The notes beneath the pieces are model-generated. The model was given only the letters and a program-made list of their open reading frames with translations. It had not been told where the DNA came from and ran no database searches. Source: Pelomyxa schiedti (taxonomy: Eukaryota; Protista; Evosea). From it: 53,920 nucleotides of DNA. Location of the stretch: the NCBI GenBank assembly GCA_020536535.1, contig JAHLWZ010000898.1, positions 1 through 53,920 on the forward strand. Reading direction: 5' to 3'. Shown here piece by piece: positions 1-53,920 of this stretch. A program made the translations under genes and the position numbers. Within the stretch, counting starts at the first letter, position 1, and each line of letters starts with the position of its first letter.

Positions 1-190
1 CTTCCAGGATTTTTTTCCTGAGGGTCTGCTCTATTTTCCGAGTTATTAAGGTCCCAAGTGAAGAAGAAAACATAATTTTGTGCCAAAGTTCCCTTAAAAG
101 GAATTTTGTCAGAAACTCGGCTCCTTCGCAGTCTCCGGCTGAAGTTCTGGAAAACAAAAAAATCTGACTCTCATCACCACCAGCGAAGTG

Positions 191-1319
191 ATGAACGGGT
201 GCATTGCGTTTGTTGTTGTAGTGGGGGTGTGGCTGGGCGCAAGAGGCACCCTGGCGTCTGTGAATTATGGGAACGGGTGTGGTACGTGTGAGCTTGAGGG
301 GTTCCAGGGCTACATGGCCAACACAGCACTGTATGGGCCACTAGACGAGCAACTGGTGGCGTCCAATGACGTTTATGCACAATATAGGTCTCAGGTACAT
401 TGGCCTCGTTTTTTGATGTTGCTATTTTGTTTAGATGTAGCTGACCTCTGTCTAACTCCAATGCTTTTCTTTGTTTTTTTAAAAAAAAAAATTAGTGTGT
501 GAGAATACCGTACCTGGATTTGCAAAAATTCTTTGCCGAGTGCAACAATTGGTGTCTTTGGGATGGCCTTTTTGGACCTGTGGAAACCAGTAAGCTCATT
601 GTATGAGTGCCCTCAATCTATCATTGCCGTTTTGATGATATACCAAAGCATAGGTAGGAGGATCCATCATTGGGCAATTCAATATTGTTCCTACTATAGA
701 CTGGCCGGCAGGAACGGCTTTACTTCCCCCCACAGTTGGATTAGTCAATGAGACTCAAACATATGCCGAGTATGGATGGACTTACAATGTTCGCCGCCTT
801 TATTTAATTGCGTGTACACCAGAACTAATCAGTTACCCAATTTAGTTCACTGATTCCACGGATAACACCATGTATGAATACGGTACTTTCTCACTTGGGT
901 GTACCATTCCTTCACCAAACTCACAGGAAGACATAACTATGCTATGGGTGCACTTACAGATACAGAGACTTGTTTTGTATCTTGGGAAAAGGCAGCAGGT
1001 CCATATGCAAGGAAGTATGGCGAAGAGATATCTTTTACTCTCGACTGTGCCACTGTAATAGGATACACTTAAAGCACGAATTGAATGGTAACCTGGCATT
1101 TGCAGATAAGTGCAATGGATGGGGTGCGTTGCCTTGAAGAAGTTTACAGTAAAGTTGGAACAATTACCTCCGATTACGTGGAAAAGTACTGCCACGTGTA
1201 CACTGGTTTTGGATGTGACAAACTGGCTTCTGGTACACATCCCTCTTACACTTCTGGAATAACTCAAGCAAACAGATGCCACTGACTGTTATGGAGGAAG
1301 ATTCCCCTTCCCAGTGTAG
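191..1319 (+). CDS. Secreted Cys-rich protein of unknown function (multi-exon)
   Basis: Signal-peptide-like start MNGCIAFVVVVGVWLGARGTLAS. Exons joinable over short GT-AG introns: ...YRTWICKNSLP..., GGSIIGQFNIVPTIDWP..., ...CHVYTGFGCDKLAS|DATDCYGGRFPFPV* (TAG 1317-1319). Exon 1/2 junction is uncertain. Confidence 0.6.
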
Positions 1320-1421
1320 CCTCCATTCTCAAAAAAAACCAAGGAAATGGGAAAAGATTACAAAAAAACGTAGTATTGAAATCTTGGATGGATTCTGTTG
1401 GCATGCAATTCGCAAAAAGGT

Positions 1422-3134
1422 TTATGAGTCCTGTGAGGGTTCGTGCTGTGAGGATGCCACAGAGGCAGCTTCTTTTCCTACTGATGCAGCTGTTAGAGCA
1501 GCAGGTTCTCTTGATGCTTCAGAAGGTACTCCTTCAGGAGTTCCTGTGGTTGTGGGTGTTTGTTCTGTTGTTGTTGCTTCACTGCCCTCAAGGCCGAGAA
1601 CTTGGCGGCAGTAGAGAAGGTAGTTGACAAATGAGTTGAAGGAAATGAAGCCGAGGTTCTCGTTGTCCATGCGGTCCCAGGCCTTATCATAGGTCTGGTT
1701 GGTGTAGCCATGGGTAAGCATGAATTCGTGAAGGGAGACAAATTCTTGTTTGTCAACTGTGCCGTTCCCGTCGGTATCAAAGGCCATGAACCTTTCAAAG
1801 GCCTTGTGGAGGAAATCCAGTTTATTCTCATCAAGCTGTAGTTTTGCAAACCTAGATTCCTGTCGCCACCTAGAGTATTTTTACTATTGGAAGATACAAG
1901 GTACAGTTTGTTTGGTTGTCCACCAACAAAACTACTACATACCACTTCTCAAATTCTGCAGGCTCAATTGTGCCGGAACCATCTGTATCTAATAACCTCA
2001 TTGCCATGCTAAGTTCATCATCAGTGAGGCGCTGACCCATTTCCATGCACATTTTTTGTAAGTCATTGATGGTGATGTGCCCTGAGTAATAATTAGCTTC
2101 AGGAAAAAGTATTTCTTTCTGCGGGGTATACCGTCGTTGTCTTCATCATACTTAGCAAAAACACGTTGACATAGAGTTGTTGTTTTCTGGTTCATAATAG
2201 CATCCGTCATTTTAACTGATTGAAAATGTCATGAACGTGTTGCAGTAATTGATTAGGATACCGTTGATATTTGCTTTCAGAGCAATGAGTCCAGCTCCTC
2301 TCTTTGGTGCATCGGGGGCCGGTGTCCCTAAGAATAGTAAGATTACTTTCGAAATGCGATTCATGTTTCTTACCTGTAGTTGCAACTGGGTGAACAGGGG
2401 ATGCAGAGGCTTTCCCAGTCGCTGGGGATGCTGAGGAATGTGGAGTTGGCTGTGATGAGGGCGTTGCCTTGGTTGTTGTACTTGCTGTTACTGGCCTATG
2501 TGTAGAAGAAGGAGATGACGATGCTGAGGGTGTTGTGGTGCTAGAAACCGGCTTGGCTGTAGTAGCCGTTACCGGTTTGGTTGTGGCAGACTGTGACGCG
2601 GAGGAATTGGTTGCAGAATTGGAGACAGAACCACTAACAGATAGGGGCTTATTACCAGGAGTATGTTGAGGAGAAGAAGCCGTGGTAGTAGTAGGACGGG
2701 AGGTAAATGAAGTAGCCCGTGCCGGGGGCTTCGTTCCCACAGACGAAGGTGAAGAAGAAGAAGACGATGATGATAATGATGATGAAGGAGAAGAAGAAGC
2801 CGGAGAAGGAGAAACAGGGGGAGTGGTGACCTTTGGGGGCACAGAGGAGCCAGTGGCCTGCTTGAAGTGGGGGTTGCAGAAGACGTGGCCATCGTGCACC
2901 CCGCACATCTCCGGCAGGAGTGATTTGGAACACTGGGTGTGTGGAAGAGATTAGGGGATGGTTTTTTTTTTTTGCTTAGTTAGTGGGATAGATGAGGAGG
3001 CATTGGGGGCTGCGCACAGTGGAACACTTGAAGCAGGCTTTGTGGAAAGTATTATCCTTGGCGGTTATGAGCTGGTCTAGGTACACCGGCTTGGTGCAGA
3101 CGAGACACTTCGGGCTCCCTCCGAGTTTCTTCAT
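1422..3134 (-). CDS. LIM domain + S/T/P-rich linker + four EF-hand calcium-binding protein
   Basis: Spliced N-terminus MKKLGGSPKCLVCTKPVYLDQLITAKDNTFHKACFKCST|CSKSLLPEMCGVHDGHVFCNPHFKQ fits the LIM consensus. EF loops DEDNDG|HITIND, DTDGSGTIEPAE, DTDGNGTVDKQE and DNENLGFISFNS. Confidence 0.88.
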
Positions 3135-3332
3135 GGCCTCTCACAACCAACCGTTCGTTTTGGATTTTAGTTTTCCCTTAGAAAGCAATCAAAGGTTCGC
3201 CCTGTGCCCCTAACTCCTTTCCATTCAACGCTGGGGCCCCTTTAGAGGCTGTTTTATGCACGTGAGTACTTCGTGGTAGTGGTCTCCGCCACCGTTCAAC
3301 TCCACAACCAATTTCGTTTTTTCTCCAAAAGA

Positions 3333-5727
3333 ATGCATTCCAACAGCAGCACGTACCCTTCAACGCCGGCGATGCGCACAAAACCGACGACCACCACTAC
3401 CACAACGACAACGTCATCTGGCTGTAGAGCACCAAACACCCCCTTATCGAAGTCATGTCCGAGCAGCGACCCTGCGTCCCGACACCGCCCTCCGACGCAA
3501 GAAGTAACGCCACCCGCGTCGGTGGCAGACTCCTCCTTGCACTATGGGGATGTGACCCAGCCCCTCCATCGTGGCGCGGAGGACCAAACCGCCCCTCAGC
3601 GCCGTTGCCACTACCACCATCACCAGACCCACGGCAACGGCAACAGCACCAGCGACAGCAACGAGCACCTCGCCCGCGACCAAGAGCAGCAGCCATCGGC
3701 GGACGGCCCTCCTCCGTCCCACAGGACCCTCGCGTCCTCTGCCCCCCCAGATACGACGGCAGCAGCCCCCGCGGCTTCGGTGTCCCCGACACCTCCCGCT
3801 CCCACGCCCTCTCCCGCTCCCACTCCCACTGCCGCCGCTACGACTCCCGCTGCGCCTCCCACGCCTGCCACGACGCTGGTGCAGGCCCTTGCGTCGGCTG
3901 GGGTGGAGGACAGCGAGGGAGTGGCGTCGCGGGCGCTGGCGGGAGCGCTCGACGCGACTGAGCGGGCGCAGAGGCCGTGGCCCCCCGGCGTGGGCGACGA
4001 CGAGGCCGCCGCCGTCGCGCTGGTGTGCGGCCGCGTGTCCGAGGCCAAGGCAATCAACCGCGCCCTCATCGACAAGGACGAGGCGGCCGTCGCCAAGTGG
4101 GCCGGCGTCCTGGCGCTGGTTTCGTCGGCGCTGGGAAAGCTGCCGCGCGTGTTCACGAGGAGCTGTACGGATTCCGCGAACCCGAGCCAATGGTTTCGTT
4201 CCCAACGTTGGTGTTTGTTTGCTTTTGTAATGGGGGTTTCCACTCTTTTGTGCTTATTCTAATGAGTGTAAATCAGGCGGAGTGATTGCATTTTCCGGGC
4301 TTCCAGTTCAAGGCCCAATTCGCCACCGTCTGTGAAAACTGCCCAAAATTGGAGGTTTTTTGCCTGTGGGACTGAAACTCTAAATACCACAGCCAAGCAC
4401 TTTGGTGAGCCAATGCAGGGTACACTCTTTTTGTTGCACAATACATGGGGATATGATGTTTCCACATTTGCTCGTCCGGGCTCAGGTATATAGCCCTCCT
4501 TATGTCCCCAAGCAAACAAAAAGGAAATACAAAGACGTTCTTATTGCACCAACTGTAACATTTGATGTGACTGGTGTACTGGATGGGCCTCTTCTCATTA
4601 TATCAATGAGGTTACGGCAAATAGAACCCATCACTGCGTTGTTGCACGATATAAGAAGCAAACGGACTGCCATCATCAAGTAACAAATTGAGCTTTTTCC
4701 TATTGACTCACTCTTGCAAAAGAGCACCACCACAGCGAGTTGAAGTAAGAAAAAGCCCATACACCTTTGAATTTTTGTACCACAAAACACTGCAGGTAAC
4801 TAATATTTAAGTCACACTCTTCCATTTACCCAACAGTGAGGATGGAAGCGCAACTCTTCCTAATCAAAAAAGAATCAAAATTTGGCATGTAAAAAATTCT
4901 GGTCAGCTTCCGTGGCCCTCAGGTTTACCTTCTTTTTGCCCTTGTCTGCTTACGTTTCACATGACTCTTCCCAATTAAGGATGCAAACTGAAATATTATC
5001 AAGGACAACAACCTGGCATCCCCTCAGAATTAGCTGTCCCTTGTGCATTACCTAGTGGGTATCACTAGTGTTGTAGTTATATTTACCGAAAACCTCAGAC
5101 AATGAAGTTGAGATAGCAGCAACTCTGATCACGCCAAACAACTGTGGCCGCTACAGCACCCAGTGGATACTCGTGGATGACAACGACCTACCCATAGGAC
5201 ACCTCGAAGCCAGCTACACCGTATCAGAAACGGCCAAAGTGGTCAACCCCGTCATCCCACCATCCGTCATCTCCAAGCTGGAACTTCCGCAGCAAAGCCA
5301 GGTGCGCGCCAGGTCTCTATCCATAGATAGAAACAACCTGGCCTTGCCACTGCCCCAATCCACAGGAGGTGCAACACGCGGCCGGTCACTGTCTTTTTCT
5401 TCTCAGGATTCCCCTCCCGGCCCCATTCCCTCCTCTTCGCCACAGCCGCTGTTTAATTCTAATCCCCCACCACACCCACAATCTCTCCCTCCTCCTACCG
5501 CGGCGGCCCCTTCACCGGCCGTCACGAGGCATACAAACCCATCACCCGCCACGCAAGTCCACCCCCCAGAACCACTGTCAGCATCACAAGTAGGTAATCG
5601 TCATTCCAGTGAGAGTTCAGGTGCGACTTCCACAAGGCCACCACCACTTGAGCATAAATTGCATTCATCAACACCATCGCCTCCTAAACCTCTCACTGGT
5701 TCTCGCCCACACCCCCATAGACATTGA
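3333..5727 (+). CDS. Low-complexity N-terminus + ADP-ribosyltransferase(ART)-like domain + NBR1 FW (N_BRCA1_IG) Ig-like domain + Pro/Ser-rich tail
   Basis: Spliced ART-like segment: INRAL...LVSSALGKLP...CIFRAS...WRFFACGT...GTLFLLHNTWGYDVSTFARPGS|DVLIAPTVTFDVTGV. FW segment: DGSATLPNQKRIKIWHVKNSGQLPWPS|GCKLKYYQG...VPCALP|NNEVEIAATLITPNNCGRYSTQWILVD. Confidence 0.72.
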
Positions 5728-5938
5728 CCACATTTGTTAAAGCCCTGTGATCCTTTCATCTTGCACCGCAAGAATCCTGCTCCCCGTTTGAGCATCGCCG
5801 GAGATTCCATTTCGATAGCTTTTATGGGAAACGCGGCGAAAAGGAGGTGAAGGCCTCTGCTTACGAGTCGTTTCGGGAATCACCAATAAAGTTAGTGCCC
5901 ACAATACTCATTGTGCACTGCAGTCGTGCGTAGTAGCG

Positions 5939-6760
5939 ATGCGGGGTGTAGTATCGCGAGTGGTGTTGCTGTGCGTGGCGGTGGCGGCGTTTGTGGGGTG
6001 CCTCGTGGTCCTCGCGGCGGTGCGCGGCGACCCGTCGGCCGCGTGGGCCCGCGGAGATCGCCTGCGGGTCGCCGGCGACGCGCAGGCAGCAGTCGGGGCG
6101 GCGGGGGCGGCTGTGACTGCAGTGTTGGTCCCGCTCTTTGGGAACAACTACGGCCCGCAGTGCGGAAAAGTGAAGCTAAGTGGTTCCCTGCCTTTGTCGT
6201 TCGAAGGTAGTGGCTGTTACTAGTAACTACTAATGCTACTGTTACTATTATTGCTGCTGGTAGTACTTCTACTACTACCACACACGCGCGCACATCTCGC
6301 TCTTGTCCGCATCCCAAACGGGAACAAAGGGGAACAAAACGGAAAGAAAATGCTTGACCTGTGCACTAACGCCAAATTCTACAAACTCGGACAGCGGATG
6401 ACAACTCTGAGACGTTCAAGATGAGAGTGGACAAGGATGATCTCCTCACGTTCGTTGCGTACTCTCCCACTGCGTCGATAACGGTACTGGACGTAAACTG
6501 TCAGAATGTACTAGCAAAGAGCACGGTTCATTCCAGTGGCATGTTTGTCTCGCTTCCGTTTAAGGCAAACATGTTCACCGACTATGTGCTCTCCATTTCA
6601 GGCGGCTTCGTGGCAGCTGTAACAATAAGTGTGTACGCTCTGCATTGGCTTATTTTCCTACTTCTCTTTTTTGTAAAAGCAAAGATGAACACCATTCTAA
6701 TCAACAATACACCACAGTCTCCTCCGAACATGCCAACCTTATCTAAGTACTTGTATATGT
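5939..6760 (+). CDS. Hypothetical signal-anchored/secreted protein
   Basis: Hydrophobic N-terminus MRGVVSRVVLLCVAVAAFVGCLVVLAAV. GC-rich exon 1, then a beta-rich exon (MRVDKDDLLTFVAYSPTASITVLDVNCQ...DYVLSISGG). The 3' end is uncertain. Confidence 0.5.
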
Positions 6761-6823
6761 AAAAGAAACCAACATTTCGGTTTTAAAGTTGTTTTTACTT
6801 TGTTTGCCCACGAAAGACTACCT

Positions 6824-7869
6824 ATGATGGGTAACGGATTATTGGACAAATGGCGGGGGTTGTTGCAGTGTGTGGCTCGTCGTGTTGTCTTCCTTGTTCC
6901 CTCGCATTGGTGAGTCGGTTTTCATCCCGTAATTGTGTGTAAAAGAACCTTTATTACTGTTTAATAGCTAAACATACGGCGTCAAACAACCATTAAAACA
7001 TACACTCAATCGATGACTTGGGAGAATGTGATACAAATAGGCTTATACTGTGCTTGGTGAAGGTTGCCCACTTGGTTCCATCATATTTCATTAGATGGTT
7101 CGGGCTACATTATCACGGAAAAGTACTCACTGAAAGCCAAGCCAAGGTTCTTCGTTGTTACAATGTACAACACTAAATTACAGAGGTTGAGAATTAGGCA
7201 CTTGCAATGTGTGACAAGCACATACACACACATAACCTGCCTGAGAGAGTTATACCTTATCCATTTGCCAGGAAGTTTGCACTCTACGGTCCTCCAGATA
7301 TTGCCGTTGTTCAGTGTGCCTGCAGGTTATCAAAGAGCAACCGTTGTCATCCAACAGAGGTTGTAAAGTACTCATAAAAACAAAAAAAAAATAAAAAAAA
7401 CAAAAAGGTTTGCCTGATTTTTGGGGAGCTGCTTATTCGCGGCTATGAAGCTCACCTTGGAGCCAAAAATGTAAGGCGCATATGCACGCAAGAAGCAGTT
7501 GCCATTATCGAATCAGAGCACAAAAAGGGGCACGTGCACTCCGCCTGGTTCAAGGACATTATGGGAGATGGGTTCTTTGCCTTGTGCAACTGCTGCAAAT
7601 GCTGCTGTGCCGGAATCGAGTCAATGGCATGCGGAGGCCAGACCATGGCATCCTCAGGGTTCGTTGCACAACGCACGGCATCCGAGAATTGCATTCTGTG
7701 TGGGAAGTGTGCTTCAATTTGTCCATTCCATGCCATTCAATTACATAGCTCTGGCCATGTGATTGACAGAAACAAGTGCCTTGGCTGTGGTGCATGTGTG
7801 TCACAGTGCCCCACAAAATGCATGAAATTGGCGAGGGACAAAACAAAAGGAGACCCCCTCTCCTTCTAG
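6824..7869 (+). CDS. Prokaryote-type 4Fe-4S dicluster (ferredoxin-domain) protein with CNCCxCCC motif
   Basis: Exons give HYHGKVL, VVQCACRLSKSNRCHP, CLIFG, GHVHSAWF, ALCNCCKCCCAG and two CxxCxxCxxxCP motifs (CILCGKCASICP, CLGCGACVSQCP). Several short introns. Confidence 0.85.
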
Positions 7870-8008
7870 TGTTATTCTTTTTCTTGTTTGGAAAAAAAAA
7901 GTTGTTATTGTTTATGGATTGGCATCCTTATTTCAGTCGACACAAAGGTACGTGATGGAGTGTGGTGTTGTGGAAAGGAAAAAGTCTACTTCTCCCACTC
8001 GACGAACT

Positions 8009-9124
8009 TTAATCGCCGCTCAGGTATAGTTTGGTCTTGAGGTGATTTGCCATAGTCACTGATACATCCAAACCAGCTTGTGCAGCTCGTGTGTAGAGTG
8101 ACAGAGCCTTCATTTCGTCCTTTGGTAAGTTCCACATACCCTCCATGTGGTAGGAGGCCAGATGATACATGGACTGTGCATCCCCTCTATCGGCAGCTTT
8201 TTGTTCATAAGCGATAGCTTTTTCCATGTCACACTCTACTCCGTCGCCAAAGTAGTAGGACTTGCCCAGCATAACCATGGCGTCAACACTGCCGGCTTCC
8301 GCAGCATCATGATACAGCGAAATGGCTTTTTCCTTGTCCACTGGGATGCAATCACCAACATCATACAGCTCCCCAAGATTGAACTTCGAGAGAGTACTTC
8401 CTCCATCCACAGCAGCTTGGAACAACAGAAACGCAATGAAAGGGTTCTTCTCAACACCAAGGCCATACTGGTGACAAACTCCAAGGTTGGTTGTTGCTTC
8501 AAGTTTCCCGGCATCAGAAGCCTTTTGAAAGAGCGGAACTGCTTTGGTTGCATCTGAAGCAACACCCAATCCTTTGAGGAAGCATATTGCGAGATTGTGA
8601 GTTGCACCAATGTGTCCAAGTGAAGCAGCCTTCTTGAAGCACTGGAATGCGGATTCCGGATCCGCTCTCACGCCAAGCCCGTCCTGATAACATTCACCAA
8701 CAGCGTTCAGAGAATTCGCGTCGCCAGTATCAGCAGCCATCTTGAAATAACGGAAGGCACTCTCCAGATCAGGACCTGAGAGACCGTAACCCTCTCTGAA
8801 GCACATCCCGAGCTTTTTCATTGTAGATGTGTCACCAGCTTCAGCCTTGACAATGAGTGCCGATAACGCAGCTTTGTCTTCGTGTCCCTTGCTCAGCGTT
8901 GAGTGAGGCAGAATCATTTGAGGTGGCATCGCTGCTGGCGTGCGAGGAATGATATGTGAAAGTGCGTAAAGATAGTCTGTCTCGTCGTGCATAAAAGTTT
9001 TCCGGAGTATCTGCTTTATTGGTAGACCGCCAAACACAGGGCGATTCTTCGCTGACACGTCAGATCTGGCGCCGGCGTGACTTTGGTCGTTGCGAGGTTT
9101 CTCACTTGCCGTGCTGCGTTTCAT
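8009..9124 (-). CDS. Sel1-like repeat (SLR) protein
   Basis: Single 371-aa ORF with about 7 repeats of A...G...A..NLG.CY..G.GV..D...A...F.KAA..G. Confidence 0.92.
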   Translation of the reverse strand: MKRSTASEKPRNDQSHAGARSDVSAKNRPVFGGLPIKQILRKTFMHDETDYLYALSHIIPRTPAAMPPQMILPHSTLSKGHEDKAALSALIVKAEAGDTSTMKKLGMCFREGYGLSGPDLESAFRYFKMAADTGDANSLNAVGECYQDGLGVRADPESAFQCFKKAASLGHIGATHNLAICFLKGLGVASDATKAVPLFQKASDAGKLEATTNLGVCHQYGLGVEKNPFIAFLLFQAAVDGGSTLSKFNLGELYDVGDCIPVDKEKAISLYHDAAEAGSVDAMVMLGKSYYFGDGVECDMEKAIAYEQKAADRGDAQSMYHLASYHMEGMWNLPKDEMKALSLYTRAAQAGLDVSVTMANHLKTKLYLSGD

Positions 9125-9666
9125 CGCGTCCTGAAGTCTATTGGTAGTCTTTGTTTATTGGCTCGGATCTGCTGTTATTGAGTACGCATTTACGGGAGAG
9201 GGTACGTGCGTACGTTGCTCCCTTGCTGCCGTGCGAATTTTTTTCAAAATGATTTCATCTCAACGTATGCTAGCTGAGCCAACTTAAACGATGTTATGTT
9301 TGTACCCTGGGCCAGACCTACCAGGCTCCCATGTGACACTAGTTCCCGGACCGACTAGGCCATGACCAAACGACAACAATAAATCTCCCACCTACGGCCA
9401 ACGACACCCGTTGCCTGCCCCTGATCTACAAACAAAAAAAACCTGTCTCCCGAGAAAACTCCTCAGAAATGAACACGGCAACAGAATCCCTTGAACCGGG
9501 TTGAATCACCACATGAACGGCTTGTTGCCTCGCTAGCTGGAACAGAGCTTTTTCTCAAAGTCCTTGTGACTTGTTGAAACGACTGGCAAAAACTTGCAGG
9601 AACTTGAGTCAGGCGACCAACGGAAATGGAATTTCCCTCGAAGCAACACAACGAAACGTCATCCCA

Positions 9667-12600
9667 ATGAGCAACGACCAGCCCAACTTGGCAGCTCCCC
9701 CTCTTGGTCCCGGGACCCCAGCCCTTTCCCCGGCCGTCCTTGCCCCCACCACAGGCGGCCCCCCGGCACACGGTGAGGAGCACGGGCGTGTCTCCGCCCA
9801 AGCAGACCCGTCCCCCAGCGCAGCAAAAGAGAGCGGAAGAAGCAGCGCGGGGTGGACTGGCGCATGCGGGTGCGTGTTCTGCAAGGAGAGGGAGAGGGAG
9901 AGGCTGGGCGCGGGGGCGGGGGCGGAGGCGGGGGAGGAGCTGACGGCTAATCCCATGAGGGTGCTGTTTTCCACTTCCAGGCTAAATGAGAGTAGTTTGG
10001 CAGATTGCCTTGGTTCTGTCAAGCAATTGCTAGCAAAGTTTGTTGCTTGGGTTCTTTCTTGATGCTTTTCTTACTTTTTTTTTTCTTTTTATTCTTTCCC
10101 GTATGCAGAGGTTACGAGAAGCTCCCACCCCTGCATGTTGTTCAGCTCAATAACGACCTTGTGACAATGGATAACCACTTGCTGTATGCAGTCCAATTTT
10201 TTTTTTTGCTCCCAATTATTTTGATTTACGCTCTCTAGGTACTGCTATAAAAAACTGTTCATCACAAGTGTTCCCATCGTCCTCCTCCCACCAAATGAGC
10301 GATTCATTAGCAAGGTGATGGGTGAGAAATCATTCCCCACACCCAAAGCTACGGAAACCATGGTGGAAACTGTTCGAACAACTTTGCCCACATTTACAGA
10401 GTGGTTTCTTACCCTTGTTACAAGGAATAGGTTTGCAGTATTAGATCCTTCACCACTGTAATATTTTTTTAAGAACTGCACCCATTTCAGAAATCCCGCA
10501 CTGCTTTCATAGTGCCGATCAGTATGTTTCTTCTCTGCTGGATGCCTTTGAAGTGGATTTCCTAGAAAACATACTCGTACCTATCCTTCAGTTTTCTCTT
10601 ATTTTTTTACCCTTGTGTAGATCAGTAAGAGTAAGGAAGCACTCTCCTTGCTTACTTTTGACCAAAAGAACTTGAAAGAATTGAGGGGTGACTATGAAAC
10701 AGTTCCCTGCCGCCAGATAGAAATCACTTCTGTAGAATCCAGCATGAGTCCAGGACTAAAATACTGTGACTTTGTGCTCTTTCAGCAGAATAAGTCTACT
10801 GTGAGCTGTGGTCTTGTAGTTGAATGCTACTCGGATAAACTGGATGACTCCCTGGATGAGGAGGAACAAACTCTCCATATACTTCGTTTAGTTGTCTTTC
10901 ACTGCCCATTATTGGGCAATCTTCAAGAATACCATTGCCTTCCCCCTTATCAATCACCCGACGTAAACATTGCAATTATTGCCAATATCATTGATTACCA
11001 AAGGTTATATGATGGGCTTAAGGAATTCAAAACTTGTAATTCAGAGCTGGTGGACCACATTTTGCACCCTCATATTCACGATATACTCTCTGGATGTTCT
11101 GATGTATGGGAACCTCGCCACGAGATGGGCAAGTTCAACAAGTTACAGAGGCAAGCAATCATGTACGCTATAGAAGAACCAGGAATAACCATTATCCAAG
11201 GTTTATATCCACCAGATTTTGTAAACCTTACTTTTCAAGGACCCCCTGGAACTGGTAAAACTAGTGTAGTTGTTGGCTTGGTTCTGGAACTCTTACTTCG
11301 AGAAAAGCGCGTTCTCATTTGCTCAACCTCAAATCCATCATTGAGTGAAATTATCACAAGAATCAAAGCGCAAGGAATTCGAGATCGTATGCTATTAATT
11401 CGGGGAGCTGAGAACCGTGATCCTTTGCATGATGATATAGCCTTCGATTTTCTAATGGACAGCCACTTATCATTGCACATCCTCAGCAATGAAATTCGGA
11501 AAGGTAAAAGTCATAAATGTGTACTTCCTCTCAGCCATTCCAGAAGAACCAAACATGCTCAAAGTCAATACTTTAAAAAAAGAACTAAAGCAAAAGATTA
11601 ACCGGTTGAATCCTGATCTTAGAGCCATTATGGGAGCAAGACTTGAGTTCATTAACTCCATACAGCTGAATTTGCCCGAGCGCCCTGCACTTCCAATGGA
11701 TACAGATTATGCTCCATTACCTCACTACACGAGTGGGGCACGACTTGTTTTTGCAACCACAAGCATGGTTGCATCTGGTGTTATGCATTCGGTTATGCAA
11801 AATGCACCTTCATTTGACATTGTAATTGTGGATGAAGCAGGCCACTGCACTGAGCAAGCCATTTTGTTACCACTAAAATATGCAACCAAACTAGTTTTAA
11901 TCGGAGACCCTCTGCAGTTGCCCCCACTTGTTGTAAGCCATGAAGCAAAGTAATCTCGTTCCTGTGATTTCTTCCCCTTTGTAATATCCCTGCAGGAGGG
12001 CTGCCTTCAACAGGTCAATGATGGAACGGTTAATTCAATCTGGCCACCATAACATACTCCTCAAAAAACAGTACAGAATGCATCCCTTGATCTGTGAATT
12101 CCCTTCCAGGTTGAACTATCTGTGTGTTTATTGACATAACATTGCCATAAGATTTTTTTATTCCAACTGCCTACAAAATGCTAAGTCTGTCAAATCCGAA
12201 ACTAAACCGTGGCATGCAGAACCTTTTTTCAAACCACTGGCTTTCTTTCAATTTCAAGGAAGGGAGTTGCTTGACCCATCAGGGTCCATAACCAATCCAA
12301 AGGAAGCCGAGATTGTGAACTTCTTACTTGGATCTTGGATGAAGAGATACCCCACAGCAACAAATCTTGGAGTAATCACACCCTACAAAAAGCAAGCAGA
12401 ACTGTTGGAAGGGAAGCTCGGATACAGATGTGAGGTTTCTTCTGTGGATGCCTTTCAAGGTAGAGAAAAGGATGTTATCATTGTGAGCACTGTTCGCAGT
12501 AATACATCCCAAATACTTGGATTTGTTGGTGAGAACCACAGGTTAAATGTCCTTCTTACCAGAGCAAAGTACAGCCTCTGGATTGTAGGCAACTCGTGCA

Positions 12601-15600
12601 CCCTTGCAAGTCACCCAATTTGGAATGCTCTTATCAAGCACTGCAAGGCTAAGGGATGCTTTTTCGATTATGAGCAACTGAGAGAAGGCATGAAAATTCC
12701 TCGGAAAGTTAGTGAGCGCATTGGAGAAGAAGTTGTTGACCTTTCAAGCTTGAGTAATATATGGAGGTTTGTAATCTTACCAAATAACCGGCCTGGTGAC
12801 TAACTTGTGTTTAGGATTAAAGTAGATGGCGAACTTGTAAGATCTCTAGGGAGCCTTGATACTGTGGCCAGGACAAAATTAGTCCAGATGGTGCGTAAAC
12901 TGGCATCCGGTCAATGGCCAAAACATGAGGTGTTGTTACAAAACAGGGATAATGACCCTCTCAACTCCGTCATTCATGTTTCAAAGCTAGCTGCTGACTT
13001 GTTACTTGTCTGGAGGCTTGATGTAATGAGACACACCGAGAGTCTACAGCAAATACTCACTCTGTTTCGTCTGATTCCGCCGAGTGAATTACACAATACC
13101 TTCTGCAAACTTAAAACTATCATCAACGCCGAGGCTAAGGTCAACTTGATATCTGTACAGCTAATGTGTGAGGGTGTACGCTCTGAAGGAACCCAAAAAG
13201 TCCCGAAAGTATGGTCTGAGGAGGAACTGCGACTTTTACAACGACCCCCAGAATGTGCAATCCCTGAAGAAACATGTACACCCACCAAGTATTACAACGT
13301 TTCTAAGGACTTCCTGCAAGAACTTCTTTCAGGATCTCCAGGAAAGCTTCACCTTGTATTGCACCCAGAAGAAGTTTCTGTAATAGAAAGAGCCAAGTCC
13401 GTCTTCATCTGTGGGCGTTCAGGCACAGGAAAGACAACAATTTTGTTGTATAGGATGCTTAACCACAAGCAACAAGCTGGAGATAGAAACATAAAGCAAA
13501 TCTTCCTGTCAAAATCTTCAATGCTTTGCGCTCATGCTAAAGCAGAGATTATGGCTTTGCTTGGTCTTTCCAATCAAGACAATGTTCCAATTCTTGACGA
13601 GATTGAGCAACAGTATTTCACTTGTCAAAATACTGTTCCCATAACCTCCTTGAAAGAGAACCACTTTCCTCTTTTTGTATCCTGCAGGCAATTGCTGAAC
13701 ATGATTGATATGTCCTTGGATACAAAGTTCTATATGAGTAAAACTTCTACTCCAACAGTAAATCAAACTGCAACAAAAAAATCACACCCCAAATATAAGT
13801 CGGGATCTGGATCTGTCATCACACCTAAAACAGCAGGACCAGCACCTCCACAAAAAACAAAATTACCCCAAGTAGGCACATCGCTAAAATCAGGGCCTTC
13901 AGGCAAACCAGTTTCATCCCAAAGACAAGTTACCTCCACTCAAACGACCTTGCCTCCTCGGAATTTCAGTGAGGAACAACTTCAAACTATCAACCCTAGG
14001 CTTGCCACAGTGTTAACCCCTGATGACATTTCAGATGACGCATTTAACACAGCTCGTTCGGTTAGCTCTGCTGTGCCTCTGGACACTCAGCAAAGAAGAG
14101 AGTTTGAAAGCCGTGAAGTAGAGTTTAGCGACTTTGCAAGAGACTACTGGCCAGGTTTTGATGAAAAGCTCAAGAACGGAATTTCTGATGTATCTTTCTT
14201 TTTCGTTTCCTCAGCTGACTCATTTCACAGGCCAAACTTTGGGTGGAAATTCACAGTCACATTAAAGGAGTACTAGATACCAATGGTTTGGACACCTACG
14301 TACTGTCGCAAGAGCAATATGAGAGGCTTGGCAGAGGTGATTTGATAGGAACATCCCCTGACAAAGTGTACAAACTCTTCAAGAAATATGAGGAAGTGAA
14401 ATCTAGAAAAGGTGCTTGGGATGAAACCGACTTCGTCATTTATCTACATAAACAGCTTTCAGAATATAGTCGTAACAAACGGTCTCATTCGGTGTTGAAT
14501 ATGAGATTTGATGAGATCTATGTAGATGAAGTGCAGGATTGTAGCATGATACAGCTTTCTCTTTTCAAATTTTTGTGCACAAATACTGCTGGCTACTCCT
14601 TTGCTGGCGACACAGCACAAACTATCCACTGCGGGGTTGACTTCAAATTTGAACGAGTATGTTTGACCACCCAGTTCCCGATAACTAACCACCATTTTAA
14701 GTTGAAGGACACATTCTTCGATATTGTTCACAGATCCCGTGCGGATGCTCCAAAAGTTGTCGATGAACTTTATAAGAACTACCGCACTCACATACAAATA
14801 TGTGAACTGGCAAATTCACTCACAAGTCTTGTGCAAAGATACTTCCCTGATTTTATTGACTTCATGAGACCTGAGCAGACGATGTGGAAGGGACCAATCC
14901 CTGTATTTCTCAATGCAACGTTGCACTCCTTGTCAGATCACTTCAGGTTTTTGGCCCGAGATATGAGTATTGCCTTTGGTTGCAAGCAGGTTGTACTAGT
15001 TCGAAATGATGATGCAAAGGCAAGACTTAAGAGGATGCACCCAAATCTGGGATCTGGCATTGTAATGACAATCACGGAATCAAAGGGACTGGAGTTTCAA
15101 GATGTCCTACTATATGATTTTTGGAAAGATTCTTGTGCCTCCTCAAACACTTGGAGGCTTCTCTGTGGACTTCTGGGAACGGAAGGCGTGCCGAAATTTG
15201 ATGTTAAGAAACATCATGTTCTTTGCTCGGAATTGAAGCACCTTTATACTGCTGTAACGCGTACAAGAAAACTACTTATCATGGTTGACGAGGACCAGCA
15301 AAAACATGAACCGCTCCTCTCTTTTTGGAAAACAAAGGAATTCATCAGTGTACAGGATGCGCTGTCAGAAGAGCAGAAAGGCATTTTGGCTGAAGATTCT
15401 TCCACCTTGCCCACAGAGTGGTGTCACAAAGCGGCAGTTCTCATGCAAAACAAAATGTACACACAAGCAGCTGTGTGCTACGAGAGAGGTGGGGATCTGG
15501 CAATGAGGGATAGAGCTCACGGGATGGAATTGATCACAGAATGGAAGACAACTGGAGATATGAGTAAGCTTGAAATGGCAGAAAACACATTTTCCCAACT

Positions 15601-18538
15601 TGGTCTTCTTTCACATGTGGTCTGGTGCCAAAATAAAGTAAAGAAATGGGCTGAAGCAGGGAAAACCTATCAACTGATGGGAAATATAAAGGAAGCAAAA
15701 AGAAATTACCTTCATGCAAAGAGACCCGATCTCTGCTTTGACATGTTGTGTGAGGTTGAAAGCGAAAATTCTGGTCTTTCCTTTGCCACAGATATTATTG
15801 AAAATCACAACTATTCACCAGCGATGATAGACAACTTGCGGTATAAAACAGTGTGTGTACTGAAACGCCACCCAGAGTTCGTCGATTCCCATGCTTCCAC
15901 GCGGGAAATTATAAGACACTGTGCCATTAGTTGGGTAACAGAGAACGAAACTGAAAAGTTACGAGACCTATTACCCTTGTGGAAGCGTGATCAGACACAG
16001 TTTCTCATAAGACATCAACAAACGGAGTTGCTGAGTGAACTTACTTCAACATTTAAAAACCTCAAAGGGCAAGTGAGCCCTGAAATGGTGGCCAAGATAA
16101 TGGCGAAGAAGGGTGACTGGAAAAATGCATCCCATTTTTACCAACTGGCAGCACAAATATCATCACAGGATACCCAAAAAACTCACTGTTCCCTCTTAGC
16201 GCTTCACTATTCCCAAATGTATGCCGATTTCTGCTATTGTGAGGACGCCAACGAGGAGAGGTATTTCTCAAGACTTCAGGAAATGGAAGAACAAGCCAGA
16301 GCGTGGAACGTTCTTCCCAAATACCTGGAAATCAAGTTGATTCAATTGGCAAAAAAAATTCTGGTAATGCCTATACAGACGCTGCAATTAGAATTGCTGG
16401 AGCTCAAAAGTAAAGTTCCACAAGATAATCTGTTTCTCTCAAAATTTGTGGCCGATATTTCATATACTCTCCTTACTCTGACAAGAGTGAACAATCCTGC
16501 ACTCCCTCTTAGAAACCTGGAAGAGTGGGAGGCCTGGGTACAGGTTACACTTCAGCTTATTGGAGGAATGCATGCCAAACATTCTTCGGGAGTTCAAACA
16601 GCTGAATGCACAGCCGGAATGAGATATGCAGGTATTTATAGTAACTGTCAAGGGGACTATAAGTCTTTGTACTTTTCTATCGGAAAGCCAACTTCATTTG
16701 GAACTAGTTTTGCAGATATTGATCCCTCATTCCTCCATGGGGAAAAATTCTCCGGAGTTTTGAAGACACTTGGTAAAGGAGATATGGAACAGATCTCAAA
16801 AATTCTTTCTCCTACGTACAGCAGCAAGCAGCAGTGCGCGAAGCAATACTGCCAGTTTTGGGGAGAAATTCTCCTTTGTGATGCACAGAAGTACCTTTCA
16901 GTTTTACGAGGATGTGACGTTGACACTTTGATCTCTATAGGTCAAAACCTTTTTAGGTTGTGCTGCCAATTGAAGACTGCATGCAATTGCATTTCTCCAA
17001 TTAAAGTAGATCAGTTTCGAGCCAAAGTTGAGAGTTGTATCAATAGTAAAATTGGTGATCTCTGGGTACAACATGCGTCGCAAAGTATTGTGCCCTATAA
17101 ATTATTTTTCCTCGCCTATGCCCGGGATCTCTGGTCAACATCTCTTCTGACACAAGATTCCTTCACTGCATACCAAATCGTAGATCTTCTTGGCGAGCAT
17201 AATCTTCTTGCAAAATGGACACAAACCAGTGATTCACCGGACTCACCAGTGAAGTCATCACTGCGTTCCCTTTGTGAATCACTTTCTAGCACTCTCATGA
17301 CACCCGGGAAGTGGCCAAAAATATTCCAATCAATGGTCAGCATACTTAAGGAAACCTTTAAGGGAGGTCACTCAACTCTCCCGTGGGTAGAAATTTCATG
17401 CTGTTTGCCAATGAGCAATTGGATGCTCTTCGCGGAAGTTGCTGTTGTCAGTGCCTTGTGCACATTATCGCAGTACCACAATGTGTTCCTACCAAAGAAA
17501 ATGTTCTTCAACGCAATGAACCATTGCAAGTATTCACTACCGCAACTACAGGTGTGTGAAGCATTCAGCCAAGCTGACGAGGTTCTTTTGTTACCACTAG
17601 AGGCACTAACAATGACTCTTTCACGGTGTAAAACTCAATACGTGCCTTTTGCGGATATATGGGGCTTGATAAAACTGGCTCTCGTATCTGTCATTAATAT
17701 CAAGCCGCCGTATGGACAGGATAGCGCAAACGTTGCATTTGGGAAAAAACTTTATGAATACATGCCCAGACTTGAATTGCTGGAACTTGAACGTGGACAG
17801 GATAAACACACGACAATCTCACCTCTGATCTGTGCCATTGCAAATCAACAACCTACTACGTTGCACTGGAAAGTGAAAGAGCTGTGCTTTGAATTATATA
17901 GTGATGAAAGTGATAGGCTATTCTGCCTTTGTGACAGACGGGATCCCAAATTGGCAACTTTACCTCTCAATCTCCAACCCCAGTGTGTAATTACTTGGCC
18001 CCGGGGTGCCAATCTTCTCCAGCTTGCTTGCACACAATTCGGGGAAAAGATAAGCTCACACATGAACATTTCCATTGTAAAACGCAACTCAAGCCAGCCC
18101 AACCAATCTCCACAACAGCCTCCCCAGCCGAAACCGCTTAGCACCACTGACTTTCACCACAACCTCATACTTGTAAACCAACCCCCAACAACAGAACAAG
18201 AACAACCTCAAGAACCCGCGCAATTGGAGGCCAATATCCTTCAATCAGAACTTCGTTACTCTCTCCCCAAAACTCCTGAAACTGAATCCTACATCAAGGA
18301 ATTCCTCCTTCTCATCCCGCGCAAGCCAGAACTCATAGAACAAAACCTATCACTCCACAAGACACTATCTACACTCACGGATATCTTTGAGAGGGACAAG
18401 ATGTTGCAGTCAGTTCACAACCTGGAACTTTGCATACAATTCCTCAACCTGGATCCCGAGGCACTTCACCTTCACCCTGATAACGAAACACTGGAACTTG
18501 TCAGACAAGAAGTCACCAAGCTACCCAACACGACCTAA
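9667..18538 (+). CDS. Giant TRANK1-like double SF1 helicase: ParB/Srx-like N-domain, UPF1/DNA2/NAM7-like helicase, RelE-like linker domain, UvrD-like helicase, TPR-like repeats, helical C-terminus
   Basis: SF1B motifs: FNKLQRQAI, IQ|GPPGTGKT, IVDEAG, LIGDPLQLPP, QYRMHP, GVITPY, SVDAFQGREKD, RLNVLLTRAK. UvrD/TRANK1 motifs: GRSGTGKTT, YVDEVQD, FAGDTAQTI, LYKNYRTH, ESKGLEF, ELKHLYTAVTRTR, then YTQAAVCYERGG-type TPR. The modules are joined across a short intron at about 12768-12814 with no intervening stop. Confidence 0.88.
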
Positions 18539-18540
18539 TA

Positions 18541-19081
18541 TTGCCTGTTTCACGAATTTTTTACACTTTTTTTCGCGATGAAAATCGCAAACCCCAGTCG
18601 CGATGGAAAGTGTCAAACATAAGAAACTCGAATCGCGATTCATCGCGAATTAGACTTTAGATTTAGAAGGATCTTTTGTTTTTTCTAATCATCCGATGGA
18701 TCCAGCCACACCCTTGGGAGCACCGATGTCTCAATGTGTGTCTTCGACACAACCACCCATCAGTAACCATTCATTGCCACTGGGAAATGGTATACAAACA
18801 TCAACAACTCCAGTTTAATACAGTCTGTCGTGACACATGCAACTTCTTGGCCATGGCTGTGGGACAAAATCGCTGCCCATTGGCCGCAACCTCCCGGACC
18901 CCCCGTCGCACCGTCAGGGTTAGCTTAACTTGGCACTTCATTTCTCTATTTCTATTTCTAATTCGCGATGAATCGCGAATCGTCCCTGTGAAACCAACAT
19001 CGAAATCGCAAAAGCAAATCGCGACTGGGGTTTGCGATTTTCATCGCGAAAAAAAGTGTAAAAAATTCGTGAAACAGGCAA
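18541..19081. mobile_element. Non-autonomous TIR DNA transposon (IS630/Tc1/mariner-like deletion derivative)
   Basis: Perfect 64-bp TIRs (18541-18604 / 19018-19081) and an inner 22-bp IR (18633-18654 / 18957-18978). Flanked by TA on both sides. Internal minus-strand HTH-like remnant TAMAKKLHVSRQTVLNW. Confidence 0.88.
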
Positions 19082-19083
19082 TA

Positions 19084-19241
19084 TTGGACGTTTCAGTCAA
19101 AAAACGGCATAATGAATGAAAAATAAAAACAACCAACAAAAAACAAGTTTATCCACTGGGCGCACCCAGTGCATTTCGTTTGATTTTGATGATAGTTTTC
19201 GTTTTTTGTTTGTGTGGCTGGTTTTTGACTGAAACGTCCAA
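19084..19241. mobile_element. 158-bp MITE/foldback element
   Basis: 20-bp TIR TTGGACGTTTCAGTCAAAAA / TTTTTGACTGAAACGTCCAA, with TA on each side (19082-83, 19242-43). Central hairpin CACTGGG-cgca-CCCAGTG. Confidence 0.78.
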
Positions 19242-19971
19242 TACAAAAGGAATAAGAAACTCCCAAAGACAAAAAAGTTGTTTCAATCCCAAAAATTTCC
19301 ACGAATTCTCTCTCACACAAGCACCCCGAGGAGGATGGCGACGAAGAAATTGATGACAGTAGTTACCCTGATGTGGAATATGAGGCAGAGGGGCCGAGAG
19401 TCTGAGGAGGATTCTGAAGATAAGTGCGATGAAGAGTCTGAGGAGGAGTGGGATGAAGAGGAATCTGATTGCGAATTGAAGCTGGAGGAGCAAGACCACT
19501 CTGAACTGGTAAATGTCATTTCAACAGTCTTGCCTCCACACTTCTGTTTTGTGAATGGTTGGTGCGGAACAAAACAATCAAATGGGGCACTTCACACCAG
19601 GCCAGCACAACCCAGAAGAGCAGACAGGCTTACTAGACCAAGTTGCCATCTCCTTACATCCAACTCTCAAGCTACCAGGCAAGGGTATCCCGCGGGTGTC
19701 CGGTGACACGCGCGGGTGAATGCGGATGGTTCCGGTAATTCTCCATGCCAGTTACTCCTGAGGCAATATTATGGTCTGGGGGAAAAATAAAAGAAATACC
19801 CTGAGATAGGGGGAATCAGTAATACCACAAAGAGGCTGTTAACGTCCGCTGTCTACTTTCGAGGCAATAATTATGCAAAAAAGGGAAAAAACGTCAGTAC
19901 CTTATTGAAACAATCATATAGAAGACTGAGAAAAAAAACAAACCATGAAGGAATCAATAAAGAAAAACGAA

Positions 19972-20190
19972 AGGTTAGCATTCTCAGCGTGTAAGTAACA
20001 CTCCCAATGAAAAACGAAACAAAAACAAAGGGAATTCTCAGTGTAAAGTAACACTCCCAATGAAAAACGAAACAACCAAAAGGGTAGCATTCTCAGCGTG
20101 TAAGTAATACTCCCAATGAAAAACGAAACAAAAACAAAGGGTAGCATTCTCCGTGTGTAAAGTAACACTCCCAATGGAAAACGAGAAAAA
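19972..20190. repeat. Minisatellite, 4 copies of a ~55-58 bp unit
   Basis: Unit approximately GGGTAGCATTCTCAGCGTGTAAGTAACACTCCCAATGAAAAACGAAACAAAAACAAA, repeated head-to-tail with small indels and no unique spacers. Confidence 0.9.
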
Positions 20191-20571
20191 AAAAAAGGGA
20201 AGAACCACTAGTCTCCATGGTGTCGCTTGTGCTCCGAGATCTCTCGTGCCTTGCATTTCTGTTGTTGTCGACAACCCCTACTTGCGTCACGTGGCACTCC
20301 CCGGGTCAACTTTCTCGTGTGCATTTTCCTCTTGGTTTTTTTTTTTTTTTTTGGCCATTTCGTTTGTGCCGCAAAAAAAAACCATGCGAAAAAAATTTTC
20401 ATTCTGACTACCAAAAAGCCTGTGTTTCACCAAGTCATTCCCTCATACTGAGGCAGTACCCGGGACGCGTGCGGTGTATTTTCTTTCACTTGTTCTATGT
20501 TTTTCTTATCGGAAAAAAACCTGGGTTTTCCTCATTTCTATTGAACACGGGTGTAGGTACTCAGTCACAGC

Positions 20572-23500
20572 TCAAATGTTATGGAACTGCGGGTGTTGGT
20601 ACCTAAGTTCAGTGGCAACAAATGGCTCAAATTCAAAGCCCTGTGTGTTCTCAGCAAGGCCAATGGCACCAACACTGACACCCCCAACAGTTCCAATGCC
20701 ATTGGAAACAAGCAAAGCAGTGGGGAAGCTCCGTGATAAGTATGCATTGATGGTGTCATACCGCCTTCCGGCATGCGGGTTCCCCTCCGCATCACCTTCA
20801 GGCTCATGAATGGCAGGCAGGCAGTGCAGAAGAGGCCACAGGGTGGTGATGGCCTGGCGGAATGCCTGCCTCCTAGCAAGTGCCCTGGCTCCCTTTTCTC
20901 TTCTCACACTGTTGACAAGGCCACCTCCTGTGCCGGCCCCGTTGTTCTCACAGGCTTCGTGCCACACTCTCTTCGCGGCCTCCAGTAGTTGCCAGTCATC
21001 AAGTATGCGGAGGAATGGCTCAAGCACAGAATCCCCGAGGGCCCCGCAGCGGACGAATCCGTGTGAGGGTGTTCTTTGAAGAACTAAGGCATCAAGTAGC
21101 TCTCGGCGGTACTCACAGATCAATGGGGCCGTGCTAAATGAGGTGACGATAACGTCCGGAAGGTAGGCTGCCTCAGACCGTTCAGAGCGGCCGAGTTCAG
21201 AAAGTTTTATATTGAGTATAGGTCTTCCTTCTTTCCCTAGTTGGTTGGTGAGAAATTGCACTATTCTCTGAAATTCAACCAGTTCTTGGTAAAAGAGTTT
21301 CTAATGGAATTCCTATATCTTTAGGGGTGCCTCCTTGAAGAGGGAGTTCATAGGACTTCATTTGTAAAAGTTGACCCTGCATGAGCTTTTAGAGTTTCTT
21401 TTATTTGTTATTGTTAGAAAACCTGAGGAAACAGCGGGAGCATTGCCCACCCACATGATAGTTCAGCACTTTTAATACTATTCTTGGGTTGCTTGTTTAC
21501 ATTTCTCACTAAAATACACAGTTCAAATAGCAATTTCCTAGTTGAACTAAATCAACAGGAAATGTCTGGATGTGATACAAGTTTAAGTCGGGAGGAGAAT
21601 TCGACCGCACCAAGAAAGTGTTTTCATCGTGCCGCTGGATCCAAACACCCTTAGTTAAATTACTTTGGACGTTGGAGAAATGGCTGGAAAACCTGTTTCG
21701 ATTTAAATCTCCAATGAGAAATGGTGGGGTGCATTTCAGTCAAGATAGCCATTACAGTGTGGCAATTACCAACTGAAGAACTATCGGCGCCAACATCTCG
21801 CCAGAGACAAACTCTTACGCGCCTTGATATTACCTCTGCTTGCGGTCCCGGGTTGGGAATTTCACGGGCAGAACCCAAGCTTATCTGAAAGCCAAATGTT
21901 TACCATCAATGATGAAACAGCATACTCAGTACCTTAAAGCACGCCCTATGGTGCCGTTGCCTCAAGTCTTGGGTGGCAAAATCGATTGTCAAATCAGAGA
22001 ATGACAACTGTGAGGGAGAAAGTGCAGGAATCACGGCCACGGAGGGTGCCGCCGGTCCCTTTTTCACCAATTGAGCTAGAGTAGAGGGACGAAAAGATAT
22101 TGGCATAGGCCCAAAGTCCTTAAGATACCTGCCACGGAGTTGAGAGATGAAGGGAGGCGAAACGGATTACCAGAGAGAAAATTTGATTCGCCTTTTCGAA
22201 TCCACAATCTTCTTGAAGATTGATTGTGCATTTGATACCCCACCTATCAATGAAAAAAAGCAGCACTTCAAAAAGAGACATAAGAGGTATTTGAGGGGGG
22301 AACAAATCTAGTCATAACATACGGGCAGGCCGACGGTGTTTGTTGTGCGCAGGAGACTTTTGAGGCCGCGGCAATCTGAAAAAAAATGAACAGTTAATTG
22401 GAGATAAAAAGGCTTACCTCGATGTGTCACAGTGGTAATGGTATGTGTCTAAATGCTGGTGACTGCCAATGTGTCTGTGCTGCTCGTAATCACCACCACC
22501 ACCGTCTTCATTTTCGTCTTGATTGGAATACTCGATACTGGGAGTTGCTCCCTGATCCTCTGGCTCAGCAGCATCGATCGGTGGGCTTCTACTTTGAGTG
22601 TCACTTGTGGGGTCATCACTATAGTGACCGTCTTCACCAACATCTTCATCCTCATAGTTTTCTTCATTGTTGGGCGCTTCTTCGCCACTACTGTAGTACT
22701 CGACTGCTGCAGTGTTGGTGCGTGGACTAGGTGCATCACTGTTCTCATAGGATCCGGAAGCAGTGTGTGTCATCTTTTGTCGTAGGTGGTTATGTGACTT
22801 GCGCAGTAAAGCGCTAGAGGTTTTGTGCAAAGGGGGATTGTATGAGACAGAAGAGGATGATGAGTGGTACGATCTTGCAGTTGATGGTGGTGAGGGGTCT
22901 TGGTGCGGAGTGGGATTTGCAACAATGTGTGTGGACTGATGCAGAGGGTGAATCTTTTTTGCACAGGTCATTCTGGTCCTAGCAGAGGGTGGCTAGCAAG
23001 TGATGAATTAGGTACCAAATAAGGATTCCCATTGAGGCAAACATTTAAAGACAGACTTCTAGGACTCGCCGAGTCCTCAAACCCTCCTCCAGTTTCAGAG
23101 TCCCCACTTAAAATAGAGCCATGATGTTAGGTTCCAATGAATAACATGAAATATAACAAGCAAAAAAAAAAAAAAGGTTGGGATTAACTTGTGATAGCCG
23201 CCATTAAACAAAAAAAAAAAAAAAAAAGGTGAAAAAACAAACAAAAATACAACGTACTCCATTCCCCAACCCAGATCCTCCGAATCTGGTGGTTGTTGTT
23301 GTTGGGAATCAGTCTCACTCTGGTAATGATACGCTCCCTCCTCGTCGCCGTCGCGGTCGTCGTCCTCGCCGCGCCGCGACCCATAACCAGAACCATAACC
23401 AGAACCACCACTGTTGCTGTACCTGGCGCTCTCAATTGCACTTCGGGCGGTGCGCGGGGTCGACCGCGCGGAGCTGCGCTGGCTCGCCGAGGGCGCGGCC

Positions 23501-23607
23501 GAAGAGGACCGGCTGCGCGGATCCCGCGCGCTCCCCATCGCGTGTGCTCTGCTGCCGTCGGTGTCGCTGTCCCGGCCGCCGTGCGAAGACCTAGCAGTCG
23601 ACGACAT
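20572..23607 (-). CDS. NPHP1: Nephrocystin-1 homolog (ciliary transition-zone protein)
   Basis: NPHP1 C-terminal motifs recognised from memory: SFRPSTLAQLV, PALSPSQLSFSDL, IPNPG...VISRRVRVCLW...VGNCHTV, ELSCGWAMLPL, LPDVIV, FEPF..TEL. The N-terminal exons are acidic/low-complexity and their linkage to the gene is inferred. Confidence 0.82.
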
Positions 23608-23843
23608 TTCGAAAAATCACGAAACGAGTGAGTTGGTTGTTTCCGGGAATTACTTTCTGGCAAACCACTGGACTTCTGCTGGGGCTGTGGAATAAGCGCC
23701 GCAGTATGCACTTGCCAAATGAACAGGATTGTGGGAAGCTGCTTGGACACAGTCCATCACTGGCTGTGGAAACTGTTCATCAGAAGCAGGAAAATTAAAT
23801 AAAAGGCCAAGTGGGCAGCGGTGTTTGGGGTCGGATCTGGGGT

Positions 23844-26800
23844 ATGTCCGATTTTGTGCGGTACAAGTTTAAGGTTTGTCTACCCTTGGTAGTGGAAATC
23901 GTGGTGTCTGATTCCTTTTTTCCTTCTTTTTTTTTAGAGCTGGAAGGATTTCCAAACAGTATGGTTTAATGGCAGTTTCATTTCCGTTGGCGATCTCAAA
24001 GACTCAATCGCCAAAGCAAAAAAACTCACAACGGATGATTTTGACCTTCGTGTACAAAATGCACAAACCAACGAAGGTTTTTTTTTTTTTCTGGAAGACT
24101 TTTTCCCATGCCCTGACTTGATATTATACTACAGAGTACACTAATGACAACTTCTTGATACCCAAAAATACTTCAGTCATAGTACTGCGTGTCCCGTCAC
24201 AAAAGCCACGGCAACAAAAACCAGTGTATGCCAGATTAGTACAATCTTCACCTCGCTTAACTCTTCTTCTACTGCACCTGAAGTGAGATTTCCTCCCAAT
24301 CAACTTCCCAACAAGTATGTCTTTTTCTGTCTTGTTTTGTTTGCATGATTTGAGACAACTGTACAGCCCCCAGCACCAGTACCTCTAATGTTGATTGACG
24401 AAATGAGTCAAGTTCCTGGCATCTCTGCCAACTCTTCACAAACTCCAGCTGACAATGTGAGCATGGCAGAAGAAAATGAAAGAATCAAAGCACTGACCAC
24501 AAACCAATATCTGCCGTATGTTCTCAATTCTTACCTTTTTTACTGAGAGCCACCTAGTGATGTTAACCCCAATGCTGCACGTGGTCAATGGATGAAGCAC
24601 AATAAATTTGCTATGAGTACATCTTTAATTCCTCCTTCTAATTATGGTGAGTTATTTCCTTGATGGACACAATTAACCTTCTTTCCCTCCGCAGTGTGTC
24701 ATAGATGCAAACAACCAGGTTTTCCCCCTAACACAGTTTTTGTTGACTTATCCACTGCAGGTCATTACATTCAAAACTGTCCCACCAATGGAGACCCCTC
24801 ATTTGGTAAAATCAGAGATCTTTCATACTTTTTTCCACGTTTTTCTAATTTGGGCACCTTACAGAACCAGAGTACAGGAAGGTAAAATACCCACCTACAA
24901 GTCCCCAGGTTTCCTTGTGAGAGGAAAAACCATTCAATAAACAAACCACAGAAGCTGGATGAAGCTTACAAGCCAGCGGCACACCCACAAAACAGCCTTA
25001 CTGCAATGAAGCCAAACGAGTATGAAGATTAATAGTTTGAAAATTCTTACATTGCACCAGAAAACAACCTGATACCACAGTATCGTTGCCAGCTACGAGT
25101 GTAGACCCTGAGGTACCAGAATCACTCAAGTGCCCCCTTTGTGGCAAACTTTTTCAAGACGCAGTACTTCTGTCGTGTTGTGGGCAGTCCACTTGTGACA
25201 AATGTTGTATTACTCTTTGTTGGTCAGTTCTAATAATCCCTAGGCGTACAAGATTATTTTCTGATTAACGAGATGCAATGTCCACTTTGTTTCAAGCCCC
25301 TCACTGCACAAGCTGTCAATCCAAACAAAGTAGCACGCAGGCTTGTTGAATCACACCGTGCAACACTTGCACAACAAGCACAACCAAGTGGTGGTGACAC
25401 AAATGAGTCCAATGCAATGTCTGTTGACCAAGAGAAGAATAATGCAAAATCTGGTTTGGCTACTTCAGGAAACCAGGAAATTTCTGGGGAGGATACAGCC
25501 AGTGAAACAACATCAGAAAAGCTGAGCCATAAAAATTCTGAGTCCAGTGACTCAGGAGGACGGGGAGTGGATACACATGACACACAGACATCAACAAAAG
25601 GTTTTATGTTGAACTGTGCCTTTCTTCGTCTGTCTCTATAGCTTGTTAATGTCTTTTCTTCCCTTTTGTGTAAATCTACTTTTCTTCAATTCCTTACAGT
25701 ATTATAGACAAAAGTAATGGAAGCACGCCTGTATCCACCGAGAGCCCCAACCGGGAAAGCAGGTTTGTTAGTTATCCCTATCCGTTTGTAACAAGAAATG
25801 GGCAGTTCTCCAGAACGAAATAAAGATTCCAAGCAGTCCGCTGGGGACTACAGCAAAAATGTTTGCTCTTTTTATTTATTTATTCACCATTCTTATTCCC
25901 GCTACTTTTATTCAAAACAAGAAACCAAATAAATTTGATGGTAAATGTTATATTTGCGGTAGGCCAGGTAAGCTACTTCTACATAATCTCCATCTGCAAC
26001 ATTTTTCCTATCGCAGGACATTTAGCAAGAGAATGCTATCAACATGTGCAGTACCCCGCCCCAAGCCCTTTTCCCCCATTTGCATACACAGCCTCTGGAT
26101 TTCCTTTGACTCCCCCATACTCAAAGTAACAAGGTTTTTATAACCCAACTTCGGCACTGACTGTGATATAGTAACCCTTACATTATTGCTCCTCACGATG
26201 CCTACATTATGTACTTTCAATTTCCATACTGAAGCCCTAAGGCGAAAATTTAGGTGGAACGGTGGTAGGGCTAGATCCAAATCAAGATCGAGATCAAGAT
26301 CTAGGACACCCCCACGTTCAAGATCACACTCCAGATCGCAATCTCGACCAAGAGCAAAAACTAAGGCCAGGTCAAAAACTCGATCAAAGTCACGACCCAG
26401 AGAAATGAGGTTTTTCCATCTGCATTCTTCACTGTGACTCACATTGAAATCCCAGCAAAGGTCGAAGTAAGAGTAGACCAAGAAGCCAAAGTAGAAGCAG
26501 AAAGCACAATACGAATAGCAGAAGTAGAAGTAGAAGCAAGAGTAGAGGCAAAAAGCACAACAAAAGTCGAAGTAGAAGCAAGAGCACGGTGAAAAGCAGG
26601 AGCAGGAGTAGAGGTAAAAACAGAATGAAAAGCAGGAGCAGGAGCAAAAACAGAAGCAGAAGCCGAACCAGAAGCAGAAGCAGAGGTAAACGCAGGAGCA
26701 GAACTAGAAGCAGAAGCAGAAGCGCGAGCAAAAAGGTCAAAAGAAGTCCTAGTAGAAGTAAAGCACCACACAGTAGCACAGACAAAGAAGATATTGATAA

Positions 26801-28096
26801 AAGAAAAACCAAGGAAAGTAAAAGTAAAAGCCCCACGAAGCAGAGAGCCAAAGAAAACTCCGTAGGCAAGAATATGGAAGGGAGTGAAAAATCCAAACCC
26901 GGAAAAGAGAAAACAACTCCAACTGATAAACCAAGCGATGTGTCCAGTCGTGGAACCTCTTCTACTAAGGAACCCAATAAAGATGCAGGGAAGATAAACG
27001 CGAGTAGCAAGGACTCACTCAAAGTTACTTCAAAATCTGCTTCATCCACTAGTCAAAAACCAATCAAAGAGACAGATAAGACAAACACCCCTGCACCTCA
27101 GAAAGCATCTTCCAAAGATAAACTCGCTGTGAACATTACAAGGTACTATTATGTTAAAAAAAAGCTGTGTTCTCATATTTGACAGATCAGAGACTCAAAC
27201 AGGTTTTCCTACTCGTTCTTAACCTTAGCATAACTCTTATAGAAATCCCCGATAAAGGAAGCTCGCCACCTATACTTGTCAAACCTGAGCACCCTCTTGC
27301 AACTCCAAAAGATACAGTGAAGTCACAGCCCAGTGCCCAAACAAAGAGTGACTCACAAGTTACAGAAAGAAAGCGTGCACCACCCAGTAACAGTGCAAGT
27401 ACCACCCAACCAACACCCCAAAAGAAGCCCCGTACCGACGAGACCCCAGCCCTCCGGACCACAGTGACACCCAAAGCATCAGGCTCCCCCAGTCTAGTGG
27501 CGAAAACGCCAGAGCATCTCCCTGCAGCGAAGGAAAACACCGGAAAATCGTCACAGGCTCCAGTAAACTCCACCCCTTCTACTACCATAACCATAACACG
27601 ACAAATCACACCTATTGAAACAAAGAACACCCACAAACCAACAACTCCCACCCCTCCAATCCCGAAGCCCAGTGCCGGAAAGGTGACAATCAACCTGATA
27701 CACACCCCACCAAACCCCACCACCACCAACACCTCTACTAGTACACCCGATAAAGTAAATAACGTGAAACCCTCCGTCTCTGACACTGCTCCCACAAGTT
27801 CAACTAAAGTTGCCCAACCACCACCTGCAACCACTAACACCAACACCAGTAGCACCGAGGCTCTACAGAGCACAACGCCCTCGTCCTCTGCGGACCAACA
27901 ACCCAAAAAGCACCACAAAGACAAAAAAGAACACAACAATGGTAGTGGTGAAAAAAAACATCACCACCATCACCATCACCATAAGAAGAGTCACGCAACT
28001 GACACAACACCAACTGCTTCAACAGAACCTGAAAAACCTGAGGCTGCTGTTGCTGCAGTAGGGGAACAAAAAGCAACAACAGCCATGAAGGAGTGA
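23844..28096 (+). CDS. RBBP6: RBBP6/Mpe1-family E3 ligase / 3'-end processing factor (DWNN, Zn knuckle, RING, second knuckle, SR domain)
   Basis: DWNN: MSDFVRYKFK|SWKDFQTVWFNGSFISVGDLKDSI...FDLRVQNAQTNE|EYTNDNFLIPKNTSVIVLRVP. Knuckle: VCHRCKQP|GHYIQNCPTNGDP. RING: CPLCGKLFQDAVLLSCCGQSTCDKC...CPLC. Second knuckle CYICGRP|GHLAREC, then RS dipeptide repeats. Confidence 0.92.
26270..26760 (+). repeat. RS-dipeptide coding repeat (AGCAGA/AGTAGA-rich) within RBBP6
   Basis: Translates as SRSRSRS-type repeats. Confidence 0.8.
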
Positions 28097-28175
28097 TGTG
28101 GGTGGCTGAGGTGGGAAAGGAAAAAAAATCTTGTCTTTATGAGTGGCTGTTTGTCTATCTATGCACAGGTAATAT

Positions 28176-29385
28176 TTAAAAGCCGGGAGGGTGTAGAATG
28201 GTATCGCGTAGGGCACGGGAGTACTGAGCCGGAAGCCAGTATAAGTTATACCTTGTATTTAGTGAGAACGTGAAAGCTGGTTGAACGGGACTGAACCTGG
28301 ATGCTTCCTCTTTTCCCAAGTGTAATTGAACAAGGCAGTACCCCTCATGGCCGATTATTGGCTCAAATGTGACTGTGTGAATAGATCCAAATGGAAGTCT
28401 CTCAGTATGACTTGCTGTTGCAATCCACAGCTCTTGGGAATAAACTTTGCATGTGAGCCTAACCTTTTCTCCCCTGTGGTTCAGAACTCCAACTAATGGC
28501 GTGCTTGGAAGTGGTTCATGTCTGCCAAGGTTCCATCACAAAGGTATGAGCACAACAGCAAGGGAGTGCAAGAAGTGATTAGCAAGGGGAAATGAAAAAT
28601 TATATGTTGCAGGTGACGGACTGACTTGTTATTAAATCCTGGCTCCGCATTGTCGGGTAGTCCCTTGTCGAGTATCTTCTTGTGTTGTGGTTTTGTACAA
28701 AGTGGCTCTGCAGCTGATTGCGCGGCTTCCATTGTCGCAACTTGCCCTGGTGTGGGTGCCACCAATGCTTTGCACACATCCTCAATGGCACTGCCTATGA
28801 GCATGAATTTCGCGCCGTTTTTTATGTTTGTTGGAGGGCTGGATATTTTTGCGGTACTGTCCTTCACAATGGATCCTCTGAGCATCAGCTTCTGCAGTTC
28901 GGGTGTCACACCTTTAGCAGATGTAACCTAACATAGTGCCGGAAGGCAAATAAACCTGTCTTCTCGCCGATGATTCGTTTCAGTTCGTTGACTGGTGCAT
29001 TCTATGTTGAAGGAAATGTGAATAAAAAGAGGAAGTGGGAAGAAGGGGAGGGACAAAAAAAAATAAAAAAAAAGCACAAAATGGCAGGAAGTACATCTGG
29101 GACTTGGATTTCGAAGTTCTGTTTCTTGAAAATAACCGTAACTGTGATGAGCGGCCCTGGTGGCTCCTTCGCAGCGGTTGTCGTGCTTGTGGTGGTGCCT
29201 TCTGTGGGCAGTGCTGCTGTGGGTGTAACTGTGCCGGGGACGGACGACGCCGAAGATTCAGCTGTTGAGGCCGCACTGCTGACTGCTGGAGGGACTGTGT
29301 CACTAGTGGGTTGTGGATCTGGTGCTGTTGTCGTAGTTTCGGGACTCTTAGCCGACGTCGCTCCCGTCTCACTCGTGTCTGTCAT
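28176..29385 (-). CDS. UBFD1: Ubiquitin domain-containing protein UBFD1 homolog
   Basis: UBL: ITVTVIFKKQNFEIQVP...GVTPELQKLM...KFMLIGS. UBFD1 C-terminal motifs EPLCTKPQHKKILDKGLPD, GEKVRLT, LWIAT, EPIIGHEG, YWLPAQY..ALRDTIL. Confidence 0.9.
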
Positions 29386-29578
29386 TTTTTTATAAAGATG
29401 GAAAAACAGATGATTTCAAATCGTGATAAGTTTTTTTGGTTTTTAGTGCTGGTGGGTGGCACTAATTCCCTGGTGAGGTTACAAGTTGGGTTCTTGCTGC
29501 TGGGTATTATTGAGTGAACCCCCGGGGCACGAAAGGGACTTGTGGGAAGGCACATGCAATGGCAAGCAAGGGTCGGGG

Positions 29579-32500
29579 TCAGGTCTTCTTTGGTGTACCT
29601 AGTATCTGGCCCAGGGTCGATCGCCTCCTGGCCAGTGATGCTATGGTAGTTGGTGGGACCCTCATAGGAGTGGCTGAGGTTGCGGAGGTGGGGGGGGATG
29701 TGGAGGGGTGTGAGGGCACTTGGTTGGCCGTGGAGGGAGACGTGTGTGTCGGTGAGGACGTGGGAGCGGGAGCGGGCGGTGCCGGCGTGGTGCCCGCCGC
29801 GGGGTGGAGCGGCGTACTGGGCTGCTGGAAGACGACGAGGGAGGCTCCGTCGGCCTTGGCGGCTGTGAGCTCTGTGAGGGCGCTGGGGGTGCTTTGCTTC
29901 AGCTTGCTTAGAATGCCCCGGAGGCTGCTGCTTCGTCGGCTAAGAGGCGCTGGAGCGCTCGTGGATGGAGGAGGATTTTCCTCCTGCTGGGATTCTTCAG
30001 AGGAGCCTGAGATATTGTTACCTGCTGGAGTAACAAAAAAACGGATAACTATACCACGAGCCTGCATCATTCTGCTAAGTTGCCGCATTTCTGGAGATTC
30101 CAAAAAATCTTGACTCTCTTGGCTTGCTTCCTTTTGTTATGGTGTAAGACACAGAATTCTTTGCGCTAGGAATACAAACAATTTGTTGACGAGCATGTTG
30201 TCTCATTTGCAAAGTAGAACGTGGATTGGAACTCCGGGTAAGCTCCGCCAGCTCATCTTGTATACTTTGGGGCTCGGCACTCAATGAATCCTTGAGGGAC
30301 TTAGATTCTTCACCTTATCTTCATCAAATGGTACCTGTTGTTGAGCATTAATGAGCCCAGCTCTCTCACTTCGAAGCAGTTCACTGAGAGACATAGTATT
30401 GCCTTCACCCATTAGTCGCTTTGCCCAGCGTCTGAAGATCGTGAGTTCATTGTACTTGAATTCAAGTGCCGCACCTATCAGCAAAACGGGACATGACCAT
30501 ATCAAGGGCGGCATCATCTTCGTTTGCTGCCTGTGACCTGAAAAGATCTTGTGCAACTTTACTATCAGCCTTCAATTGTTGTGCATTGGTAGAATCACCA
30601 ACAACACCAAACACCTCTTCCAGCTCCTTGCCTTATTTTTGTTGAGAAACAGAGGCGTCATGCAGAAGAACTTACTGGTCAACTGTCGCGTTTCATCATC
30701 AGCTTCATCCGAACTGACATCAGATTTGCCTTCACTTGATAGTTCGGCTTCAACATCAATCAACTCTTGAACAGTCTGTTTGGGTACTGATTCGTCCTCA
30801 TTGTCACTATTCAGCACATCTGTTATATCAATAATGTCGTCCATTTTTTCCTCTTGTCCCTTTTTTGCTTGTGAGAAGTAATAACGAAAGTAGGGAGGAG
30901 TTGATACCAATTGTGAAGTTCCCCTACGCAAACGTTTCAATGGCTTAGGCACTGTCTGCTTTTTGTGTTTTTTGCTCTTCACCTTTTTTTCTGGTAAAGA
31001 TTGCTGGGGTGAAGTGTGGGAATCTGGCGAATCTGACTCTATTTCAACCACATCTACAAGAGGAGCCCCTGTTGCCTGTGGTTGCGGCAGTTGTTTACTC
31101 TGTGATGGTGACTCTCCCTTTTGGGAGTCTGGTACGGGTAATGGCCTCGTCTCTCCCTGAGGCTGTGATTCCGTTTGCAGAGACTCGTGGAGCCTTAGGT
31201 CTACAGAGGGATTTTGTAGTTGTTTATCAGATTCTTGCTTGCCCAGGGATGGAAGAATGAGGATTTGTGAATTTTCCTCCGAGTTGAAAATTGGACTATC
31301 ATAGGTGATTAGTTGTATATCAACACCACAAAATGTACCTTGGGGGCAATGAAGGAGATTTGTCATGAGGTAAAGTTGTGCTTGTAAGTTCAGGGGATTT
31401 GGGTTCACTTACAGTGGGGACTTGGGGCGAAAGTGGTGGTGTCAAGGTCCTGGGGCTTGATATAACTTGTGGGTTCTCATTTTCTTTGCTGTTTTGTGGA
31501 GACGGATTTGCTTGGTTCTCATTAGCAGTGTTAGTAGTAGGGGAGCTTGGCAGTTTCCCAGGACAACGCTCTGTAAGCTCACTCAAAACCGGGCGAGGGG
31601 ATGGAACTGGGGAATCAGGGAGGTCCAGCAATTCCAACTCTTCAAGAGTAATTGTAGGAGCATCCTTCTCTTCGTCGCTTTTGTTTGTAGGAGGTGCCCT
31701 ACCCAGAGAGGTGTAAAGAGAGATCTGTTTGTGAAGCTGCTTTTGTTCGATTGTGTTCAGTAGTTTGTCAAGCGAATAGGGCATAGGTCGTGGTCGTGGC
31801 AAAACAACAGGGCAATCTCTTGACTATGTAAGTTCAATGCATTGATGTAATGCAATGTGAGTCATGTACCTCTCACCAACTTAGCAGATGCTTTCCCTGA
31901 TTCATTTGTTGAGACACGTCTTCTCTTGCGTTTGTTTGTTTCTACTTGGTCCTACAATCAAAGTTAACGGAAAAATTGTGGAAGTAATTGGGATTTGCAC
32001 CTGTGGCCCCACATCACCTTGGTCACCCTCTGTCTTGCGTTGTCCTTTTCTCCTTCTTCCTCTGCCTTTACTCTGCCCCTCCTTTTTCTTCTTGTGTGTT
32101 TTTTCTTGTGGTTGGTATTCACCATCACTGGCACCCTCCTTCCCTGCACCTGCATCCTCAGTACTGTCCTTCTTTCCCAGGGCCGCCTCCTTGGCGCCTT
32201 CCTCCAAAGTAACACCCTCCATATTCTCTGTTGCATCATTTCCTTTCTCAGAGTCAGAGTGATCCTTGTTGCCCGTTTTGGTGTGCTTGTGTTTGTGCTT
32301 GTGCGTCTGTTTCTTGTGGTGGTGTGACTTGCTGTTCTTTGTTTTTGTGTGCTTGTGGCTTTTGTGATGCTTGTGGTGCTTGTCTTTAGTGTCGCTGCCG
32401 GGGTCGTCGTTGCTGCCTGTTTTTTCCTTACTGCCGTGGTGCTTTTTGTGTTTTGCCTTTTCTTTTTTTGTCTTGTGATGAGTTTTGTGCTTGTGCTTCT

Positions 32501-32750
32501 GCTTCTTCGTCTTCTTCTCGTCGGGGCCGCCCTTGTCGTCGCCACTCTTCTCGCCTTTTTCATCGCCGTATCCGCCGTTTGCGTCGGCGACTACGGCGTC
32601 GCTTTTTTCTTGGTCTAGGGTGTTGCTAGCAATCGAACTCTCGGCTGTCGACGCGTTGTTGGTTTCTGGGATCTCACCAGATCCGGTGTTACCTCCGCCC
32701 TCCTTGTCCCCGCGTGTTGTAGGCGTTCCATCTTCGCCATCGTCCCCCAT
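29579..32750 (-). CDS. Probable Claspin/Mrc1-like replication checkpoint mediator (largely low complexity)
   Basis: Spliced ASAKLVR|DCPVVLPRPRPMPYSLDKLL resembles the Claspin ETQRLxRE..L.LP motif. LIDVEAELSSEGKSDVSSDEADDE...DLFRSQAANEDDAALDMVMSRF resembles the MRC1 acidic domain. K/H-rich N-terminus. Confidence 0.55.
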
Positions 32751-32921
32751 CTTGCCGGTATAAAACCAAATTTCGAAGGGAGGATTCTCGGATCCTTGTC
32801 ACTGGCCCGGGCCAGGAACATAAGTACAATGCGTCGATAGCGTAGAGACGATACGAGTTGGGGGGGGTACTTCTGTACATCTGTGCCCCCCCCAACTCCT
32901 TTGTTGTACATCAGCCAAAAT

Positions 32922-35900
32922 ATGCAAGGCAGCGGAATTGCCGGTTCAACCGGTGTCGGTTGCAACGTATGCGTGCGGCTTGTGGTAGTTGCCTGCGTAT
33001 GTGCCGTTTCGTTGTTGGGCAGACTCGAAGCGAGTGGGCTCGGGTTACGCGAATCCCAGGCCGCCAACGGGACTGTGTACGAGGGCGGCGCCAGGTTCGT
33101 GGTGTACACGAGCACGCTGGTGAGGATGGAGTACAGCAGTTCGGGATTATGGGAGGATTCGACCACTCTCAATGTCATTAATAGGGCTTCGGATTTCACT
33201 GATTTCACAACCTCTGTGAGCCTTTTACATTTTTTTTTCTTTTTATTTGTTTTTTTTTAGTGTATCTTATTTGGGATAAGGTTGTTAGTGGATGGAGGCA
33301 GATAAAGACTTCCAATATCGTGGTTTACTATCAAGTTGGTAGTGGTGCGTTCTCTTCAACCAATCTGAAGGTATGATTCCAGTACTAAACTTGGGGTGAA
33401 ACTGAAACAACGGGAAGGTTCTCCTGGTTCCAAGTAAAACAGTCGTGTACCCATTCAAAGCTCAAGCAGCCAACAATTTGAAGGGCTGGGTGAGGAGCCT
33501 TGATGGTGCCAATGGTGCAGTCAGCCTTAATGACGGAATTTTCACCACAAATGGTTGGTATCTGCTTGACGACACTGATACAGGTTGTTCTCTCATACAT
33601 TTTTGGCTTTCTAAATCAGAGCAGCTGTTAGGCAAGGTGACTGGATGGTTACGAGAGCTGAGAGAAATCAGCAGAGCAGCAGAGGTGTCTACGATACCAC
33701 TACATTGGTCCAGTATTGGAATGAAGGTAGAACGGATAGCCTTCTCTGTGGAACAAATGACTGTTACAGCGGAAATCCCGATTACACAATGGTATATATC
33801 TTTGTCAATATCTGAGCTTTCTTGGTAGCAACAATTGAAGGTAAGAGTGGAGGGCTATCAACCTAATTCATACGAAAAAACTGCTGTACAACTCTTTGAT
33901 TACTGGGATTCTACTCTCATTGATAACTATGCTACCACTCTCAGCACTCCTCCTAGTGGTTACACCCCTGCGTGGTAATAGATAAAAGTCCTGAACAGCA
34001 TTGGAACCTGCTATTAATATAAATTCAGGTTCTCCAATGGCTATGTATTATCTGCACCACAAACAGATATTACTCATAGTATTTCTGTATGGTGGAGTGA
34101 GACACGTCAGGTCAACCCTTTTACCAATTTTGAAGCTGAACTGCTTTCAGGATTTCCTTACTGTCGGCTCCGACGAAGGGATAAGTTACGCTGAAAGTAA
34201 CGGATACATACTGGCGTTTGATGACATTGGATGGATTTACACTTCCCCACCAGCCAAACAGTATCAAGACACGTACTTCTTTGGCTATGAAAATAACTTC
34301 AAGACTGCTTTAACTGATTTCATGCTGATTACTGGTCTCCCCCCAATGCTTCCACGCGCGGTCTTTGGGATTTGGTACAGCAAGGTAGGATTTCCTCTAT
34401 TTTACACAACTTAGCCTTGAAGTACTATGCTTATACTGACGACGACTACCGAAACGATTTAATCCCTATGTTTCGGGTACCAAGTTACTAAAAATCTGTA
34501 TTCTAATCAACAAAAAAGTCTGAAAAAGTGCCCCTGGATGTTTTATCAATTGACACTGATTGGAAAAGTCCCAACACATGGGATGGTTGGGAATGGAATT
34601 CTGCATTATTCCCAGATCCGGATGACTTCATTTCATGGGCGGACTCTGAGGGATTGGTGTTAAACTTAAATGTGCATCCCAGGTACTTTCATCTAAAGAG
34701 CTTGGTAGCCTTAAAGGAAAATCAGTATTGTCACCGATGATCCTAAATACTCTGAATGCAGTGCTATAACAGGAGATACCCTCAAGACAGACACTGATGG
34801 TAAAAAGTGCTTCGATTGGTCAATATACAATCACACTGAAGCCTTTTTCTGGCTCATGCAACCATTTGAACAGGAAGGAATCCGGTTTTGGTATGGGAAA
34901 CGTTCCTGCGAAATTCACATAAATAATACACCTTAGGTGGAATGATTGGTGTTGTGAGTGTCAAGGAGTCTCAAACATGGCCGGTCTTCCTGCAGATTGT
35001 TGGCTTAATTTCCTCTATAAATATGACGTGGATCAGGTACATAGAGTTTTCTAAGATTTCCGAGGTTTTTTTTATTCCCACAGAAAGGACTACGTGGGTT
35101 CAGTATGTCACGAATTGGAGCCGCTCTCGGCAGTTCATTTGCACCTGGTGGTGCTTGGTCTGAGCACCGCTCCTCTATGCACTTCACTGGTAAATGTTTT
35201 CAAAGTGTGATTTCGAAATGACCCCTCTAGGTGATACTTATGACACCTGGGACATGCTTTCTTTTGAGGCTTACGTGACCCCTCGTGAATCTGCAATTGG
35301 TGTTCCTTATGTTACTCACGATATCGGAAGCCATTTAGGAACTCATTTAGCTGATGATTTGTACCTCAGATGGGTTCAACTGGGTTCATTCCAGGTAAAA
35401 CTTTGCTGAGACCAACCATTAACTTCTCCGAAAGCCTATTTTCCGCCTGCATTCACAACCGGAAGGAGAGAGGTTGCCCTGGGAATATCCTCCAGTTCAA
35501 ACCCAGGCTGAGGACATGATGAGGCTCCGCCATTCCCTACTTCCCTATACATACACAACAGCTTGGCAGGTGTGTCTCTATTTTCGAAGTTCTTACTCAC
35601 AGTATGGCAGGCAGCAACCACGGGGCTCCCAATGAATAGGCCTTTGTTCCTTGAATACCCAGGATACACTGCCGCTTACTCCTATTCCCATGAGTTTATG
35701 TTTGGAGATTCACTTCTTGTTGCTCCAGTCTTGACCTCAGGAATGGATGAAGTCTCAACCGAGCTGTGGTTACCTCCAGGAGTTTGGTTCAACTGGTTTG
35801 ATTCTAGTTGCACTCCAATGACAGGACCAGCAGTAGTCACTGTTGTTTCCACCTTAGATGACATGCCACTCTTTGCGCGAAAAGGATGCATCATTCCAAT

Positions 35901-36348
35901 GGAATCATACAGTGACTGGGACCCGCTTCCCGCCAACGTCGACCCCCTTGTGCTCCGCATATTTTCCGGTGAGAATTCCACCTTTACCATGTACGAAGAC
36001 GGCGGTGATGGCCAAGAATGGCAGACCGGTGCCTATTCAACGACATTCCTACAATGGACAGAGCAATCCCCGGGCGTGATTCGCAGCGGAGGCTCCGGAA
36101 CCCTGGCGATCAATTCCAGACAAGGAACCTATGGCGGAGCCAGTCAATCCCGGGCCTATCAGATCACGGTTGCCCCAGTGGCTTCCTCTGGGCCCCTCTC
36201 TGTCCAGTGTAATGGGAAACAACTGCCATGTGTGGACCCAGATTCCACTGATGAGGGCTGGTGGTACGACACAACAAATCTTTCTACTAATGTGAGGCTC
36301 AATTCGCTGAGTGTTTCAGCAGCAGTCAGTGTTACATTTACTTTCTAA
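32922..36348 (+). CDS. Secreted glycoside hydrolase family 31 (alpha-glucosidase/xylosidase-like) with an inserted three-repeat domain
   Basis: Signal peptide; ARFVVYTSTLVRMEYS; PPMLPRAVFGIWYSK; VPLDVLSIDTDWK; nucleophile FW|WNDWCC; acid/base HFT|GDTYDTW; YVTHDIGSH; LYLRWVQLGSF; PMNRPLFLEYP; EFMFGDSLLVAPV; MYEDGGDG. Confidence 0.93.
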
Positions 36349-36439
36349 TAGCATTTCGCAGCCAAATTAAATCAAAATGCATTTGTTGTAGGCAAAGAAA
36401 CCGTTTTTTTAAAAAAAAATCCATAGGAGCCTAACATAC

Positions 36440-36821
36440 TGTTGTTGAAGGTGATTTACTTATATACTGAGGCGAGCGAGGCTGCTGAAATCGGGACAGG
36501 CAGAAGAGTACTCTGTGGTGGCTGTTGTGGTTCTGCTGCTGGTTCTTGCCTATTAACACAAACTGCATAAAGTGAGAGAATGCATATCTTGGATTCGCTG
36601 TGCTTGAAATCGAAATCTCGCGGTTGGTGACTTGGGGGTGGTTGTTGTTGGGGTTGGTTGGGGTTGAAGGTTGAAGTTGAATGATTTACTTATAAACTGA
36701 ACATGTTGTTGAAGATGATTTACTTATCTTCTGAGGCGAGCGAGGCTGCTGAAATCGGGGCAGGCAGAAGAGTACTCTGTGGCGGCTGTTGTGGTTCTGC
36801 TGCTGGTTCTTGCCTATTAAC
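36440..36821. repeat. ~118-bp direct repeat (36440-36558 and 36704-36821), an apparently duplicated minus-strand exon
   Basis: Near-identical copies. On the minus strand each reads tag|QEPAAEPQQPPQSTLLP(A/V)PISAASLAS..|gtaaat. Confidence 0.85.
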
Positions 36822-37137
36822 TCGTGGTCAAAACGAAAAGAAAAACAGGGTTGTTGTAGTGTTGTGGCGACTGTAGTACAAGAAAACCGACCTGTATTGA
36901 CTTTTTACGAGGGTTTTGTAATTGGGAAGATCCCAGAGAGGAGATCCTGGTCTCACTAACCTCCGTGACGAATTTGATTTCGAGTTGATAGCAAAAATCG
37001 GGGAAACCATTTGTTTTCCGCGGCTTTCCGTTCCGATTCGCCACAGCGCTGTAGGAATAAATGCAGATGTCCTATAGCTGGGGAAGCCAGAATTGACATG
37101 TTGTTCATCATTCCCTCTATTGGAGCACATTGGGTGT

Positions 37138-37395
37138 TAGGCATGCTCCCAGACATCAATCACATGTCACGATGGGGCGGCCAGCTCCTACAACTATGGG
37201 GGTTAAGAAGAATGCACGCACATTATAACAGTAGTACGGGAGTTGGTATACCTTAAGAGGGTTATCGGCATCATGATAGTATGTGACAATTTCCAGCTTG
37301 CCCATTGAGCACCAACCAGCACTTCCAAAGTGTCCGAGTGCAGTCTCAGAGAACTTTATCTTGAACTCGGCGAAGGAGCCAAAGTCTCGGGCTTG
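37138..37395 (-). pseudogene. Fe/Mn superoxide dismutase C-terminal fragment, disrupted
   Basis: RDFGSFAEFKIKFSETALGHFGS...GKLEIV..HDADNPLK|GAGRPIVTCD / DVWEHA. A 4-bp TGAT duplication shifts the frame, TAA replaces the Tyr after WEHA, and the GSGWxWL motif is damaged. No N-terminal half is visible. Confidence 0.82.
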
Positions 37396-37599
37396 TAGTG
37401 AGTCAGGTCATTCAACTTTGTGGCATAGCCCAAACTAAGAAAGTGAGACTACAGTGGAGACACAGTGACAGGCATTGTTGCGAGAGGAAATGATTGTTGT
37501 AGAGAAGATTCTCGCTGTCGCTTTGTTGGTTTGTTTTTTATTTTATTTTTATTTTATGTTGGGAATGTAATTAATTAAAGAACATCTTTAATACCCTAA

Positions 37600-38372
37600 T
37601 TCACACATTTGTCTTTGAGGAGCTTTTTTCTGGTGGAAATGAAAAGACAAGAGGTGGCACAAAACCTCACAGTCAAGAACACATGGCCACTGTCTCCTCG
37701 CCTACTACATAGCATGTTTGAAGAAACAATTGCCTGCCAAGATGGCTTCCACGATTTCGGGTGTGAGTGTGTTTGCCGCGTTATCTGAGATTGATGGCCT
37801 GTGTTGATATTAGGCTTCTTTCTTCTGTGTTGTTGTTCTGATGAGTTCAATCAAAAACACAACGGTTTCGGTTGGTATCGTCAGCGGGAGTGCGACACAC
37901 AACAACAAAACAACTGCAACAGGTGACCATAAAAGAAGAATGGGAGCAAGAGAGAAATTACCATGGAATTCCAACAGAATGGAAATGCCTCACAAGCACA
38001 GCCCCAGCCCCGAGATATTTCTCCACTCGTGTGCCTCAACTCCGTCACCGCAATGCCCACATGTTGGAATGGAGTCCCGGCAAAATTAGGCCGATTCCCC
38101 ATCACAAGCAATCTGCAATCACGCTACATGATGACCACAACGATGAGTGCCCACCACCACCAACCAAATCCCCAGTTCCCAAAGTCACCGCAAATCTCCC
38201 TCCACGCGCAACAGAGTGTGATGTGCAACAACCACAACCAGCCAATGGTGTAATCACACATGCGACCACCGCGAACGATCTCACTACGATGCACGTCACT
38301 TGACTGGGGGTGCGTCACAACAGCGACAACTGCACGTTGTGCAGATCTCGGCAAATCACATCTAGATCCATT
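37600..38372 (-). pseudogene. Degenerate member of a lineage-specific hypothetical protein family
   Basis: Coding-like composition broken by stops and frameshifts (AVVAVVTHPQSS...LWLLHITLCCAWREI). The family assignment is an impression only. Confidence 0.3.
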
Positions 38373-38939
38373 GCCCCTGGTTTCCCTTTAAAATAAAAAA
38401 AAAGGCAGCGTAACCACTTAAACATAAATCACAAAAAAAAAAACAACCAAAGTTGCAGGTGACAACTATGACCAGAGATCTACCACGAAACCGCAATACT
38501 AAAGCCCAACCAACCTTAACAGCGTGTGTTTGTTCTTCCCTGTTTGCTTTTTTCTTTCCCCCCTATCGCCACACCCACCTCCTTAAGAATTTGCCCTTTC
38601 GTGTAAAATGCTTTTCTCCTAAATACAAAAAAATCGCCTCGATGTTGTGTTGTGTGGCTGCTGGCCTTGGGGGAAAGACGTGTGGGGTGTATTTTGTACA
38701 AAGGGGGTAGGTACCTCACACGGGCAGTTGCCCCAGCGACCGCCATTACGGTACGCCGTAACCCCTGCGCGCGCGCATGTGCAGGTGGCCCAACTGCCGC
38801 ACGAGAAACAACCCTGCAATGCAGTGGGTGTAGTCAATTCGTTGACCGAGCAGTTACGCGCAGCCGGGATCGACCCCGCAAGACGACGTCCAGGGAGCCG
38901 CCACCCGCCCAGGCAGAGAGAACGGCCTAGCAGCAGCTA

Positions 38940-40045
38940 CCGAATTGTGGGATTATAGACCGAGTGGGCGAGTACGTCAGCGCCGCCCGCGGGCGAGATT
39001 GATACCGCTGAGGCTTGCTCTTCGATGCTCGTTGTTGCCCGCGGCACTGCGAATTCTGAGCGGTGTCATCCCCCACAAGAAGCCCTACAACCAGTGGCCG
39101 TTGGAATTACCCCGTGCGGCGCTCCAACCTGGGCGAAGTGCTCCTCCAATCTCCCGTCTACTGCAGCACCACCCATCACCTCATTCATGATCACTGGGTC
39201 TCACTTCAACAAACATCATTCCCAAGGGTTTACGGCAACAACTGTGACTACTCTAGTCAAGTTGTTGTCCCTTTGCTCAACGTCATTCCCCATTTGTAGT
39301 CTCCACGTTACCTCATTTTTTGCCACTACAACCCCAAGTTGGGTTCATCAGGAGGGCCAAATTGTTTCCAAACGAGAGGCAAGTACTGCTCACTAAGTCC
39401 AACACCGTGCCGACGAAACAGAACGACATGGGGTCATTTATAACAACAGAACAGCGTACCTCAAAGAGTGGGTGGTTTGGGAGCAAGCATTTGGGGAGCA
39501 GAGCAGTTTGGGAGCATCTGGGTGGTGCAGGCATCATTTTTGGGGATAGTGGGGTGAGAAATTGACTCCTGAGGTTCATTCTCAATGGGAAGAAGCAAGG
39601 GAGGAGATGTTGGCCTTATGTGCACTGTTTGGGAACCAACTTAACCCAACTATACACTATTGGTGTGAGCATTCTTGGTGGGATGCTGTGCTGTATGGTC
39701 CTCCTAGTATTTTGAAACAAGAGGTGGGGCTATATGAAAGTGCAGAACAGCTGAATGAGTCCCAGATGTGTGGCATTTATGAAACGGAAACAGACCCGGC
39801 CGCTGAGGGCCGTTGTAAGTATTCCATGTTACGATGTGTGGGACATCAATGACACGAAGCCACTGAGAACAGTGTGTTTTTCTGGATCAACGTTTTCGTT
39901 TCTGGAGGGTGGCCTTCTGTTCCAGCTCGGTCACTGCAACAACGACATTCACGTGCGTGAAGAGTCCTCTGGGGCTTATATCATGACCCTCAAACTGTTT
40001 GGTTGCATGTGCATGCTAGCTCAGCATTTCTCTGTCGAATCCTAA
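38940..40045 (+). pseudogene. Frameshifted hypothetical gene (lineage-expanded family)
   Basis: Overlapping short ORFs in shifting frames without evident introns, ending YDVWDINDTKPLRTVCF...FLEGGLLFQL...IHVREESSGAYIMTLKLF...S*. Confidence 0.4.
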
Positions 40046-40179
40046 AGCCTCAAAGGGCCCACTTCGTTTGCCATACTCATGATCAAGTTGAAAAAGAAAT
40101 ACTTACTTTTGGTCCAAACGTCGACCCGAAAAGTTGAAGTCAAGTCAATTAGGCTAAACAAAATAAAACCCCCTCAACG

Positions 40180-41300
40180 ATGGCCAGCTACGAGACAGGC
40201 ATGACGGACATCAGGCGGTCGCAGCCGAGCTGCTCCGCCACCCACGACCGGCTGACCGTCCCCGCCGCGGACGACTCGCTGCCCCTGCCGTTTGTGTTGC
40301 ACCTGCCGCGGGGTAGCGCGAGCGCGACTACGGGCACGAGGGCAAGGAGCGAGGAGGGGAGCGCACCTTTGCTGGTCTTTTTACATGTACTGCCCCGACC
40401 AGATGGGGAGTGGCTGGGTGGGTGGGCTTTGGAAGGCCCGCAACTAACCAGTGAATGTTTTTTTTTTTTTTTTAAAAGGGAGGCGGGGAGGCTGGGACTG
40501 ACTTGTACAATATACTTCCGAGTAAGTTGTTTCGCTCGTGGGGATATGTATCTCTTGGATAAGAGTAACCAAAAAAAAAAAAATAGATCACTCTGGAGGG
40601 ATGGGGACTCCAACCAGAATGGCGGAAAATGGGGATCCTTTGGTAGCAGGAGTGTTTATTTTGACCCCTCAGTGCCCTCATAGCTGGGGGGAACATGGAA
40701 GCAAAGTTATCACTCTTATTGACTGGGTGGTATTTAATCGCTGCATTGTTAAAGTATTTCTAACTCTAGTTAGATTGCTCACTATCCCGTATCACCAAAA
40801 AGGGTGTATTTGACGGGCATATCACTTGGGGGATATGGTACTTGGAAAATTGGTTTGTCATAGTTGCCTCGTTCAATACATAGAATCCAAACCAAACATT
40901 CAGGATCAGAGTTCCACACCAGATTCGCTGCAATTGCACCAATGTGTGGTGGTGGTAAACCCGAAGTGGCAAACAACTTGAAACGTACCCCGGTGTGATT
41001 TAGCCACATCATGCATCAATTTCTTATGAAACCCTAGGTGTACTGTGCGCATGGTGTCAACGACGAAGTCATCGCCATTTCCGGCTCTGACACGGTTTAT
41101 CTTTTCTTCAATTTCCCAGTTCTCACAATGCAATTCAGATAATACGGAAACTGAAAGAATTGGGCAACACTGATATAATCTACAACAGAATTGAGGATGC
41201 ACCTTGCCCACATCTTACTATGTTTGAGGGTCATGACCCTTGGACACAGACATATTCAAACCCTGCTTTTTGGAGTTGGCTTCTAGAAAAGTCTTTGTAA
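40180..41300 (+). CDS. Alpha/beta-hydrolase, COG4099-type predicted peptidase/esterase
   Basis: Spliced PLLVFLH|GGGEAGTDL, FILTPQCP, RVYLTGISLGGYGTW (nucleophile Ser), RFAAIAPMCGGG, AHGVNDEVI (Asp), GHDPWTQTYSNPAFWSWLL (His). Confidence 0.9.
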
Positions 41301-41354
41301 GGATAAATGCTGTTGTATGATAGTTTGAAAAAAGAAATGCTCTTTTCTTTAAAC

Positions 41355-42989
41355 CTAGAACTTCTTGACGAGCCAGTCCATGTCCCCTTCAAACTCGGCA
41401 GCTGCTTTTCCTGAGCAGGAAAGTGTGGCTTTGCTGTTGTGGTTGCATGGCGAAGATACAGTGAGGGTCAGATTGGCTGCAAGGTCCTCCCACACATATT
41501 TTTGCATTCTGCCTCCCTTTGGGCCATATCTGAATGGAAAAGCATTAAGGAATAGAGATCGTTTATCATAGAGGCATACAGCATGACTCCTTGAGATTTC
41601 CGGAGTTCAGCATGTATAGACACAGAAGAGTCCCCAACATCAAAAGTGGCGGATCTGGATAGAGTGAATATCAAACGGTATTGAACGTAGGGGTGGTACG
41701 ATAATGACAAATCATGTATATGCAGGAAACTTCGCAAGTGGTGTGTTGCAAAGTGATGGGAATTTCCGCATTCATCTACAAAGGAGGAAAGGAAGCCCGG
41801 TAATGAATAGCCAAAAATGGGAACTCTTGCTGCCGAGAGCATAAACTGTTATTTTAATTTGTTTGTTCATTTTTCATGTATTTTGAAAGCATACCGAAAC
41901 TCCAGTATTGTCTTTAAAGTTGTTACACTGCATCCAAATCCATGACTTGATTGTATCAACAACGTACAATTGCAATGTTCTTAACATACAGTTGGGAACT
42001 GAGTACCCCAGTCTTTCTCAATATAACCTCGTGCCCCCGAATAATCAATATCGGTTGGTCCGCTGCTTGGACTGTCAAAAGTGAGAGTCCCGGAAACATC
42101 ATGGTCCATGCTCATTATGCCATGAAAGCATTCCAAAAAGGGCAAGTACCTGGGTAATGTCAAACATCATCCTACACGATAAGGATACCCAAGTAGTCCC
42201 ATGGCTCCAGGCTCAAAATGAGTAACGTGCCATGGGGATAACTTCCCAAGATTAAGGGTCCCTTTGATATCCAAACTAGCATCATCTGTAGCCTGTGGAG
42301 TGGTGGATTGTGTTCGTGTGCAACTGAATTTTAGGGAATATTAGGCGCACAAGCTGGAAGGAGGAGTTTTACCTTGGGTGAAAGATCTAGTGTAATGTGG
42401 CTGTGTGTGAAAGAACTGGATCCTACTTTCACCCCCCAACCAAGCTCATCCTCTGTAAACTCGAACGAGGACTGGTCAAACCTGTGGAGTGTGGAAGGGA
42501 GAAAAAAAAAGAGAAGTGATGGACACTTTTACCTATAGTAATGGCTCGAACCATTGAAAATTGTGAAAATAAAGGCATGGGAAAGTTCCTCATTAGGTCC
42601 ACCAAAAAAAACGCCTGGTACAATAACAAAACTCTGACTGGCATCACCACCCTCCTTGGCAAATTTATAATACCTTGTGTTGTGTCAATATGAGTATAAG
42701 TACAAGAACCTCCCTCAACTCCCATAAGGCCAAAACGTCGGCGTTCATACCAACCCTCAAAAAACAACCGCGAGCCGACGCCGACGCCCTCGCCCACGCC
42801 CTCGCCTACTACACAGCCGCCGGCGCCTTCGCAATCACCGCAACTTTGGGGGCCGTGGTACCACTCTGGGTGATGGGACATGTGCCACCACCTTGGGGCC
42901 ATGCCCACGTCGGCCCCCAACAGGGCTGCTACTACCGCCACAACTGCTGTTGCCGTCGCCACAGCACAAAACGCTCCACACACGCACAT
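41355..42989 (-). CDS. Tocopherol cyclase family protein (bacterial-type) with signal peptide
   Basis: PEWYHG, FFEGWY|YK, PGAMG, YLPFLECFHGIMSMDHDVSG, GARGYIEKDWGTQFP, WIWMQCNNF, SAARVP. Hydrophobic N-terminus. Confidence 0.9.
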
Positions 42990-43073
42990 GGGACAATAAA
43001 AAAATTCCGGAAATGAATGAATTGGTTTGAACCACACGAACCCCCCCCCCGTACTTCTGCAGAAAAAAGTAAG

Positions 43074-43522
43074 ATGGCAGCGGCGCATCTTGGAAACACC
43101 ACCGCGACGATGGTTGTTAACCACAAGTTTGCAAACGGCACAACGTTGTACACAGGGCGTCTCGTCAACAACAGACGTGACGGCAGGGGCACCTGCAAGT
43201 GGTCAAACGGCGACACCTTCGACGGGGAGTGGAAAGACGACACGATGCACGGCCGAGGCTTGTTCACGTGGCTCAACAACGGGGACACGCACGATGGGGA
43301 GTACAACAACGGCAGGAGGGACGGGTGGGGTGTATACCATCAGGCCGGTGGGTCGTGGTACGAGGGGCTGTACAGGGACGACACGCGGAAGAGGGGATCG
43401 TGGCACGACAAGGCCGACGTCTATGAAGGCGAGTGGGCGTGGAATCAAACAGCAAGGGCGAATGAGATGCAAGGGTGGGGTGTGCAAAGGAGGAGGCAGG
43501 TGGAACATGTAGCCACAGCAGC

Positions 43523-43608
<86 letters not shown>

Positions 43609-45804
43609 CGGTGTATGAGGGTGAGTGGGACAGGTTCAAGTGGCACGGGAGTGGCACGTGGAGGTCGCCTGATGGATCGGGTGACATCTACCATGGCATG
43701 TTTGATCATGGAAAGAGGAGCGGGACTGGGAGGATGCTGCTGGGTGACAACAGCAGCCATGGTGGGGGAGGGAGCTACGTCGGGGAGTGGAAGGACGACA
43801 CGTTCCACGGCCGGGGTGTGAGGCTGTGGGAAAACGGTGACAGGTACGATGGCCAGTGGGTGTGCGGAAAGGAGAACGGCGAAGGGACAAAGGTGTGGTC
43901 GAGGGATGGCTCGTCATTCACAGGGTTGTGGGAGATGGGAGCGCCAAAGAAGGGAACGAGGAGGTGGCCAAATGGTGACTACTTTGAAGGAACCTTCGCA
44001 ACGCAACCTCAACAACAAGCAGGTGGATGCTGGGAGTGCCATGGTGAGGGAGTATTGGTGTGTCCATCGACAGGTCTGCAAAGTAGATTTCAAGGAATCC
44101 TCAACAACAACATCTTTCAGCAGCAACCAGGTGTAGATAGGAGTGAATGTATCTATCTCATACAGCACACAATGGGGTCGCTGCCTCAGCTCATTAACCA
44201 ACAACAAATTCAGGTGTGTCAAAAAACTCTCTTTGTTTGAGATAACCTTTGGGGAATTGGCACTGTTCACAGGCCCTCGTAAATGAACACATAAAAGAAA
44301 AAAGTGAGCTGGAGGCAAGATTAAAAGAGGAAATGGCCAGGTCAAAGATGGAGTGGGAGGTGTGCCTTCGTTTTTTCTTCATTCGTAACTTATGAAACTA
44401 AATGGGTTTTTTTTTCGTTTACAAAACAAAAAAGCAAGTTGTAAAAAGAAATAAACAACAGCACGTTGATGAGATCAACCAGTTGCACCAAAAGATACAA
44501 CAACAACAGGAGCAACTGGAAGGCCGAGGTGACTCACTTATGATCCAAACCAAGGTTCCGGTGAAGAGTAATGATGATGAAAGCTGGAAAACTGGGGAAG
44601 AAAAAGCAGTGCTTGAACTGAACAAAGCCATCAAACTCACCACACAGTTCCAAGCACTGCTCAAAAATTCAGCTCCTGAGTTTATCTTGCTTCGAGAGTC
44701 ACTGGCCAAAATCACCAAGCACCTTCAAGAAGCCACGCAATGCAACAAGGCACTCAGATCACATCTGAGAGACCTCAATGCACTGAAGGACCTGCTCGAA
44801 AAACAACTCACTGAAACCTGTGAAACAGGCAAGAGGGTCCTTGGGCAGACACTGACAGTTCAGAACAGCGAGGCAGAGATTCAACAGTGCTCAAGGAACA
44901 TCTCTGAGTTGACAAAAAAGGTTTGGGCAAGCAATCATACAGCAGCAGAAGGAGGGAAGACAACAACAGAAAGAGAGAACGTTGTCATTCCCCCAACAAC
45001 AAAAGGTAAGCAAATGAATAATGAGCCTTAGTAACTTTGTCCCAAAAGGAAGCGAACTCTTGATGGTGACACTGAGTGAGCCAAAGGGTTTGGATAAAAT
45101 TGCTGAAGATTTCCACTTGGACGCAGGGAGCTCTCCACAAGCACCTTTCCAGTGGTTGAGTTCACTCTCAGACACACTTGGTGAGCTTCAACAGTGCCGG
45201 TTTGAAGAGTGCACAAAGCTTGCAGACCAGAAAACGATGCTGTTAAAGGAACTCTCCGAGCAGGTCACACTGGGGCCGAACCTCCGCAAGCAAATCGAGG
45301 AGATCAAGGGAGTCTGCACCAGAATGACACAGGAACACAAAACCAAGTGGATGTTGATGCGAGGGCTGGAAGGTGACGAGCAGTTCATTGCGTTGCCTTG
45401 TGTGTGGTCAATGCTCTCTGAGCTGCTCCCTCAGGCTCAACAGGCTGTTGTTGACCTCATGGTATCCAAAGCTGCCTCCATTGCTGCCCTTGTTTCTCCC
45501 GCTTCAATGGCAGCAGTTACCACAAGCACACTTCCTGGGTGCACCTCCACCACCTCGTCTTCTTCGGCAGGTGTGACTGCACCGGTACCCACCACTGCCA
45601 TCTTGAACAAGCTGTGCATTGAGTGTGATGAGAATCCACCCAATGTTCAATTCCAGCCCTGTGGTCACGTTGTCCTGTGCTCTCAGGTATTTTATGCTTC
45701 TTGAATGTAAATCCACACACAAAAAAACACAGTGTGCTGCTGTTGTTGGAATGAGGAAGTGCCTTGTCTGCCGCACCCCAATTCATCAAAAGAACCTTCT
45801 TTGA
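43074..45804 (+). CDS. MORN-repeat + coiled-coil + C-terminal RING (C3HC4, IAP-like) protein
   Basis: Repeated YxGEWxxxxxHGxG motifs, a poly-Thr insert and a coiled-coil middle. RING: CIECDENPPNVQFQPCGHVVLCSQ|CAAVVGMRKCLVCRTPI. Confidence 0.88.
43524..43610 (+). repeat. (ACA)28 + ACG coding microsatellite, 29 Thr
   Basis: Uninterrupted ACA run, in frame between MORN repeats. Confidence 0.95.
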
Positions 45805-46113
45805 ATCAAGTGCCAACCAAGAACCACACACACAGCCACATCACTCGCTGGAGCATTGTTTCCATGGAATTCTGGTACCTGTCGTAGGAACCCCCTCAAA
45901 GATTGAACCATTGCATACTGATGTGCCCCACACCAAAAAACAAAAAGGCATTGATGTTGCAGAAAGCCATAATCTCTGCAGTGCCCATTGCTTGTCTTCC
46001 AGGCAATTTAGTAATCGTGGGGAGGAAAAAAGAAACTTTTTTTTTCCCTCAAATTAGTGGTCATAGAGCGGAAAGTCCAATTACATATGTTCACCAAGAA
46101 CTCTCGTATGGCT

Positions 46114-47361
46114 TTAGAGAAGGCTCTTGCGTTCGTGACTGGAATTGACTTTGAATTGGTGCACCTTGTCCCAACATATGGCGCAGAAGTACGCATCACA
46201 TTTGTTGCATTGAGCAACAGCCTCCATGTCACATTCCACGCACTGAGTAAAGTGGTTCATTAATACAAAACAAGTTAATGGAAGATAGGGATTATTGAAA
46301 CCTGTTTGCGGGCTGCTGGGCCAGCGGAGCGGGGGGGAGCGTAGTCTCCCTTTACTTGAAGCAATCCGGGTTTCATTCCAGCCAGAAGCAGCTCAAAGGC
46401 TGTTTTGATGTTTGTATCGTTTCTCGAACTCACCTCTCTATCCAATCATTAGAAACGGTGGGAACAAGAAGCAAATTATGTACATGTACTCCATCCTGTT
46501 GGCGGTTGCAAACTCCTTCGCAGTAGCAAAATCAACGGCACGGTTGCCTAGGTCAATCTTGTTTTGTTGTTGGAGCACTGTCACACATGGGAATCGAGAG
46601 TACCTTGGTTCCTACAAGAATGAGGGCAGCATGATCTGAATGGGCCTGGCACTCAGACAACCAGCTGCTGCGAATATGATTAAAAGACTCCATGTCGTTA
46701 ATGTCACTAGAGGTGATCAATAACATAAAAGGGCTTTTGAAACATCAGACTTACAATAGCAGCATTATCCCATGTGCACCTCTGTAATCTATAAAATAAG
46801 TACAGGTGCCTTTAGTAAAAGAAATTCTTACATGCTGTGGTTATTGTCCTAAATCTGGAAGGGGTAAATAAAGAGGACTAAGATGGGGTGAAAGGGAAAA
46901 CCTTTCTTGGCCAGAACAATCCCACTGTGCAGTTGTTAGAAAGCGGGATTGTAGAACAGGAGACACATACAATCTGGAATTTGACAGCATTGGACTCGAT
47001 GTCAATGGCCTTTGTTTGCTGTATTCAAACATAAGCCAAAGTGGTGAAACTACGTTAATCTACATACAAAATCGACACCTTTTTTCGAGTTTAGTACTAG
47101 GAAAAAATTGGGAATTTCATCGTACCAATGGTAGGTATGTACGCCTCGACGAAAGTGTCTTGCTAACATTGTTTATTGGGATTGTGTTGTTTCAAAAACA
47201 AAAGACAAGAGGCCATACTGTGTAACGTTGCATTAGTGAGGATTTGCCTGAGCCCCCATCCCCAACCAGAAGAATCTTAAATAGCATCCTACGTGTTGTT
47301 AGGAAACTGAAAAAAAAAACAAACTACCCTAGAAATACCTCTCTTGCTCGTTGGCTGCCAT
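46114..47361 (-). CDS. Rab-family small GTPase fused to a C-terminal B-box zinc finger
   Basis: About 11 exons: MAANEQER|MLFKILLVGDGGSGKSSLMQRYT|QDTFVEAYIPTI|GVDF|QTKAIDIESNAVKFQI|WDCSGQER|FRTITTA|YYRGAHGIMLL|FD...LILVGTK|IDL...EVSSR...|CVECDMEAVAQCNKCDAYFCAICWDKVHQFKVNSSHERKSLL*. The ORF track misses this gene. Confidence 0.9.
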
Positions 47362-47543
47362 GGTTGTGTTTCGGGTTTTTTTTATTTTATTTGCCGCTTG
47401 TGTGGCTGGGTACTCTTTCTTGGTTTTTCTTGGTACGTGAGGGAAAAATTGGGAACCCCACTTGCCTAAACGATTCGAATCGACGACTTCCAGGAAGCCC
47501 ATCAAATCATGTGGAGGGAAAAAAAAAAGGTGTTCACAACAAT

Positions 47544-50500
47544 TCAAGGGGCTTTGGAAAGCAACAGGGCACGGCTCAACTGCATTTTTTCTTCAGGTGT
47601 CCACGTGGAAACAGAGAGGCCTGGGTTGAGTTGTAATAAGAGTGTATGGAGGAAGGTGGGAGGGGGGGAGAAGTAAATGATGAGGAACCTTGCATGGTAT
47701 CATGGAAAAATGCTAATGCATTCATTTTAGCCACTGGTGATGCTGGGTCCACATCATTGTCCTCTTCATCACTGCCAATAATGTCTTCTTCCTCCTGCTC
47801 GTTATTGATGTGTTCAAGGTCAAGCTCCTCGGCCCCTGAGCCGTCATCTTCCTCAGCCTGTTGTGGATGGAGTGAGAAAGAACTTGACTTCTTGGCTGGC
47901 AGAAAGACATACGTTATCTAGTTTTGTGGTTAGCTCTGAAGAAAAAAAACAAAGAAAAACTCTCACCTCTGTCACCCACTTCATCTTCATCTTCACCTGG
48001 ATCTTCAACGGAATGTGGATTGGTGAGGTCCGTATGTTCATCTTTGTATTGGTTTCTTTTAGGAAAAAAATAGTGGACTTGGAAAGGGGAAACCAGAACA
48101 GTTGTCAGCAAGGTCAATTGCTTGGAGTGCAATAACTTTCAAGTGTGGAGTCAAATTCTGTGGCAGCAGTTCCCTTGATGTGCGGAGCACAGAACACAGG
48201 CCAAGCAATGTGATTTTCTGATGAAACTTCCTGTAAATTCAAGTTTGGTGCTGTGAAGAATGCTCATGAACATAATAAACTAACCCCATCTTTTGAATAT
48301 GTGAAGTCAGTTCAAGTATTACGTGTGAATCCTGCGGTTCAAGGCAAGACAGACACAAGACTGGATCATAAACCAGGCCATTGGCAAACTGGAACCAGTG
48401 AGAACTACCAGGGAAACTCCAATAAGAGTACCAGCCTCTGGAAGGTTAGCTTTCTGTTTACTGTGCACCGGCGCATTTGCTCAACAGTCAGTCTGAGAAC
48501 CTCTGATGCAAACAGGTTGACTCGCCCTCTGTTCCACATTATGGGGGTCAAAAGGAGAAGGCGATGCTACTTGCAGAATTGAAGAACAGCTTCGGAAAGA
48601 GAACATATAGAACTCATAGCAGACTGTTCAGGAACGTCCCCAGTGAGAACCTAGTAAAAGAGACATAGACTTAAGTATCGTGCGTTACAGTTTCTCCAAT
48701 TTTTACACCTCCTTGAACAACTGGAGAATTTTCCCGGAATAATCTGGGTTTGCAAGAAATCCTTCAGTGTCATTGCAAACAAAGTTGATAAGCGAAACCG
48801 CCCAGTCTTAGTGTTAGGATGAGGAAAGATGTGACAAAATTATCAGGAAAAACCAGGGTAATCCCCAATAAACATTGTATTTGAGGTAAGGAGGTCAAAC
48901 ACTCTCCAGGGTACAGCTAGAGGTGATTCCATAGTCAAACGCGTGATGATGCGAATTGTATCATCAAAGAATGCTTCTGTTCAATGGTAAATTTCAACCT
49001 CATCGTGTGTTTCATACCCAATGAATTCTGCAAAACAAGTTCAAAGAGAGGAAGGAGGCAACTGCAAAAGCGGGGAAGAAGTTGAGGAGAGGGAAGAGCA
49101 GTGTCCAAGATGGTCATTATTGTTTCCAGACAACTTACTGCCACCATCTCTGACTTGGTATCCTCTTCCTCTTCCTCTATGTCATTGTTATTTTCATTGC
49201 CATTGCCATTGACGAGTTTAGTCGCTAAAGATTGAAATGATGTGGCCTGGAGTTGGAAGACAAAATACAATTACTTGCAAGCTTGAAATGCCTTAAAATA
49301 CCATAGCAACACACAAAGGTTCTGCATACGGAAGAACCGTCTGTGGATATTCTTCAATAAATCCTTGCAGGGCCGTCAGAAGGTCCTCATTCCTTGTCTC
49401 TTGAAGGAGAGTCATAATACCTTCAGTGATTGAGCAGGGATGTGTTTCCCATGACCATACACACGTGAAAGAATCTCCAGGATATGCGGCGAAATGAGTT
49501 CTTTTGCTAGTGCAGTTAGGGGGTGGCATATTGTTGGAGACCGGATGACACACCAGCACCATTCTTCTTCAACTTGTCAAGCGCCATAATGGCATGAAAG
49601 CTGACTGGTATCGATTGATCGGTTGTAAGCTGACAAATTTTCAGGACAGTCACCCCTAACTGTGCCGGGACATGGAACTCCATGGAGGCCAAACTGGCAA
49701 ACACTTCGCAGGCCTGTGACAATTGAGTCAAGCCCACAATATGCTGTAAAAACCTTGGATCTCAGAAGGCTATTTGCAGAAGATAATTCAGGGAACGCAT
49801 GCGCGCTCAACAACATCTCCATAGATGAAGAGAACACCGCATTTTTTAGGAGCTTGTCGCTTAGATGCGAGATTGCAGATAGGACTCCAAATTTGATGGA
49901 ATCAGTTTGGGAGTGCCCTGCAGGGTTTCTAAATAGGTCTCTGTCAATGACCACTTGAGCCGAAAGAGGTAACTTGCGAACTTTTTCAATAACTCAGAGA
50001 GGTAAGACATGAATTTGTTCAATGAAGTCTTGCCCCTGTATTTACAACAGTCTAGAATGAATGATACTGCACCAGCTCTCGGAGTGTCAAATTCACCGTC
50101 TTAAAAATGAGTATGGACAGGAAAGTGGCTGCAACCCACCAATAATGTCAAGATATTTCAAAGGTGTTTCTGTGAAGCACCGAGCTTCCTCTTCTGAATA
50201 ACACAGAAATCTAAAGGCGTATCACTCATGCATTATCATTTCGTAATATTGAGCTCACTTGAAGGCAACCTCTTCCAACAGTGTTGGCACAGAACCTTTG
50301 AGAACAGCAAACGTGGATGAATACTGGCACCTAAAAAAAGCAATAAAAAGTGGAACAGACCATGAAGTGATTCACACACGCAGAACCCAATGCACGAAGG
50401 GAAAAGCAGGACATCTTTGGTGGTATGTATCCACCCTGCATTTGTGTTTGTGTTGTCTCATTACTTAACATGGTAGTCCAAACCTTGTGGGGGAAAGAGA

Positions 50501-51710
50501 CAATGTTGATAAGTGACTGCGAAATGGTAGGTGCCCAAGTTGCCAAGAAATATTTTCCCATCTTTGTGTCTGTGTGCCTTCTCCCAATCATAAGCTCTAG
50601 AAGAAAGTGATTTTCGAAACCTGGTCAACCAACGGAAAAACACAGAGACAGCTCGTTGCCTTAGCTTCCAGTAATAAGGGCTTGGAAGTTGGTTGGTTTG
50701 AGTGACACCATCCAGAATGTGCTGCAGTATCCTGATCCAGAAGTCGATGTTTTGAGAGTGTTGGAAATATGCAGGCAATGCCATCTACTGACAAGTTTAT
50801 TTCTCAATCACTATTTGTCAAACCGGTCTGTCTGCACCTGCGTTGAAGACCACAATATTTTAATCACGTGGTATTTCAATTCCTCAGCCTCAACTGTTGC
50901 ACGCTCAAAAAGGGATCGAGACAGAACTTCAAGGGTGGGGAACACCCCAGATACAAGTTGATTCAGAATATTTCTTTCTGTTCTTTGTTGAACAACGATC
51001 AAAAAGTGAAGGTGGAACCTTTGCTCTCATGAGAGGAAGTGTATTCATAATTCCTTATGACACAACGCAAACACAGCAAAGCTCCAGAGAGTAATGTCTC
51101 GTCTTTTGTGGAGATGATAGTGCACATATGGGGTATCAGAGAATTCCACCTTTCGGAGGGAATATCCCAGCGTGCTATCGACTGCACTACATCATACATG
51201 ATTGACCTGGAAAAAAAAGATATTGAAAATTGAAAAAAATGTAAGGGAAGTGAACCTCACAGGTGGTGATGAACGTGTGAGAGTTGGAAGACAAGATTCC
51301 TTTATATGATCACGGGATGCCACAGGAAGTCCTTCCCAAATTTCTGTGTTGAGGTGTGTCCTAAACACACGGGCTATATTTTTGTGATTTTTGGAAGACC
51401 ACTTCGTTAAACAGCCAGCACATGCCTGCTACAAGTGAAACATCATTGTTACTTGAGATTTGTGTTAACAGTGCGCGAAAGAATTCCGGTTCAGAATGTG
51501 CCTGCACCATTTTTTTTTCTTTTATGAGTGACCATAAAACATAACGGCTCGTGTCACTGGCCGAAACAGCTCACAACGAACTAACGAAATGAAACACTTC
51601 CTCATTACCATTTCAAGTAAGGTGGACTCGGCTCGTCCCCTCGCGTCCCTGTCTGAGACTCCCTCTGCTGATGTGGCCAAAACACCCAACAGAGCCGGTA
51701 ACTGCTCCAT
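47544..51710 (-). CDS. Importin-7/8-like karyopherin (copy 1, complete)
   Basis: IBN_N-like start (ARGRAESTLLEM), IARWDIPSERW, GALLCLRCVIRNYEY, YWKLRQRA, FPELSSANSLLRSK, LLQETRNEDLLTALQGFIEEYP..VLPYA, acidic C-terminal tracts. Confidence 0.85.
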
Positions 51711-51838
51711 CCGTCACACAAACCGATTACGCAATGACACAAGATAATCAAGGAAAAAGCAACGAACACTTCGCCTAAGAAGGGCACGATCTCGATTCTA
51801 AAAATGACACTGGCTATTCCAGGTTTGCCTTTGTCCAA

Positions 51839-53920
51839 TCACGAGGATTTGAACGAGAAGGCCTGGCTCAATTTCATTTTTTCTTCAGGCGTCCAGGTGG
51901 AAATAGAGAGGCCTGGGTTGGGTTGTTTTGTGTGAGCAGGTATTGTTTGTGTGTGAAGAAGGAGTGGGGGGGAGAAGTAAATGATGAGGAACCTTGCATG
52001 GTATCATGGAAAAATGCTAATGCATTCATTTTAGCCACTGGTGATGCTGGGTCCACATCATTGTCCTCTTCATCGCTGTCAATAAGGTCTTCCTCAGCTT
52101 CAATGTCATTTTCATATTCAAGCTCCTCGGCGTCCGAGCCGTCATCATCATCTTCAACCTGTTTTGGGATTGAATGGTGAGAAAGAAATTACTTCATTGC
52201 CCGGGATGGGATGTCATGCTTTATCTATTCTGATTATTAGAAATGAAAGAAGAACTGAAAATAAATCACTTCACCTCTGTCTTCGTCGTCCTTATCTTCA
52301 TCTTCATCTGGCTCCCTACCTTCATCTTTCTGTGGATTGGAAAAGTCCATAGCTTCATCTTGATCTTGGTTTCTTTTGGAAACAAAAAGTAGGTGTGTTG
52401 GGAAAAACCTGAACAAGCGGCAGAAGCTTTTTCGGCAAGCTCTATTGCTTGGAGTGCAATAACCTTCAAGTTTGGTATCAAGTCCTGAGGTAACACTTCC
52501 CTTGATGTGCGGAGCACAGAACACAGGCCAAGCAATGTGATTTTCTGATGAAACTTCCTGTAAATTCAAGTTTGGTGCTGTGAAGAATGCTCATGAACAT
52601 AATAAACTAACCCCATCTTTTGAATATGTGAAGTCAGTTCAAGTATTACGTGTGAATCCTGCGGTTCAAGGCAAGACAGACACAAGACTGGATCATAAAC
52701 CAGGCCATTGGCAAACTGGAACCAGTGAGAACTACCAGGGAAACTCCAATAAGAGTACCAGCCTCTGGAAGGTTAGCTTTCTGTTTACTGTGCACCGGCG
52801 CATTTGCTCAACAGTCAGTCTGAGAACCTCTGATGCAAACAGGTTGACTCGCCCTCTGTTCCACATTATGGGGGTCAAAAGGAGAAGGCGATGCTACTTG
52901 CAGAATTGAAGAACAGCTTCGGAAAGGGAACATATAGCTCTCAGAGAAGACTGTGGCAGGTCACGGGAGACAACCTGAAGTGATATAGACTTAAGTATCG
53001 TGCGTTAGAGTTTCTCCAATTTTTACACCTCCTTGAACAACTGGAGAATTTTCAAAGAGTAATCGGGGTTGGCAAGAAATCCTTCAGTGCCATTGCAAAC
53101 AAAGTTGATGAGTGCCACAACACAATCTTAGCGTTAGGATGAGGGAATGATGCTCTGGGTACAAGATTAAGACAAGGCATACCAGGATACTCCTCAATGA
53201 ATACTATTTTTGAGGTAAGAAGGTCAAACACGCTCCAGGGTACAGACAGAGGTTGTGCCATAGTCAACAGCGTTATGATGCGAATTGTATCATCAATGAA
53301 GTCTTCTATTGCAATGGTAAGTGACCTAATTTGTATTCCATACCAAGTACCCATAGATTCACTCTGCAAAACAAGCACAAAAACAGGAAGCAGGCCGTTG
53401 GAAAAGCGGGGAAGAAGTTGAGGAGAGGGAAGAGCAGTTTCCAATATGGTAATTATTGTTTCCAGACAGCTTATTGCCACCATGGCTGACTTTGTATCCT
53501 CTTCCTCTTTGTCATTGTCATTGACGAGTTTAGTCGCTAAAGATTGAAATGATGTGGCCTGGAGTTGGAAGACAAAATACAATTACTTGCAAGCTTGAAA
53601 TGCCTTAAAATACCATAGCAACACACAAAGGTTCTGCATACGGAAGAACCGTCTGTGGATATTCTTCAATAAATCCTTGCAGGGCCGTCAGAAGGTCCTC
53701 ATTCCTTGTCTCTTGAAGGAGAGTCATAATACCTTCAGTGATTGAGCAGGGATGTGTTTCCCATGACCATACACACGTGAAAGAATCTCCAGGATATGCG
53801 GCGAAATGAGTTCTTTTGCTAGTGCAGTTAGGGGGTGACATATGGCTGGAGACCGGGTGACACACCAGCACTATTATTCTTCAACTTGTCAAGTGCCATA
53901 ATGGCATGAAAGCTGACTGG
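51839..53920 (-). CDS. Importin-7/8-like karyopherin (copy 2; 3' half, runs off the window)
   Basis: Paralogous to 47544-49600 with the same exon structure. Stop at 51839-51841, only about 128 bp from the start of copy 1. Confidence 0.85.

What the first reader, a model, noticed from the sequence alone, without database searches (positions are those of the whole stretch)
9667..18538. One polypeptide with two SF1 helicases, a RelE-like module and TPRs: candidate cell-autonomous anti-nucleic-acid defence protein
Seen: complete motif sets for a UPF1/NAM7-type helicase and a UvrD/TRANK1-type helicase are joined in one spliced frame, followed by TPR-like repeats and a long helical tail. Known: the second module's signatures (GRSGTGKTT, ELKxLYxAxTR) are those of animal TRANK1 and of plant NAM7+UvrD fusions, whose function is poorly defined. 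UPF1-like helicases such as ZNFX1 and MOV10 act against viruses and transposons. Inference: 5'->3' and 3'->5' motors bracketing a putative nuclease fold, with TPR sensors, resemble prokaryotic helicase-nuclease conflict systems. This could be an uncharacterised eukaryotic immune effector in an anaerobic protist.
Basis: partly seen in the sequence, partly recalled or inferred. Interest (0 to 1): 0.8.

Follow-up and report, generated by a model that had tools for sequence, protein, structure and literature searches.

The report
Expressed double-helicase gene with RelE-fold domain
This amoeba gene really does encode one giant protein with two different helicase motors, a toxin-shaped (RelE-fold) domain between them and a TPR array, but the same design occurs in plants, algae, early fungi and other protists, so it is a new member of an old, unstudied family whose role in defence is untested.

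Summary
cDNA contigs from two runs give seven short GT-AG introns. One of them (12767-12814) removes the only stop between the two helicases. The 12-exon model reads as one 2785-codon frame. It matches the public model KAH3744837.1 (Pelomyxa schiedti, 2768 aa), which wrongly drops 17 residues.

Both helicases keep full motif sets. One is UPF1-like (AAA_11/AAA_12) and one is UvrD-like. The domain between them folds as RelE/ParE: 25 toxin chains rank first among 48,161, at Z 8.0-4.6. No sequence-level link to RelE was found, and no canonical catalytic residues could be mapped by eye. A TPR solenoid follows (pLDDT 89), then a tail of about 760 aa with no relative among the proteins fetched.

The design is not specific to this protist. 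The same colinear design occurs in land plants, green algae, Rozella, chytrids, Mucoromycota, a chrysophyte, Mastigella and two Pelomyxa paralogues. RelE-fold + UvrD + TPR is the conserved core. A Mastigella relative adds a Cid1-type nucleotidyltransferase, which points to RNA.

An immune role is plausible but untested. The earlier notes I saw record no member of this family on other DNA.

The parts
9667..18538 (+). Whole gene: 12 exons, 2785 codons plus stop. It equals public KAH3744837.1 (P0121) except for 17 residues that the public model drops.
9667..10037 (+). Exon 1: GC-rich, low-complexity N-terminus. Taken from the public model only; there is no RNA cover and no relative.
10122..10254 (+). 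Short conserved N-terminal motif (PPLHVV...MDNHLLYCYKK), split by predicted intron 10184-10238. It is shared with both Pelomyxa paralogues and Mastigella, so coding extends upstream of ATG 10318.
10474..11130 (+). Region before the helicase core, with an IPxxFxSxxxY motif. It may be a 1B/DUF6469-like barrel, but only weak leads support that.
   Evidence: no significant DUF6469 match; atlas lead at 0.84
11131..12596 (+). UPF1-like SF1B helicase core: AAA_11 at 11131-11938 and AAA_12 at 12009-12596, with motifs I-VI intact. It is interrupted by introns 11201-11239, 11504-11543, 11950-11995 and 12110-12151.
11201..11239 (+). 39-nt intron that splits the Walker A codons. The position is conserved in both paralogues, whose public models misread it.
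12767..12814 (+). 48-nt GT-AG intron with a CTAAC branch site. It removes the TAA at 12801-12803 and joins the two halves in frame. It is seen in cDNA contigs from two runs.
12816..13145 (+). RelE/ParE-fold domain (model residues 908-1017), with topology beta-alpha-alpha-beta-beta-beta-alpha.
13146..13412 (+). Conserved linker and N-terminal extension leading into the UvrD P-loop.
13413..15271 (+). UvrD-like SF1A helicase, from motif I (GRSGTGKTT) to motif VI (LYTAVTRTRK). It includes an S/T/P/K-rich insert at 13734-13979 and introns 14190-14230 and 14657-14701.
14411..14461 (+). 51 nt (17 codons) that the public gene model removes as an intron. The cDNA contigs keep it and Mastigella aligns to it, so it is coding.
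15410..16231 (+). TPR-type alpha-solenoid. The modelled stretch (P0121:1690-2010, slightly wider than these coordinates) has about 20 helices. It is conserved in the paralogues, Mastigella and Klebsormidium.
16259..18535 (+). C-terminal tail of about 760 aa. The frame is open. No relative was detected, even in the paralogues, and there is no Pfam family.

Best explanation
SHOWN. This is a real, transcribed and spliced 12-exon gene of Pelomyxa schiedti. It encodes one protein of about 2785 aa. From N- to C-terminus it has a low-complexity start, a short conserved motif, a UPF1-like (SF1B) helicase, a RelE/ParE-fold domain, a UvrD-like (SF1A) helicase, a TPR solenoid and a tail with no detected relative. 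It belongs to an ancient family found in several eukaryotic supergroups. The invariant core of that family is RelE-fold + UvrD-like helicase + TPR. This core is usually preceded by a UPF1-like helicase, and in some lineages also by a Cid1-type terminal nucleotidyltransferase.

INFERRED. The protein is most likely an ATP-driven RNA surveillance or RNA-degradation-coupling machine.
- The two motors belong to classes that move in opposite directions on a strand: 5'->3' for SF1B and 3'->5' for SF1A. In one chain they could travel the same way along the two strands of a duplex, or hold one strand from both sides, as RecBCD does with RecD and RecB.
- The RelE-fold domain sits at the junction, where it could bind, and perhaps cut, the RNA that is exposed, or dock on ribosomes.
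- The TPR array and the fast-changing tail would recruit partners or targets.

It is not resolved whether the usual targets are foreign RNAs (viruses, transposons) or faulty cellular RNAs.
For: Transcript and frame.

Domains and intact motifs.

Public identity: KAH3744837.1, Pelomyxa schiedti.

RelE/ParE fold: the AF2 model has block-mean pLDDT of 77-92 over residues 1-110, apart from one loop (residues 31-50, 48-68) and the last block (72). The top Foldseek hits are nearly all RelE, YoeB, YafQ or ParE. VIA-align gives Z 7-8.4 at rmsd 2.3-2.8 A over 75-95 residues. In the Foldseek-independent scan of 48,161 chains the first 25 are all this superfamily, and unrelated folds begin at Z 4.6.

Family: the same colinear design of 2.6-2.9 thousand aa occurs in angiosperms, a gymnosperm, ferns, a lycophyte, a moss, Klebsormidium, chlorophytes, Rozella, Jimgerdemannia, chytrids and the chrysophyte Epipyxis. 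A profile of the RelE-fold domain finds it in all of these. It also finds it in UvrD-only proteins of Penicillium, Ascobolus, Diversispora and two chytrids.

RNA link: the Mastigella eilhardi relative P0519 carries MTPAP-like and PAP_assoc domains ahead of the same modules. Metagenomic P0289 carries the same two domains plus zf-CCHC.

Precedent: CnuH, a UPF1-like helicase with a RelE-fold RTL domain, in CoCoNuT systems predicted to target RNA (PMC11090510).

The opposite polarity of SF1A and SF1B motors, and the RecBCD analogy, rest on established helicase knowledge and were not tested here.
Against: No biochemical or genetic data exist for any member found in the paper library.

The RelE-fold domain has no sequence-level link to RelE. 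There is no Pfam toxin family, no PDB sequence hit with the profile, and hhalign against an E. coli RelE-clade profile gives probability 0.4%. By eye, the RelE positions R61, R81 and Y87 have no counterparts. The family-invariant or near-invariant residues are L29, Q79, D69, G32, P35 and K36. The domain may therefore be a non-catalytic binding module, like ParE, which has this fold without RNase activity.

UvrD-like and Sen1-like helicases also act on DNA and R-loops, so a DNA substrate is not excluded.

Motif II of helicase 1 reads DEAGH where relatives have Q.
Confidence: 0.6

Rival explanations
1. This is a dedicated innate-immune effector. The TPR array and tail sense foreign nucleic acid or a pathogen protein. 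The two motors engage it. The RelE-fold domain acts as an endonuclease that destroys the invader's RNA or shuts down translation, in the manner of abortive infection.
For: The domain logic parallels prokaryotic helicase-nuclease systems, and CnuH pairs a UPF1-like helicase with a RelE-fold domain.

Pelomyxa has three fused paralogues at only 27-33% identity, plus two tandem UvrD-only copies. The window copy has the longest branch in its clade, 1.39. The tail has no relative, even in the paralogues.

Plant relatives carry neighbouring locus numbers on the same contig, which suggests tandem arrays.

Animal TRANK1 is on an ISG list and is among the first genes induced by influenza in chicken ileum (PMC6880163; PMC8517014).
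Against: No functional test was made. The family is ancient and, within plants, the tree largely tracks plant relationships, which fits a conserved cellular role as well. Nuclease residues could not be mapped. The neighbouring genes give no defence-island signal; upstream lies a Sel1-repeat gene. TRANK1 was never compared directly.
Confidence: 0.22
2. This is a DNA-directed enzyme, for example a resolver of R-loops or replication-transcription conflicts, or a repair helicase. On this reading a Sen1-like motor and a UvrD-like motor work on DNA, and the RelE fold is only a structural spacer.
For: NCBI names the protein 'tRNA-splicing endonuclease positive effector', a Sen1-type name, and names a paralogue 'PcrA'. 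UvrD, Rep and PcrA are DNA helicases, and UPF1-like helicases can use ssDNA (stated in PMC11090510).
Against: No Sen1 N-terminal domain or other DNA-repair domain was found. Relatives are fused to RNA-tailing enzymes. The RelE fold is known from ribosome-dependent and RNA-directed toxins and, as ParE, from gyrase poisons, but not as a spacer. It is kept as a recognisable profile domain across distant lineages.
Confidence: 0.13
3. The fusion is an artefact: two neighbouring genes joined by gene prediction or by contig assembly, or a pseudogene broken by the stop at 12801.
For: There is an in-frame TAA at 12801-12803 in the genomic sequence. The read-laying tool warns that a contig across two genes does not prove one transcript.
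Against: The TAA lies inside a 48-nt GT-AG intron with a CTAAC branch site. That intron is spliced out in cDNA contigs from two runs, and splicing restores the frame exactly. Removing it gives a gap-free alignment to Mastigella. An independent Mastigella transcript and dozens of plant, algal and fungal proteins carry the same colinear fusion.
Confidence: 0.02
4. It is the single-copy housekeeping orthologue of a known helicase such as SETX/Sen1 or UPF1.
For: AAA_11 and AAA_12 are the same Pfam families as in UPF1 and Sen1. NCBI gives it a Sen1-type name.
Against: It is multi-copy in this genome. It carries a second, UvrD-type helicase, a RelE-fold domain and TPRs that UPF1 and Sen1 lack. No UPF1 zinc-knuckle domain or Sen1 N-terminal domain was found. 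Its nearest relatives are the plant and fungal fusions.
Confidence: 0.02

Closest known systems
Plant, algal and early-fungal fusions of UPF1-like and UvrD-like helicases, filed as 'UvrD-like helicase ATP-binding domain-containing protein' or 'TPR and ankyrin repeat-containing protein 1-like' (for example Amborella XP_020524975.1 and the Klebsormidium 'tRNA-splicing endonuclease positive effector')
   Same: The order is colinear: UPF1-like helicase, RelE-fold domain, UvrD-like helicase, TPR. Lengths are similar (2.7-2.9 thousand aa). The helicase-2 signatures are identical (GRSGTGKTT, DEVQD, GDTAQTI, CSELKxLY..TR). Alignable parts are 26-33% identical, in some members out to P0121 residue 1990.
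   Different: Pfam DUF6469 is not detectable in the window protein. The first exon is low complexity. About 760 aa of tail has no counterpart. Motif II of helicase 1 reads DEAGH. No member has a studied function.
Animal TRANK1 (TPR and ankyrin repeat-containing protein 1)
   Same: NCBI names plant and fungal relatives after it, which implies that the UvrD-like helicase plus TPR part is its best named match. Its function is unknown, and it is induced by virus or interferon in expression studies.
   Different: No ankyrin repeats were found here. As far as I recall, TRANK1 has no UPF1-like helicase. No TRANK1 sequence was retrieved, so neither the signatures nor a RelE-fold domain in TRANK1 was checked.
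RelE/ParE/HigB/YoeB/YafQ toxins, and the RelE-like domain of the CRISPR-associated Cami1
   Same: The fold and topology match over nearly the whole toxin, with Z up to 8.4 at rmsd 2.3-2.8 A.
   Different: There is no sequence-level similarity and no antitoxin partner. The domain is embedded in a giant eukaryotic protein. The canonical RelE residues R61, R81 and Y87 are not apparent. Other residues are conserved instead: Q79 and L29 invariant, D69, G32, P35 and K36 near-invariant.
[quoted passage not shown]
   Same: A UPF1-like SF1 helicase is fused to a RelE-fold domain. That domain is recognisable only by structure and its activity is uncertain. RNA targeting is predicted.
   Different: In CnuH the RTL domain lies N-terminal to the helicase and works alongside McrBC-type GTPases and HEPN nucleases. 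Here it lies after the UPF1-like helicase and is bound evolutionarily to a UvrD-like helicase. Common descent is not shown.
RecBCD and AddAB (bipolar helicase-nuclease complexes)
   Same: They combine an SF1A motor and an SF1B motor with a nuclease-type module. This is the model for how two motors of opposite polarity can work together (established knowledge).
   Different: Those are multi-subunit bacterial DNA enzymes with a PD-(D/E)xK nuclease. No homology beyond the SF1 cores is claimed. The substrate here is inferred to be RNA.
UPF1, Sen1/SETX, MOV10 and ZNFX1 (eukaryotic UPF1-like helicases)
   Same: The AAA_11/AAA_12 core and its motif set.
   Different: The window protein has no CH zinc domain, Sen1 N-terminal domain or NFX1 zinc fingers. 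It carries a second helicase, a RelE fold and TPRs.

Membership tests
UPF1-like SF1B helicases (Pfam AAA_11 + AAA_12) | Both Pfam domains score above the curated cut-off | tested here: met
   AAA_11 134 bits and AAA_12 192 bits on P0121, cut-off 27. The exon-by-exon hits agree.
UPF1-like SF1B helicases (Pfam AAA_11 + AAA_12) | Motifs I, Ia, II, III, IV, V and VI are intact | tested here: met
   The only deviation is DEAGH in place of DEAxQ.
UPF1 proper / Sen1 proper | UPF1 CH zinc-knuckle domain or Sen1 N-terminal domain | tested here: not met
   Neither family appears among the Pfam hits at E<=0.001.
UvrD/Rep/PcrA-like SF1A helicases | Pfam UvrD-helicase and UvrD_C-type domains score above cut-off | tested here: met
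   UvrD-helicase 52.1 bits (cut-off 23) and UvrD_C_2 29.5 bits (cut-off 27.4).
UvrD/Rep/PcrA-like SF1A helicases | Motifs I-VI are intact | tested here: met
Eukaryotic family of UPF1-like helicase + RelE fold + UvrD-like helicase + TPR fusions ('TRANK1-like' of plants and fungi) | Colinear alignment across both helicases and the linker | tested here: met
Eukaryotic family of UPF1-like helicase + RelE fold + UvrD-like helicase + TPR fusions ('TRANK1-like' of plants and fungi) | Family-specific interdomain (RelE-fold) profile | tested here: met
   The HMM built from A2 hits P0121 at 4.5e-25, but P0121 is one of the sequences the HMM was built from, so that hit is circular. It also hits Klebsormidium, algae, Rozella, chytrids and Epipyxis, which are not in the HMM.
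Eukaryotic family of UPF1-like helicase + RelE fold + UvrD-like helicase + TPR fusions ('TRANK1-like' of plants and fungi) | N-terminal DUF6469 | tested here: inconclusive
   No Pfam hit, and a plant-derived HMM gives E=0.2-0.4. The only support is a language-model lead at score 0.84 to DUF6469, ZNFX1 and 1B clusters.
Eukaryotic family of UPF1-like helicase + RelE fold + UvrD-like helicase + TPR fusions ('TRANK1-like' of plants and fungi) | TPR-type solenoid after the UvrD core | tested here: met
   AF2 pLDDT 89. The top Foldseek hits are OGT, LGN, IFT-A and consensus TPR proteins, at E down to 9e-5.
Animal TRANK1 | Ankyrin repeats | tested here: not met
   No Ank family among the Pfam hits.
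Animal TRANK1 | Direct sequence or profile similarity to TRANK1 | not tested
   No TRANK1 sequence was returned. It lies outside the length range and was not among the 120 proteins listed.
RelE/ParE toxin superfamily | Fold and topology | tested here: met
RelE/ParE toxin superfamily | Sequence-family match (Pfam ParE_toxin and related families, or profile against profile) | tested here: not met
   (hhalign probability 0.4%). The RelE profile used was narrow (Neff 1.9).
RelE/ParE toxin superfamily | Catalytic residues of RelE-type RNases | tested here: inconclusive
   Only a by-eye register from secondary structure was possible. R61, R81 and Y87 have no obvious equivalents. A basic residue (H or K) is common in strand 2. 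I had no coordinates for a structural superposition.
RelE/ParE toxin superfamily | Cognate antitoxin | not tested
   The domain is internal to a 2785-aa protein. No search for an antitoxin-like partner was made.

The most novel reading that the evidence does not exclude
The RelE-fold + UvrD-like + TPR core, with or without the UPF1-like motor, is an ancient eukaryotic RNA-targeting defence or surveillance effector. Its RelE-fold domain is an active, possibly ribosome-dependent, endonuclease that the two opposite-polarity motors deliver to the target. Animal TRANK1 would be its derived vertebrate member. This would link bacterial toxin-type RNases to eukaryotic innate immunity.
Probability: 0.15. 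Interest if true: 0.85.

Novelty: new member of a known kind. Interest (0 to 1): 0.55.

Why it matters
The gene itself is already in GenBank under a generic name, and its two-helicase design is visible in Pfam annotations of many plant proteins. So the fusion is neither new nor special to this protist.

This analysis adds three things.
- The linker that Pfam leaves blank is a conserved RelE/ParE-fold domain. It travels with the UvrD-like helicase across eukaryotic supergroups.
- Relatives recruit an RNA-tailing enzyme, which points to RNA as the substrate.
- A bacterial precedent exists, CnuH.

I found no paper on any of this for eukaryotes in the library searched. If the domain is active, the family would be a eukaryotic use of a toxin-type RNase fold. 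That would give a concrete hypothesis for the unknown function of TRANK1-like proteins, which could be tested in mosses, Penicillium or chytrids.

Tried and rejected
1. Alternative start at ATG 10318. Rejected: residues encoded at 10122-10254 are conserved in both paralogues and in Mastigella.

2. DUF6469 in the N-terminal exons. Pfam at E<=10 gives nothing and a plant-derived HMM gives E>=0.2.

3. Sequence link between the interdomain region and RelE. None found: no PF05016 match in the whole genome, no PDB hit with profile A1, and hhalign of A2 against an E. coli RelE-clade alignment gives probability 0.4%.

4. A PDB sequence search with the large exon found nothing.

5. Apparent loss of the Walker A motif in the paralogue models P0122 and P0123. 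Rejected as a gene-model error: the DNA encodes GPPGTGKT and GSPGAGKT once the conserved 39-nt intron is removed.

6. Relatives of the tail. None among the fetched proteins, and no usable atlas hit.

7. Pfam on the conserved N-terminal motif region gave nothing. My impression that it resembles ParB/Srx is from memory only.

8. TRANK1. No sequence could be brought in, and papers linking TRANK1 with UvrD or RelE number zero.

9. dN/dS was not attempted, because the paralogues are about 30% identical and therefore saturated.

10. The careful tree search did not finish in time. The quick tree (SH-aLRT support only) is reported.

11. Joined model. My own joined cDNA model was built only inside scripts. 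It was used for the frame check and coordinate mapping, for a comparison with the public protein, and for one local BLAST against already-fetched proteins. It was never sent to a search tool. Database searches used single exons by reference, or the public protein P0121 that a tool returned.

Full report
WHAT IS THERE

Six-frame translation of 9.4-18.8 kb shows a chain of open stretches on the + strand. Scanned exon by exon by reference, they carry these Pfam families:
- AAA_11, in two pieces (8e-13 and 9e-21)
- AAA_12 (1.5e-41)
- UvrD-helicase (7.9e-11)
- weak UvrD_C and TPR matches

TRANSCRIPT EVIDENCE

Four public runs from one sample hold the stretch. When laid on 9500-15400, X1 and X2 behave as DNA, with unspliced contigs. 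X3 and X4 behave as cDNA: their contigs carry a template-switch oligo tail and skip seven short GT-AG introns (coordinates refined):
- 11201-11239
- 11504-11543
- 11950-11995
- 12110-12151
- 12767-12814
- 14190-14230
- 14657-14701

The fifth intron contains the TAA at 12801-12803, the only stop between the two helicase halves. It has a CTAAC branch site, and removing it keeps the frame. One X4 contig runs from 12216 to 14814, that is from AAA_12 through the junction to beyond motif III of helicase 2. One X3 contig runs from 10701 to 13353. With these introns the frame is open from 10621 to the stop at 18536-18538.

The two cDNA runs give no cover over 9500-10700. The 5' end therefore rests on the public gene model and on conservation.

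IDENTITY

A profile-free scan of 1.84 billion representative proteins with the exon 12816-14189 returned a 100% match, P0121. This is KAH3744837.1, 'tRNA-splicing endonuclease positive effector [Pelomyxa schiedti]', 2768 aa, on a 53,920-bp contig. That confirms the species named in earlier notes of this scan. The genome comes from single-cell genomics and transcriptomics (PMC8887013).

It uses the introns I had predicted at 10431-10473 and 10577-10620, plus 10038-10108 and 10184-10238. It differs from the cDNA-based model in one place: it removes 51 nt (14411-14461, 17 residues). The cDNA contigs keep those bases and Mastigella aligns to them. The corrected protein has 2785 residues.

I first favoured a start at ATG 10318. 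I dropped that idea because residues 128-176 of P0121 are conserved in both paralogues and in Mastigella. Exon 1 (9667-10037) is GC-rich and low complexity, and it remains unverified.

THE TWO MOTORS

On P0121, AAA_11, AAA_12 and UvrD-helicase all exceed the curated cut-offs. An alignment with the paralogues, plants, Klebsormidium, Rozella and Jimgerdemannia shows every SF1 motif in place in both modules. The only oddity is DEAGH where relatives have DEAxQ.

The public models of the two paralogues seemed to lack Walker A. The DNA shows intact GPPGTGKT and GSPGAGKT once the conserved 39-nt intron, at the same position as 11201-11239, is removed.

THE DOMAIN BETWEEN THE MOTORS

The 182 residues encoded at 12816-13361 align colinearly with the equivalent linker of plant proteins. 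An AlphaFold model built on that alignment is confident for residues 1-110 apart from one loop. Its topology is beta-alpha-alpha-beta-beta-beta-alpha. Three structure comparisons agree:
- Foldseek's best matches are nearly all RelE, YoeB, YafQ or ParE toxins. Probabilities are 0.85-1.0 and E-values are weak.
- VIA-align gives Z 7-8.4 at rmsd 2.3-2.8 A over 75-95 residues, with all of the first 48 rows from this superfamily.
- A Foldseek-independent scan of 48,161 chains puts 25 members of the superfamily first (Z 8.0-4.6). Unrelated folds follow from Z 4.6 and fall to 2.9 by rank 50.

The fold assignment is therefore sound. Homology at sequence level is not shown:
- no Pfam toxin family
- no PF05016 match anywhere in the genome
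- no PDB sequence hit with the profile
- hhalign probability 0.4% against a profile of the E. coli RelE clade

By a secondary-structure register, the RelE residues R61, R81 and Y87 have no counterparts. The conserved positions are different: L29 and Q79 are invariant, and D69, G32, P35 and K36 are near-invariant. Whether the domain cuts RNA is open.

THE C-TERMINAL HALF

P0121:1690-2010 was modelled with 13 relatives. It gives pLDDT 89 and about 20 short helices. Its best structural matches are TPR proteins: OGT, LGN, IFT-A, consensus TPRs and alpha-SNAP.

Similarity to the paralogues, Mastigella and Klebsormidium ends near residue 1990. The last 760 residues or so have no relative among roughly 400 fetched proteins, no Pfam family and no usable atlas hit. 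I did not test whether the tail is helical.

THE FAMILY

A word search with the large exon, and then with P0121 over its whole length, finds hundreds of proteins with the same Pfam order and a similar length. They come from:
- land plants: angiosperms, Cryptomeria, ferns, Selaginella and Ceratodon
- green algae and charophytes: Klebsormidium, Closterium, Chlamydomonas eustigma and Cymbomonas
- fungi: Rozella, Jimgerdemannia and chytrids

Epipyxis, a chrysophyte, has the design too.

A profile of the RelE-fold domain detects it in all fused members. It also detects it in proteins that lack the UPF1-like helicase, from Penicillium, Ascobolus, Diversispora and two chytrids. It does not detect it in basidiomycete copies or in the Pelomyxa UvrD-only copies. 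The constant core is therefore RelE fold + UvrD-like helicase + TPR.

The own genome holds two more full fusions: C359 (KAH3763650.1) and C858 (KAH3745789.1). They are 27-33% identical to the window protein. There are also two tandem UvrD-only genes on C436.

In a quick maximum-likelihood tree of the UvrD core, the three Pelomyxa fusions and Mastigella form a clade (SH-aLRT 99). The window copy sits on the longest branch (1.39). The plant sequences largely follow plant relationships. The careful search did not finish.

A POINTER TO RNA

The Mastigella eilhardi isoform P0519 (2537 aa) carries a Cid1-type nucleotidyltransferase (MTPAP-like central and PAP_assoc domains) ahead of the same modules: AAA_11, AAA_12, RelE fold, UvrD and TPR. 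It is 37-38% identical to the window protein over the shared parts. Metagenomic P0289 has the same nucleotidyltransferase domains plus a zf-CCHC.

In bacteria, the CoCoNuT helicase CnuH is a UPF1-like helicase with a RelE/colicin-D-fold domain. That domain is recognised only by structure, and the system is predicted to target RNA (PMC11090510).

MECHANISM (INFERRED)

SF1B motors move 5'->3' and SF1A motors move 3'->5'; this is established knowledge. Joined in one chain they could act like RecBCD, with each motor on one strand of a duplex and both moving the same way. Alternatively they could grip a single strand from both sides. The RelE fold at the junction would then meet the displaced strand, or a ribosome. 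The TPR array and the variable tail would bind partners.

Taken together, the RNA-tailing fusions, the UPF1-like motor and the RelE fold favour RNA surveillance or degradation. I put this at about 0.6. A dedicated immune role is a narrower version of the same idea (about 0.2). A DNA role is possible (about 0.13).

LITERATURE

I found no paper in the library on TRANK1 together with UvrD or RelE, and none on DUF6469. The one paper found on 'TPR and ankyrin repeat-containing' proteins in plants was unrelated. TRANK1 appears mainly in gene and expression lists. It is on an ISG list (PMC6880163). It is one of three genes induced 12 h after influenza infection in chicken ileum (PMC8517014).

LIMITS
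- All runs come from one sample and were available only as contigs.
There the public model and the open frame agree.
- TRANK1 was never retrieved.
- No coordinates were available for a residue-level superposition.
- My own joined model was used only inside scripts and was not sent to any search tool.

Noticed in passing
window 14411-14461: The public gene model KAH3744837.1 splices out 51 nt (17 codons). The cDNA contigs of two runs keep these bases and Mastigella aligns to them. The deposited protein is therefore 17 residues short.
   Followed up: yes
L008:3150-3200 (G000:C359) and L011:2380-2430 (G000:C858): The public models of both paralogues misread the conserved 39-nt intron in the Walker A codons, so their proteins seem to lack the P-loop. 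The DNA encodes GPPGTGKT and GSPGAGKT.
   Followed up: yes
P0519 (Mastigella eilhardi transcript, residues 16-292); also P0289: Relatives carry an N-terminal Cid1-type poly(A)/uridylyl-transferase fused to the same double-helicase protein. P0289 also has a zf-CCHC.
   Followed up: partly
window 10122-10254: A short motif (PPLHVV..., then DN(H/R)(L/R)LYC(Y/F)K) is conserved in all Archamoebae copies, ahead of the helicase. It has no Pfam family. It reminds me of ParB/sulfiredoxin-type motifs, but that is from memory only.
   Followed up: partly
L010 (G000:C436:2287-4288 and 7503-9505, minus strand): Two tandem copies of a UvrD-only relative (KAH3762722.1, named PcrA). They have no detectable UPF1-like helicase or RelE-fold domain.
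   Followed up: partly
window 8009-9124 (-): The divergent upstream neighbour is an intron-free Sel1-repeat protein (Pfam Sel1, 7 repeats, 4.9e-54).
   Followed up: partly
window 9878-9942, 10084, 10339, 10626, 12659: A simple repeat was skipped by the read tool. DNA run X2 shows an 8-nt deletion in predicted intron 1 and two base differences. One cDNA contig has an extra T after 12659. These are probably alleles or amplification and assembly errors in single-cell data.
   Followed up: no
(plant relatives): Many plant relatives have neighbouring locus numbers on the same contig (Linum perenne, Persea americana, Pterospermum, Erythranthe, Chlamydomonas eustigma). This suggests tandem gene clusters.
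   Followed up: no
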